This document shows, one piece after another, positions 1-51,702 of a stretch of DNA of 51,702 nucleotides. Both the position numbers and the translations under genes were made by a program. The stretch spans positions 1 to 51,702 of the forward strand of contig JAZSMV010000031.1 in NCBI GenBank assembly GCA_045536065.1, in the 5' to 3' direction. The stretch's first letter is position 1, and each line of letters starts with the position of its first letter. The stretch comes from Eubacteriales bacterium. Lineage in GTDB: Bacteria > Bacillota > Clostridia > Oscillospirales > CAG-272. Under the pieces are notes generated by a model. It was not told the DNA's origin. It made no database searches and worked only from the letters and a program-made list of their open reading frames with translations.

Positions 1-115
1 ATCCCATCATTTAAAATGAGTAAGGTCACTTGTAGACTACGAGTTTGATAGGTCGCAGATGTAAGTACAGTAATGTATTCAGTTGAGCGATACTAATAGA
101 CCGAGGGCTTGAACT
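1..115 (+). rRNA. rrl: 23S rRNA, 3' end (truncated by window)
   Basis: GTAGACTACGAGTTTGATAGG...GTAAGT...ATACTAATAGACCGAGGGCTTGA matches the conserved 3'-terminal 23S pattern; followed by TTGTTCGGTTTTCT (~181-194), like the 3' strand of the processing stalk. Mature end approximate. Confidence 0.9.
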
Positions 116-231
116 GTTGTCTTGATAAAGACTCAACAGAAGCAAGTTCGCACATTTCCTTGAGCTTCGTTTCTTATCCTTTGTTCGGTTTTCTATGGGC
201 ATTTGTCCAGAAAATAAATATATACCGATGT

Positions 232-307
232 GCACCTCTAGCTCAGTTGGTAGAGCAACTGACTCTTAATCAGTGGGTCCAGGGTTCGAGTCCCTGGAGG
301 TGCACCA
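232..307 (+). tRNA. tRNA-Lys (anticodon CTT)
   Basis: 76-nt cloverleaf: acceptor GCACCTC/GAGGTGC, anticodon loop CT-CTT-AA, GGTTCGAG T-loop, encoded CCA. Confidence 0.97.
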
Positions 308-313
308 CTTTAT

Positions 314-389
314 TCCTCGATAGCTCAGTCGGTAGAGCGCATGACTGTTAATCATGATGTCACTGGTTCGAGCCCAGTTCGGGGAGCCA
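314..389 (+). tRNA. tRNA-Asn (anticodon GTT)
   Basis: 76-nt cloverleaf: acceptor TCCTCGA/TCGGGGA, anticodon stem CATGA/TCATG with loop CT-GTT-AA, encoded CCA. Confidence 0.97.
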
Positions 390-390
390 T

Positions 391-425
391 AAGAGTCTTG
401 TCTTGTACAAGGCTCTTTTTCTTTT
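391..425 (+). terminator. Intrinsic terminator after rRNA/tRNA transcript
   Basis: AAGAGTCTTGT/ACAAGGCTCTT stem followed by T-run. Confidence 0.8.
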
Positions 426-435
426 ACTCGCTAAT

Positions 436-471
436 GGCTCGAACATACAGTGACACCAGCTTAACAGTCAT
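436..471 (-). repeat. Degenerate inverted copy of tRNA-Asn (anticodon arm to T-arm)
   Basis: GGCTCGAAC (436-444), CAGTGACA (448-455) and TTAACAGTCAT (461-471) are exact reverse complements of 366-374, 358-365 and 341-351, in collinear order. Confidence 0.85.
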
Positions 472-595
472 TGTTCGCTATGCGAACTGACTGTGAAAGG
501 GCGGCTCGGAATAAAAATATATCTGATTACACTTTATGTACTAATTGCAAATTTCATCTCCTCGCTTCGCCCAATACCGCAAGCGGTATGCATGA

Positions 596-628
596 GTCAC
601 TGGTTCGAGCCCAGTTCGGGGAGCCATA
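596..628 (+). repeat. 33-bp direct repeat of tRNA-Asn 3' end (att-like)
   Basis: GTCACTGGTTCGAGCCCAGTTCGGGGAGCCATA identical to 359-391. Confidence 0.95.
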
Positions 629-771
629 GTTCCATATCGCTTCATAAGTAATTTTTGATGCAAAGCGAGTAAAACAACTAAATGTTAAGAAAACGGGCGC
701 AATTTCCGTCCAGAATTGGTAGATATGTTTGCAAATATATGCTATAATTTGAGGCGTAAGGAGGTATAGAT

Positions 772-1737
772 ATGAATTTAGGAAATGAAATTCACGAGTT
801 AAGAAAAAAACACAATTTATCACAAGAACAACTCGCAGAGAAGGTTGGTGTTGCGAGGCAGACGATTTCAAAATGGGAATTAGGTGAGACAGCACCAGAT
901 ATTAAGCAAGCTCAGATGCTTTCACAGATTTTTAATGTAAGCTTAGACAAGATGCTTGGCAATGATACAAAGGAATCTGTTAATATCCCACATGATTGTA
1001 AAAAGAAAAATATTGCGCCTTGGAGAAAAATCATTGCAGCAAGTGCCGCAGTACTCATTCTGTGCTTAATTATAGTCGGTATATTTAATGTTGTTCAGAG
1101 ATCACAAATTTTACATCCGGAAGGGGTAGAAGGACAAGTTGTTATTACTAGAAAAGATCCTATCATAATCGAAAAAGGTAGTTCGGACACAATTGTATTT
1201 TGCGAGAATAGCAAGCCGACGATATTATGTGAATTACCGGAAGGTTTTGTTGCAGATGCAGAGAGAGCCGGATTCTATACAGATGGAAATGGAAATTTTA
1301 TCAAGTTTAATGCGGATTATTCAGATAATGTTATGAATCCACTCTTGGGAACAGATTATTATTCATATTATGAAGCCGACGGATATCATTCATATATGGA
1401 CATGGCTAGAGCTGCTATGTATTATGATTATCCAAGGCTCGGTATCTTTTCTTCAATAGAAAAACTGCATTTAGCTGGAGGAGCACAGCTTTTACGTGAA
1501 CAATTATGCGCAGGACAGGATGCAGATTATTATGAAATAAATGGCGGTTTAACAGAAGGCGGAGACACGATGCGAATTTATGGATTTGCGCTTCATTTTG
1601 ACAATACCACTTGGCTGATAACCTTAAATGATTGTAATGATGTTTATTATTATATAACAATAAAGGATCCAAACGGAATCGGAAAAACTATCGACACGGT
1701 TGGAGAACTATTGAGTACCATTACTATTGCTGAGTAA
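772..1737 (+). CDS. XRE-family HTH protein with one TM helix and C-terminal domain of unknown function
   Basis: LSQEQLAEKVGVARQTISKWE HTH; hydrophobic IIAASAAVLILCLIIVGIF; AGGAGG RBS; extended -10 TGcTATAAT at 740-748. Confidence 0.85.
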   Translation: MNLGNEIHELRKKHNLSQEQLAEKVGVARQTISKWELGETAPDIKQAQMLSQIFNVSLDKMLGNDTKESVNIPHDCKKKNIAPWRKIIAASAAVLILCLIIVGIFNVVQRSQILHPEGVEGQVVITRKDPIIIEKGSSDTIVFCENSKPTILCELPEGFVADAERAGFYTDGNGNFIKFNADYSDNVMNPLLGTDYYSYYEADGYHSYMDMARAAMYYDYPRLGIFSSIEKLHLAGGAQLLREQLCAGQDADYYEINGGLTEGGDTMRIYGFALHFDNTTWLITLNDCNDVYYYITIKDPNGIGKTIDTVGELLSTITIAE

Positions 1738-1749
1738 ATGGTTAGAGTT

Positions 1750-1782
1750 AAAAAACGAGCTTGAAAATCAAGCTCGTTTTTT
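1750..1782. terminator. Bidirectional intrinsic terminator
   Basis: AAAAAACGAGCTTGA-aaa-TCAAGCTCGTTTTTT between convergent genes. Confidence 0.9.
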
Positions 1783-2427
1783 CTATGATATATTTTGTTT
1801 AATTGCTTCCTCAACAATCTCGCCTATTATTCTCATTCCATCCTCGTCTGGATGAAGGCCGTCGAGCGTGTTCATATAATAAAAATCATTGTTCAATCGA
1901 CTATTATAAAGATCGGCAATGAAAAAGTTCTCTCCGGCTTCTTTTACAGCGTTTTCTATTGCCTCGTTAAACATTTCTGCACGTTTTTTTAGGAAAATAT
2001 CTCTGTCAGGCATATTTACGCAGCATACCTTTGCTAAGGGAAAAGCTTCCTTTATTATTATAAGGGCATGAGCGTAGTCCTCCGCAAATACATTGACATC
2101 AACTCCACGTCCAAGGTCGTTCATTCCCATAAAAAGAATGATAATATCAGGCTTCTCTCCTGAGTCACGTGACAGATGATTGGCACGGTTTAGGCCTGCT
2201 GATTCATCACTTCTGCCGCTGAGGTTACCGCCGGACCATGAGTTGTTTACACAGAGGTTAAGTTCAAGATCATTTATTATGCGCATCCAATAGGTTTTCT
2301 CAAGTGGAAAAGGCTCTTTGTAATAGCAGGGATTAACGAGAAGAGTAGAGTTGGCGGAGGCATCATCGGATACGCCTTGATATGAAGAAATGCTGTCGCC
2401 GAGAATTGAAACAAGCTTTTTTGACAT
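1783..2427 (-). CDS. SGNH/GDSL-family hydrolase
   Basis: GDSI block I, GMND block III, DGLHP block V. Confidence 0.9.
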   Translation of the reverse strand: MSKKLVSILGDSISSYQGVSDDASANSTLLVNPCYYKEPFPLEKTYWMRIINDLELNLCVNNSWSGGNLSGRSDESAGLNRANHLSRDSGEKPDIIILFMGMNDLGRGVDVNVFAEDYAHALIIIKEAFPLAKVCCVNMPDRDIFLKKRAEMFNEAIENAVKEAGENFFIADLYNSRLNNDFYYMNTLDGLHPDEDGMRIIGEIVEEAIKQNIS

Positions 2428-2462
2428 ATATTAAGTGCCCCTTTCGTTTAGTTTTCCTATTT

Positions 2463-2491
2463 ATTATACTTCTTTTGTTTGATTCAGTCAA
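2463..2491 (-). promoter_or_regulatory. sigmaA promoter of GDSL gene
   Basis: TTGACT-17-TATAAT on minus strand. Confidence 0.7.
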
Positions 2492-2528
2492 GTGCTTTTT
2501 GCCTTTGTATCCGTTTGGGTGAATTGAC

Positions 2529-2572
2529 TGTCAAAAGGCGTTATTGACAAAAGACGTATTAAGCTGTATAAT
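2529..2572 (+). promoter_or_regulatory. sigmaA promoter with overlapping palindrome
   Basis: TTGACA(2544)-17-TATAAT(2567); TGTCAA-N9-TTGACA inverted repeat at 2529-2549 overlaps the -35. Confidence 0.75.
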
Positions 2573-2620
2573 TGAGGCAAAGAAACGTTTCGATGATGCT
2601 AGACTAAAAGGAGAAAATGC

Positions 2621-3658
2621 ATGAAAATAGGAAATAAAATAAGGCAGATGAGAATTAAAGCTGGACTAACCCAGGAACAGCTGGCTTCGAAGCTCGGTGT
2701 TAGCGGTCAATCCGTGTCTAAGTGGGAGAATGAAATCACTATGCCTGACATCTCGCTTTTGCCCGATATTGCCGAGGCGTTTGGTATTAGTATCGACGAG
2801 CTGTTTGATCTTACGGTTGAGCAAAAGCTTAAGCGCATAGAGAACCGTATTGAAATTGAAACGGAAATTTCAGAGTCCTCGTTTAACGAATATGAGTCTT
2901 TTTTGAAAGAGCAGCTTTCTGAAAATTCCAATAGGGCAGAAGTTCTTTCGCTGCTTGCGAATCTTTATCATCACCGCATGGAATCTGACGGTTGCAAGGT
3001 AAGTAAATACTCGAGAGAAGCCATCCTTCTTAATCCTGCTAAAAAGGATTGTCAATGGTTGCTTACCAAAGCGGAAGGGCACGCCGTTTGGGATTGGAAT
3101 ATTGCAAATCATTCCGCTGCTATTGATTTTTACAAGGAGGTTATTGATGCAGATAAGATCACACCTAAAACGCCCCTTCCATACTACTATCTGATCGATA
3201 ATCTTCTGGCTGATAACAGAACCGCTGAGGCAGAGCAATATTTAAAGGTGATTGAAAAGCTTCCTTCGACAAATCCTGTGCTGATAATCGTTTATAGGGC
3301 GTATATTGCTCTTGCAGATCATAAGGTTGAGGTTGCGGATGAAATAATCTCAAGTTGCGCAAGAGAGAATCCCGATGATCCCGTATATCTTTTCGAAGCG
3401 GCGCAATATTATGCGAGAAAATGCGAATATGAAAAGGCTATCGATTATTACGAGCGTGCGTGGAAAAATGAGAAAAAGCCAAGGTACACCGACGCATTGC
3501 AGGGAATAGCAACAATACATAAAATTCTCGGTAACAAGAAAGCGGCGGCAGATGCTTATGACCGTATTTTGGGGTGCCTAGTGGAAGAATGGGGATATTC
3601 TAAAGAGGATAAGCCTTATATAGAAACAGAGCGTGAAAAATCGATTGCTATAAAATAA
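2621..3658 (+). CDS. XRE-family HTH regulator with C-terminal TPR-like repeats
   Basis: LTQEQLASKLGVSGQSVSKWE HTH; helical repeats such as YEKAIDYYERA and KAAADAYDRIL. Confidence 0.85.
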   Translation: MKIGNKIRQMRIKAGLTQEQLASKLGVSGQSVSKWENEITMPDISLLPDIAEAFGISIDELFDLTVEQKLKRIENRIEIETEISESSFNEYESFLKEQLSENSNRAEVLSLLANLYHHRMESDGCKVSKYSREAILLNPAKKDCQWLLTKAEGHAVWDWNIANHSAAIDFYKEVIDADKITPKTPLPYYYLIDNLLADNRTAEAEQYLKVIEKLPSTNPVLIIVYRAYIALADHKVEVADEIISSCARENPDDPVYLFEAAQYYARKCEYEKAIDYYERAWKNEKKPRYTDALQGIATIHKILGNKKAAADAYDRILGCLVEEWGYSKEDKPYIETEREKSIAIK

Positions 3659-3662
3659 TATA

Positions 3663-3688
3663 AAAAAGGCGGGTTTTCTCGCCTTTTT
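3663..3688 (+). terminator. Intrinsic terminator
   Basis: AAAAAGGCGGG-tttt-CTCGCCTTTTT. Confidence 0.8.
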
Positions 3689-3691
3689 CTA

Positions 3692-3741
3692 TTGACAAAC
3701 TCCTGTTCGTATGTTATAATAAGCTAACGAACTCCTGTTCG
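3692..3741 (+). promoter_or_regulatory. Consensus sigmaA promoter with two LexA (Cheo-type) boxes
   Basis: TTGACA-17-TATAAT with TG extension; CAAACTCCTGTTCG (3696-3709) and perfect CGAAC-N4-GTTCG (3728-3741). Confidence 0.9.
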
Positions 3742-3769
3742 CCCCCACGAAAAATTAAGGAGATTTATT

Positions 3770-4414
3770 ATGAGACCTAAAAATGACGAGAGAAAAATGG
3801 AGGTTTATCGCTTCGTTACCGATTTTATGAAGGAGCGTGGCGTTTGCCCTACCACCCAGGAGATTGGCGATACGCTTGGAATGGCTAAATCCACTGTTTC
3901 AAAGTATATGAACAGACTTATGGATGACGGGCTTATTGAGAAATACGGCAGATATCAGACTGTTGTTGCCGATTCGCCTGTTCTTCCTTCAGATTACGTT
4001 ATGATGCCGGTTGTTGGCTCTATTGCTTGCGGTCAGCCTGTTCTTGCAATCGAAGAGGTTGAGGAATATATTCCTATTAACGTTGGTCTGCTCGGTTATG
4101 GCGAATATTTCGGACTTATTGCCCGTGGCGATTCTATGATCGAGGCAGGAATCAATGACGGAGATACCGTGTACGTTCGTAAGCAGAATACCGCTATCGA
4201 CGGTGAGATCGTTGTTGCTATGGTTGAGGATGAATTTTCTGACGGATGGAGCGCAACACTTAAGAGGTTTTACCGTGATATGAAGAACGGCAGATATATT
4301 CTTCATCCCGAGAATCCTACTCTTGATGACATAGTGGTCGACAAGGTACACGTTGTTGGCGTGGCTGTACGAGTGCTTAAGAATCTTGAAGCGAGCAAGA
4401 GAAGATTTTGCTAA
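3770..4414 (+). CDS. lexA: LexA-family repressor (S24 autopeptidase)
   Basis: N-terminal HTH, IACGQP cleavage loop, GDSM serine, TLKRF lysine; autoregulatory boxes upstream. May be a paralog. Confidence 0.85.
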   Translation: MRPKNDERKMEVYRFVTDFMKERGVCPTTQEIGDTLGMAKSTVSKYMNRLMDDGLIEKYGRYQTVVADSPVLPSDYVMMPVVGSIACGQPVLAIEEVEEYIPINVGLLGYGEYFGLIARGDSMIEAGINDGDTVYVRKQNTAIDGEIVVAMVEDEFSDGWSATLKRFYRDMKNGRYILHPENPTLDDIVVDKVHVVGVAVRVLKNLEASKRRFC

Positions 4415-4440
4415 AAATAAAAATGGAGGGTAAATTATTT

Positions 4441-6468
4441 ATGAAAAGAATTTTGGCCCTGGTTACAATTATTTTTGTATGTCTTCTGATCACAGGCTGT
4501 GAGCTTTTGTTTGGAGGATATGAGGAACACACCTGCGCCTTTACCGATTGGGAAGTCGTCGAGGAGGCAACCTGCGAGGATGCAGGTGAGGAGGAACGAT
4601 ATTGCGTAATATGTTACGAAACAGAAACACGTACCGTTCCAAAGCTTTCACACACTCCTGCAGATTATGAGGCGATAGCTCCCACCTGCACCGAAAAGGG
4701 AAGCACTGCGGGTAAATATTGCTCGGAGTGTATGGTTATTCTTTCGGGCATTGAGGAGCTTGAGGCTACCGGACATAAGGAGGTTATTGATCCTGCAATT
4801 CCTGTTACCGATGATGCTCCCGGAAGGACCGAGGGTAAGCATTGCTCCACCTGCGGCGAGATCCTGGTAAAGCAGCTTTCTATATTCTCGGGAAATTATT
4901 CTAATCCTGAAAAGTATCACGGGGACTATGCCTACGAGTCGCTTCTGCTTCTTACAAACGGCGAGGAAATGGCTGAGTTCTACCGTGAGATTGACCTTGC
5001 TGCCGCTGAATTCCATTCTTCGCTTAACGATGCTCAAACGAAGAAAAATGGCGGAAACGATATTTATTATATGGCAGAAATATGCTATTCGGATAATGGA
5101 ATAACAGGCGAGGAGGCGATCTCCGCCTGGTGCGCCTATGTAAAGGATCATCCTCTTTATTATTGGATGTCCTCAAAGCTTACATATTCCGATCAGCAGA
5201 TTACTATTATTGTAGATGACGAGTATATTGACGGGGATGTGCGTGAGCAGATCAATGCCGATATATATAATGCCGTTGAGGAGTATATACTTTCGCTTGA
5301 GGGTGAGGGCAGTGCTTATGGCATCACTCTTGGATTCCATGATGTGATAATCAAAAATGCCGATTATGCTTACGAAGCGGACGGTGTAACTCCCTCCGAT
5401 AAGAATTCTGCCCATAATATTCTTGGAGTGCTTCTTGAGGGCGAGGGCGTTTGCGAATCCTATGCAAAGGCATTCCAGCTTTTACTTAACTATTGCGGTA
5501 TCGAAAACATTTTCGTTACAGGATATTCGGGTGAAAACCACGCCTGGAACCTTGTTCAGCTTGATGACGGTCAGTGGTATTGGTACGATCTTACCTGGGA
5601 TGATCAGCCCTCAAGAATGATGGGAGTTCGGCACAACTATTTCTGTGTTACCGATGATTCTATCGTTGATTGGTATGACGGTGGAATTGAGGGTGACACC
5701 GCATTTATCGAGGATCACACTCCCAATGCTGCGGGTGGCACCGGGGTAAACTATACCTATGAGCTTCCCGAGCGTGCAGATAGTCCCTATGATTATGACG
5801 GTTTGATGCTTCGTGATGAGATTATTATGCAGAGCGGCCTTTCCTACGTTCTTGTAGGCTTTAAGTCGCTTGCTCTTATTAAGATCGAGGCAGAGGGAGA
5901 TGTTGTTATTCCCGAGATGCTTACCTACGGTGGCGACGAATATTCCGTTGTCGCAATCGGTAGCTATGATGAGGAGAACGGACTGCTTGGCTCGGGTTCA
6001 ATTATTGATTATGATTCAACAAATAGGGTACACCTTGACGTGACCGCTATAAGCATTCCCGAAAAGGTTGAGTTCATCTGGGATTTTGCATTCGATAAGT
6101 GCTATACTATTGAGAGCTATACTGTTAACGAAAACAATCAGCATTTTGCTTCTCTTGACGGAGTTCTTTTCACAAAGTCGCTTTATACCTTGGTTAAGTA
6201 TCCTCTTGCGAAGAATCTGAGCTCTTATACCGTACCCGAGGCAACCGTTGAGATCGCCTTTAATGCCTTCGGCGACGGTGGAAACGTATTCTGTCCCGAG
6301 TATCTTGACACTCTTACAATTCCTTCAAACGTAGAGGTTATCGGCGCAACGGGAGGAAACCGTGGCTTCCGTAATGCACGACCCGACAAGCCTTCTGAGG
6401 TCACTATGATCGCAGGCTATGAGGAAAGACTGGTTTCTATGTTAGGCTTTGGCCTCAGAATTGAATGA
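4441..6468 (+). CDS. Lipoprotein with Cys/His repeats, transglutaminase-like domain and BspA-type LRR region
   Basis: Lipobox LITGC; repeated (A/P)TC..G..CxxC..H units; GVCESYA/HAWN/YDLTWDD; IPEKVEFIWDFAF..DGVLF LRR. Start moved to ATG 4441 (GGAGG RBS). Confidence 0.8.
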   Translation: MKRILALVTIIFVCLLITGCELLFGGYEEHTCAFTDWEVVEEATCEDAGEEERYCVICYETETRTVPKLSHTPADYEAIAPTCTEKGSTAGKYCSECMVILSGIEELEATGHKEVIDPAIPVTDDAPGRTEGKHCSTCGEILVKQLSIFSGNYSNPEKYHGDYAYESLLLLTNGEEMAEFYREIDLAAAEFHSSLNDAQTKKNGGNDIYYMAEICYSDNGITGEEAISAWCAYVKDHPLYYWMSSKLTYSDQQITIIVDDEYIDGDVREQINADIYNAVEEYILSLEGEGSAYGITLGFHDVIIKNADYAYEADGVTPSDKNSAHNILGVLLEGEGVCESYAKAFQLLLNYCGIENIFVTGYSGENHAWNLVQLDDGQWYWYDLTWDDQPSRMMGVRHNYFCVTDDSIVDWYDGGIEGDTAFIEDHTPNAAGGTGVNYTYELPERADSPYDYDGLMLRDEIIMQSGLSYVLVGFKSLALIKIEAEGDVVIPEMLTYGGDEYSVVAIGSYDEENGLLGSGSIIDYDSTNRVHLDVTAISIPEKVEFIWDFAFDKCYTIESYTVNENNQHFASLDGVLFTKSLYTLVKYPLAKNLSSYTVPEATVEIAFNAFGDGGNVFCPEYLDTLTIPSNVEVIGATGGNRGFRNARPDKPSEVTMIAGYEERLVSMLGFGLRIE

Positions 6469-6482
6469 TATTCTTAAAAATT

Positions 6483-6517
6483 AAAAGCAGATTGCCACCG
6501 GGCAATCTGCTTTTTTT
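6483..6517. terminator. Bidirectional intrinsic terminator
   Basis: AAAAGCAGATTGCC-accg-GGCAATCTGCTTTT. Confidence 0.9.
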
Positions 6518-7061
6518 ATAGCTCTATCCAGAATCTTTTAAAATATGCCTTCTCGTCAGGCTCGAAAATCGTTGATTCGTATACACCACCGCAGGAAAGA
6601 ATAGTCTTTTCGCTTGCTATGTTCGTATCATAGCAGGTTATGAGCACACGGTCAAGCCCGAGATCACGGCAGAAGGCAAGCGCCTCTGTTAGCATCTGCT
6701 TTGCATATCCCTTACGTCTTTCGCTGGGTCTTACCGAATAACCGATGTGACCGCCGAATTTTGATAGGTAGTCATTAAAGTAATGCCTTATCTGAAGCAG
6801 ACCTAAAAGTCGGCGCTCATCCTCCGAAACAAGCATAAGCTGTGTAGCGGGGACACGTCCCTCATATATGCGATCCTTTGCCATAGTCTCAAGGCTCTCG
6901 CAGTTTATACTCCATTCGACGTATTCATAGGGGTCGTCGATCCTGCGAAGGGCACCGCAGCCATCCATAGAATCTCCCGCATCAATAAACTCATCTTTAT
7001 ATGCTTTTATTTCATCGGCATAATCTGCCGATATTTTCATAAGTTTTATATTCTGCCTCAA
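6516..7061 (-). CDS. GNAT-family acetyltransferase
   Basis: GHIGYSVRPSERRKGYAK acetyl-CoA motif, NIASEKTI; TTG start with AGGAG RBS. Confidence 0.9.
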   Translation of the reverse strand: MRQNIKLMKISADYADEIKAYKDEFIDAGDSMDGCGALRRIDDPYEYVEWSINCESLETMAKDRIYEGRVPATQLMLVSEDERRLLGLLQIRHYFNDYLSKFGGHIGYSVRPSERRKGYAKQMLTEALAFCRDLGLDRVLITCYDTNIASEKTILSCGGVYESTIFEPDEKAYFKRFWIEL

Positions 7062-7062
7062 A

Positions 7063-7830
7063 TTAAATCTCCTTTACCAACTCTTTGCATATCTCTATCA
7101 TTGAGTATCGAATACTTCCTCTGTCACGCCAACGCCTTGAATCCCAGGTGCTGCCGGATACGTCGTCCCCACCGTAGATCAGGGCGCCGTATTTGATTTT
7201 GCGGAATTCTGCTACTGCAAGGCAGCCCGCCTGTTCCATTTCAACTATCCGTGCTCCCTCCTCCTTGCGCAGAGCAATTCTGTCCTTGGTCTCACGGTAG
7301 AAGGCATCTGTGGTCCATACGATTCCACAGGTGTAGGGAATTCCGTGGCTTTCCAGGTAACTGCAAATCACCTCACGCACGCCCGCTTCTGAATACACTA
7401 TTCTTGAGGGCTCAAGGTAGTGATAGGAAAAGCCCTCGTCACGAATTGCACCCTCAACCACAAGCAGCTCACCGACACCGATATTCTTGTCAAGCACTCC
7501 ACCGCCACCGCAGAACATGACCTTACTAATTCCGCATCCGGTCAGCTCGTCAAGATATCCGCCCGTTGCCGCACAGCCGATTATTCCGTGCATAAGAAGC
7601 ACGCCATCGTCTACAAACTTGTAGAGCACAAGGTCGTTTTCGCCTTTAATTACCTTATGTACTTCTATTTTACCCTCGTCAAGCAGAGTGTTGATCGCTT
7701 CCTTGAAAAAGCTGATTATCAGCTTGTCCGTTTCTAATTTACCGTGCACCTCGCCGAACATCTGCGGAGTTATCAGCGCACTTTTATCATCATCAAATTC
7801 AAGTATTGGAAACTCGTTTTTTCTAATCAT
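7063..7830 (-). CDS. Nucleoside phosphorylase (PNP/UDP family)
   Basis: RDEG, WTTDAFYRET, VEME motifs; start set at MIRKNEF. Confidence 0.88.
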   Translation of the reverse strand: MIRKNEFPILEFDDDKSALITPQMFGEVHGKLETDKLIISFFKEAINTLLDEGKIEVHKVIKGENDLVLYKFVDDGVLLMHGIIGCAATGGYLDELTGCGISKVMFCGGGGVLDKNIGVGELLVVEGAIRDEGFSYHYLEPSRIVYSEAGVREVICSYLESHGIPYTCGIVWTTDAFYRETKDRIALRKEEGARIVEMEQAGCLAVAEFRKIKYGALIYGGDDVSGSTWDSRRWRDRGSIRYSMIEICKELVKEI

Positions 7831-7843
7831 TCCGTTTTCTCTC

Positions 7844-8917
7844 CTAGTAACACAAAAATTCATCTACCGAACTAAAGCGCCAGCTATCGAACTGCGAGGG
7901 CTTCTTTGAAAAGAGAGCCTCGTATTCCTTCATCAGCGTTTTTACTCTGTAATTCTTACATTTTACGGTGATTTCATCCTCGGTCATCTCAATGCGGCAA
8001 TCAAGCTTTCGCTTCATAAAGGCAAGCGTATTGCTAAGCCTGCTCGAGAGTATTTCCTCGGCATCCGAGGTCCTGCCTTTGCTGATTATAGCCTCCAGCT
8101 TGGGTTTAACCTGTAAAAGTCGGCACCAGAATTCCTCATAGCCCGATCTGTCCTGTTTTGTTTCGCAATAGTGCGGATCGGTTCCGTTGGTGATAGCTGT
8201 TATCATCGGATCAAGATGTTCTCTGTAGAAGCTGTTAAGTCCTTCTGCCAGCCCCCGTGCCTCATCCTCCTTGCCAAGAACGGCAAATAACACAGCCTTT
8301 ACGTAGTTGCGCTGGGAATTTTCGGACGGATCATATTGCTCGGAAATCTTCAAAAAGGCTTCGCTATCATTATATTGATGCATAACCATATATAGCGTTG
8401 CTATATCGTAGATGATCTTGCTGACTGTTGATTTCTGGCTTTCATCGGGTACCGTTCCATCATAGAACTCAAGCGCTTTTTTGTAGTAATAAATCGCCTT
8501 ACTGCACTCAGAATCTCTTTGGGCGAATTTTGCAGTTCTGTAATAGGGGTGGAAGGCAAAGGGGAAGGAAAGTGAAACGGTACAGTTCTTTAGTCTTTCG
8601 TAATACTCACACATTTCGGTCTCCTTGGCAAGCATTTCAAAATTCAGTCCTTTAAAATAGATCACCACAGCCTCGTCAAAGTCGTTTACACATATCTTCT
8701 CCAGAATATCAAGCTTGGGGCAGGCGGCAGCAAAATTACGGCTGCAGATATTAATAAGCGCAGCAGTAAGATGAATTTGTGCCTCGGGATTATCTGCGAA
8801 TGCAGAGGAAAAGGTTTTGCCAAAAACTTTAGTATGCTCCATGCGCCACTTTTTGTAGTTCTTATCGTTCAGTGCATACTGCATTAATAGGTTATCAAAA
8901 TCATTGCTTTCGTGCAT
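7844..8917 (-). CDS. TPR-like helical repeat protein of unknown function
   Basis: KAIYYYKKALE-type repeats; ATG at 8917 with AGGAGG RBS; TTGATT-17-TATAAT at 9039-9011. Confidence 0.7.
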   Translation of the reverse strand: MHESNDFDNLLMQYALNDKNYKKWRMEHTKVFGKTFSSAFADNPEAQIHLTAALINICSRNFAAACPKLDILEKICVNDFDEAVVIYFKGLNFEMLAKETEMCEYYERLKNCTVSLSFPFAFHPYYRTAKFAQRDSECSKAIYYYKKALEFYDGTVPDESQKSTVSKIIYDIATLYMVMHQYNDSEAFLKISEQYDPSENSQRNYVKAVLFAVLGKEDEARGLAEGLNSFYREHLDPMITAITNGTDPHYCETKQDRSGYEEFWCRLLQVKPKLEAIISKGRTSDAEEILSSRLSNTLAFMKRKLDCRIEMTEDEITVKCKNYRVKTLMKEYEALFSKKPSQFDSWRFSSVDEFLCY

Positions 8918-9179
8918 ACTAAAGCCTCCTCCGCACTCGGAACCGACTGCTATTTGATCGACACACCAAAGATTGTTCGGGCAATCCGTTCCAAAAAAAT
9001 CTTTTTTAAAATTATATACCAAACACCAAAAAAAATCAAGGGATAAAAACAAAATAGATGAATCTGCTATATTTCAAACATAATATAGGGCAGAATGGCA
9101 TTTGGACTTCGCTGTGTGATTGCGGGCACGAAGTTGTTAAAAAAAGAAAGTAATGCCTTTGCCTTTTTTTAAAACCCCC

Positions 9180-9208
9180 TTGCAAAAATTGCTCAAATAT
9201 GGTACAAT
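9180..9208 (+). promoter_or_regulatory. sigmaA promoter heading the AraC-dxs-miaB operon
   Basis: TTGCAA-17-TACAAT with TG extension. Confidence 0.7.
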
Positions 9209-9249
9209 AATATGAAATATTATTGAAATTTGAAGGGAGGCTTACGTAG

Positions 9250-10050
9250 GTGAAAAACGGATATGAGATTTTCAGCGAGAATATTGCTATAAAGTATCTT
9301 TCCGCCGACGAGGGACGTGAGGGCTTTTGCGGCGATCACTGCCACGATAAATATGAGATCACCTATCTGCAATCGGCCTCCGGAAGGTATATAGTCGAGG
9401 GCTGTGAGCATAAAATAACCAGTGGAACTCTTATTTTTATACCTCCTATGTCCTATCACAAGGTAGAGCTTTCGCCCGACGTTTTAGCCGAGGGCTATAC
9501 CGTTCACTTCCGACGTGAAGCGGTAAGCGGAGCGGTTGACGCTATGTTTGATAAGATCTGTGCAGACGGTGAAGGCCACGGCAGATTTTATCCTGGCGAG
9601 CAGGTATGCGAGGCGCTTATCTCGGCATTTGACAGATTTGAGATGGCTGAAAGGCTTAAGGAGAATGAGCGTGACGCTTATATGCAGACGCTTCTTGCTG
9701 AAATAATCATACTTCTCTCGGCAACAGAGGGCAAGCAAATTACGGTAGATGAGGATGAGATAGGCGCAAGGGTTGGAAGATTTTTAAATGCAAATTTCAG
9801 GAAAAATATCAGCCTTGACCGTCTTGCCCGCAGGTTTTTCGTTAGCAAGTATTATCTCTGTCGAGCCTTTAAGAGCTACAGTGGAATATCGATCCACGCA
9901 TATATCAATCAAAAACGTATCATCTATGCCAAGGGACTTATTGAGTCAGGCATGACCGCATCAAATGCGGCGGAAAAGGTGGGCTTTGGCGACTATTCGG
10001 CGTTTTACAGAGCCTACGTAAAGATCGTGGGGAAATCTCCCACGGCATAA
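9250..10050 (+). CDS. AraC-family regulator (cupin + double HTH)
   Basis: HCHDKYE cupin motif; VSKYYLCRAFK and VGFGDYSAFYRAYVK HTHs. Confidence 0.92.
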   Translation: MKNGYEIFSENIAIKYLSADEGREGFCGDHCHDKYEITYLQSASGRYIVEGCEHKITSGTLIFIPPMSYHKVELSPDVLAEGYTVHFRREAVSGAVDAMFDKICADGEGHGRFYPGEQVCEALISAFDRFEMAERLKENERDAYMQTLLAEIIILLSATEGKQITVDEDEIGARVGRFLNANFRKNISLDRLARRFFVSKYYLCRAFKSYSGISIHAYINQKRIIYAKGLIESGMTASNAAEKVGFGDYSAFYRAYVKIVGKSPTA

Positions 10051-10071
10051 ATTTTTGGAAAGGAGCAGGGT

Positions 10072-11928
10072 ATGAAGTATTCGTTGCTCGACGGCATCAA
10101 TTCGCCGTCCGATCTTAAAAAACTGAATAAATCAGATATCCCGACTCTTTCCTCAGAGATCAGAGATTTTCTTATTGAGAATGCCAAGGAACACGGCGGA
10201 CATCTGGCATCAAATCTTGGTGTTGTTGAGCTTACCCTGGCGATTCATACGGTGTTTGATTCACCGAAGGATCATATTGTTTTCGACGTTGGGCATCAGT
10301 CCTACGTTCATAAGCTGTTGACCGGCAGACGAGAGGCCTTTGATACGCTTCGTATTCCCGGCGGTCTTTCTGGCTTTACCTCTATGAAGGAGAGCGAGCA
10401 CGACGCCTTTGGCTCCGGCCATTCGTCAAACTCCATATCCGCCGCACTCGGTATTGCACGATCGGATAACCTCTCGGGAAATACCTGTCATACCGTCTGT
10501 GTGACGGGCGACGGTGCTTTTACCGGCGGAATGGCTCACGAGGCGCTTAATAATTGCCCGAAAAAGCTTCCTCTCGTTATTATTCTCAACGAGAACGGTA
10601 TGTCAATATCCTCCACTAAGGGCGCATTTGCATCCTACGTTTCCCACGTTAGAGTGTCGCCCGGATATGCAAAATTCAAGACAAATACCAAGAACTTTCT
10701 TGACAAGCTTCCTCTCATCGGCAAGCCTATTCGCTTCCTGCTCAGATGCATAAAGCGTGCTATCAAAAAGCTGGTTTACAAGCCAAATTACTTTGAGGAG
10801 CTTGGACTTTACTATATCGGCCCTATCGACGGCCACGATTATAATGCTGTTTGCAAGGCTCTGACTCTTGCAAAGCAGTCGGGTAAGACCTGCGTCGTTC
10901 ACGTTAAGACGGTTAAGGGCAAGGGATACGAGCCTGCGGAGAGCTCGCCCGACGGATATCACAGCTTTAATTCCGCATCTCCCGAGGGAGGCTTTGGCAA
11001 AAGCTTTGCCGACGAGCTGATAGCGATGGCAGAGAAGAATGACAAGATAGTCGGCATAACCGCCGCTATGGGTATCGGTACGGGACTTGACCGCTTTGGC
11101 AAGGTATACACCGACAGATATTTCGACGTAGGTATTGCCGAGGCTCATGCGCTTACCTTTGCCGCAGGCCTTGCAAGAGGCGGTCATATTCCTTTCGTTG
11201 CGCTTTATTCCACCTTCCTGCAGAGAGGCTATGACAGTCTGCTTCACGACGTTGCACTCCAGAATCTGCCGGTTAAGATTATGATCGACCGTGCAGGTCT
11301 CGCTCTCGGTGACGGCGCAACCCACCACGGCATATTTGACGTGTCCTTTATCTCGCATATTCCCAATATGACGCTTCTCGCACCTGCAAGTTTCGCTTCG
11401 CTTCGTGAGATGATGCACTTTGCAGAGGGGCATGACGGTCCTGTTGCTATCCGTTATCCCAATGCCAAGGAGCCTATATGCCTGAACAGGTTTAGATCCA
11501 TCTCGGATTCTCCGACCTGTAAGATCAGCGTTGACTATGATACACAGAATACTCCCGAGCATCTGTTTATTACCTACGGCTCGCTTGTTGACAGAGTGAA
11601 GTCTGCGACTGATATTCTCAAAAAGCAGGGAATAGCTGTGGGCATAATACTTATTGAGAGCTTAAAGCCCTATGGCCCTGTGGCAGAGGAATTAATTAAG
11701 CTTATTTTTCCCGCAAAGCGTGTTGTCTTTGCCGAGGAGGGAATCAAGAGCGGCGGCGCTGCTGAGCTTTGCCGTGAGGAGCTTATGCTCCGTGGCCTTG
11801 ATATACTAAAGACAGAATATAGAATTGCCGCCATAGAGGATAATTTCGCCTCTCCTTCTGAGATGTGTGACCTCTATGACTACGTAGGCCTTTCGGCAGA
11901 AAAGCTTGCGAAAAAAATGAAAGACTAA
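10072..11928 (+). CDS. dxs: 1-deoxy-D-xylulose-5-phosphate synthase
   Basis: GGHLASNLG, DVGHQ, GDGA..GMA.EALN TPP motif, DVGIAE, DRAG. Confidence 0.96.
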   Translation: MKYSLLDGINSPSDLKKLNKSDIPTLSSEIRDFLIENAKEHGGHLASNLGVVELTLAIHTVFDSPKDHIVFDVGHQSYVHKLLTGRREAFDTLRIPGGLSGFTSMKESEHDAFGSGHSSNSISAALGIARSDNLSGNTCHTVCVTGDGAFTGGMAHEALNNCPKKLPLVIILNENGMSISSTKGAFASYVSHVRVSPGYAKFKTNTKNFLDKLPLIGKPIRFLLRCIKRAIKKLVYKPNYFEELGLYYIGPIDGHDYNAVCKALTLAKQSGKTCVVHVKTVKGKGYEPAESSPDGYHSFNSASPEGGFGKSFADELIAMAEKNDKIVGITAAMGIGTGLDRFGKVYTDRYFDVGIAEAHALTFAAGLARGGHIPFVALYSTFLQRGYDSLLHDVALQNLPVKIMIDRAGLALGDGATHHGIFDVSFISHIPNMTLLAPASFASLREMMHFAEGHDGPVAIRYPNAKEPICLNRFRSISDSPTCKISVDYDTQNTPEHLFITYGSLVDRVKSATDILKKQGIAVGIILIESLKPYGPVAEELIKLIFPAKRVVFAEEGIKSGGAAELCREELMLRGLDILKTEYRIAAIEDNFASPSEMCDLYDYVGLSAEKLAKKMKD

Positions 11929-11945
11929 AAAAAGGAGGGAGTAAT

Positions 11946-13328
11946 ATGATCCACAGCATAAATGAAATAAACGTGAGAGAATACATCTCCCTCGTTAAAA
12001 AAATAAACGACGGCGCAAAAAAATACGCCCACGTTATCACCTTTGGCTGTCAGCAGAACGAGAGGGATAGCGAGACCGTAATGGGTCTGCTCTGCGAGAT
12101 GGGATACACTCCTACGGACAATCCCGATATTGCTGACGTTATTATCATCAATACCTGCGCTATAAGAGAGCACGCCGAGGTAAAGGCGCTTTCGCTTCTC
12201 GGCAGATTCAAGGCGCAGAAAAAACGCAATCCCGACCTTATTGTCGGCGTGGTTGGCTGTATGGCGGCCGAGCCTCATAGGGCAGAAATGCTTAAGACCG
12301 ATTTTCATTACGTCACCTTTACTCTTGAACCTAATATGCTTCACCGCATACCCGAGCTTATTGCACGTAAGCTTACAGACGGAAAGCGAAGCTTTATATT
12401 CGGTCAGGACGGCGGTGATATTTATGAGGATACCCCTGCGGTAAGACGTGAGAGACACAGAGCCTGGGTGTCCATAATGTACGGATGTAACAATTTCTGC
12501 TCCTACTGTATTGTTCCATACGTGAGGGGCAGGGAGCGAAGCCGATTAAGTGATGATATACTTGCGGAGTGCCGAGAGCTTGTTGCTTCGGGCGTCCGTG
12601 AGATAACTCTCCTCGGTCAGAACGTTAATTCCTACAAGGCAGACCTTACTTTCCCTGAGCTTTTGTCAAGAATTGCCGAGATTGAGGGCGACTTTATCAT
12701 CAGATTTATGACCAGTCACCCCAAGGACACCTCTACGGAATTAGTAGAGGTAATGAGGCGGCATAATCCTAAGATTGCGCCCTTCTTCCACCTGCCTCTG
12801 CAGTCGGGAAGCAACCGCATACTTAAGGAGATGAACCGCACCTATACCAGAGAGCGATATCTTGCGATAGTGGACGAGCTTCGTGCGAATATCCCGAACA
12901 TCGCACTTTCCACCGACGTAATTATCGGCTTCCCAAGTGAGACCGACGAAGATTTTGCCGACACGATGGATATTCTTCGCAGGGTGGAGTTTGACAACGT
13001 GTACGCATTCCTTTATTCTCCGAGAGAGGGAACAAGGGCGGCCAAGATGGACGGTGCCGTTGACCGATCGGTAAAGGACGTGCGAATGGCAGAGCTTCTT
13101 TCTATGCAGGACTCCATTTCTCTTGAAAAAAATAAGCCTTATGAAAATACTATACAGAGAGTGCTGACCGATTCCTTTGAAACAAAGAACGGCAAGCGTA
13201 TCCTATCCGGCAGAACGCTTACCAATAAGCTGGTATACTTTGAGTCGGATGCGCCCATAGGCGAGTTTATTAATGTGAAAATAACCAAGGCCTGCCCCTA
13301 TCATCTTATGGGCGAGGCGGAAAAGTGA
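11946..13328 (+). CDS. miaB: tRNA-i6A37 methylthiotransferase MiaB
   Basis: TFGCQQN, NTCAIRE, CNNFCSYC radical-SAM motif, C-terminal TRAM-like region. Confidence 0.95.
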   Translation: MIHSINEINVREYISLVKKINDGAKKYAHVITFGCQQNERDSETVMGLLCEMGYTPTDNPDIADVIIINTCAIREHAEVKALSLLGRFKAQKKRNPDLIVGVVGCMAAEPHRAEMLKTDFHYVTFTLEPNMLHRIPELIARKLTDGKRSFIFGQDGGDIYEDTPAVRRERHRAWVSIMYGCNNFCSYCIVPYVRGRERSRLSDDILAECRELVASGVREITLLGQNVNSYKADLTFPELLSRIAEIEGDFIIRFMTSHPKDTSTELVEVMRRHNPKIAPFFHLPLQSGSNRILKEMNRTYTRERYLAIVDELRANIPNIALSTDVIIGFPSETDEDFADTMDILRRVEFDNVYAFLYSPREGTRAAKMDGAVDRSVKDVRMAELLSMQDSISLEKNKPYENTIQRVLTDSFETKNGKRILSGRTLTNKLVYFESDAPIGEFINVKITKACPYHLMGEAEK

Positions 13329-13338
13329 GGAAATAAAA

Positions 13339-13734
13339 ATGACAAAGATTATAGAGCTTGCACATCTTCTCGGCGAGGAGATTGCAAAAAGCGATGAGAT
13401 AAAGAACCTTGAGGCCACAAAGAACGAGTTCCAGATGGACGGTGAGCTTCAGAACAAGATGAGCGAATACGAGGCAGAGAGAATGCTTCTCGGTCAGGAG
13501 TTCGCAAAGGATCCATCCGAGGCAGATCAGCGTGCCATAGCAGATCTTCGTGCACGCATAGAGCAGCTTGGCTCCGAGATTGGCTCTCACCCCAAGTATA
13601 TTAAGTTTGCAGAGGCGCAGAGAGCTATGAACGCTCTTATGGACGAGGTAAACGCCGAGATCAAGTATTGTATTACAGGTCAGCGCCCCTCTGATTGTAC
13701 CCACGACTGCTCCACCTGTAAGGGCTGTCACTAA
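13339..13734 (+). CDS. YlbF/YmcA (Ric)-family regulator
   Basis: Helical A..LGEEIA.S.E pattern, position between miaB and mutS, Cys-rich tail CTHDCSTCKGCH. Confidence 0.8.
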   Translation: MTKIIELAHLLGEEIAKSDEIKNLEATKNEFQMDGELQNKMSEYEAERMLLGQEFAKDPSEADQRAIADLRARIEQLGSEIGSHPKYIKFAEAQRAMNALMDEVNAEIKYCITGQRPSDCTHDCSTCKGCH

Positions 13735-13765
13735 AATCAAACTAGGATAAGAGGTAATTTGCCCT

Positions 13766-16396
13766 ATGGCAGAGGTAATTGTTATAGAGAAAAGGAGTGA
13801 CATAACCACCGTTACTCCTATGATGAAGCAGTATCTTGAGGTAAAGTCGCAGTATGAGGACTTTATCCTTATGTACCGTCTCGGCGATTTTTACGAGTGC
13901 TTCTTTGAGGACGCCATAATAGCCTCCCGTGAGCTTGAGCTTACTCTTACAGGCAGAGATTGCGGAGAGGGAAAACGTGCGGCAATGTGCGGTGTACCCT
14001 TCCATAAGGCTGACGTGTACGTTGGCAGACTTGTTGAGAAGGGAATAAAGGTTGCAATATGCGAGCAGGTAAGCGATCCCAAGGAATCTCAGGGTCTTGT
14101 TAAGCGTGAGGTTACCCGTGTTGTTACTCCGGGCACGGTGACTGATGCCAGCCTGCTTTCTGAGGGAAAGAATAATTTCCTGATGGCTATATATATATCC
14201 GACTCCTCGGCGGGAATTGCCACCGCCGATATCTCCACAGGCGAGGTTTCGGCAACCTACCTTTCGGGTAAGGAGCTTATGTCGCTTATCCGTAACGAGA
14301 TAGGCGCATATCAGCCCTCCGAGATCATAATTAACCGTAAATCGGCAGAGGTTTCGGATATTGCGGGCTTTGCAAAGGAGAGATTTTCCTCTCTCATTAC
14401 CGATAACGTAAACAGACTTTTCGCTTTTGAGAAGGCAAAGGAGCTTTGCCGCCGTCACTTCAAGGATGAGGCGGACAAGCTGAATGAGAGCGAAATGCTT
14501 ATGGCGGCAGGTGCACTGCTGTCCTACATAGAGGAAACACAAAAGACAGATATTGCCTTTGCAAAGGGAATTAACGTTTATGCAAGAGGTCAGTATCTTG
14601 ATCTCGATCTTAATACTATAAGAAATCTTGAGCTTGTCGAGGCTATGAGAGTTAAGTCCAAGCGTGGCTCGCTTCTCTGGGTACTTGACAAGACAAAGAC
14701 CGCCATGGGTGCAAGACTTCTTCACTCCTGGGTGCTTCGTCCTCTGGTTGATCCCGTAAGGATTTCCCACCGTCAGAGTGCGGTGCGTGACATATTTGCA
14801 GACAGGCGTCGCCGTGATGAGCTCTCCGAGCTTCTGGAGGGAATGCTTGACATTGAGCGTCTTACCGCAAAGGCGGTTTACGGCACGGCAAATGCGAGAG
14901 ATCTTAAGGCCATCGGCGAGAGCATTAAGCATCTGCCCGAAATTAAAGCCTTAATTTCTACATTCCCGTCTGCATCACTCAAGGAGATCACAAGAGAGCT
15001 CGACACTCTTGACGACATCTTCGAGCTTCTTGATCAGGCGATAATCGACAATCCTCCGCTTACTATCCGTGAGGGTGGAATGATCAAGGAGGGCTTTAAT
15101 GCTGACGTGGACTACTACCGTTCTATCAAGGACGGTGGCGAGGGAATTATGGCTTCTATTGAGCAGCGAGAGAAGGAGGCCACCGGCATCAAGACCCTTA
15201 AGGTCAACTATAACAAGGTATTCGGCTACTATATCGAGGTTTCCAAGTCCTTTATCGATCAGGTTCCCGACAGATTTGTCCGTAAGCAGACACTTACCAA
15301 CTGCGAGAGATATATTACTCAAGAGCTTAAGGAGATGGAGAACACCATCTTCTCAGCTGATGAAAAGCTGGTTTCCATGGAATATCAGATATTCGACAGC
15401 CTGAGACTTTTCGTTGCCGAAAACAGAGAGCGCATCCGTAAGAGTGCGGCGCTTATTGCAGAGATCGACGTTTACCGCTCTCTTGCAGAGGTTGCAAGCC
15501 GTAATAATTACGTTTGCCCCGAGGTTGACCTGTCCACCGATATTATTATCAAGGACGGCCGTCATCCTGTGGTAGAAAAGTTCGTAAAGGATTCTTATTT
15601 TGTTCCCAACGATACTACTCTTGATACCACGTCAAATAAAACAATGATCATCACCGGTCCCAATATGGCCGGAAAATCTACCTATATGCGTCAGGTTGCC
15701 ATTATTACGGTTATGGCGCAGATCGGCTCCTTCGTTCCCGCAAGAGAGGCCAGAATCGGCATTGTGGACAGGCTCTTTACCAGAGTCGGTGCCTCGGACG
15801 ATCTTGCTTCGGGGCAGTCTACCTTTATGCTTGAGATGACCGAGGTTGCCACCATTCTGAAGAATGCTACCTCCCGCTCGCTTATTATTTACGACGAGGT
15901 TGGTAGAGGAACCAGCACCTACGACGGTATGTCTATCGCTCGTGCGGTGGTTGAGTACACCTATTCCAAGAAGATCGGCGCAAAGACGCTCTTCGCTACT
16001 CACTATCACGAGCTTACCGATATGGAGGACGAGTTCGACGGCATTGTTAACTATAATATAGCCGCAAAGAAGCGTGGTGATTCCATCACCTTCCTCCGTA
16101 AGATCGTACGTGGCGGCACAGACGATTCCTACGGTATTGAGGTTGCAAAGCTTGCAGGCGTACCCTCTGAGGTGGTTAAGCGTGCCAGAGAAATACTTGC
16201 CGATATTGAATCGGACAAGCCTGTTGCCAGAGAGCAGAAGAGGGAACAGCCTGTGGAATTCGACCTGTTCGCAGGAATTACCGAGTCAAAAGAAAATGAG
16301 GTCGCAGATCAGCTTCGCTCGGTTGATATTAATACGTTAACGCCTATTGAGGCTATGAATCTGCTATTTGAGCTTAAGAAAAAGCTTTCGGATTAA
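13766..16396 (+). CDS. mutS: DNA mismatch repair protein MutS
   Basis: TPMMKQY, GDFYE, GPNMAGKST, DEVGRGTST, ATHYHEL. Confidence 0.98.
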   Translation: MAEVIVIEKRSDITTVTPMMKQYLEVKSQYEDFILMYRLGDFYECFFEDAIIASRELELTLTGRDCGEGKRAAMCGVPFHKADVYVGRLVEKGIKVAICEQVSDPKESQGLVKREVTRVVTPGTVTDASLLSEGKNNFLMAIYISDSSAGIATADISTGEVSATYLSGKELMSLIRNEIGAYQPSEIIINRKSAEVSDIAGFAKERFSSLITDNVNRLFAFEKAKELCRRHFKDEADKLNESEMLMAAGALLSYIEETQKTDIAFAKGINVYARGQYLDLDLNTIRNLELVEAMRVKSKRGSLLWVLDKTKTAMGARLLHSWVLRPLVDPVRISHRQSAVRDIFADRRRRDELSELLEGMLDIERLTAKAVYGTANARDLKAIGESIKHLPEIKALISTFPSASLKEITRELDTLDDIFELLDQAIIDNPPLTIREGGMIKEGFNADVDYYRSIKDGGEGIMASIEQREKEATGIKTLKVNYNKVFGYYIEVSKSFIDQVPDRFVRKQTLTNCERYITQELKEMENTIFSADEKLVSMEYQIFDSLRLFVAENRERIRKSAALIAEIDVYRSLAEVASRNNYVCPEVDLSTDIIIKDGRHPVVEKFVKDSYFVPNDTTLDTTSNKTMIITGPNMAGKSTYMRQVAIITVMAQIGSFVPAREARIGIVDRLFTRVGASDDLASGQSTFMLEMTEVATILKNATSRSLIIYDEVGRGTSTYDGMSIARAVVEYTYSKKIGAKTLFATHYHELTDMEDEFDGIVNYNIAAKKRGDSITFLRKIVRGGTDDSYGIEVAKLAGVPSEVVKRAREILADIESDKPVAREQKREQPVEFDLFAGITESKENEVADQLRSVDINTLTPIEAMNLLFELKKKLSD

Positions 16397-16420
16397 GAAA
16401 GCGTTGGATGAAAGAAAATT

Positions 16421-18400
16421 ATGGGAAAAATAAACGTACTTGATTTTGAAATAGCCAACCTTATTGCCGCAGGCGAGGTGGTCGAGAGACCCTCGTCGGT
16501 GCTTAAGGAGCTTATCGAAAACTCAATAGACTCAGGCGCTACGTCTATTGTCGCCGAGATCAAGCGAGGCGGTGTTGCGCTCATTCGTGTCAGCGACAAC
16601 GGTTGCGGTATGGACAGAGAGGATCTGCCCGTAGCAATTAAGCGTCACGCTACCAGCAAGATCAAAGCACGTGAGGATCTTGAGAGCATCAGCACTCTCG
16701 GCTTCCGTGGCGAGGCTCTTGCGGCAATCTCCTCGGTTTCTGCTGTGACTATCATAACCAAGACCGCCGAGGCAGAGGTAGGCTCTATGCTTGTCAGCGA
16801 GGGCGGTAGGATACTGGATCTTTCCGAGGTGGGCTGCTCTGCGGGTACTACTGTAGTTGTGGAAAATCTGTTCTTCAACGTGCCCGCACGCCGTAAGTTC
16901 CTAAAAAAAGACTCCACCGAGGCTATGAATTGCGCCGCTCTTGTAGAGAAGGTTGCGCTCTCTCGCCCCGATATCTCCATTCAGCTTTTGGTTGACGGAG
17001 AGGAGCGCTTTAAGACTCCTGGTGACAAGGATCTCCTTAACACCATTTATGCCGTATACGGCAAGGATTTTGCCTCCAAGCTTATTCCTGCGGACGGTAT
17101 TGCAAACGGTATTCATGTTCACGGATATATCGGCAGAAGCGACAATGTCAGAAAGAACAGAAACTATCAGAACGTTTTCATCAACGGCAGATACGTTAAG
17201 AGCCTTACCGCTATGGCGGCTATTGAAAAAGCCTATACCTCTTATATTGCTCACGAGGCTTTTCCTACCTGTGTTCTGTTCCTTGATATGAATCCTATGG
17301 CAGTTGACGTAAACGTTCATCCTGCAAAGCTTGAGGTTAAGTTTGCAAGTGAGCAGCCTGTATTCGAGGCGGTTTACTATACTGTTAAGAGGGCGCTCGA
17401 GGACTATCAGTACCGTCCCGAGATGCAGCTTGCAGGTAAAAAGACCAGCGAGAGAAACCTCACAGGCGCTTTCGTTCCGATCGGTGAGGACACCAAGGGT
17501 AAGCAGATGTCTATTCCCGCCGTCGAGCGCACAAGCTATACTCCTGCAGCCTATAAGCAGTCGGCACCTCAGTCACGTCCTGCTTTTGATTATTCTAAGC
17601 CCCTTAAGGTATCCAGCGGAGCAGGTGAGGGCTTCTCTCCCAAGGCTACTCCTTCGGCTGTGACTCCCAAAACTGCTCCTGCGGCTATGAGTCCCAAAAA
17701 TTCGGTCGAGCTGCTCGAGAGATATGCAAAAACCACTCCTTCTGAAAATTATACACCTCAAAAGGCTCCCTTGACCGAGGCGCCTCTTCCCGAGATAAGA
17801 GTAGAGGAGTCCGCTCCCGAGTACAAGTATATCGGCGAGGCATTTAACTGCTATCTGCTTGTTGAATACGAGGGCGCTATGCTTGTTATTGATAAGCATG
17901 CGGCTCATGAGAGAGTTATCTTTGAGGATCTGAAAAGAATCACCGAGCGTGACGGCAGAGTTGCGGCGCAGTCGCTTCTCCTTCCCATAACCGTTCTTCT
18001 TTCTCCCGACGAGCTGGCAACAGCAGGGGAGTACAGAGCGGAGCTTGAGAGCGTGGGCTTTGAATTTGAGCTGCTTGACGGCCACGCAAACCTCAGCGCT
18101 ATTCCTTCCTCGATTGGAAGCATGGAGGCAGAGTCGCTGTTTGTTAAGATGGTTGACGATATTATAGACGGCAAGGGCAATCCCGAGATCACCGAAAAGA
18201 TCCGTCGTGAGCAGGCTCTTTATCAGATCGCCTGCAAGGCGGCTATCAAGGGTGGCAGAGTGTACGACAGATCTGTGCACGAGTGGATCATCAAGAAGGT
18301 TCTTGAGCTTCCCGACGTGACAGTTTGCCCTCACGGCAGACCTATTGCGTACAGACTTACCAAGAATGAGCTTGACCGTCAGTTTGAAAGAATAAAGTAA
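16421..18400 (+). CDS. mutL: DNA mismatch repair endonuclease MutL
   Basis: IAAGEVVERP, GFRGEAL, DVNVHP, DKHAAHER, ACK, CPHGRP. Confidence 0.98.
   Translation: MGKINVLDFEIANLIAAGEVVERPSSVLKELIENSIDSGATSIVAEIKRGGVALIRVSDNGCGMDREDLPVAIKRHATSKIKAREDLESISTLGFRGEALAAISSVSAVTIITKTAEAEVGSMLVSEGGRILDLSEVGCSAGTTVVVENLFFNVPARRKFLKKDSTEAMNCAALVEKVALSRPDISIQLLVDGEERFKTPGDKDLLNTIYAVYGKDFASKLIPADGIANGIHVHGYIGRSDNVRKNRNYQNVFINGRYVKSLTAMAAIEKAYTSYIAHEAFPTCVLFLDMNPMAVDVNVHPAKLEVKFASEQPVFEAVYYTVKRALEDYQYRPEMQLAGKKTSERNLTGAFVPIGEDTKGKQMSIPAVERTSYTPAAYKQSAPQSRPAFDYSKPLKVSSGAGEGFSPKATPSAVTPKTAPAAMSPKNSVELLERYAKTTPSENYTPQKAPLTEAPLPEIRVEESAPEYKYIGEAFNCYLLVEYEGAMLVIDKHAAHERVIFEDLKRITERDGRVAAQSLLLPITVLLSPDELATAGEYRAELESVGFEFELLDGHANLSAIPSSIGSMEAESLFVKMVDDIIDGKGNPEITEKIRREQALYQIACKAAIKGGRVYDRSVHEWIIKKVLELPDVTVCPHGRPIAYRLTKNELDRQFERIK
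17636..17700 (+). repeat. Imperfect 27-nt tandem repeat in MutL linker
   Basis: SPKATPSAV/TPKTAPAAM/SPK, about 2.4 copies. Confidence 0.6.
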
Positions 18401-18414
18401 AGGATTATATATAA

Positions 18415-19557
18415 ATGGGCAAATTTACACTACTTAAAACCGAGGGCAAGGCTCGAAGAGGCAGATTCGAGACCGTCCACGGTACGATTGAGACACCTGT
18501 ATTTATGAACGTAGGAACCTCTGCGGCCATTAAGGGCGGTATCTCTACAATGGATCTTAAGGAGGTCAACTGTCAGGTTGAGCTTTCCAATACCTATCAC
18601 CTTCATATCCGTCCCGGCGACGATCTTATCTACCGTATGGGCGGACTTCATAAGTTCTTTAATTGGGACAGACCCATTCTTACCGACTCGGGCGGATTCC
18701 AGGTGTTCTCTCTTGCGAAGCTTCGTAAAATAACCGAGGAGGGAGTAACCTTTAACTCCCACATGGACGGTAAGCGTATCTTTATGGGTCCCGAGGAATC
18801 TATGCGCATTCAGTCTCACCTTGGCTCTACTATTGCTATGGCATTTGATGAGTGCGTAGAGAACCCTGCGCCCTACAATTACGTTAAAAACTCTCACGAG
18901 CGTACTATCCGCTGGCTTAAGAGATGCCGTGCGGAGATGGACAGACTTAACGCAGAGGAGGGAACGGTTAACCCGCATCAGATGCTCTTCGGCATTAACC
19001 AGGGCGGAACCTACGAGGATCTTCGTATCGAGAATATGAAGGCTATCCGTGAGATCGAGTGCGACGGTTACGCTATCGGTGGCCTTGCGGTTGGTGAGGA
19101 TGCTGAAACGATGTATCACATCATTGAGACCGTTGAGCCATATATGCCCACTGACAAGCCCAGATATCTTATGGGCGTTGGTACTCCTCAAAATATCGTT
19201 GAGGCTGTTTACCGTGGCGTAGATTTCTTTGACTGCGTAATGCCCAGCCGTAACGCAAGACACGGCAACCTCTTTACCTGGAAGGGTAAGATAAATCTTC
19301 TCAATGAGAAGTATGCCGAGGACGGCCGTCCTATTGCAGAGGAGTGCGGATGTCCTGCCTGCCGTAATTACAGCAGAAGCTATATCCGTCATCTCTTCAA
19401 GGCGAGAGAGGCACTTGGCATGCGCCTTGCAGTTCTTCATAACCTCTACTTCTATAACGACCTTATGCAGAAGATCAGAGATGCTCTCGACGAGGGGCGC
19501 TACGAGGAGTTCTATCACACCTACGTAGACCTTCTTGCAGAGCGCAGAAAGGATTAA
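18415..19557 (+). CDS. tgt: tRNA-guanine(34) transglycosylase
   Basis: TPVFM, NTYHL, DSGGFQV, DEC, GLAVGE, YLMGVG, CGCPAC zinc site. Confidence 0.97.
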   Translation: MGKFTLLKTEGKARRGRFETVHGTIETPVFMNVGTSAAIKGGISTMDLKEVNCQVELSNTYHLHIRPGDDLIYRMGGLHKFFNWDRPILTDSGGFQVFSLAKLRKITEEGVTFNSHMDGKRIFMGPEESMRIQSHLGSTIAMAFDECVENPAPYNYVKNSHERTIRWLKRCRAEMDRLNAEEGTVNPHQMLFGINQGGTYEDLRIENMKAIREIECDGYAIGGLAVGEDAETMYHIIETVEPYMPTDKPRYLMGVGTPQNIVEAVYRGVDFFDCVMPSRNARHGNLFTWKGKINLLNEKYAEDGRPIAEECGCPACRNYSRSYIRHLFKAREALGMRLAVLHNLYFYNDLMQKIRDALDEGRYEEFYHTYVDLLAERRKD

Positions 19558-19558
19558 A

Positions 19559-20527
19559 ATGGGATTTATTTCAAGGCAGATTGAAGATATATATAGAAAA
19601 GTACTGTTTTCAAGACACGATCCCGACGAGAGAATATACTACTTTTCTGCGGGTGATTTTCCCGGGCTTTTCAGCCGAGAGCTGTCCTTTGAAAACAGCG
19701 ACGGCTATCGTATAAAGGGCTACTTTTACTACTATAACAATCCCAGAACCGACAGGATCATAGTGTTTGATCACGGCCTGGCTCCCTGGCATAGATCCTA
19801 TATGCGTGAGATCGAGGAGCTTTGCCGTCACGGCTTTGCGGTATATGCCTTTGATCACACCGGCTGTGGCGAATCGGAGGGAGAGCACGTCAGGGGGCTG
19901 TGCGGATCGCTCTGCGACCTTGACGACTGCCTTTTCGTTCTTCGTGGAATAGAGGAGCTTTCCTCTGTGGAGATAGCCTTGGTCGGTCATAGCAGAGGCG
20001 CTTATTCTACTATGAATATTCTGAAATTTCATCCGGAAATAAACAGGATAGTTGCAATGTCGGGCTTTATCTCTCTTAAGGTCATGCACAAGCAGATCGC
20101 TCCCTTTATTATGGCTCCTTTCAGAGGAATGCTCTATAATCTTGAGAAAAAATACAATCCCGAATACGTGGATTGCTCGGCGATAGAAGCTTTATCATCC
20201 TGTAAAACGCCTGCGCTGTTTATTCATTCGGCAGACGATACTATGGTAGGTATTAATGCAAACTTCAACAAGCTTAAAAAGGCATTTTCCGAAAGGCCAA
20301 ACACCGAATTTCTTCTGGTAAAGGACAGAGACCATAATCCCACCTTTACGAAGGAGGCTGTTGAATATAAAAAGGCCTTCTTCAAGGATTTCGCTAAGAT
20401 AAAAAAGCAGGGAGGACTTCCCACCGAGGAGGAATGCGCACGGATCATTGCATCCTACGATTGGTACAGGATGACCGAACAGGATAAGGATGTGTGGAAG
20501 GTTATTTGCGATTTTCTTGATAAATAA
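19559..20527 (+). CDS. Alpha/beta hydrolase
   Basis: HG oxyanion region, GHSRG nucleophile elbow, candidate Asp (HSADD) and His (DHNP); start ATG 19559 just after tgt stop. Confidence 0.85.
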   Translation: MGFISRQIEDIYRKVLFSRHDPDERIYYFSAGDFPGLFSRELSFENSDGYRIKGYFYYYNNPRTDRIIVFDHGLAPWHRSYMREIEELCRHGFAVYAFDHTGCGESEGEHVRGLCGSLCDLDDCLFVLRGIEELSSVEIALVGHSRGAYSTMNILKFHPEINRIVAMSGFISLKVMHKQIAPFIMAPFRGMLYNLEKKYNPEYVDCSAIEALSSCKTPALFIHSADDTMVGINANFNKLKKAFSERPNTEFLLVKDRDHNPTFTKEAVEYKKAFFKDFAKIKKQGGLPTEEECARIIASYDWYRMTEQDKDVWKVICDFLDK

Positions 20528-20532
20528 AAATA

Positions 20533-20568
20533 AAAAACTCAGGTTAGCTAAAGCTCTCCTGAGTTTTT
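20533..20568. terminator. Bidirectional intrinsic terminator
   Basis: AAAAACTCAGG...CCTGAGTTTTT between convergent operons. Confidence 0.8.
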
Positions 20569-20571
20569 CTA

Positions 20572-20967
20572 TTACATAACCTCTTTGCCGCCGCAATGAC
20601 CGTCAAACATACCTGTCATGTCGCAGATAAGCTCGCCGTCCTTTTCCTTAAAGCCTACCGCACGCATAAGTCTTTCGTCGCCTGCATCTGCAGATATACG
20701 ACAGCTGTGCACACCGCAAAGATCTATAAAATTCATCGTCTGCCTTGCGAGGATAAACATTGCCTCAAAATCGCTCCTTCCGGGGGCTTCCTTCAGGTCG
20801 AATATGTATCCCTCGCTGCCGATTTCAAACTGCGACATGCCCATAATTTCGCCGCTGTCGATGTCGAACATCATATAGGCAAAGGCATCGCTGCGGAAGC
20901 TCGCACCGCAAAGAATACAGATATCTCTCTGCTTATCCTTATCCTGTATAGGTGTTATCTTAAACAT
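20572..20967 (-). CDS. Hypothetical protein
   Basis: TAATG coupling to rluB; protein-like sequence with CxxC and C-terminal HC. Confidence 0.75.
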   Translation of the reverse strand: MFKITPIQDKDKQRDICILCGASFRSDAFAYMMFDIDSGEIMGMSQFEIGSEGYIFDLKEAPGRSDFEAMFILARQTMNFIDLCGVHSCRISADAGDERLMRAVGFKEKDGELICDMTGMFDGHCGGKEVM

Positions 20968-21698
20968 TATCTCTGTTCCTTTGTCGCCTTGTAAAGATAG
21001 TCAACCTCGCTCTGCTCAAGGTATCTCCATTTACCTACGGGAAGACCATCCAGCTTAAGATTTCCGATAGACACACGTGACAGACGCTTAACCGTAAGCT
21101 CTGCCGCCTCGCACATCTTTCTGATCTGTCTGTTTCTGCCCTCGTAAAGAGTGAATTTAAGTACAGTACCGCTCTCATCCTCGCCTGTGATGATAACGTC
21201 CACAGGCTTGATCTTATAGCCGTCGATCTCAAGAGAGGAGGTGAGAATATCAAGCTGGCTCTCACTTACCGAGCCGCCAACCTTAACACGGTATATCTTG
21301 GGAATGGTGTGACTTGGATGAGTGAGGCGGTTCTTAAGCTCGCCGTCATCGGTGAGAAGTATCATACCCTCGCTTATCATATCAAGTCGGCCCACAGGAT
21401 AAACTCTTGCGCCAACACCGTCAAGCAGATCGGTAACACACTTTCTGCCTCTGTCGTCGGTGGTAGAGGACAGGTATCCTCTGGGCTTGTTAAGCATAAT
21501 ATAGGTGTATTTGCGCTTTTCATATCTGATGCGCTTACCCTTATATGCCACAACGTCCTCGGCGGGATCTATTTTCATACCGATAGATGCTACGTGGCCG
21601 TTAACCGAGAAGCTTCCTCTTTCGATCTCTGCCTCTGCCGCTCTTCTGGACATAAGTCCCGCATCTGCTATAAATTTCTGAAGTCTAACCTTTTCCAT
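20967..21698 (-). CDS. rluB: rRNA pseudouridine synthase (RsuA/RluB family)
   Basis: S4 domain RLQKFIA..G..SRR, LNKP, GRLD, EGRNRQIR; synteny with scpAB. Confidence 0.9.
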   Translation of the reverse strand: MEKVRLQKFIADAGLMSRRAAEAEIERGSFSVNGHVASIGMKIDPAEDVVAYKGKRIRYEKRKYTYIMLNKPRGYLSSTTDDRGRKCVTDLLDGVGARVYPVGRLDMISEGMILLTDDGELKNRLTHPSHTIPKIYRVKVGGSVSESQLDILTSSLEIDGYKIKPVDVIITGEDESGTVLKFTLYEGRNRQIRKMCEAAELTVKRLSRVSIGNLKLDGLPVGKWRYLEQSEVDYLYKATKEQR

Positions 21699-21721
21699 TT
21701 TTATCTCCGTTGTTTAAATAT

Positions 21722-22855
21722 TTAGTCAAATATAGATAGAATTCTGTCAAAAAATCCCTCGGGTTTCTTTTTGTTTACGGTCTCGGTGGCTATGATAGGC
21801 AATCTGCAAGCCACCTCTCCGTTAAGTGAATAAATAATCTCACCGAGAATATCACCCTTCTTAACAGGCGCTATGGCGTATTTGATAAGCTTCACACTCT
21901 CGGTAACAGCATTATCTCCACGCTCGCAAATCAGCTCTGCGCCCTCAACGTTTGCCGCAATCAGACTGTCACGCTCTCCGTCAAGAACAGGAATTTTATA
22001 TACGTGATCAAATTCTTCTGCAAATTTCAGCTTTTCAATACTTTCAAAGCCGTAGTCAAGCATCCTTTTATGATCGTTCCAATCATTTGGCGCATCAAGA
22101 GTTACCGTAATAAAGGTAAGTCCGTCCCTTTCAGCCGCACCAACAAGACATCTGCCGCATTTCTTTGTGAAGCCTGTTTTCACACCGATAGCACCGTCGT
22201 AAAGGCGGAGCAGCTTGTTGTGATTTACGTAGGTTCTCCTACGGTCCTCGGTTGCAAATGTGCGCTTATAAGTAGAAACGATTCTTTTAAAGGTTGGGTT
22301 TTTCAGCGCCTCGGCGGCAATCAAAGAAAGCTCTCTTGCAGTAGTATAATGCTCCTCGTCATCCAGCCCGTGTGGGTTGGTGAAATGAGTATCGGTAAGG
22401 CCCAGCTCCTTCGCTCTATCGTTCATCATATCCGAAAAGCCTTCGATACTGCCGCCAATATGACAGGCTATTGCAACTGCGGCATCGTTTGCACTTTGAA
22501 GGAGCAGGGCATAGAGCAGCTCCTCCATAGTCAGCACGTCACCCGAGCAAAGATAGGCAGAGGATCCCTCTGTGCCTATGGCGGAGTCGTCGATAGCTAC
22601 AAGCTCGCTAACTTTACTGTTCTCAAGTGCCACCAGAGCCGTCATTATCTTGGTTGTGCTTGCCATTGGCAGCCTTGCGTCTGCGTTCTTAGAATATAGA
22701 AAATTATTTATTTCCGGCTGATAAAGTATGGCAGACCTTGCACTGATCGGGAAATCGCTGCTTTCCTTTTCTCCGAAAGCATATATGGTCAGAAAGGAAA
22801 ATATCACCGCCGCAAGTATCAGCATTGCCACGTATACGTTGATTTTGTTTTTCAT
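21722..22855 (-). CDS. dacB: D-alanyl-D-alanine carboxypeptidase (S11)
   Basis: STTK, SAN, KTG motifs; N-terminal signal; ytfJ-dacB synteny. Confidence 0.88.
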   Translation of the reverse strand: MKNKINVYVAMLILAAVIFSFLTIYAFGEKESSDFPISARSAILYQPEINNFLYSKNADARLPMASTTKIMTALVALENSKVSELVAIDDSAIGTEGSSAYLCSGDVLTMEELLYALLLQSANDAAVAIACHIGGSIEGFSDMMNDRAKELGLTDTHFTNPHGLDDEEHYTTARELSLIAAEALKNPTFKRIVSTYKRTFATEDRRRTYVNHNKLLRLYDGAIGVKTGFTKKCGRCLVGAAERDGLTFITVTLDAPNDWNDHKRMLDYGFESIEKLKFAEEFDHVYKIPVLDGERDSLIAANVEGAELICERGDNAVTESVKLIKYAIAPVKKGDILGEIIYSLNGEVACRLPIIATETVNKKKPEGFFDRILSIFD

Positions 22856-22912
22856 TTTTACCTACCTTTTTTCTTATGATTTGAAATTTTGGCAGGCTGT
22901 ATTCAATGAAAT

Positions 22913-23290
22913 TTATGACAGCGCATTTTTGATCTTTTCTATTATTTCAGGTGATCTTTCCACCAGATTTACGATCTTATCCACGTCGGCAGCACCGCCG
23001 TTTATGTGTATAAGATTCACCTCGGCATCACGTCCCACGGTGAGAAAGGCGATGGGTGTGATAGCAAGACCTGTGCCTCCACCACCGCCGAAATTCTGCT
23101 CGGATTCCTGACGTCCCTTACCGTAGTCGATACCGCCCGTGGCTATTCCCATAGCCACCTTGGATACAGATATAACCGTAACACCGCTTGGTGTGGTTAT
23201 GGCATTGCCGATTACCGTCTCCATATCGGTAAAGCTTTTTATACCGTCCATAGACGCCTTGATAATGTCACTCATTTTATTCTCCGACAT
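22913..23290 (-). CDS. ytfJ: Sporulation/germination protein YtfJ (GerW)
   Basis: TVIGNAI, SKV..G...GG, FGGGGGTG..ITPIAFL; ATG at 23290 with GAGGTG RBS. Confidence 0.9.
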   Translation of the reverse strand: MSENKMSDIIKASMDGIKSFTDMETVIGNAITTPSGVTVISVSKVAMGIATGGIDYGKGRQESEQNFGGGGGTGLAITPIAFLTVGRDAEVNLIHINGGAADVDKIVNLVERSPEIIEKIKNALS

Positions 23291-23291
23291 A

Positions 23292-23849
23292 TTATACACC
23301 TCTAGCTCGCTTTTTTTCTTCGTTTACGCCCCTTCTTAAAGTCAGCAGGGCGTGGATAAGCTGATACAGTCCTAGCTTAACCGTAAAATATAAGTGAACT
23401 TCGGTGACGTCGGGGGATGAAATGATTGCATTATCCTCAAGCACTATTCTGTGCGCCTTTGTCCTGAGATATGCTATTATCCCATAGATAAGCCCTTGAT
23501 ATCCAAAGGGCTTTACAAGTGTAAAGCCGTCAAAACGGTCGATTTTGCAGGGAAGAAGGATCTTTTTTATAAACAGATCGCAATTCTTGACTCTGTCAAG
23601 CGTTCCTGCGGCAATTCTGACGTATGCTCTTGCGCTGAGTCTTGGATCCTTTGCCTTTTGTATTCTTTTTTGATGTCTGCTTTGACGGTTATCATTTTGT
23701 TTTTCGGACTTTTTTAAATAAAGAGCCAGCAGGGGTAGATGAAGCTGAATTATCAGGTCCTCTGTCTTTATCACTCTGACCCACACTCTGCGTGTCAGAA
23801 GAAAGAAAAGTAGGAACAAAACAATAATTCCGATCAATACCCCTGCCAT
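23292..23849 (-). CDS. YtfI/DUF2953-like membrane-anchored protein
   Basis: N-terminal TM, basic; sits in the conserved position upstream of ytfJ. Family assigned mainly by synteny. Confidence 0.6.
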   Translation of the reverse strand: MAGVLIGIIVLFLLFFLLTRRVWVRVIKTEDLIIQLHLPLLALYLKKSEKQNDNRQSRHQKRIQKAKDPRLSARAYVRIAAGTLDRVKNCDLFIKKILLPCKIDRFDGFTLVKPFGYQGLIYGIIAYLRTKAHRIVLEDNAIISSPDVTEVHLYFTVKLGLYQLIHALLTLRRGVNEEKKRARGV

Positions 23850-23857
23850 ATATCTCC

Positions 23858-24649
23858 TTACATTTCGTCGATTATTATATCATCCTCGGCGGAATGCTCG
23901 TCCTCGTATGCAACCTGGATCTCTTCTGCGACCCCGGGAACAAGGCTTTCGTCATTAGTCTCGGGAACGGCAAGATCCTCGTCAGAGATGGAGATCTGCT
24001 CGGTCTCCTCAAGAGCCTCACCAACGCTGTCCATTCGGGCGAACATTGCCTTGATCTCGTCTGCCGTCTGGGGCAGGGCGTCAATGCTGGTAAGACCGAA
24101 TGCACGAAGGAAATCGGGAGTAGTGCCGTAGAGCATAGGACGTCCGGGGGCGTCAAGTCTGCCCTTGGACTCAATAAGGCCACGGTCGATAAGGTTATTC
24201 ATAGCATAGGATGAGTCAACACGGCGGAGGGTGTCGACGAACACTCTTGTAACCGGCTGATTGTACGCAACGATTGCCAGCGCCTCCATAGACGAGGAGG
24301 AAAGGCTGCCGCTCTTTCTGATACCGAGAGCATCACGGATTTCGGTAAGATAGTACTTCTTGGTGCAGAGCTGACAGGAATCGGCGTATGTAAGCAGGAT
24401 AACACCTCTTGGGATATCCGAATTGTTATATATTGCAGAGTATTTAGCTACCTTTTCCTTAATTCTTGAGGGGGTGGTTTCAAACACTCTGGCCAGGGTA
24501 GCGTAGGTTATAGGATGTCCTGCGGCAAAGAGTATAGCCTCAAGCGCTTCCTCAAAAACTACGGGACGGTCGCTCTGCTGAACGTCAGAAGAAACCTCCT
24601 TGAGTTCAGCCTCAGCGGCGCCCTCTTCTCTCATAATTATTTCACTCAT
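23858..24649 (-). CDS. scpB: SMC-Scp complex subunit ScpB
   Basis: LEAILF, EALAIVAYNQPVTR, PGRPMLYGTT..FL..FGL; acidic tail. Confidence 0.95.
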   Translation of the reverse strand: MSEIIMREEGAAEAELKEVSSDVQQSDRPVVFEEALEAILFAAGHPITYATLARVFETTPSRIKEKVAKYSAIYNNSDIPRGVILLTYADSCQLCTKKYYLTEIRDALGIRKSGSLSSSSMEALAIVAYNQPVTRVFVDTLRRVDSSYAMNNLIDRGLIESKGRLDAPGRPMLYGTTPDFLRAFGLTSIDALPQTADEIKAMFARMDSVGEALEETEQISISDEDLAVPETNDESLVPGVAEEIQVAYEDEHSAEDDIIIDEM

Positions 24650-25482
24650 TTATTTTCGTCCTTTTCGCTGTCATTGTTTTCTTCAGGTGTGGAGTCAAAC
24701 TCGCTTTCGGTAGCCTCTGCGGGATCGTAGTCGGGATTAAGCACAAACTTCATATCAAGACCACGCTCGTTATACTCAACCACGTCGTCCACTACGGTAA
24801 TAGTCGTGATAAGTATTCTGCGCAGCTTGATAAGCTCGAGAATACCCATAAATCTTGCAACCACCTCAGAACGGGATTCAGAGTCACGGAGCAGGGTAAA
24901 GAGCGATGCCTCGCCAACCTCCTCGAGCATCTTACACATCTGATCGATCTTCTCCTCAACCGAAATAACCTTATGCTTGATAAGGGGGTTAACAAGCTCG
25001 GCGGGCTTTCTCTGCGCATCGGCGATCTTCATACGCTTGAGCACTGACTCAAGAGCCTTGATAAGCATTCCCGAGTCAAGATTTAAGGGCAGACCCTTTT
25101 CGGGCGGGATCTCATCGGTACCCTTGACGAATCTTCCCGAATATTCATCATATCTGGGCTTCAGCTCGTTTGCCACAAGCTTCGCCTGCTGATAGAGTAA
25201 AAGCGCATCGGCGATCTCACGGCGGGGATCGTTTTCATTGCCCTCCTCGTGGGGAAGCAGCATACGGCTCTTTATAAGCATAAGCTCGCTTGCCATAACG
25301 ATAAATTCACTGGCAATATCGGGATCCATCTTCTGCGCCTCTTCAATATACTCCATATATTGATCGCAGATAAGCGAGATCGGTATATCTGTAATGCTGA
25401 CCTTGTTTTTGCTTATCAATGTAAGCAGAAGGTCCAGCGGCCCCTCGAACTGATCGAGGCGATATGTTACTTGTTCAATCAT
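24646..25482 (-). CDS. scpA: Segregation/condensation protein ScpA
   Basis: FEGPLDLLL, IKSRMLLP, F..ILEL. Confidence 0.95.
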   Translation of the reverse strand: MIEQVTYRLDQFEGPLDLLLTLISKNKVSITDIPISLICDQYMEYIEEAQKMDPDIASEFIVMASELMLIKSRMLLPHEEGNENDPRREIADALLLYQQAKLVANELKPRYDEYSGRFVKGTDEIPPEKGLPLNLDSGMLIKALESVLKRMKIADAQRKPAELVNPLIKHKVISVEEKIDQMCKMLEEVGEASLFTLLRDSESRSEVVARFMGILELIKLRRILITTITVVDDVVEYNERGLDMKFVLNPDYDPAEATESEFDSTPEENNDSEKDENK

Positions 25483-25502
25483 AAAAAGGTCCTACTTCAA
25501 AA

Positions 25503-26243
25503 TTATACTTGTAAAAATGGAAACAGCTGCCAGAAGCTAACCATAAGACCGGAAACCCAGTCTATAACTATGCCGATGATTTCCGACAGAGCAAAGCTTC
25601 CTGCTATAAAGTTAAGAACGGGATTGTTTCCGATAAAGGGAATTGATCTTAAGGCGTTTGCAATATGCGTTCCGAAAAGAAGTGCTGCAAGCACACCGTA
25701 ATAGATCTTTCTCTCGTGCTTCATTATCTTGAAATATATCTCGGCGGGGAGAAATGCGCTGATCAGCCTTGATCCGTCAAAGGGCGGAATGGGCAGCAGA
25801 TTAAATATCGCAAGGCCGAGATTAATTAAATGAAACAGGGTAAAGAACAGCTCGGTATTGTATACCAGGAAATACACAAAGTCGGATTCAAAGTCACCCT
25901 TAGCTCTCAGCACACCGAAAAGAAGTGCAATAAGCGCCGAGAAGAATGAGAGGATCAGATTGGACAGAGGTCCTGCCGCCGCCGTAATAACAAATCCCCA
26001 TTTGGGATTCTTGAAATTCCTGGCATTTATCGGAACAGGCTTCGCCCATCCAATGCGGAACAGTATAAGACAGATCACTCCGTACAGATCGAGATGCTTC
26101 AAAGGGTTGAGAGTAAGTCTGCCGAAGCTCTTGGCTGTATCGTCTCCCAGCTTATAGGCGGCGTAGCCGTGACAGTATTCGTGAACCGTCAGCGCAATAA
26201 GTGCGGCGATGGCGGACAGAAGATAGTATAACACAAATTCCAT
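25503..26243 (-). CDS. Site-2 protease (M50)
   Basis: HEYCH, GRLTLNP, AAGP, NLLPIPPFDG. Confidence 0.93.
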   Translation of the reverse strand: MEFVLYYLLSAIAALIALTVHEYCHGYAAYKLGDDTAKSFGRLTLNPLKHLDLYGVICLILFRIGWAKPVPINARNFKNPKWGFVITAAAGPLSNLILSFFSALIALLFGVLRAKGDFESDFVYFLVYNTELFFTLFHLINLGLAIFNLLPIPPFDGSRLISAFLPAEIYFKIMKHERKIYYGVLAALLFGTHIANALRSIPFIGNNPVLNFIAGSFALSEIIGIVIDWVSGLMVSFWQLFPFLQV

Positions 26244-26261
26244 AAATAATCCTTCTTGATT

Positions 26262-26861
26262 TTAAGAAATTACGTCGGATATCCTTCTCCAAACCTCATC
26301 CTTGCCGTCACGTGTAACCGACGAGAAGGGAATAATCTCAATTCCCGTTCCCTCAAAAAATTCGCTGTGAAGCTCGTCGATCCTGTTCTTCAGTGCGGTT
26401 TTAGAAAGCTTGTCGGTCTTTGTCGCAACAAGAATAAAGGGAATCTGACGGTCTATCATCATATTGATCATCATAATATCATCATCTGTGGGGCCTGTGC
26501 GAATGTCAATCAGCTGAATAACAAGCTTAAGCGCATCAGATGAGGGATTTTTGAGGAAATAATCCTCGGTAAGCGAGCTCCAGGATCTCTTGGAATCCAT
26601 AGAGCGCTTTGCATATCCGTAGCCGGGAAGGTCTACAAGGTAGAGCTTCTTGTCAACGTTGTAGTAGTTGATCGTTATGGTCTTTCCGGGGGCGGATGAA
26701 ACCCTTGCCAGCGACTTTCTGCCAAGCAGGGTGTTGATAAGCGAGCTCTTACCTACGTTAGATCTGCCCGAGAGGGCGATCTGAGGTCTGGGGTCACGTG
26801 GGAACTGCTTTTGTGTACCTGCAGTAAGAGCTATATCGCAATTATTGACGTTAATTTTCAT
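26262..26861 (-). CDS. engB: Ribosome biogenesis GTPase YsxC/EngB
   Basis: GRSNVGKSS, PGKT, DLPGYG, TKTDK; downstream of lon. Confidence 0.96.
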   Translation of the reverse strand: MKINVNNCDIALTAGTQKQFPRDPRPQIALSGRSNVGKSSLINTLLGRKSLARVSSAPGKTITINYYNVDKKLYLVDLPGYGYAKRSMDSKRSWSSLTEDYFLKNPSSDALKLVIQLIDIRTGPTDDDIMMINMMIDRQIPFILVATKTDKLSKTALKNRIDELHSEFFEGTGIEIIPFSSVTRDGKDEVWRRISDVIS

Positions 26862-26896
26862 TGTTATTTAGTCCTTTATTAAATTCGGGCTTATCT

Positions 26897-29230
26897 TTAA
26901 TGACAGAGTGCCGCACCGAGAACGTCGTCTGCGCTCTTGCAGGGAATAAAGCGAAGATGCTCTTTTGCCTCTGTATCAATGTCGTCAAGATCACGCATAT
27001 TATCCTCGGGAATAAGCACCGTGCTGGTGCCGGCTCTGTAAGCCGCAAGGGTCTTTTCCTTAAGGCCTCCGATAGGCAGTACCTTGCCACGAAGGGTGAT
27101 CTCGCCCGTCATAGCCACGTCACGCTTTACGGGAATTCCCGCAAGAGCGCTTACCATAGCTGTTACCATAGTAACACCTGCGGAGGGGCCGTCCTTGGGG
27201 ATAGCTCCCTCGGGGAAGTGAACGTGAATGTCCTTATCCTTATAGAAATCGGGATCAATGCCGTATTTATCTGCCACGGTACGAACGTAGGAATGTGCTA
27301 TCTTTGCAGACTCCTTCATAACGTCACCAAGCGAACCTGTCAGCTCGATCTTGCCGTTACCCTCCATAACAGCAACCTCTACCTTAAGGAGATCGCCGCC
27401 TGCCTGGGTGTATGCAAGGCCGTTTACAATTCCGATAGGATCTCTTTCCTCAAGGCGCTCGGGAATAACCTTGCGCTTGCCGAGGTATTCGGAGATATTT
27501 TTCTCGGTGATACGAACGGTTTTTGCCTTGCCCTCGGCGATCTTCTTTGCGCTCTTACGGATAAGAGATGCGATCTCTCTCTCGAGATTTCTAACACCCG
27601 CCTCCTTGGTATAGTTGCGGATAAGGGCGAGAATACCGCCGTCGGTGATCTTGAATACACGTGCGGGAACGCCGTTGCGCTTAAGCTGCTTGGGAACAAG
27701 GTGGTTCTTTGCAATATCAAGCTTCTCAGAGTCGTTATAGGTGGAGAGCTCGATGATCTCCATACGGTCGAGCAGGGGAGAGGGAATTCCGTCGTAGCTG
27801 TTGGCTGTTGCAATAAACAGAGTATCGGAAAGATCGATGGGAATTTCCATAAAGTTGTCACGGAAGGACTTGTTCTGCTCGGGATCAAGCACCTCAAGAA
27901 GTGCCGAGGTGGGATCTCCTCTGAAGTTGGAGGAGAGCTTGTCTATTTCGTCGAGAACTATAACGGGGTTCTCGCTCTTTGCGTTGATTATTGCCGTAAC
28001 GATACGGCCGGGCATTGCTCCAACGTAGGTTTTTCTGTGGCCTCTGATCTCGGCCTCGTCGTGCATACCGCCAAGGGATACACGGGCGTACTTTCTGCCA
28101 AGGGCACGTGCAACCGATGCCGCAATAGAGGTCTTGCCGACACCGGGAGGGCCTACAAGACAGATGATCTGATTCTTTACGTCAGGGCTGAACTGTCTTA
28201 CAGCGACGAATTCAAGAATTCTGTCTTTTACCTTTGTAAGTCCGTCGTGATCCGCATCAAGAATATTCTTTGCATCCTCGACCGAGATCTTTTCCTCGCT
28301 CTTAATACCAAAGGGGTAGTCAAGGCAGGTGTCAAGATAGGTACGGATAACCGTACCCTCAGCTGCACCAAAGGGTGTTTTAGACAGCTTGGTAAGCTCC
28401 TTATAAAGCTTCTCCTTGATCTCCTCGGGCATCTTTGCCGCCGAGATCTTTTCGTCGTATTCCTTAAGCTCGTCATCGTCCTCAAATTCGCCAAGCTCGG
28501 ACTGAAGAGCCTTTATCTGCTCACGAAGGAAATAGTCCTTCTGATTTTTGTCGATCTTCTCACGTACGCTTCGCTGAATATCACGCTCGCACTGGAGGAT
28601 CATAAGCTCCTCGCCGAGAGCAATAAGCAGCTTTTCAAGACGTGCCCTCGAGGTCACAGCCTCAAGAACGGTCTGCTTGTTCTTGTAATCTATAATTGCA
28701 GAGGATGCTACGAAGTCGGCAAAATAACCGGGAGACTTAATTGCCTCTGCGGCAATTCTGATATCCTCCTCAAAGTTGGGATGTACCTCCACAAGCTGAC
28801 GGAGCATATTGTTCGCCTCCAGCATAAGCGCCTGAAGCTGCTCGGATGCCTTGTAGCTCTGTTTTTCCTTCTTGGCGATAACCGACGCCATAAGGTAGCC
28901 GTTCTCCTCACGCACAGGACCGATCTTCGCACGGTACAGACCCTCGAAGATTACCGACAGATTGCCGTGGGGATTTTTAACCACGTGCTTTATCTCTGCC
29001 ACAACACCCATACGGTACAGATCCTCGTCCTTGGGATCCTCGGTGGCAATATCCTTTTGCGCAACCAGCAGAACTCTGGCATCGTGCATCGTAGCCGCAG
29101 CGGTAAAGGCCTTAAGCGAAATAGGTCTTACGATCTCTATATTCAGCTGTACCGCAGGGAATGCTACGAGTCCACGCAGAGCTATAAGCGGAAGCGTCAT
29201 TTCTTCAAATATATCTATTCTATCAGACAT
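26897..29230 (-). CDS. lon: Lon protease
   Basis: [36 protein letters not shown]; start at MSDRID (AAAGGT RBS). Confidence 0.97.
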
Positions 29231-29395
29231 TTTTAATACCTTTCTTGCCTTTGCGGTGGGGAATAGCCGTCGTTTTCTTATAAATCCCATCGAAATCCGC
29301 ATCAGCGCATACAAAATCATTATATTATACCATATTAAAAATAAAAAGTCTAGTACTTTGATAAATTTAACAAAACTTTAAAAGAAATATTTATG

Positions 29396-29425
29396 TTGAC
29401 AGGCCTCGGGAAAATAGTGTATAAT
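29396..29425 (+). promoter_or_regulatory. sigmaA promoter of lipoprotein pair
   Basis: TTGACA-18-TATAAT. Confidence 0.65.
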
Positions 29426-29449
29426 TAAATCAAGAAAATATAAATTCTC

Positions 29450-29477
29450 TGTAACCTTTTGATAAAAACGGTGTCTT
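29450..29477 (+). promoter_or_regulatory. Candidate ECF-sigma promoter
   Basis: TGTAAC-N16-TGTCTT, close to the AAC-N16-CGTC ECF pattern. Confidence 0.45.
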
Positions 29478-29511
29478 ATTATATGTAAGGCTTTTGAAAG
29501 GAGATATATGT

Positions 29512-30507
29512 ATGAAAAAGACCTTTACTTCGCTTGCCATACTTTTGCTTATTGTCATTCTTTGCCTGACCTCTTGCGATATATCCTCGGTTACAAATAT
29601 GCTTGACGTATATAGTGTAACAGTGACAGGCAGCACCGATCATTTAGGTCAGCAGCTTTTACCGTTTTATAAAGCGGGCGATACTGTACAGATAAAGCTG
29701 CATAATATCACCTGCGCAGGACTATACGTTTATCTTGACAACGGTACACTATCATATGTCGGTTATGATGACAAGTACACGTATTATGAGTTTGAAATGC
29801 CGAAAAAGGATGTGACGGTACATATTACATTTGATCCCTTTTACGGCAGAGAGAATTATACCTTTGGCGAGCTCATTTATTGGATAGAGTTTATAGATAA
29901 CAGCATCTACAACAAAACAGTCAACGGGGTGAGCTTGACAATCAACGATTATTCCGATGAGACCTCCTTTGTTGAGACCAGATATTCTGTAAAGCAGGTG
30001 GATATTGATAATTTCAAGGCCATATTTGATCAGTCCTTGATCAAGGTGGACTATGAGGAGGTAGTCGATACTGATGTATATACCACCTATTCCTTTTACG
30101 AGGACGGAGACGAGTTTTACAGAGGGGCGCTGGGCGATCTGAACTTCAGAGATGATTTCTTCAGCCATCTGTATAACGAAACCTCCTCTCCGCAGCCATT
30201 CAGATTTGAAGATCCCGATTTTGTTTTACCTACTATCGAGGATCCCGATTACGTGACCTATTCCTTCAGAAGAGAAAACGGAATTATTTACATCAAGAAA
30301 TACGACGATGAGTCCTATTCTGCAAGATATGACTATATGTCGTTTGTAGCATTTATTCCGTATGATAGGGAAGTCCCTGATGTGACCCCCGTGTTTTACA
30401 TTGACAGTAAATGCGGTAGGATCAATCTGATAAACGAAACTATTTTCGAATTGAATGGGGAATATTACGAGGTGATCTCTGGCTCCTGGGCATATAACTA
30501 CGTTTAA
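29512..30507 (+). CDS. Hypothetical lipoprotein with InlB B-repeat-like domain
   Basis: Lipobox LTSC; KAGDTV..FEMPKKDVTV domain; AAGGAG RBS. Confidence 0.8.
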   Translation: MKKTFTSLAILLLIVILCLTSCDISSVTNMLDVYSVTVTGSTDHLGQQLLPFYKAGDTVQIKLHNITCAGLYVYLDNGTLSYVGYDDKYTYYEFEMPKKDVTVHITFDPFYGRENYTFGELIYWIEFIDNSIYNKTVNGVSLTINDYSDETSFVETRYSVKQVDIDNFKAIFDQSLIKVDYEEVVDTDVYTTYSFYEDGDEFYRGALGDLNFRDDFFSHLYNETSSPQPFRFEDPDFVLPTIEDPDYVTYSFRRENGIIYIKKYDDESYSARYDYMSFVAFIPYDREVPDVTPVFYIDSKCGRINLINETIFELNGEYYEVISGSWAYNYV

Positions 30508-30520
30508 AGGAGGGAAAGCG

Positions 30521-32386
30521 ATGAAAAAACTTTTAGTCTTTATTTTAACGGCAGTTTTGATGCTATCTTGTCTTACTGCTTGCGATCTGTCTGAAGAGGA
30601 TAAGGGCGTTACGATCAAGGAATATGAAAACTGCGCTGTTTTTACCTTCGATAATCTTCCCGAGAGGGAAACCGCTACCTTCGAGCTTACACGCACAGGT
30701 CTTGGTGAGGGTGCGATCTATTATCATATAAACCTTGAAAGAGGATCTTTAGGCATCAGCTACAAGGATAATGTTATCAGCGTGGCTCAATCACTCGGTC
30801 AATTTACGGCAGATGATGAAATGCCGATAAACGGCTCCGGCGGTTATATAGAAGGTGATAAGATTGAAATTTCCTTCGGAACCTTAAGCCCGGTAAAGGG
30901 CGAGATCATCATTGCCTTTACCGAGGATGCACTGAAGGCGGTTCACGGAAGCCTGAATCATCACGAGCATACTGGCGAATGGATCGAATATAATCAGCAC
31001 ACACATTATTATCAGTACACCTGCGGTTGCACACTTCCTGACAGGGGAAAAGAACCTCATGAAAATTATGATGCAGATATGTTTTGCGATGTTTGTGGAT
31101 TTAATATGTCCGAAATTCCCACTCCCACCAACCACTTCCTTCGCAATCAGGCAGGCTGTGAGTGGCTTAACGACATAACCGCCGAGGATATTGCAGAAAT
31201 CAAGATTATTAGTGAAGCAGTTGGCGTTGCTCCCGGAACTCCTAAAAACATTTTAAGTTCTACCGATGAAAATGTAATAGCAAGGATTTTTGAAGAGTAT
31301 TATTGGCTTGATACAACTCCCATTTCAAAGAGCAACGGAGAAATTGACGGTGGCGGTGCTATCACGGTAAAGTTCATTTTGAAGGACGAAACGGAAAAGG
31401 AGCTTTATATCAACAACGGAAATTATCGTGATCCTGGCGATGACTACTTTGAGCTTCTTTATACTCCAAATTTCAATGATACCGACAGCGTAACAAAGAC
31501 TTACGGATTTGTAACCTACGTAGGAACAGGAACAGTTTATGACGGTAACAATAATTCCGTTTGCGAAATTCCTGTAGATGAGCTGGAATATGTCATTGCA
31601 GGCTACGATTTTTGGATGTTTGACGGCGGTTATGAATACTATGTTATAGACACCGAATTTGGTAAATTGTACTTTGCAAAAGTTGATATTTTTGCATCCG
31701 AAGGCGGTGAACATGAGCTTGTCAGAGTTGACTACTATTTTATGTATGAGTACGATACTGAATTTTATTATAGGCTCGTCAGTAAAAATCTTGATGAATT
31801 GATTGCCGACGCTATGGCTACCGAATATTCCTTAAAAATGAACGATGAAGAATGGCTGTACGAAGATATTAAATCTACTTCTAAAGCAGGGGAAACGGTA
31901 ACTGTAAAGATTGAAAAGGCGCTTGACCTTGGCTATTTGTTCCTTGTAAACGGCAAGGATATTGCTACCTGCATTGACGGTGACGAGCTATATTGGGAGT
32001 TCACCTTTACAATGCCGGCCTGCGACGTTGAGATCGATTTCAAGACCTACGACGGATTTTTACCCGATTGTAATTATGGAGTATTAATTAAAGCTTATTG
32101 GAAGCACGATCTTGATTCTGATTTCGTTTACGTTGAAAATTATTATGGAGAGTTTCCCGGTGGCGCAATCGTAGCAATGATAACATCGGGAGAATATGAC
32201 CAAGCCCTTTGGGAAGAGACGGTTGACAACACAACCATTCGTTATAACAACGGGAATCGCATCATCGTTCTTTACGAAGGAGACTTTTATACGCTTACAG
32301 CTGCGTATGAAAATGGGTATCTTTCCTCAAATGATTTAGAAGTTATCTCTGAGTTACAAAAAGAATTTTATCCATTCCTGTATTAA
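30521..32386 (+). CDS. Hypothetical multidomain lipoprotein
   Basis: Lipobox LTAC; His/Cys motif HEH..HTH..CGC..H..CDVC; KAGETV..FTMPACDVEI domain. Confidence 0.8.
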   Translation: MKKLLVFILTAVLMLSCLTACDLSEEDKGVTIKEYENCAVFTFDNLPERETATFELTRTGLGEGAIYYHINLERGSLGISYKDNVISVAQSLGQFTADDEMPINGSGGYIEGDKIEISFGTLSPVKGEIIIAFTEDALKAVHGSLNHHEHTGEWIEYNQHTHYYQYTCGCTLPDRGKEPHENYDADMFCDVCGFNMSEIPTPTNHFLRNQAGCEWLNDITAEDIAEIKIISEAVGVAPGTPKNILSSTDENVIARIFEEYYWLDTTPISKSNGEIDGGGAITVKFILKDETEKELYINNGNYRDPGDDYFELLYTPNFNDTDSVTKTYGFVTYVGTGTVYDGNNNSVCEIPVDELEYVIAGYDFWMFDGGYEYYVIDTEFGKLYFAKVDIFASEGGEHELVRVDYYFMYEYDTEFYYRLVSKNLDELIADAMATEYSLKMNDEEWLYEDIKSTSKAGETVTVKIEKALDLGYLFLVNGKDIATCIDGDELYWEFTFTMPACDVEIDFKTYDGFLPDCNYGVLIKAYWKHDLDSDFVYVENYYGEFPGGAIVAMITSGEYDQALWEETVDNTTIRYNNGNRIIVLYEGDFYTLTAAYENGYLSSNDLEVISELQKEFYPFLY

Positions 32387-32420
32387 TTGGGAAATAACTA
32401 TTTACTGAAATATCAAATCG

Positions 32421-32448
32421 AGCCCTCGTTTTTTAGACGAGGGCTTTT
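32421..32448 (+). terminator. Intrinsic terminator
   Basis: AGCCCTCGT...ACGAGGGCTTTT. Confidence 0.8.
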
Positions 32449-32474
32449 ATTTACAAATATTTTTATAAATATAA

Positions 32475-32503
32475 TTGACTATCACAAAAATATGTGATAT
32501 AAT
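32475..32503 (+). promoter_or_regulatory. sigmaA promoter of ruvC operon with internal palindrome
   Basis: TTGACT-17-TATAAT with TG extension; TATCACA-N6-TGTGATA at 32480-32499. Confidence 0.75.
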
Positions 32504-32550
32504 AATTTAACATGGATTTTTATGGCCATTTGAAAGAAGGGAGGAATTTT

Positions 32551-33051
32551 ATGCGTATACTTGGCATTGACCCTGGGCTTGCGATAGTCGGTTGGGCTGT
32601 TCTTGACAGCAATAGAGGTCAGCTTCAGCCTGTTGCATTTGGCGCAATTACCACGCCTGCTCATACCAGCATAGAGTCAAGGCTTCTCATAATCAAGAAT
32701 GATCTTGAAACAATAATTGATAAATATTCTCCCGATGAGATGGCGATAGAGGAGCTGTTCTTTAACACCAATATTACGACAGGTATTGCGGTTGCGGAGG
32801 CGAGAGGAGTTATTCTTTGTACCGCTCACGCAAAGGGAGTTAAGATCAGCGAGTACACACCCCTTCAGGTAAAGCAGGCCGTTGTTGGCTACGGCAAGGC
32901 AGAGAAGCACCAGGTTATCGCAATGGTAACCTCGATTTTGAAGCTGAAGAAGCCTCCCAAGCCCGACGATACCGCCGACGCAGTTGCAATAGCGATATGC
33001 CACTCCCAGTGCGCAGGTTCGGCAATAGGAAAGTATTATAACCAGAGGTAA
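32551..33051 (+). CDS. ruvC: Holliday junction resolvase RuvC
   Basis: ILGIDPG, AIEELFF, YTPLQVK, PDDTADA; GGAGG RBS. Confidence 0.97.
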   Translation: MRILGIDPGLAIVGWAVLDSNRGQLQPVAFGAITTPAHTSIESRLLIIKNDLETIIDKYSPDEMAIEELFFNTNITTGIAVAEARGVILCTAHAKGVKISEYTPLQVKQAVVGYGKAEKHQVIAMVTSILKLKKPPKPDDTADAVAIAICHSQCAGSAIGKYYNQR

Positions 33052-33056
33052 ATGAT

Positions 33057-33923
33057 ATGTGGTTAGCAGATAATTGGAAAGACTATACTGTAATAGACAC
33101 ATCCTCGGGCGAAAAGCTTGAGAGATGGGGAAAATATACTCTTATAAGACCCGACCCCCAGGTGATATGGAAGACGGAAAAGAAAAATCCTCTCTGGCGC
33201 ACCGCTGACGCAAGCTATAAGCGTTCAAGATCGGGCGGTGGAGCCTGGAGCGATAATAAACTGCCTGAAAGCTGGATAATATCATACCGTGACCTTTCGT
33301 TCCGCATTAAGCCTATGGGCTTTAAGCATACAGGACTGTTTCCCGAGCAGGCGGCAAACTGGGATTGGTTTGGCGATCTTATAAAGAACGCAGGCAGACC
33401 TATCAAGGTGCTTAACCTCTTTGCCTATACCGGCGGAGCGACCGTTGCGGCGGCCAAGGCGGGTGCACAGGTGGTTCACGTGGACGCAGCAAAGGGAATG
33501 GTTGCGGCGGCGAAGGAGAACGCGAAGCTCTCCGGTCTTGAAAGCGCTCCTATCCGTTATATTGTTGACGATTGCAAGAAGTTTATTGAGCGTGAGATCC
33601 GCCGTGGCAATAAGTATGACGGTATCATTATGGACCCTCCCTCCTATGGCAGAGGACCTACCGGCGAGGTGTGGAAGATAGAGGAAAATATTGACGAGTT
33701 TGTAGCTCTCGCAGCTAATCTTCTCTCGGACGAGCCTCTTTTCTTCCTGCTTAATTCCTATACCACAGGCCTTTCCGCATCCACTATGAAATACATAACG
33801 TCGGTACGCCTTCTTTCAAAAAGAGGAGGATATTCCGAGGCAGACGAGCTTGGACTTCCCGTTGGCAACTCCGGGCTTGCACTTCCTTGCGGATCAAGCG
33901 TACGTGTAACCTTTAAAAAATAA
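33057..33923 (+). CDS. Class I SAM-dependent methyltransferase (RlmI/RlmK-like)
   Basis: HTGLFPEQ, VLNLFAYTGG, DPPSYG. Confidence 0.9.
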   Translation: MWLADNWKDYTVIDTSSGEKLERWGKYTLIRPDPQVIWKTEKKNPLWRTADASYKRSRSGGGAWSDNKLPESWIISYRDLSFRIKPMGFKHTGLFPEQAANWDWFGDLIKNAGRPIKVLNLFAYTGGATVAAAKAGAQVVHVDAAKGMVAAAKENAKLSGLESAPIRYIVDDCKKFIEREIRRGNKYDGIIMDPPSYGRGPTGEVWKIEENIDEFVALAANLLSDEPLFFLLNSYTTGLSASTMKYITSVRLLSKRGGYSEADELGLPVGNSGLALPCGSSVRVTFKK

Positions 33924-33937
33924 GACAAGGAAAAATA

Positions 33938-34807
33938 ATGAAGGAATATATTATCAAAACCGAAAATCTCGGCTTTACTTACGATGACGGCAGCGAGGAA
34001 AAAAACGCAGATGAGATTCCCGCTCTTGACGGAGTTAATATTGGAATTGAGCGTGGTGAATACGTTGCAATTCTCGGTCACAACGGTTCGGGCAAGTCTA
34101 CCCTTGCCAAGCTCCTTAATCTGATACTCACACCTACCGTGGGCAAAATATATATCGACGGAACCGATATTACATCCGAGGGCTTTACCGAGGATGACGT
34201 ATTTGACATCCGCCGTAAGATAGGAATGGTCTTTCAGAATCCCGACAACCAGCTTGTAGCTACCGTTGTGGAGGAGGACGTAGCCTTCGGTCCCGAGAAC
34301 CTTGGTCTTCCACGTGAGGAGATCCGCAGACGAGTTAATTCCTCGCTTGCTCTCGTTGGTATGACAGACTATGCACGTCATGCACCTCATAAGCTTTCGG
34401 GCGGTCAGAAGCAGCGTGTTGCTATAGCGGGAATTATCGCTATGAAGCCTCAGGTGATAATCTTTGACGAATCTACCGCAATGCTTGACCCCCTCGGTCG
34501 TCACGAGGTGGTGGACATTATGGAGAAGCTGAATAAAGAGGAGGGAATTACCGTCCTCAATATCACTCACTATATGGAGGAGGCGGCGAGAGCAGACCGT
34601 GTTATCGTTATCAACGACGGTCGCATTGCCCTTGACGGTACTCCCAGAGAGGTTTTTGCCAAGGTCGATAAGCTTCGTTCGATGGGGCTTGAGGCTCCGC
34701 AGGGCAACGAGCTTATTCTTGCGCTTGAAAAGGCGGGACTTAAGATCGACGGCGATTCTCTCACCGAGGATGAATGTATAGAAACACTTTACAGATTTCT
34801 TTCGTAA
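33938..34807 (+). CDS. ecfA1: ECF transporter ATPase A
   Basis: GHNGSGKST, FQNPDNQ, LSGGQKQR, DESTAMLDP. Confidence 0.95.
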   Translation: MKEYIIKTENLGFTYDDGSEEKNADEIPALDGVNIGIERGEYVAILGHNGSGKSTLAKLLNLILTPTVGKIYIDGTDITSEGFTEDDVFDIRRKIGMVFQNPDNQLVATVVEEDVAFGPENLGLPREEIRRRVNSSLALVGMTDYARHAPHKLSGGQKQRVAIAGIIAMKPQVIIFDESTAMLDPLGRHEVVDIMEKLNKEEGITVLNITHYMEEAARADRVIVINDGRIALDGTPREVFAKVDKLRSMGLEAPQGNELILALEKAGLKIDGDSLTEDECIETLYRFLS

Positions 34808-34825
34808 GACAAGGAAAAGATAAAA

Positions 34826-35695
34826 ATGAATGAAATTCTTAAAATAGAAAACCTTTCCTATGTCTACGGAAAGGGAACGCCCTTTGAGAAGGTTGCACTT
34901 GATAACGTCAGCGTATCCTTTGAAAAGGGAAAAATAACAGGACTTATCGGTCACACAGGCTCGGGCAAGTCCACTCTCGTTAACCTGCTTAACGGCCTTT
35001 ATAAGCCCACAGAGGGCAAGGTGTATCTGGACGGCAAGGATATATGGGAAAAGCCTAAGGAAATAGCTAAGATCCGCTTTAAGGTAGGTCTTGTAATGCA
35101 GTATCCCGAATATCAGCTCTTTGACGAAACCGTCAGAGCCGACATTGGCTTCGGTCCTCGCAATCTTGGTCTTTCGGATAGCGAGATAGAGGAGCGTGTG
35201 ATTGAGGCCGCTCGCTTTGCAGGTGTTGGCGACGATCTGCTTGACAAATCTCCCTTCGAGCTGTCGGGCGGACAGAAGCGCCGTGTTGCTATTGCGGGTA
35301 TTATTGCTATGCGTCCCGACGTGCTGGTTCTCGACGAGCCTGCTGCAGGTCTTGACCCCCGTGGCAGACGTGAAATTCTCGGCAGCCTTCGTGCCTATGC
35401 CGAGCGAATGAACGCATCGGTAATTCTCGTAAGTCACTCTATGGAGGATATGGCGCATTACTGCGATAATGTGGTTGTAATGAATTCTGCCAAGGTTTAT
35501 CGTACGGGAACTGTAAAAGAGATATTTTCGGAGGCTGATGCGCTCATATCCGTTGGACTTGACGTTCCTATGATCTCACGTGTTGCAGGCGAGCTTATCA
35601 AGAGAGGAATCAACCTCTCGGGCGAGCTTTACACCGTCGAGGGTGTTAAGGCTGCTATACTTGAATACGTAAAGGCAAAGGAGGGCGGAAGATGA
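34826..35695 (+). CDS. ecfA2: ECF transporter ATPase A'
   Basis: GHTGSGKST, QYPEYQLF, SPFELSGGQKRR. Confidence 0.95.
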   Translation: MNEILKIENLSYVYGKGTPFEKVALDNVSVSFEKGKITGLIGHTGSGKSTLVNLLNGLYKPTEGKVYLDGKDIWEKPKEIAKIRFKVGLVMQYPEYQLFDETVRADIGFGPRNLGLSDSEIEERVIEAARFAGVGDDLLDKSPFELSGGQKRRVAIAGIIAMRPDVLVLDEPAAGLDPRGRREILGSLRAYAERMNASVILVSHSMEDMAHYCDNVVVMNSAKVYRTGTVKEIFSEADALISVGLDVPMISRVAGELIKRGINLSGELYTVEGVKAAILEYVKAKEGGR

Positions 35696-36555
35696 TTTCT
35701 GATATTACCCTCGGCCAATTTTTCCCGGGATACTCACCTATACACAAGCTTGATCCCAGGACTAAAATTATTCTTGCAACTCTCTTTATTGTTGCTGTTT
35801 TTGTTGCGGCAAATCCTCTGAGCTTCCTTATATTGACCGTTGTCACGGTTATACTTATAGCTATCAGCCGCATTTCCTTTAAGATTATTCTTAAGAGCAT
35901 TAAGCCTATCGTATTTATTATTCTTTTCACCGCAATCATAAATATCTTTATGACCAAGGGTGAGGGCGAGCCGCTGGTTGGACCTTATTGGGGTATTGAA
36001 ATTTATACCGAAGGCATAGCAAGAGCGGTTATGATGGGACTTCGTGTTATTATCCTCATCGTAGGCACCAGTATTCTCCTGACCTATACCACGTCTCCTA
36101 TATCATTGACGGACGGACTTGAGTCACTGCTTTCGCCTCTTAAGGTTATCCACCTGCCGGTGCATACCTTTGCAATGATGATGTCTATTGCGCTTCGTTT
36201 TATTCCCACTCTTATTGAGGAGACCGAGAAGATTATGAATGCGCAGAAATCCCGTGGCGCAGATTTTACCTCGGGAGGTCTTATTCAGAGGGCAAAGGCG
36301 CTTATTCCTCTACTCGTTCCGCTCTTCGTTTCCTCTTTTAAGCGTGCTGAGGAGCTGGCAACGGCGATGGAATGTCGATGCTATCGTGGTGACAAGAACA
36401 GAACCAAACTGGTAAAGCTTCAGTACCGTGCCGGTGATTTCGTATTTATGGGTATATTCCTTGTGCTTCTCGGCGGCCTTATCTGCCTTACGGTCCTGCC
36501 GTATAGATTTGAGTCCTTCGGACTTGCGTACGATATTCTTTTCTATAAGGTATAA
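35692..36555 (+). CDS. ecfT: ECF transporter transmembrane component T
   Basis: LDPRTK, ALRFIP, AQKSRG, AMECRCY. Confidence 0.95.
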   Translation: MISDITLGQFFPGYSPIHKLDPRTKIILATLFIVAVFVAANPLSFLILTVVTVILIAISRISFKIILKSIKPIVFIILFTAIINIFMTKGEGEPLVGPYWGIEIYTEGIARAVMMGLRVIILIVGTSILLTYTTSPISLTDGLESLLSPLKVIHLPVHTFAMMMSIALRFIPTLIEETEKIMNAQKSRGADFTSGGLIQRAKALIPLLVPLFVSSFKRAEELATAMECRCYRGDKNRTKLVKLQYRAGDFVFMGIFLVLLGGLICLTVLPYRFESFGLAYDILFYKV

Positions 36556-36563
36556 GGTGGCGT

Positions 36564-37307
36564 ATGAAGTATTTTGCAAAGATAAAGTATCTTGGTACTG
36601 CATTTCATGGCTTTCAGGTACAGCCCGGACTTCGTACAGTACAGGGCGAGCTTAATCAGGCCCTGAATCAGGCCTTCGGTCTGCCATGCAAGGTTACAGG
36701 CTGTAGCCGTACTGATGCAGGTGTTCACGCAAACGAGTTCTGCCTTACGGTTGAGTGCGAGGGTGGTACTATCCCTGCTGACAAGCTTCCTATTGCCGTG
36801 GCACGTTACTTGCCCGAGGATCTGTCACTATTCTATGCCTGTGAGTGTGATAGCGATTTTCACCCGAGATACGACGTTAAGGAAAAGGAATATCTTTACC
36901 GCATAATCAACAGACCGATTTACGATCCCTTTGAGTATGGCAGAGCCTGGTTTCTTTCAAGGCCTGTAAGCGACAGGGGACTTGAGCTTATGCGTGAGGC
37001 GGCGGCTTATTTCATCGGCAGATATGACTTCTCAACCTTTATGTCCGAGAGCTCGGATGTTGAGGATACCGTTCGCTGTGTGACAGCACTTTCTGTTGAG
37101 AGAGCGGGTGATCTTATTGAGATACGCATTTCGGCAGACGGCTTTTTATACAATATGGTGCGCATTATAGTCGGAACACTTACCGAGGTTGCATTTGGCA
37201 GAATAGAGCCCAGTGATATTCCCGAAATAATCGCATCCTGCGATCGTTCACGTGCAGGAATGACTGCTCCTGCTGACGGTCTGTTTTTAAACAAGGTTAT
37301 CTATTGA
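36564..37307 (+). CDS. truA: tRNA pseudouridine(38-40) synthase
   Basis: GFQVQ, RTDAGVHA, GFLYNMVR, TAPADGL. Confidence 0.96.
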   Translation: MKYFAKIKYLGTAFHGFQVQPGLRTVQGELNQALNQAFGLPCKVTGCSRTDAGVHANEFCLTVECEGGTIPADKLPIAVARYLPEDLSLFYACECDSDFHPRYDVKEKEYLYRIINRPIYDPFEYGRAWFLSRPVSDRGLELMREAAAYFIGRYDFSTFMSESSDVEDTVRCVTALSVERAGDLIEIRISADGFLYNMVRIIVGTLTEVAFGRIEPSDIPEIIASCDRSRAGMTAPADGLFLNKVIY

Positions 37308-37345
37308 TTTCCTCTGTTTCCACAAAAATAACAAAATAAACTTAT

Positions 37346-37392
37346 GCTCCCTGTGACAAGATTTTAAAAAAGTCATAGGGAGCTTTTGTTTT
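37346..37392 (+). terminator. Terminator-like hairpin overlapping the RBS of the next gene
   Basis: GCTCCCTGTGAC/GTCATAGGGAGC 12-bp stem followed by TTTTGTTTT. Confidence 0.65.
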
Positions 37393-39769
37393 GGAAAGAA
37401 AACGTATTAGAAAATCAAAACGAATAATAGGCGTTTTAGCCATAATAATATTGTCGGCGGCAGTTGTTACCGCTTGCGCATTCGGTGCTTTAGTGTTAAG
37501 CGTATATAAGGATATAAGCTTTGAAGCGGATGAGCGACTGTTTGAGAGTGCATCAAGCTTTGATTCAACCGTTTTTTATGCTAACGGATCTGACGGAGAG
37601 GAATATCTTCCTGTGGCAATAGAGACGGGCGGCAGTATGCGAAAGCTTTTCTGTCCTATTGACGAGATAAGCCCATATTTAAGGAAAGGCTTTATTGCGG
37701 TGGAGGACAAGAAATTTTACGAGCATAAGGGTATAGATATAAAAAGAACTCTTATGGCTGCCGCTAATTATATTATGGGTAGAGAGAAGGTTTTCGGGGC
37801 ATCAACGATTACACAACAGGTCGTGAAAAATATCAGCGGTGACAATCAGGTAAAGGTAAAACGAAAGCTGGCGGAGATAATCAGAGCCATACATTTAGAA
37901 CGTAACTACACTAAAAAGGAAATCTTTGAGCTTTATCTGAATGTAATACCGATGAGTGAAAATATCTACGGCGTAGGTGCGGCATCAAGAGCCTACTTTG
38001 GAAAGGAGCCAAATGATCTGTTGCCCGAGGAGGCGGCAGTTCTCATCGGAATTACAAATGCCCCCACGGCATATAACCCATATATTAATCCTGATGCTTG
38101 TTTAAGGAAAAGGAATACCGTTCTTACCGTTATGAAAAACGATGGGATAATTAACCGGGAGGAATATGAGCGGGCGATCAATACTCCTCTCAAAGTCATA
38201 TCCCGTGAGGATAGAGAGGGCAGAATAGACTCCTGGTTCGTAGAGAGAGTGATAGACGAGCTTGTAGATGATTTCAGCCAAAAGTACGACTTCTCCAAGT
38301 TGGCAGCACGTATGATGCTGTTGAGCGGAGGATACAAGGTATATACCACTATGAACCTGGCGGTGCAGAGGGAATTGGAGGACTATTTTGAAGATCTATC
38401 CAATTTTCCGTCAGAAACGGCAAAGGGTCTGAATTATGCTATGACAGTCACAGACTCAAAGACGGGCTATCTTGTGGGAATAATAGGAAGAGTGGGGAAA
38501 AAGAGCGGAAACAGATTGCTAAGTCAGGCAACGACTCCTCATATTCCCGCATCAACGCTTAAGCCTATTGCACTGTATGCACCGCTTATTGATGAGGGAA
38601 GGATAAATTGGGCAACGGTATTTGATGACGTTCCGATAAGCTTTATTAACGAAGGAGAAGAATATCGAGAGTATCCACGCAATTCGCCCTCTGTGTATGA
38701 GGGACTGACAACCGTTAAGGATGCGATCAAAAACTCAAAAAACACCATAGCAATAAGGCTTTGTAATATCAGAACGCCAAAGCGTGTATTTTCATCCTTA
38801 CGTGATGATTACGGCTTTAAGTATCTCATCGAGAGGGAGGGAAATATCAGCGATATTGCGTTGGCTCCAATGGCTCTCGGTCAGCTCGGACGTGGAGCGA
38901 CCTTGCTTGAGATGACAGAGGCATTTGGCACATTTCCCCGAGAGGGAGAATGGAGAGAGGCAATAAGCTATATTAGTCTTGTTGATTATACGGGAAGAAC
39001 TGTTCTTAATAAGGAGCAGCAAAAGAGACAAATAATAAAGGACAGTACTGCAAAAATAATGAATCAGCTGCTGATGACGGTTACTGAGGAGGGAACAGCG
39101 AGGAGAATCACGCTCAGCGATAAGCTAAATACAGCGGGAAAAACAGGAACCTCGGGAGGAAATAAAGATAAGAGCTTTATTGGATATACTCCCTATTATA
39201 CTGCCGGAATCTGGTGTGGTTATGATAGTGGCGAGAAGGGCATAGGCTCGCTTTCAAAAAGTCATCTTGAAATATGGGACGAGGTAATGACGAAAATACA
39301 CGGTGGTATTTTGAAAAGCGGTAATATTCAAAGCTTTTCAACCGAGGGACTTTATTATCTGCCATATTGCAAGGATTCGGGAGGTCTTTATACCGATACC
39401 TGTCGCTATGATCCACGTGGTAACCGAATGGAGTACGGCTATTTCACCAAGGATAATCAGCCGAGTCAGTCTTGTTTAACTCATGTGCTATGCAAATATG
39501 ACAGTCTGACCAAGGCTGTTGCGTGCGAGGGCTGTCCTGAGGAAAATATAGTTAAAATAGCTTTGCTTTCAGTTAAGGACAGGGCATTTCCAAAGGAAAT
39601 AAACGTGACCGATGCAGAATACGTCTACCGAGATATTGACGGATATACCCCACGGCCTGTTGATTATGCACTCCCGTATTTTCAGTATGCGCTTCCCGAG
39701 GGCGTATTCATAGGTCGTAGCAGTGATAAAAAACAGTTTAATTCAAATTGCTATATTCACGACGAATAG
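37391..39769 (+). CDS. Class A penicillin-binding protein (PBP1A family)
   Basis: EDKKFYEHKG, GASTITQQ, RKLAE glycosyltransferase motifs; STLK, SKN, KTGT transpeptidase motifs; Cys-rich C-tail; TTG start. Confidence 0.93.
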   Translation: MERKRIRKSKRIIGVLAIIILSAAVVTACAFGALVLSVYKDISFEADERLFESASSFDSTVFYANGSDGEEYLPVAIETGGSMRKLFCPIDEISPYLRKGFIAVEDKKFYEHKGIDIKRTLMAAANYIMGREKVFGASTITQQVVKNISGDNQVKVKRKLAEIIRAIHLERNYTKKEIFELYLNVIPMSENIYGVGAASRAYFGKEPNDLLPEEAAVLIGITNAPTAYNPYINPDACLRKRNTVLTVMKNDGIINREEYERAINTPLKVISREDREGRIDSWFVERVIDELVDDFSQKYDFSKLAARMMLLSGGYKVYTTMNLAVQRELEDYFEDLSNFPSETAKGLNYAMTVTDSKTGYLVGIIGRVGKKSGNRLLSQATTPHIPASTLKPIALYAPLIDEGRINWATVFDDVPISFINEGEEYREYPRNSPSVYEGLTTVKDAIKNSKNTIAIRLCNIRTPKRVFSSLRDDYGFKYLIEREGNISDIALAPMALGQLGRGATLLEMTEAFGTFPREGEWREAISYISLVDYTGRTVLNKEQQKRQIIKDSTAKIMNQLLMTVTEEGTARRITLSDKLNTAGKTGTSGGNKDKSFIGYTPYYTAGIWCGYDSGEKGIGSLSKSHLEIWDEVMTKIHGGILKSGNIQSFSTEGLYYLPYCKDSGGLYTDTCRYDPRGNRMEYGYFTKDNQPSQSCLTHVLCKYDSLTKAVACEGCPEENIVKIALLSVKDRAFPKEINVTDAEYVYRDIDGYTPRPVDYALPYFQYALPEGVFIGRSSDKKQFNSNCYIHDE

Positions 39770-39822
39770 CCTATTTACTTTTTCTTTTCTTTGTGGTAGA
39801 ATAAAGAAAAAGGAGGTGCGCC

Positions 39823-40332
39823 GTGGAGTATCAGATAGTTTATTCGGGCAGAAGGACAATATCCCTCTGCATAAAGGAAGGCCGTCTTGTTGTCAGGGCG
39901 CCCTACGGAACGAAAAAAGAACGAATTGAAAACGTTGTTTCATCCCATAAGGATTGGATAGAGAGGCATATTGAAAGTCAGGCGAAAAGAAATGAAAAAT
40001 ACGACGGTCTGACCGACGAAAAAATTAAATTGCTTCGCAAGGCCGCCAAACAGATTCTACCAATAAAAACAGCCCATTACTCAAGAATTATGGGTTTAAA
40101 ATACGGCAGAATTACAATAACGGGCGCTAAAACAAGATTTGGCTCCTGCTCATCCAAGGGGAATATTTCCTTTTCCTATCGCTTGATGCTTTATCCTGAG
40201 GAGGCAATAGATTACGTTGTTGTTCACGAACTTGCCCACCTTGTTGAGATGAATCATTCCAAGGATTTTTATAGAATTGTCGAGTCGGTTTTGCCTGACT
40301 ACAAAGAAAGAAAAAAGCTGTTGAAGAAATAA
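39823..40332 (+). CDS. YgjP-like M48/zincin metallohydrolase
   Basis: TRFGSCS, YVVVHELAHL..NHS..FY. Confidence 0.9.
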   Translation: MEYQIVYSGRRTISLCIKEGRLVVRAPYGTKKERIENVVSSHKDWIERHIESQAKRNEKYDGLTDEKIKLLRKAAKQILPIKTAHYSRIMGLKYGRITITGAKTRFGSCSSKGNISFSYRLMLYPEEAIDYVVVHELAHLVEMNHSKDFYRIVESVLPDYKERKKLLKK

Positions 40333-40367
40333 AAAAAGGAAAACGCATTTTTGCGTTTTCCTTTTTT
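40331..40367. terminator. Bidirectional intrinsic terminator
   Basis: AAAAAAGGAAAACGCA-tttt-TGCGTTTTCCTTTTTT. Confidence 0.9.
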
Positions 40368-40368
40368 A

Positions 40369-40827
40369 TTAGAACTCAAGAGCGTGGGAAACCAATCTGT
40401 CCCCCTCGTAGCAGAGCTTTAAGGAGAAGAACCTCGTTTCCTTTTCCATAAGCTCAAAGAATATCTTATCGCCCTCCCAAATTGGAAGAGTAGGAACATC
40501 CTCCTTTTTGACCCACTCAAGCGCTCCCTCGTCACAGTTATAATCTATCTCTCCCTCGTATTCGGTAGCAGTGAACAGGTGCATATATTCTGTACCGTAT
40601 AGGTCGGATACAAAGGTGATAATACCACGGTAATTAAGATCCTTTACCGACACACCAGTCTCCTCCTTTATCTCACGGCGTGCGCAATCAAAGGGAGTTT
40701 CACCCTCCTCGAGCTTTCCGCCAACACCGATCCATTTATCCTTATTCATATCATTTACTTTCTTTATACGGTGGATCATAAGATATGCACCGTCTTTTTC
40801 TATATAGCAAAGGGTAGTGTTAAACAT
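40369..40827 (-). CDS. Nudix hydrolase, MutT/MutX-like 8-oxo-dGTPase
   Basis: Nudix box GGKLEEGETPFDCARREIKEETG; WEGD C-terminal motif. Confidence 0.9.
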   Translation of the reverse strand: MFNTTLCYIEKDGAYLMIHRIKKVNDMNKDKWIGVGGKLEEGETPFDCARREIKEETGVSVKDLNYRGIITFVSDLYGTEYMHLFTATEYEGEIDYNCDEGALEWVKKEDVPTLPIWEGDKIFFELMEKETRFFSLKLCYEGDRLVSHALEF

Positions 40828-40930
40828 ATAATAACCTCGTATTTTATTTACTATATTGTAGCATTTTTTCAGGTAGATTTCAAGTAGAAAAATAAAGTAT
40901 GTATTTTTTTGTTAAAACTATTAAAATTGC

Positions 40931-40991
40931 TTGACTTTAACGGGAAAATGTGTATAATAGTTAAGTAGTTAATTATTTAGCACTAAACTAT
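40931..40991 (+). promoter_or_regulatory. sigmaA promoter with tandem MarR-type palindromic operators
   Basis: TTGACT-16-TATAAT; ATAGTTAA-N4-TTAATTAT (40957-40976) and ATTATTTAG-CA-CTAAACTAT (40972-40991). Confidence 0.7.
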
Positions 40992-41018
40992 TTGAAAATA
41001 GTAAAGAAAGGGAATAAT

Positions 41019-41468
41019 ATGTCAGAATCAAAGCTTTCTAAGGCTATAAATATGATGATGAGAACAAATCATATGCATAGGACTCTGATTGATTCACGTG
41101 TTGGTACACTTGGTATTCACCGAACACATCACAGGATACTTATGCATCTTGCCTGTCACTCCTGCCTTTCCTCTCAGAAGGCGCTTGCAGATCATCTTAA
41201 CGTAACTCCGGCTACAATTACAGGTGCTCTTAAAAAGCTGGAGCAGGACGGCTACGTGGAGCGAACTCTCGGTCAGGATAACAGATATAACGAGCTTCGT
41301 ATTACGGAAAAGGGAAGAGATATCGTTAACGAGAGCTGTAAGATCTTCAGCGAGGTTGATGCAGCTATGTTCGATGGCTTCAGCGACGAGGAGCTGGACT
41401 GCTATATTTCCTGTCTTGAGCGTCTGCAGGCGAATATCAAAAATCAGTGCGAAAGGAAGAAGGATTAA
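41019..41468 (+). CDS. MarR-family regulator
   Basis: SQKALADHLNVTPATIT..LKKLE..GYVER..DNR...ITEKG; AAGGGA RBS. Confidence 0.93.
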   Translation: MSESKLSKAINMMMRTNHMHRTLIDSRVGTLGIHRTHHRILMHLACHSCLSSQKALADHLNVTPATITGALKKLEQDGYVERTLGQDNRYNELRITEKGRDIVNESCKIFSEVDAAMFDGFSDEELDCYISCLERLQANIKNQCERKKD

Positions 41469-43198
41469 TGAAAAGATGGTTTAAATATATAAAGCCATAC
41501 CTTGTGTCGTTTATACTCGGCCCTGTGGGTATGATCGTAGAGGTTATAGGCGAGATGTTTATGCCTATACTTCTTGCCGAGCTGATCAACAGAGCAAACG
41601 AGGGGACTCTTGATATTCCTACAAGTATTGGTATCGCAGGAACGCTTATCGTAATCGTACTTCTGATGATGACGGGTGGTGTGGCAGGAGCATACTTCGG
41701 CGCTAAGGCGTCGGTTAACTTTGCGGCAGATCTGAGACATGATCTTTATGCAAAGGTGCAGGAATATTCCTTTGCTAATATAGATAAATTCTCTGCTAGC
41801 TCTCTTGTGACAAGAATGACCAATGACGTAACTCAGCTTCAAAACTTCGTAAATATGCTTCTCCGTATGGCTCTCCGTTCTCCTGGTATGCTTATAGGCG
41901 GAATTATCATGGCTATCAGTCTGAAGCCTAGTCTGTCGGTAATTCTGGCGGTTACAATGCCTCTTATGCTTATTGTTATCGGTCTGCTTATTAAGATGGG
42001 ATTTCCTAGATTCCAGAAGCTGCAGAAAAAGGTGGATAAGCTTAATTCTACCGTTCGTGAGAACGTTACCAACGTTCGTGTGGTTAAGTCCTTCGTACGT
42101 GAGGATTACGAGGTAGAGAAGTTTTCCGAGGATAACGCTGATCTTAAGAACAGCGGTATGAACGCAGTTAAGGTGCTTATCTGGGCAAGCCCTGTGATGA
42201 ATATCTTTATGTATATTACCGTAATCGCAGTTATCTGGACGGGCCATAATATTGTTCTTGACGGTGGCATGAAGGTTGGAGACCTCTCTGCATTTATCAC
42301 TTATACAACACAGATACTTTCATCTCTTATGATGGTATCAATGCTATTTATGTTCTCCTCAAGAGCCCTTGCCTCCGGCAAAAGAGTATGCGAGGTTCTT
42401 GATGAGAAAATCGATATAAACGACACTAATTCCTCGGCAGAACATATAATTGTCTCCGGAGATATTGAATTTAAGGACGTTAGCTTCCGCTATTATAAGA
42501 ATAGCGAGGAGGCTGTTTTGAACAATATCAATCTTAAGATCCCCGCAGGCTCTACCGTTGGAATAATCGGCTCTACAGGCTGTGGAAAGACTACTCTCGT
42601 ATCTATGATCCCCAGACTTTACGACGTGGATGAGGGAGAGGTGCTGATCGACGGAGTAAACGTTAAGGACTATTCGCTTAACAATCTTCGTGACGGTATC
42701 GGTATGGTTCTGCAGAAGAACCTTTTATTCTCGGGTAGCATCGAATACAATCTTCGTTGGGGTAATGCAGATGCTACTGATAAGGAGATGATAACCTCGG
42801 CAGAGCATTCTGCGGCTCACAAGTTCGTTTCCACCTTCAAGGATGGCTATGCGACCACTCTTGATAAGGGAGGTATGAACCTTTCGGGCGGTCAGAAGCA
42901 GAGACTTTGTATCGCAAGAGCCCTGCTTAAAAAGCCAAAGATCCTTATTCTTGACGACTCCACCAGTGCGGTCGATACCGCAACCGAGAAGCAGATAAGA
43001 GAGGCCTTTGCCACTGATCTGCCCGATTGCACAAAGATAATTATTGCCCAGCGTATCTCCTCGGTCAAGGATGCCGATTTTATTATCGTTATGAACGACG
43101 GAGCTGTTACAGGTGTAGGCACCCACGATCAGCTGCTTGAGGGCAATGAGGAATACGGCGAGATCTACTACTCGCAGATGGACAGAAAGGAGGCGTAA
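41468..43198 (+). CDS. Heterodimeric ABC exporter subunit 1 (degenerate Walker B and switch)
   Basis: TMD+NBD; GSTGCGKT, LSGGQ, ILDD (E to D), IAQR (H to Q); TAATG coupling to marR. Confidence 0.93.
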   Translation: MKRWFKYIKPYLVSFILGPVGMIVEVIGEMFMPILLAELINRANEGTLDIPTSIGIAGTLIVIVLLMMTGGVAGAYFGAKASVNFAADLRHDLYAKVQEYSFANIDKFSASSLVTRMTNDVTQLQNFVNMLLRMALRSPGMLIGGIIMAISLKPSLSVILAVTMPLMLIVIGLLIKMGFPRFQKLQKKVDKLNSTVRENVTNVRVVKSFVREDYEVEKFSEDNADLKNSGMNAVKVLIWASPVMNIFMYITVIAVIWTGHNIVLDGGMKVGDLSAFITYTTQILSSLMMVSMLFMFSSRALASGKRVCEVLDEKIDINDTNSSAEHIIVSGDIEFKDVSFRYYKNSEEAVLNNINLKIPAGSTVGIIGSTGCGKTTLVSMIPRLYDVDEGEVLIDGVNVKDYSLNNLRDGIGMVLQKNLLFSGSIEYNLRWGNADATDKEMITSAEHSAAHKFVSTFKDGYATTLDKGGMNLSGGQKQRLCIARALLKKPKILILDDSTSAVDTATEKQIREAFATDLPDCTKIIIAQRISSVKDADFIIVMNDGAVTGVGTHDQLLEGNEEYGEIYYSQMDRKEA

Positions 43199-43199
43199 T

Positions 43200-45158
43200 A
43201 TGGCTAGAAATTTAGAAGAGCTTAAAAAGCAGTATAACAGCGTCTCCCACGGTATGTCCCTTCGTGGCGGTGGTCCCGGAAATAAGCATGGTGTAAAGGG
43301 CAAGGGTAAGCCTGAAAATTTAGGTAAAACCGTTGGTAGAATTCTCTCATACGTTGGAAAATACAAGATATTACTTATCTTTGTCTTCCTTTGTATGATC
43401 CTCACAACCGTCAGCTCGCTGTGTGCAGGATATCTTATTGCGCCTATCATCAACCGACTTGCTCTCGTTGTTAATCCTGACGATGTTCTTGATCCCAGCC
43501 CGCTGGAGATTGCCGCAGACAAGATTATACAGGCATTTGTGGAAACACCCTTTATCTCCTCGATTATGGTAAATCCTGCGGCAGAGGTTACGGTTTACGT
43601 ATTTGCTGCGCTGATAATTCTCGGTACAGTATATACAATCTCTGCTTTTGGTAGCTACGTTCAGGGCAGACTTATGCTGTCGGTGTCGCAGAACTCTATC
43701 AAGAGCATCAGAGACGATCTTTTCCGTGCCTTGCAGAAGCTACCTGTAAGATACTTCGATTCTCATCCCACCGGCGAAATCATGAGCCGATTTACCAATG
43801 ATGTTGATAATATCGACGTTATGCTTAACAACTCGCTTACCTCTATCGTAAGCGGCGTTATCTCTCTCGTAGGTACCTTTATTTTCATGCTTACGACTAA
43901 TATCTGGCTTACACTGATTACCGTTGCGTTTCTTCCTCTGCTTATGTTAGCGGCTACCACTATTGCCAAAAACTCGGCTAAATATTACGGCGCTCAGCAG
44001 GCCGCTCTTGGTGCGGTGAACGGATATATTGAGGAAACCATCAGCGGACAGAAGGTAGTAAAGGTATTCACTCATGAGGACGAGTGCATCGAGGAGATGA
44101 GCACACTTAACGAGGATCTGCGAGATAAACAGGAGAAGGCGCAGTTCTGGGGCGGTGTAACAGGCCCTATTATGCACAATATCAGCCTTATATCCTATGC
44201 GGTTACTCTTGGTGTTGGCGGTATTTTGATTTGTACCAGCAACTTTACCTACGGTGCGCTTACAGTATTCGCAAACTACTCAAAGCAGTTCTCCATGCCC
44301 ATAAGCCAGCTTTCACAGCAGGTTTCCACGCTTTTCGCCGCACTTGCGGGAGCAGAGCGTGTATTCAACGTAATTGACGAGGTTCCCGAGACTCCCGATG
44401 CGGAGGACGCCATCGAGGATCCTATCCAGGGACACGTTATTATGGAAAACGTTACCTTCGGTTACAATCCCGATAAGGTTGTGCTGAAGAACATATCACT
44501 TTATGCAAGACCCGGTCAGAAGATAGCCTTCGTAGGCTCTACCGGTGCGGGCAAAACCACTATTACGAATCTTTTAAACCGTTTCTATGACATTGAAGAG
44601 GGAACTATTACAATTGACGGCAAGCCGCTCAAGTCCTATAAGCGTGATTTTCTCCGTAAGAATATCGCTATGGTTCTTCAGGATACCCACCTCTTTACCG
44701 GAACAGTAATGGAGAATATCCGCTACGGTAGGCTTGATGCTACCGACGATGAGGTTATAGCGGCGGCAAAGACCGCAAGTGCGCATAGCTTCATTATGCG
44801 TCTTGAGCACGGATACGATACCGTCCTTGAGGGTGACGGCGCAAATCTTTCTCAGGGACAGCGCCAGCTGCTTAATATAGCACGTGCGGCTCTCTCTAAG
44901 GCTCCTATTCTTGTTCTTGACGAGGCGACGTCCTCTGTTGACACACGTACCGAGCGACATATCGAGCGTGGTATGGACAGACTGATGAAGGACAGAACTA
45001 CCTTCGTAATTGCCCACCGCCTTTCCACCGTCCGCAATTCAAATGCGATTATGGTGCTTGAGCAGGGCGAGATAATCGAGCGTGGCGACCACGACGATCT
45101 TCTTGCCGCAAAGGGCAGATATTATGAGCTTTATACGGGATTAAAGGAGTTGGATTAA
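43200..45158 (+). CDS. Heterodimeric ABC exporter subunit 2
   Basis: GSTGAGKT, LSQGQ, LDEATSS, IAHR: TM287/TM288-type pairing. Confidence 0.93.
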   Translation: MARNLEELKKQYNSVSHGMSLRGGGPGNKHGVKGKGKPENLGKTVGRILSYVGKYKILLIFVFLCMILTTVSSLCAGYLIAPIINRLALVVNPDDVLDPSPLEIAADKIIQAFVETPFISSIMVNPAAEVTVYVFAALIILGTVYTISAFGSYVQGRLMLSVSQNSIKSIRDDLFRALQKLPVRYFDSHPTGEIMSRFTNDVDNIDVMLNNSLTSIVSGVISLVGTFIFMLTTNIWLTLITVAFLPLLMLAATTIAKNSAKYYGAQQAALGAVNGYIEETISGQKVVKVFTHEDECIEEMSTLNEDLRDKQEKAQFWGGVTGPIMHNISLISYAVTLGVGGILICTSNFTYGALTVFANYSKQFSMPISQLSQQVSTLFAALAGAERVFNVIDEVPETPDAEDAIEDPIQGHVIMENVTFGYNPDKVVLKNISLYARPGQKIAFVGSTGAGKTTITNLLNRFYDIEEGTITIDGKPLKSYKRDFLRKNIAMVLQDTHLFTGTVMENIRYGRLDATDDEVIAAAKTASAHSFIMRLEHGYDTVLEGDGANLSQGQRQLLNIARAALSKAPILVLDEATSSVDTRTERHIERGMDRLMKDRTTFVIAHRLSTVRNSNAIMVLEQGEIIERGDHDDLLAAKGRYYELYTGLKELD

Positions 45159-45169
45159 CCTTATTTTTT

Positions 45170-45197
45170 AACGCCACGGATTTTTCCGTGGCGTTTT
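45170..45197 (+). terminator. Intrinsic terminator
   Basis: AACGCCACGGA-tttt-TCCGTGGCGTTTT. Confidence 0.85.
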
Positions 45198-45219
45198 ATA
45201 TTAATTAATAAAAATTTCC

Positions 45220-45248
45220 TTGACAACTCATTGCTTATACCTTATACT
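45220..45248 (+). promoter_or_regulatory. sigmaA promoter
   Basis: TTGACA-17-TATACT. Confidence 0.7.
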
Positions 45249-45277
45249 AAAAATAAAAGCGTATAAGGAGGATAGAT

Positions 45278-46624
45278 ATGAAAAGTATCAGAAAAACATT
45301 TTTTGCCTTGGTAGTGCTTGCGATGCTTATCAGCATTTGCTCATGCTCTGCGATGGGAGGCGGTCTGATGGATGGCGCACCGAGTGGTGGCTCGTACGGA
45401 GATAGCTATCTCGGTGATATGGGGCCTTCGGGCGACCGTGGAGAAGGGGTTCCGGGTGAACCCGAGGTTGATTCGGATGGTTCTATAGAGGATTCTGACA
45501 GCGATTCTTCCTCTGGCAAGAATGAAAACGTTACTCTTCCTTCGGGTATGATAACTGCAGGAGCCTGGAACGATAACGATAATTACGAAGCCTGGCTTGA
45601 CCTGTTCGAACAGGGCAACGAGGAGAAGGGCAAGTTCTTTGATTACACAAATCCCGATTATTCCTGGGGATATAATTCACAGAATCGTGTTAAGGTAACA
45701 GTTTCCTGCGGCGAAAATGCTATTGCAGGTGCCCAGGTTGTTGCTTATGATGAGGATGGTAACAAGCTTTATGCCGCAGTTTCGGATGCGAACGGAAACG
45801 CATATCTTTTCCCATCCAATGATAGCGGTAAAATCGTCGTTACAAGCGGCGAGGGACGTGCTGAAGCTTCGTTTGATAAGGAGAACAGAGAGCTTAATGT
45901 CAGCCTTGATAAGAGCGGCGAAAAGCGTGACGTGATCGAAATTATGCTTGTAGTCGACGTAACCGGATCTATGGGTGACGAGATCCACTTCCTTAAGGCT
46001 GAGCTTGCCGACGTTATTAATAGAATTGCCGAAAACAATTCCGGCGCAACCATTAAGCTTGCGCTTCTGTTCTACCGTGATACCGATGATATGATCCCCT
46101 TTGCTTATTTCGATTTCATGGATGTAACAAATAAAGCCGGACTTACCGCACAGCAGACGGCACTTAATTTACAGTCAGCATCAGGTGGCGGAGATTATCC
46201 TGAGGCGGTTGATGAGGCGCTTGATATTGCCGTTAATAAGCAGTGGAGCACAGGTGCGACCACAAAAATCATTTTCCACGTTCTTGATGCACCTGCTCAT
46301 AATGGTAGTGAATATAAAAGTAAGCTTGTAAACGCCACAAAAACTGCGGCAGAAAAGGGAATTCGCATTTGTCCTATAATCTGTAGCGGTGCGGCAGGCT
46401 CCACAGAGTACACTATGCGTGAGGCTGCTATTTACACCGGCGGTACCTTTGTTTTCGTAACCGATGATTCGGGTATAGGTAACTCTCACCACGATCCCGA
46501 GCTTCCCAATGTAACCGTTGAGCTACTTAATTCTCTTATGGTTCGCCTTGTAAACGGCTATCATTCGGGAGATTTTGCTGATCCTGTTTTCTGGAAAGAA
46601 GATCCAAATCTTAACAATAAATAA
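45278..46624 (+). CDS. VWA-domain lipoprotein
   Basis: Signal peptide with Cys lipobox, Gly/Asp/Ser low-complexity linker, beta-rich domain, MIDAS DVTGS, GGGDYPE, LDAPAH. Confidence 0.87.
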   Translation: MKSIRKTFFALVVLAMLISICSCSAMGGGLMDGAPSGGSYGDSYLGDMGPSGDRGEGVPGEPEVDSDGSIEDSDSDSSSGKNENVTLPSGMITAGAWNDNDNYEAWLDLFEQGNEEKGKFFDYTNPDYSWGYNSQNRVKVTVSCGENAIAGAQVVAYDEDGNKLYAAVSDANGNAYLFPSNDSGKIVVTSGEGRAEASFDKENRELNVSLDKSGEKRDVIEIMLVVDVTGSMGDEIHFLKAELADVINRIAENNSGATIKLALLFYRDTDDMIPFAYFDFMDVTNKAGLTAQQTALNLQSASGGGDYPEAVDEALDIAVNKQWSTGATTKIIFHVLDAPAHNGSEYKSKLVNATKTAAEKGIRICPIICSGAAGSTEYTMREAAIYTGGTFVFVTDDSGIGNSHHDPELPNVTVELLNSLMVRLVNGYHSGDFADPVFWKEDPNLNNK

Positions 46625-46630
46625 TACAAA

Positions 46631-46665
46631 AAGGCGAGTCCGTTTGGACTCGCCTTATCTTTTTT
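46631..46665. terminator. Bidirectional intrinsic terminator
   Basis: AAGGCGAGTCC-gttt-GGACTCGCCTT. Confidence 0.85.
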
Positions 46666-46674
46666 GTGATAGTC

Positions 46675-48120
46675 TTATGCAAGCTTTGCGAGAGCCTTTT
46701 CGATTCTCGAAAGAGATTCAGCCTTGCCGATAACCTCCATGATCTCGGTTGCACCGCCGGGAGTTGCGGTCATACCGGAAACTGCGATACGGATACACCA
46801 CATAAGAGTTCCGGTCTTGATCTGAAGCTTCTCTGCTATGGGCATAAGCGAAGCGAAGAGGGTATCGTTATCGAAGTTATCTACGTCTGCAAGAACTGCC
46901 TTTGCCTCGGTGAGAACGGTCTTAACGATCTCAAAGTCTGCGATCTTGTTCTTCTTGTTAAGGAAGAGCTCCTTCTCGTACTCTGGAAGAGTGATGAAGA
47001 ATGCCATTCTATCGTTGATTTCGGAGAGCTTTGCGATTCTGGTCTTGAGAAGGCCCAGCATCTTTGCCTTGTTAATGGTCTCGGGAATCTCGGTCTTGAT
47101 GAAGGGAGCAATAAGCTCCGCAAACTTCTCGTCATCAAGCTTATGGATATACTCACCGTTGAACCAGAGCAGCTTTTCAAAATCAAAAACAGAAGGGGAC
47201 TTGGAAACACCGTCAATGGTGAAAGCCTCCTTCAGCTCATCGAGAGTGAAGAACTCCTGCTCGCCACCCTTGGGGCACCAGCCGAGAAGGGAAATGTAGT
47301 TGATAATAGCCTCGGGAAGATAGCCGTCAGCTACAAGATCCTGGAAAGAAACTGCGCCGTGACGCTTAGAGAGCTTGGAGATATTTCCCTCTGCATCCTT
47401 ACCCATAAGAAGAGGAAGGTGAACGTAGGTAGGTCTCTCCCATCCGTAAGCATCATAGAGAAGCACGTACTTGGGAGTAGAGGTAAGATACTCAGAGCCT
47501 CTTACAACGTGTGTAACGCCCATAAGATGGTCGTCAATAACGTGACAGAAGTTATAGGTAGGATAGCCGTCAGCCTTCATAAGAATCTGGTCCTGAAGCT
47601 CCTCGTTGTTCATAGAAATATCGCCGAACACCTCGTCGTGATAGCTTGTAACACCTTCGGTGGGCATCTTCTGACGGATAACAAAGGGAACACCTGCCTT
47701 AAGGTTAGCCTCAACCTCTTCCTTAGAGAGATTACGGCAGTGTCTGTCATAGCCGCCGAGAGCATCAGCCTCGTGAAGCTGCTCAAGACGCTCCTTGGTG
47801 CAGAAGCAGTAGTAAGCGTGGCCCATTTCAACCAGCTTCTTCGCATATTCCATATAGATCTCCTTACGCTCAGACTGAACGTAGGGACCGTGATCACCGC
47901 CAACATCAGGACCCTCGTCATAGTGAAGTCCTGTGGTTGCAAGAGTGGATTTAATTACGTCGGTAGCGCCCTCAACAAGTCTTTCACGGTCGGTGTCCTC
48001 GATACGAAGAATGAATTTACCGCCGTCGTGCTTACCGATAAGATAAGAATAGAGCGCAGTCCTCAGGTTGCCTATGTGCATATAGCCTGTGGGGCTGGGC
48101 GCAAATCTTGTTACTGTCAT
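46675..48120 (-). CDS. gltX: Glutamate-tRNA ligase
   Basis: RFAPSPTG, HIGN, RIEDTD, KLSKR. Confidence 0.97.
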   Translation of the reverse strand: MTVTRFAPSPTGYMHIGNLRTALYSYLIGKHDGGKFILRIEDTDRERLVEGATDVIKSTLATTGLHYDEGPDVGGDHGPYVQSERKEIYMEYAKKLVEMGHAYYCFCTKERLEQLHEADALGGYDRHCRNLSKEEVEANLKAGVPFVIRQKMPTEGVTSYHDEVFGDISMNNEELQDQILMKADGYPTYNFCHVIDDHLMGVTHVVRGSEYLTSTPKYVLLYDAYGWERPTYVHLPLLMGKDAEGNISKLSKRHGAVSFQDLVADGYLPEAIINYISLLGWCPKGGEQEFFTLDELKEAFTIDGVSKSPSVFDFEKLLWFNGEYIHKLDDEKFAELIAPFIKTEIPETINKAKMLGLLKTRIAKLSEINDRMAFFITLPEYEKELFLNKKNKIADFEIVKTVLTEAKAVLADVDNFDNDTLFASLMPIAEKLQIKTGTLMWCIRIAVSGMTATPGGATEIMEVIGKAESLSRIEKALAKLA

Positions 48121-48163
48121 TTTATTTACTCCTTTTTAGGTATATCAAAAAAATTCACATTTC

Positions 48164-48241
48164 ATTTTAACACAAAATTAATATTTAGTCAATCTAAATG
48201 TGTAAAATTATTTGACAATCTGTGATAAAATATGTTAAAAT
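48164..48241. promoter_or_regulatory. Divergent sigmaA promoters (gltX / kinase)
   Basis: Minus: TTGACT-17-TAAAAT (48192-48164); plus: TTGACA-18-TAAAAT (48212-48241). Confidence 0.65.
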
Positions 48242-48274
48242 ACAGTAAATAAGGCTTTAAGGGAGAAAAAAGAG

Positions 48275-49777
48275 GTGTTTAAATCAACCTTTTCCAAATA
48301 TCTTACGGCGCTCGTGATAATTATTATCGTCAGCTTTGTTATTCTGGCGGGTATTATTACGTCAATGGTGAGAAATTATGCATTCAGTGATACAGAGGAC
48401 CGACTTGAGAAGGAGAGCAACATTGTTGTTGAGGTTATACTCGCCGACGGTGTAGCACCTATTGAGGAGGAAATATACGAGGTTGCCGATGCCATAGAAC
48501 CAATGGTTAACTTCAACTCCGATTTTGACGTTATGATCATTGACGCCAATGAAAAGATCATACTTTCTACAATTCACGGCGGCAACAGCGAAAAAAAGAT
48601 TGCGGTGGTAGATCTGAAGCGAGGCTTTGGAACCTTTTCCATCTCATCCTTTGAAAGACGTATCGATGATGACGGAGACGTAAATTACGTATATAACGGT
48701 ACTATCGGAGATAATCTCGAGGATCAGTATATGGCGATTGCAAAACCGGTAATGCGTGACGGTATGATTGAGTGCTACGTTATGACGTTGACCTCTACCG
48801 ACAGAGAGAACCATTTTGTTCAGGTAACAAGACGAGTGGTTATTAACAGTTCTATCGGAGTTTTGCTTGCGGCGCTTGTTGCGGCGTATGTTATTACCGA
48901 GCGCATAGTTCATCCTCTGCGTAAGATGACCAGTGCGGCAAAGAGCTTTGCTAAAGGGGATTTCTCCGCAAGAGTAAACGTTGGTAAGCAAAACGACGAG
49001 GTAGCAGAGCTGGGTAGGGCATTTAACAATATGGCAGACTCTCTTGAGAGCCTTGAAAAGATGCGAAACTCCTTCCTTGCTAACATCTCGCACGATCTAC
49101 GTACCCCTATGACTACGATTTCCGGCTTTATTGACGGCATTAATTCGGGTGCTATTCCTCCCGAAAAGCATGAGTATTATCTTGGCGTTATTTCAGCTGA
49201 GGTGCATAGGCTTTCAAGGCTTGTTACTCAGCTTCTCGATGTATCAAGGCTTGAGTCGGGTGAGCGAAAGTTTAATTTCACCGATTTTGATATTGCCGAG
49301 GTAGCTCGAATCATTCTTATATCATTCGAACAGAAGATTGAGGATAAGCACCTTGACGTAGAGTTTGACTCCGAGCGGGACGGAATGTACGTTCACGCTG
49401 ATAAGGATGCTATATATCAGGTTCTTTATAACCTTTGCCATAATGCAATCAAGTTTGCAAATGATAGAGGAAAGTTCAGAATCAGAATCTCAAAGATCAC
49501 CGACACAAAGATCAGGGTGGCGGTTTACGATCAGGGACAGAGCCTTTCTCCCGAGGATGAAAAGCAGGTGTTCGATAGATTCTATAAGACCGATAAGAGC
49601 CGTGGACTTGATAAGTCCGGCGTGGGTCTCGGCCTGTATATTTCGAAAACCATTATTGACGCTCACGGCGAGACGATCGGAGTTGAGTCTGTCAAGGGAG
49701 ATGGCTGTGAGTTTTGGTTTACGCTTACCGAGGGCGCTCAGCCGCAAAAGAGAAAAGCTCAGATTGCGGATAAATAA
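48275..49777 (+). CDS. Membrane HAMP-domain sensor histidine kinase
   Basis: Two TM helices, HAMP, H-box SHDLRTP, N-box NAIKF, FDRFY, GVGLGL. Confidence 0.95.
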   Translation: MFKSTFSKYLTALVIIIIVSFVILAGIITSMVRNYAFSDTEDRLEKESNIVVEVILADGVAPIEEEIYEVADAIEPMVNFNSDFDVMIIDANEKIILSTIHGGNSEKKIAVVDLKRGFGTFSISSFERRIDDDGDVNYVYNGTIGDNLEDQYMAIAKPVMRDGMIECYVMTLTSTDRENHFVQVTRRVVINSSIGVLLAALVAAYVITERIVHPLRKMTSAAKSFAKGDFSARVNVGKQNDEVAELGRAFNNMADSLESLEKMRNSFLANISHDLRTPMTTISGFIDGINSGAIPPEKHEYYLGVISAEVHRLSRLVTQLLDVSRLESGERKFNFTDFDIAEVARIILISFEQKIEDKHLDVEFDSERDGMYVHADKDAIYQVLYNLCHNAIKFANDRGKFRIRISKITDTKIRVAVYDQGQSLSPEDEKQVFDRFYKTDKSRGLDKSGVGLGLYISKTIIDAHGETIGVESVKGDGCEFWFTLTEGAQPQKRKAQIADK

Positions 49778-49784
49778 AACAACG

Positions 49785-49817
49785 TTGCCGCACCTTGCAA
49801 AGCGCAAAGTGCGGCAA
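49785..49817. terminator. Hairpin between convergent genes
   Basis: TTGCCGCAC...GTGCGGCAA stem; weak U-tracts. Confidence 0.6.
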
Positions 49818-49836
49818 TAATTTCAGGCAGAAATGA

Positions 49837-50697
49837 TTATACTATGCCTTTGACGGTTAATACGGCCACGCCGGGAGTGGTTGTAACAACACCTGTAACA
49901 GTGTCACGGGTAAAGGTTGCTTCGGGAACGGGGATGGCGCCTCCGATAGTGCTAAATTCACCAGTTTCAGCATTGTAGGTATAACCGGTTCCTTCATCAA
50001 GAGCTGTACCGTTAAGCTCCACCGTTATAGCATCGAATGGCGGATTGAATGTATCCGAAACTATAAGGTTGTCGGTTGCAACCACGGGGGTATTTCCTGT
50101 GTTTTGGATAATGAAGGTGTAGGTTATCTCCTCGCCGCAGGTCACCGTATCCGGACATATAGCCTTGGCTATCGATAGGATAGGCTCATTTCTTGCAGGA
50201 ACCTCGGCGGTGTCAGTAAGCTCCTGACAAACGTTATCACCTGTTGCGTTTACAGTGTTAATAATAGTCGATCCTGCTGAAAGGGGGGCAAAGGAATTCG
50301 CAGTTGCCTCATAGAGTATAATAACGTTGCCGCCGGCAGGAATCGTTATGCCACCTATTATAAGGGGAGGTCCTGCATTTACCGTTGGGGCAGGCTGTAG
50401 AACGCCGTTCTGATAATATAGTACCGAGCCTTCAACGTAGGTGAGGGGAACGAATTCCGCCGTTCCACCCGGAAGGGTATAGGTGCCAAGATTATCCGTT
50501 ACAGTGACGTTCGTTTTAGCTACTGTGTCGGAATTGATTAGCGTAACCGCATACACGATACCGTCGCCGGGACCGTAATCGGTGGAAACGGCAGTCTTTG
50601 TCAGTGTAAGACCGGAAACAAGCTCGCCTTCGGTAATATTTGAATTTGTAACTTTTCCTAAGAAGGAGAGAGTTGCTTGATTATAAAAGGTTGCCAT
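49837..50697 (-). CDS. DUF11-like Ig-fold repeat protein, no signal peptide
   Basis: Two K....G..I.Y.....N....A.N..V.D modules; start MATFYNQA with AAGGAG RBS. Confidence 0.75.
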   Translation of the reverse strand: MATFYNQATLSFLGKVTNSNITEGELVSGLTLTKTAVSTDYGPGDGIVYAVTLINSDTVAKTNVTVTDNLGTYTLPGGTAEFVPLTYVEGSVLYYQNGVLQPAPTVNAGPPLIIGGITIPAGGNVIILYEATANSFAPLSAGSTIINTVNATGDNVCQELTDTAEVPARNEPILSIAKAICPDTVTCGEEITYTFIIQNTGNTPVVATDNLIVSDTFNPPFDAITVELNGTALDEGTGYTYNAETGEFSTIGGAIPVPEATFTRDTVTGVVTTTPGVAVLTVKGIV

Positions 50698-50740
50698 TTT
50701 TATCTCCTTTTCTTTTGCGGAGGGCATTTTCCCTTCCAAT

Positions 50741-50775
50741 ACAGTATATGAAAAAAGACAAAATACGCTATTTTT
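50741..50775 (-). promoter_or_regulatory. Candidate sigmaE/sigmaK sporulation promoter
   Basis: ATA-N18-CATATACT on minus strand; no sigmaA match seen for this gene. Confidence 0.5.
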
Positions 50776-50791
50776 ATTAGGGCTATTGCTA

Positions 50792-50820
50792 TTGACTTTT
50801 CCCAAGTTATGTGATACAAT
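50792..50820 (+). promoter_or_regulatory. sigmaA promoter of tRNA-Leu
   Basis: TTGACT-17-TACAAT with TG extension. Confidence 0.75.
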
Positions 50821-50832
50821 ATCAAAGGCAAT

Positions 50833-50915
50833 GCGGGTATGGCGGAATTGGCAGACGCGCCAGACTTAGGATCTGGTGTTTACACGTGCAGGTTCGACTC
50901 CTGTTACCCGCACCA
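50833..50915 (+). tRNA. tRNA-Leu (anticodon TAG)
   Basis: 83 nt, acceptor GCGGGTA/TACCCGC, anticodon stem CCAGA/TCTGG with loop CT-TAG-GA, variable arm, encoded CCA. Confidence 0.97.
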
Positions 50916-51629
50916 AACAAAAAAAATACAAACCCTGAGCAATCAAGGTTCGTATTTTTCTTTACAAGGGATTATTTTGGAGTGCAGATTTTTAGTTGGC
51001 AAAAACAAAGGGGTGGGGCATATTTCCAACCCTAATTTAATTTGCAGTTGCATGTTTTTTATTTTGCTCAATAAATTGGAATTTGACAATCTTCAATAAA
51101 TAAAAATTACTCTATAACTCTCCATTTCATAGCTTTAGCAATAACATATGAACTATTTTTTAGTTCGTCTTGATTAACATATACATCGTCCGACCACAGT
51201 ATCCAATTATCTTTATCAAGAAAAACAGTAGTGTCCGTAATATCCCATTGATTATCTTTTATTTGCCATTCTTTTAAATATTCAAATTCTATTTCTATGA
51301 TAGTGTCACAAATACTTGTAACCAATATTTGTAGTGTCAACTTGGTTTGCTCGGGATTGAAATAATAAGTATCTCCGTCTATTGATATACCATTGTTGGC
51401 GTAATGCAAGTTTATGATATATCCGTCATGCAAGGAATTGGTTTTATCAAGAAAAAACTCTATATCTTTTATTGTTTTTATTTCATTGTACATATTATCT
51501 CCTCCTCGAAGTTCTAGTTTTTTACGAGATAATTATATCATATATTTGTTGATTTTTCAAGTTATTTAAATCAAGTATTGCTTGTCTTAATACAAGTCGG
51601 GTTCGTACATTATCATCGTTGGTGAACCA
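50916..51629. mobile_element. Putative non-autonomous mini-island at tRNA-Leu 3' end
   Basis: AT-rich; ACCA repeated at both junctions; imperfect inverted ends; terminator directly after the second ACCA; no recombinase inside. Confidence 0.55.
51107..51493 (-). CDS. Hypothetical protein (island cargo)
   Basis: 128-aa ORF with GAGGAG RBS and TTGAAA-17-TATAAT promoter (51560-51532); very AT-rich. Confidence 0.8.
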   Translation of the reverse strand: MYNEIKTIKDIEFFLDKTNSLHDGYIINLHYANNGISIDGDTYYFNPEQTKLTLQILVTSICDTIIEIEFEYLKEWQIKDNQWDITDTTVFLDKDNWILWSDDVYVNQDELKNSSYVIAKAMKWRVIE

Positions 51630-51661
51630 AAAAAGTCATATCATATTGATACGACTTTTTT
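51629..51661 (+). terminator. Intrinsic terminator (possibly the displaced tRNA-Leu terminator)
   Basis: AAAAAAGTC-a-TATCA-tat-TGATA-c-GACTTTTTT. Confidence 0.7.
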
Positions 51662-51702
51662 ATCCATTACGGAGTAATGGTATATCATCACCGCACGAAG
51701 TG

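Follow-up and report, generated by a model that had tools for sequence, protein, structure and literature searches.

A candidate tRNA-linked repeat built from inverted and direct copies of tRNA-Asn at the distal end of a clostridial rRNA operon

Locus and anatomy of the unit

The DNA analyzed here (the window) is a stretch of 51,702 nt on contig JAZSMV010000031.1. It opens in the distal part of an rRNA operon, where the end of the 23S rRNA gene is followed by tRNA-Lys, tRNA-Asn and, from position 392 on, the element under study. The features of the locus are collected in Table 1. Positions 1-13,328 of the window encode XRE regulators, a GDSL lipase, LexA and housekeeping enzymes, and no recombinase or IS110-type gene was found there. 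A preliminary description of the locus, made from the sequence, had already stated that no enzyme for a mechanism lies in the window, and this holds for the first 13 kb. A link between the XRE gene and the unit was considered and rejected, because the orthologues of this gene adjoin other tRNAs in two relatives (G155 and G005).

Table 1 Features of the tRNA-Asn locus and of the unit behind it (window positions)
Feature	Position	Strand	Basis
23S rRNA gene, 3' end	1..117	+	Rfam LSU_rRNA_bacteria, 78.8 bits, model positions 2811-2925
tRNA-Lys(CTT)	232..307	+	ARAGORN; Rfam tRNA 72.7 bits
tRNA-Asn(GTT), template of both arms	314..389	+	ARAGORN; Rfam tRNA 68.5 bits
33-nt direct repeat, copy 1 (variable loop, T arm, acceptor 3' strand, CCA and 2 flanking bases)	359..391	+	Repeat search and shuffles
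Intrinsic-terminator-like hairpin (391-417) and T run	391..426	+	
14-nt inverted repeat, arm 1; the pair brackets the whole unit	419..432	.	Inverted-repeat search
Left arm, inverted decayed partial copy of tRNA-Asn	431..478	+	Inverted-repeat search; alignment scores; locus L120
Hairpin where inverted and direct copies meet head to head, centre 479-481	464..494	+	
Direct decayed copy, first part (D-stem 3' strand to anticodon loop)	481..497	+	Direct-repeat family 485-497; sequence reading
Type A structured module, closing stem 499-503/568-572	498..573	+	
Conserved hairpin with variable loop, common to the second copy and the dispersed family	574..589	+	
Right arm, direct copy of tRNA-Asn nt 40-76 and 2 flanking bases	591..628	+	596-628 equals 359-391 exactly
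14-nt inverted repeat, arm 2, 93% to 419-432	664..677	.	Inverted-repeat search

The gene and the unit together run in the order direct, inverted, direct, and the two turns are the terminator hairpin and a 31-nt hairpin. In the left arm, the CCA end is joined to the T loop, followed by the variable loop, the anticodon arm and the 3' strand of the D stem. When tRNA-Asn was aligned locally with its own downstream DNA in inverted orientation, the score was 15.0, compared with a 99th percentile of 12.5 and a maximum of 13.5 in the controls, i.e., 434 combinations in which a tRNA of this genome was set against a downstream region that is not its own. For locus L120, the inverted copy covers tRNA nucleotides 12-61 and lies at +47 to +101 past the gene. 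All three collinear perfect blocks antisense to tRNA-Asn that had been noted before were recovered: 436-444 against 366-374 (9 nt), 448-455 against 358-365 (8 nt), and 461-471 against 341-351 (11 nt); the block 448-455 lies in an 11-nt arm at 91%. The 3' part of the tRNA gene and the inverted arm form a palindrome with the terminator-like hairpin 391-417 at its apex, in which 384-393 pairs with 431-440 at 90%. Please note that 17 nt separate the terminator stem from the inverted arm and only 2 nt are found on the opposite side; the palindrome is therefore no clean fold-back.

The direct tRNA-Asn copy is split at the anticodon-loop position by a structured insert of 92 nt (498-589). Beyond the insert, 596-628 repeats 359-391 perfectly over 33 nt, with a spacing of 204 bp between the two repeats; two matches were obtained in none of 100 shuffled sequences. 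If one gap is allowed, the direct repeat grows to 39 nt (353-391 vs 591-628) and reaches back to tRNA position 40. Both copies carry bases past the CCA, indicating that the thing copied is the gene (DNA) and not the mature tRNA. The only ORF that overlaps the 204 bp between the repeats has no Pfam match, and no gene remnant was found there.

The unit can also close on itself. As the preliminary description had proposed, its 5' arm pairs with the far end (436-444 with 603-611, 9 nt at 100%, and 448-454 with 596-602), and the internal hairpins are present, i.e., 464-470/488-494 with 473-478/482-487, 499-503/568-572, and 574-589, the last of which had been placed one base off at 575-590. The multi-stem fold was obtained on both strands, with predicted energies of -64.3 kcal/mol (z -3.46) for the + strand and -72.5 kcal/mol (z -5.48) for the - strand. 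A tRNA-like fold of the right half, suggested by acceptor-like words at 557-563, was rejected since it is not conserved in relatives.

Copies, conserved folds and other tRNAs with the same layout

The host assembly (G000) has 1.77 Mb in 131 contigs and is 83% complete. A second copy of the unit lies on its contig C9 behind the genome's other tRNA-Asn. The left part of this copy is 99% identical to that of the window, the middle differs, the last hairpin is common to both, and the end consists of a decayed tRNA 3' end and a duplicated terminator. Matches to the left 67 nt of the unit (E ≤0.01) were obtained in 41 of the 200 further genomes of the genus that were compared, and in no genome among 16 that represent other families of its order. 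The earlier view that the unit is neither a simple att scar nor a one-off is borne out by the second copy and by these 41 genomes. The loci retrieved contain 51 copies, nearly all behind tRNA-Asn or an Asn/Lys pair and at contig ends; the full unit was located only behind tRNA-Asn or tRNA-Lys. A tRNA-Asn resembling that of the host was assembled in only 55 of the 200 genomes, and 26 of these 55 belong to the 41. Tandem arrays of two to five units are frequent, with five units in G096 and three each in G007 and G137.

Twenty-eight tRNA-Asn loci of the genus have at least 200 nt downstream. The inverted copy (score ≥14) is found in 20 of them, the direct copy in 17, and both in 14. The inverted copy mostly starts 34-56 nt past the tRNA-Asn gene and covers tRNA nucleotides 28-62 in most loci, and nucleotides 4-74 or 2-62 in three. 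Such copies are also borne by tRNA-Asn loci that the search with the left 67 nt had missed. The interior of this scaffold is exchanged from copy to copy: it is type A in the window, type B in the C9 copy, small hairpins in G007 and nearly nothing in G020. In some copies another module occupies the T-loop position, and one module was found in either orientation. T-loop junctions recur, as in an Asn/Lys chimera (L022) and in an identical break at two loci (L025 and L027). In decayed right arms, the acceptor-3'/CCA part is better preserved than the T arm. Parts of the unit are also found away from tRNA genes. Segment 526-589 of the type A module has at least 13 dispersed copies in the host genome at 73-80% identity, and 11 of the 13 non-tRNA sites of the type A core adjoin heptamer runs, compared with 1.9% of random sites.

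Conservation of the fold was evaluated in alignment A1, which holds the 22 full-length type A copies of the 51 found; the other 29 copies (12 of type B and 17 truncated, minimal or with other cores) are outside the pair count. RNAalifold predicts 29 pairs in A1, 8 of them with compensatory changes. The structure noted earlier, together with the long-range arms, amounts to 45 pairs, which are 88.4% paired in the same alignment. The covariation score is 0.176 compared with 0.103 in shuffles (reached in 0 of 500) and 0.03-0.08 with slid partners, where the shuffle figure is no probability, the aligned sequences being related by descent. Covariation of the internal stems, one of the checks suggested in the preliminary description, is thus seen. 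In the junction hairpin 464-494 (helix 3), 90.6% of the cells are paired, and one pair occurs as UA in 10 and as CG in 8 sequences; in the closing stem of the insert (helix 4), both sides have changed in 6 of 10 pairs; the hairpin 574-589 (helix 5) is 94.7% paired. The internal helices of the tRNA-Asn unit, read on the + strand, have 20 A-C compared with 5 minor G-T, indicating that their wobble pattern favors the strand opposite to the tRNA sense. The covarying stems and conserved loop bases mean selection on a folded single strand, either RNA or DNA. Rfam 15 gave no match in 390-640 at E up to 1, and no match in the second copy, the dispersed copies or the other tRNA-linked elements. A hammerhead or other ribozyme was also considered, without an Rfam match.

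Many other tRNAs of the host genome have the same layout, in which the tRNA's own 3' part is inverted past the terminator and its own 3' end follows in direct orientation 100-250 nt beyond. They include Leu-CAG, Gly-GCC, Cys, Ser-GCT, Ser-GGA, Glu, both Gln, Tyr, Trp, and Asp. Briefly, 22 of the 37 tRNAs were scored, after exclusion of 15 with less than 150 nt free downstream. The score against the tRNA's own downstream DNA exceeded the 99th control percentile in 5 of 22 for the inverted copy, in 8 of 22 for the direct copy and in 3 of 22 for both (about 0.2 expected for each). Whether the arms track the adjacent tRNA was the key test of the earlier reading, and these elements do match their own tRNAs. 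An empty orthologous site was sought for the tRNA-Ser(GCT) element, and its flank was unmatched in 120 genomes.

A second core, module G, was first met behind tRNA-Asp and matches 118 of the 200 genomes of the genus. Its 35 copies were aligned except for one that carries an insertion, and 17 pairs are predicted from the resulting 34 sequences, with compensatory changes in 9. An internal loop of module G may be K-turn-like when read against the K-turn consensus. Thirty copies have a called tRNA within 120 nt upstream, namely, Asp, Val, Gly, Leu-CAG, Trp or Met, plus one Leu-CAA to which the arms do not fit. Twenty-eight of the 30 have a right arm that matches the adjacent tRNA at 15/16 positions or more (0 of 180 controls), and right arms of module G invariably begin at T-loop position 55/56. 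Complementarity of the left arm reaches 9/10 or more in 15 of the 30, compared with 29 of 180 controls, a high control rate that is due to T loops being common to different tRNAs; in the Asp copies just 8/10 positions of the left arm are matched. Module G is also found inside tRNA operons, between tRNA-Asp and tRNA-Gly and without a terminator, so that its transcription in the tRNA sense is required. On this strand it has 6 minor and 32 conserved G-T compared with 1 A-C. The type A core and module G therefore give opposite answers when the folding strand is judged by wobble pairs.

The assembled contigs of four public runs were compared with window positions 150-1000. Positions 366-486 and 473-743 are covered by short pieces that match exactly. 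These contigs yielded neither a clean joint spanning the unit nor a clean empty-site or circle junction. The joints listed from them have short sides or unknown inserts and may stem from relatives.

Possible origins of the unit

Any account of the unit has to accommodate what these loci display directly, i.e., the anatomy, the tandem arrays, the exchange of interiors and the tracking of the adjacent tRNA by the arms. On balance, and with moderate confidence, we read 431-628 as one unit of a tRNA-linked repeat that originated at the DNA level by duplication and inversion, free of a dedicated enzyme, and that is not a guide RNA. Duplication plus inversion of DNA at the hairpins is the most likely origin. 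The order direct, inverted, direct with hairpins at the turns is the product expected of template switching at short inverted repeats. From the structure we infer the following course. Template switching at short inverted repeats would yield first the inverted and then the direct tRNA copy; the direct arm would stay identical to the tRNA through gene conversion with the gene; and the inverted arm would stay complementary through intrastrand, quasipalindrome-type correction in the palindrome. Recombination or slippage between the 33-nt repeats, i.e., the tRNA 3' end and its copy, may add or remove units, and small hairpin modules may insert or swap at loop positions of the pseudo-tRNA. Judging from its position, the unit is probably transcribed by terminator read-through, like the tRNA-linked repeats (TLRs) of Escherichia coli.

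The proposal of a guide RNA by analogy with IS110-family elements was not sustained, as the arm antisense to the tRNA proved to be an inverted, decayed gene copy of considerable length and not a set of short guide loops. The preliminary description had also suggested a search for longer copies that encode a recombinase, HUH transposase or reverse transcriptase. No IS110 transposase (PF01548), TnpB, Y1-HUH transposase, reverse transcriptase, RAYT/Y1 gene or large-serine-recombinase "Recombinase" domain was found in the host assembly; at 83% completeness, these enzymes are to be taken as not found, which is not the same as absent. The recombinases that were found are one small resolvase and four tyrosine recombinases (Phage_integrase), all on other contigs.

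Some observations sit uneasily with a DNA-level reading. Covarying stems and conserved loop bases across many species are not predicted by a neutral rearrangement scar, and one core at seven tRNA identities needs a transfer mechanism beyond template switching. The recurrent T-loop junctions look site-specific, and the spacers around the terminator stem are uneven (17 nt vs 2 nt).

It is possible, although we think it rather unlikely, that the unit is instead a processed small RNA which rides on the rRNA/tRNA operon, its arms zipping into a mimic of the T arm and acceptor that ends in CCA and its core binding a protein. The enzymes of tRNA maturation would then excise and stabilize the RNA, by analogy with RrA/RrB/RrF and RttR of E. 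coli. Such an RNA is consistent with the site of the unit past a terminator at the end of an rRNA operon, as described for rrB in PMC8144298. It is also consistent with the covarying stems and conserved loop bases of both cores, with the tRNA-sense transcription required for module G in operons without a terminator and its G-T excess on that strand (6 minor and 32 conserved vs 1 A-C), and with the better preservation of the acceptor-3'/CCA part in decayed right arms. However, a promoter scan of both strands returned nothing for the unit beyond chance, no second terminator was found past the window's copy, and no Rfam family was matched. In addition, the wobble pattern of the tRNA-Asn unit on the + strand (20 A-C vs 5 minor G-T) is the opposite of that of module G and its - strand folds better, and the free swapping of cores, with one module in either orientation, would be unusual for an RNA gene.

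We regard as improbable that the unit is a scar or decoy attachment site of islands that use tRNA-Asn, where integration would displace the tRNA 3' end, a deletion would leave the remnant, and the palindrome would be a symmetrised recombinase half-site. The insert is indeed flanked by direct repeats of the tRNA 3' end, and relatives do have islands here. A 4.1-kb island in G007 lies at the same site, past the pseudo 3' end of the second unit, and encodes a protein of 589 aa in which ParB_N, Recombinase and Zn_ribbon_recom domains were recognized; G066 has the left-end sequence of this island directly past the true tRNA-Asn; and G010 has a tRNA-Asn fragment, starting in the D arm, that is immediately preceded by the end of an unannotated ORF without a recombinase-domain match. 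Against a scar, however, only 204 bp without a gene remnant lie between the repeats, the structure of the unit is conserved across 41 genomes, many tRNAs have the same layout with cores in common, and no gene with a Recombinase domain was found in G000.

Least probable in our view is a cassette model, in which each unit of an array is mobile and has a single strand folded into an attachment site, whose arms would rebuild the duplex of the T-arm region for strand exchange in the T loop by some recombinase or nuclease, in the manner of attC or the attP hairpin of CTX phage: unit boundaries do fall in the T loop in module-G elements and several Asn units, arrays have two to five units and the structured center is kept while the arms vary with the target, but no such enzyme was found (the four tyrosine recombinases of G000 lie on other contigs), the window's repeat begins at the anticodon stem and not at the T loop, and neither an empty-site nor a circle junction is seen cleanly in the contigs of the public runs. 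Around a variable center, words like the inverse core and the core follow each other in an order that may resemble attC. A DUF559 nuclease was examined as the driver and rejected, because presence of the gene is unassociated with either element. The host genome has three small DUF559 genes, and the module-G hairpin is repeated within the left end of a DUF559 cassette on contig C104. The gene is present in 23 of 41 genomes with the tRNA-Asn element and in 75 of 159 without it (p 0.38); for both elements the odds were 1.3-1.5 (p 0.15-0.39) among 200 genomes that are not independent. The strict DUF559-end motif lies within 260 nt of only 2 of the 13 dispersed type A copies.

A related idea, to which we give little more credence, is that the units are cassettes of an unknown system that inserts in T loops and restores the displaced tRNA 3' end, with an attC-like folded site that would rebuild the target duplex. 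If true, such a system would explain how one core occurs with re-matched arms at at least seven tRNAs and would give the E. coli TLRs a mechanism.

The genus holds hundreds of units, at no fewer than 13 tRNA genes per genome and in more than 100 species, which have in common the direct-inverted-direct anatomy, covarying cores and arms that follow the neighboring tRNA. This puts the formation of TLRs, their mobility and their status as small RNAs within direct reach of comparative work and of RNA or long-read sequencing. Pseudo-tRNA fragments and the false "att sites" of island prediction are also accounted for by such units, as are breaks of contigs close to tRNA and rRNA genes.

Comparison with known systems

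The attL/attR scars of tRNA islands are similar in that the tRNA 3' part is repeated directly on both sides, and islands are found here in relatives. They differ from the present unit, which has 204 bp without a gene, an inverted tRNA copy, conserved folded cores and the same layout at many tRNAs. The mosaics of REP/BIME elements and MITEs share with it short gene-less hairpin modules with compensatory changes in the stems, and one module here is likewise dispersed at 13 or more sites. In contrast to them, the whole unit belongs to a single gene, from which its arms are copied. The preliminary description had called it a REP/MITE-like element with target-derived ends. This is a fair description as such; however, the short target duplication of fixed length and the unrelated sites of a MITE are not found. 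The flanking repeat is at least 33 nt of tRNA, and only the inner type A module is dispersed, whereas the full unit is tied to tRNA-Asn or tRNA-Lys.

The bridge RNA of IS110, the integron attC site and the attP hairpin of CTX phage resemble the unit as target-matched, self-folding nucleic acids. Unlike a bridge RNA, the unit has no IS110 gene to go with it in G000 and no two internal loops with short bipartite guides; what is complementary in it is one uninterrupted, decayed and inverted gene copy, about 45 nt long here and up to 71 nt long in relatives. Unlike attC, it has no adjacent integrase, the four Phage_integrase genes lying on other contigs. With the attC core sites (RYYYAAC and GTTRRRY), the arm words agree in ending in AAC and beginning with GTT and misfit at the other positions. 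As an analogy only, the order direct, inverted, direct with both turns at hairpin-forming sequences recalls ODIRA in yeast (PMC11790251), which involves kilobases and an origin, whereas the present case involves tens of bases in a bacterium, at many tRNAs and with no origin.

The closest match in architecture is with the TLRs of E. coli, which were first described in 1978 (Egan and Landy) and catalogued in 1999 (Rudd), as cited in PMC8144298; the unit can therefore not be called an undescribed kind, as the preliminary description had it. According to this paper, E. coli has 22 TLRs, which are spread over ten loci in operons of tRNA or rRNA with 1-5 at each, and the final 18-19 bp of a TLR are identical to the 3' end of the gene immediately upstream. 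Three of them lie between both terminators of rRNA operons and are transcribed by read-through, and they bind Hfq and CsrA in vitro; RttR and RrA/RrB/RrF are given as TLR products. The same paper states that the function of TLRs is unknown and that their origin has no accepted explanation. A preprint that mentions rttR reports raised mobilome coverage of the tyrT region and no circles.

The unit and the E. coli TLRs both sit directly behind a stable-RNA gene in its operon, in 1-5 tandem units of about 150-240 bp and at several genes per genome. In both, the 3' end of the unit equals that of the upstream gene, over 18-19 bp or more in E. coli and over 33 nt perfectly here, and rrB of E. coli lies between two terminators. 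The tyrV TLR of E. coli K-12 (a 178-nt unit) contains an inverted T-arm copy (17/20), indicating that an antisense copy of the host tRNA is a trait of the known class as well. The differences are also clear. A blastn search with the 178-nt tyrV unit against G000 gave at best 28.3 bits, whereas shuffles averaged 29.0; the two are not similar in sequence, so that class membership is by architecture only. The identity is longer here (33-39 nt), the inverted copy is much longer (to tRNA nucleotides 4-74 in relatives), and the interiors are interchangeable covarying hairpin modules in common with dispersed repeats. E. coli units are known as transcripts, whereas the present element is known from DNA sequence. 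We file the element as a TLR by architecture and not by descent. It is a new and richer variant of the TLR class rather than a wholly undescribed kind.

Surroundings of the repeat in the window

The rRNA/tRNA operon at the window start runs from the 23S rRNA gene through tRNA-Lys to tRNA-Asn, and the interval ahead of tRNA-Lys contains no 5S rRNA gene. The unit, i.e., the tRNA-linked repeat behind tRNA-Asn, is enclosed as a whole, together with 35 nt of downstream flank, by a 14-nt inverted repeat of 93% identity; no such bracketing repeat was seen around units from other species among the fetched loci. No repeat is linked to the tRNA-Leu(TAG) gene near the opposite window end; its inverted and direct scores (local alignment of the tRNA with its own downstream DNA) are 5.0 and 6.5, respectively.

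Coordinates of the features discussed (G000, assembly of the window; G007 and G010, other genomes of the genus; C, contig; L, fetched locus)
Feature	Location	Remark
Interval between 23S end and tRNA-Lys	window 118-231	
14-nt inverted repeat	window 419-432 / 664-677	
tRNA-Leu(TAG)	window 50833-50915	
589-aa protein	L100 (G007:C58) 1294-3063	ParB_N, then Recombinase and Zn_ribbon_recom domains
ORF	L010 (G010:C71) 1-510	no recombinase-domain Pfam match
Dispersed type A modules	G000:C125, C107, C42, C104, C128, C85, C5, C131, C6	
Small DUF559 nuclease genes (n = 3)	G000:C104:6400-6640; C21:51500-52450; C21:54150-55100	inverted structured ends bracket genes

Other elements at tRNA-Asn in relatives

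In G007, the gene of a 589-aa protein, in which ParB_N replaces the resolvase catalytic domain, lies within a 4.1-kb island flanked by two units; in the related genome G066, tRNA-Asn is directly followed by sequence of the left end of this island. The G010 ORF ends about 25 nt upstream of a tRNA-Asn fragment that begins in the D arm, and from this arrangement it looks like another element is integrated within the tRNA-Asn gene. The apparent integration point is close to the position where the inverted and direct tRNA-Asn copies in the window meet.

Dispersed modules and module G

Type A modules, the structured hairpin insert of the unit, also occur dispersed in G000, with tandem 7-nt repeats on either side and a fixed 21-nt word on the 5' side; heptamer runs adjoin 11 of 13 of them versus 1.9% of random sites. 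Many are located at contig ends. Within its left end, the C104 DUF559 cassette carries a hairpin module twice in tandem, followed by a related third unit whose hairpin differs, and the tandem hairpin is the same as that at the centre of module G, the second structured core found between tRNA-matched arms.

One module-G copy (L095, G058:C283) lies downstream of tRNA-Leu(CAA), but its arms both fit another tRNA 3' end (12/16 for the right arm and 6/10 for the left); the unit may have been displaced or transferred. In the alignment of module-G copies (n = 34), the internal loop is asymmetric and invariant, with tandem G-A and A-G positions beside a G-C stem (columns 22-31 and 51-56), and resembles a kink-turn, which is a candidate assignment.
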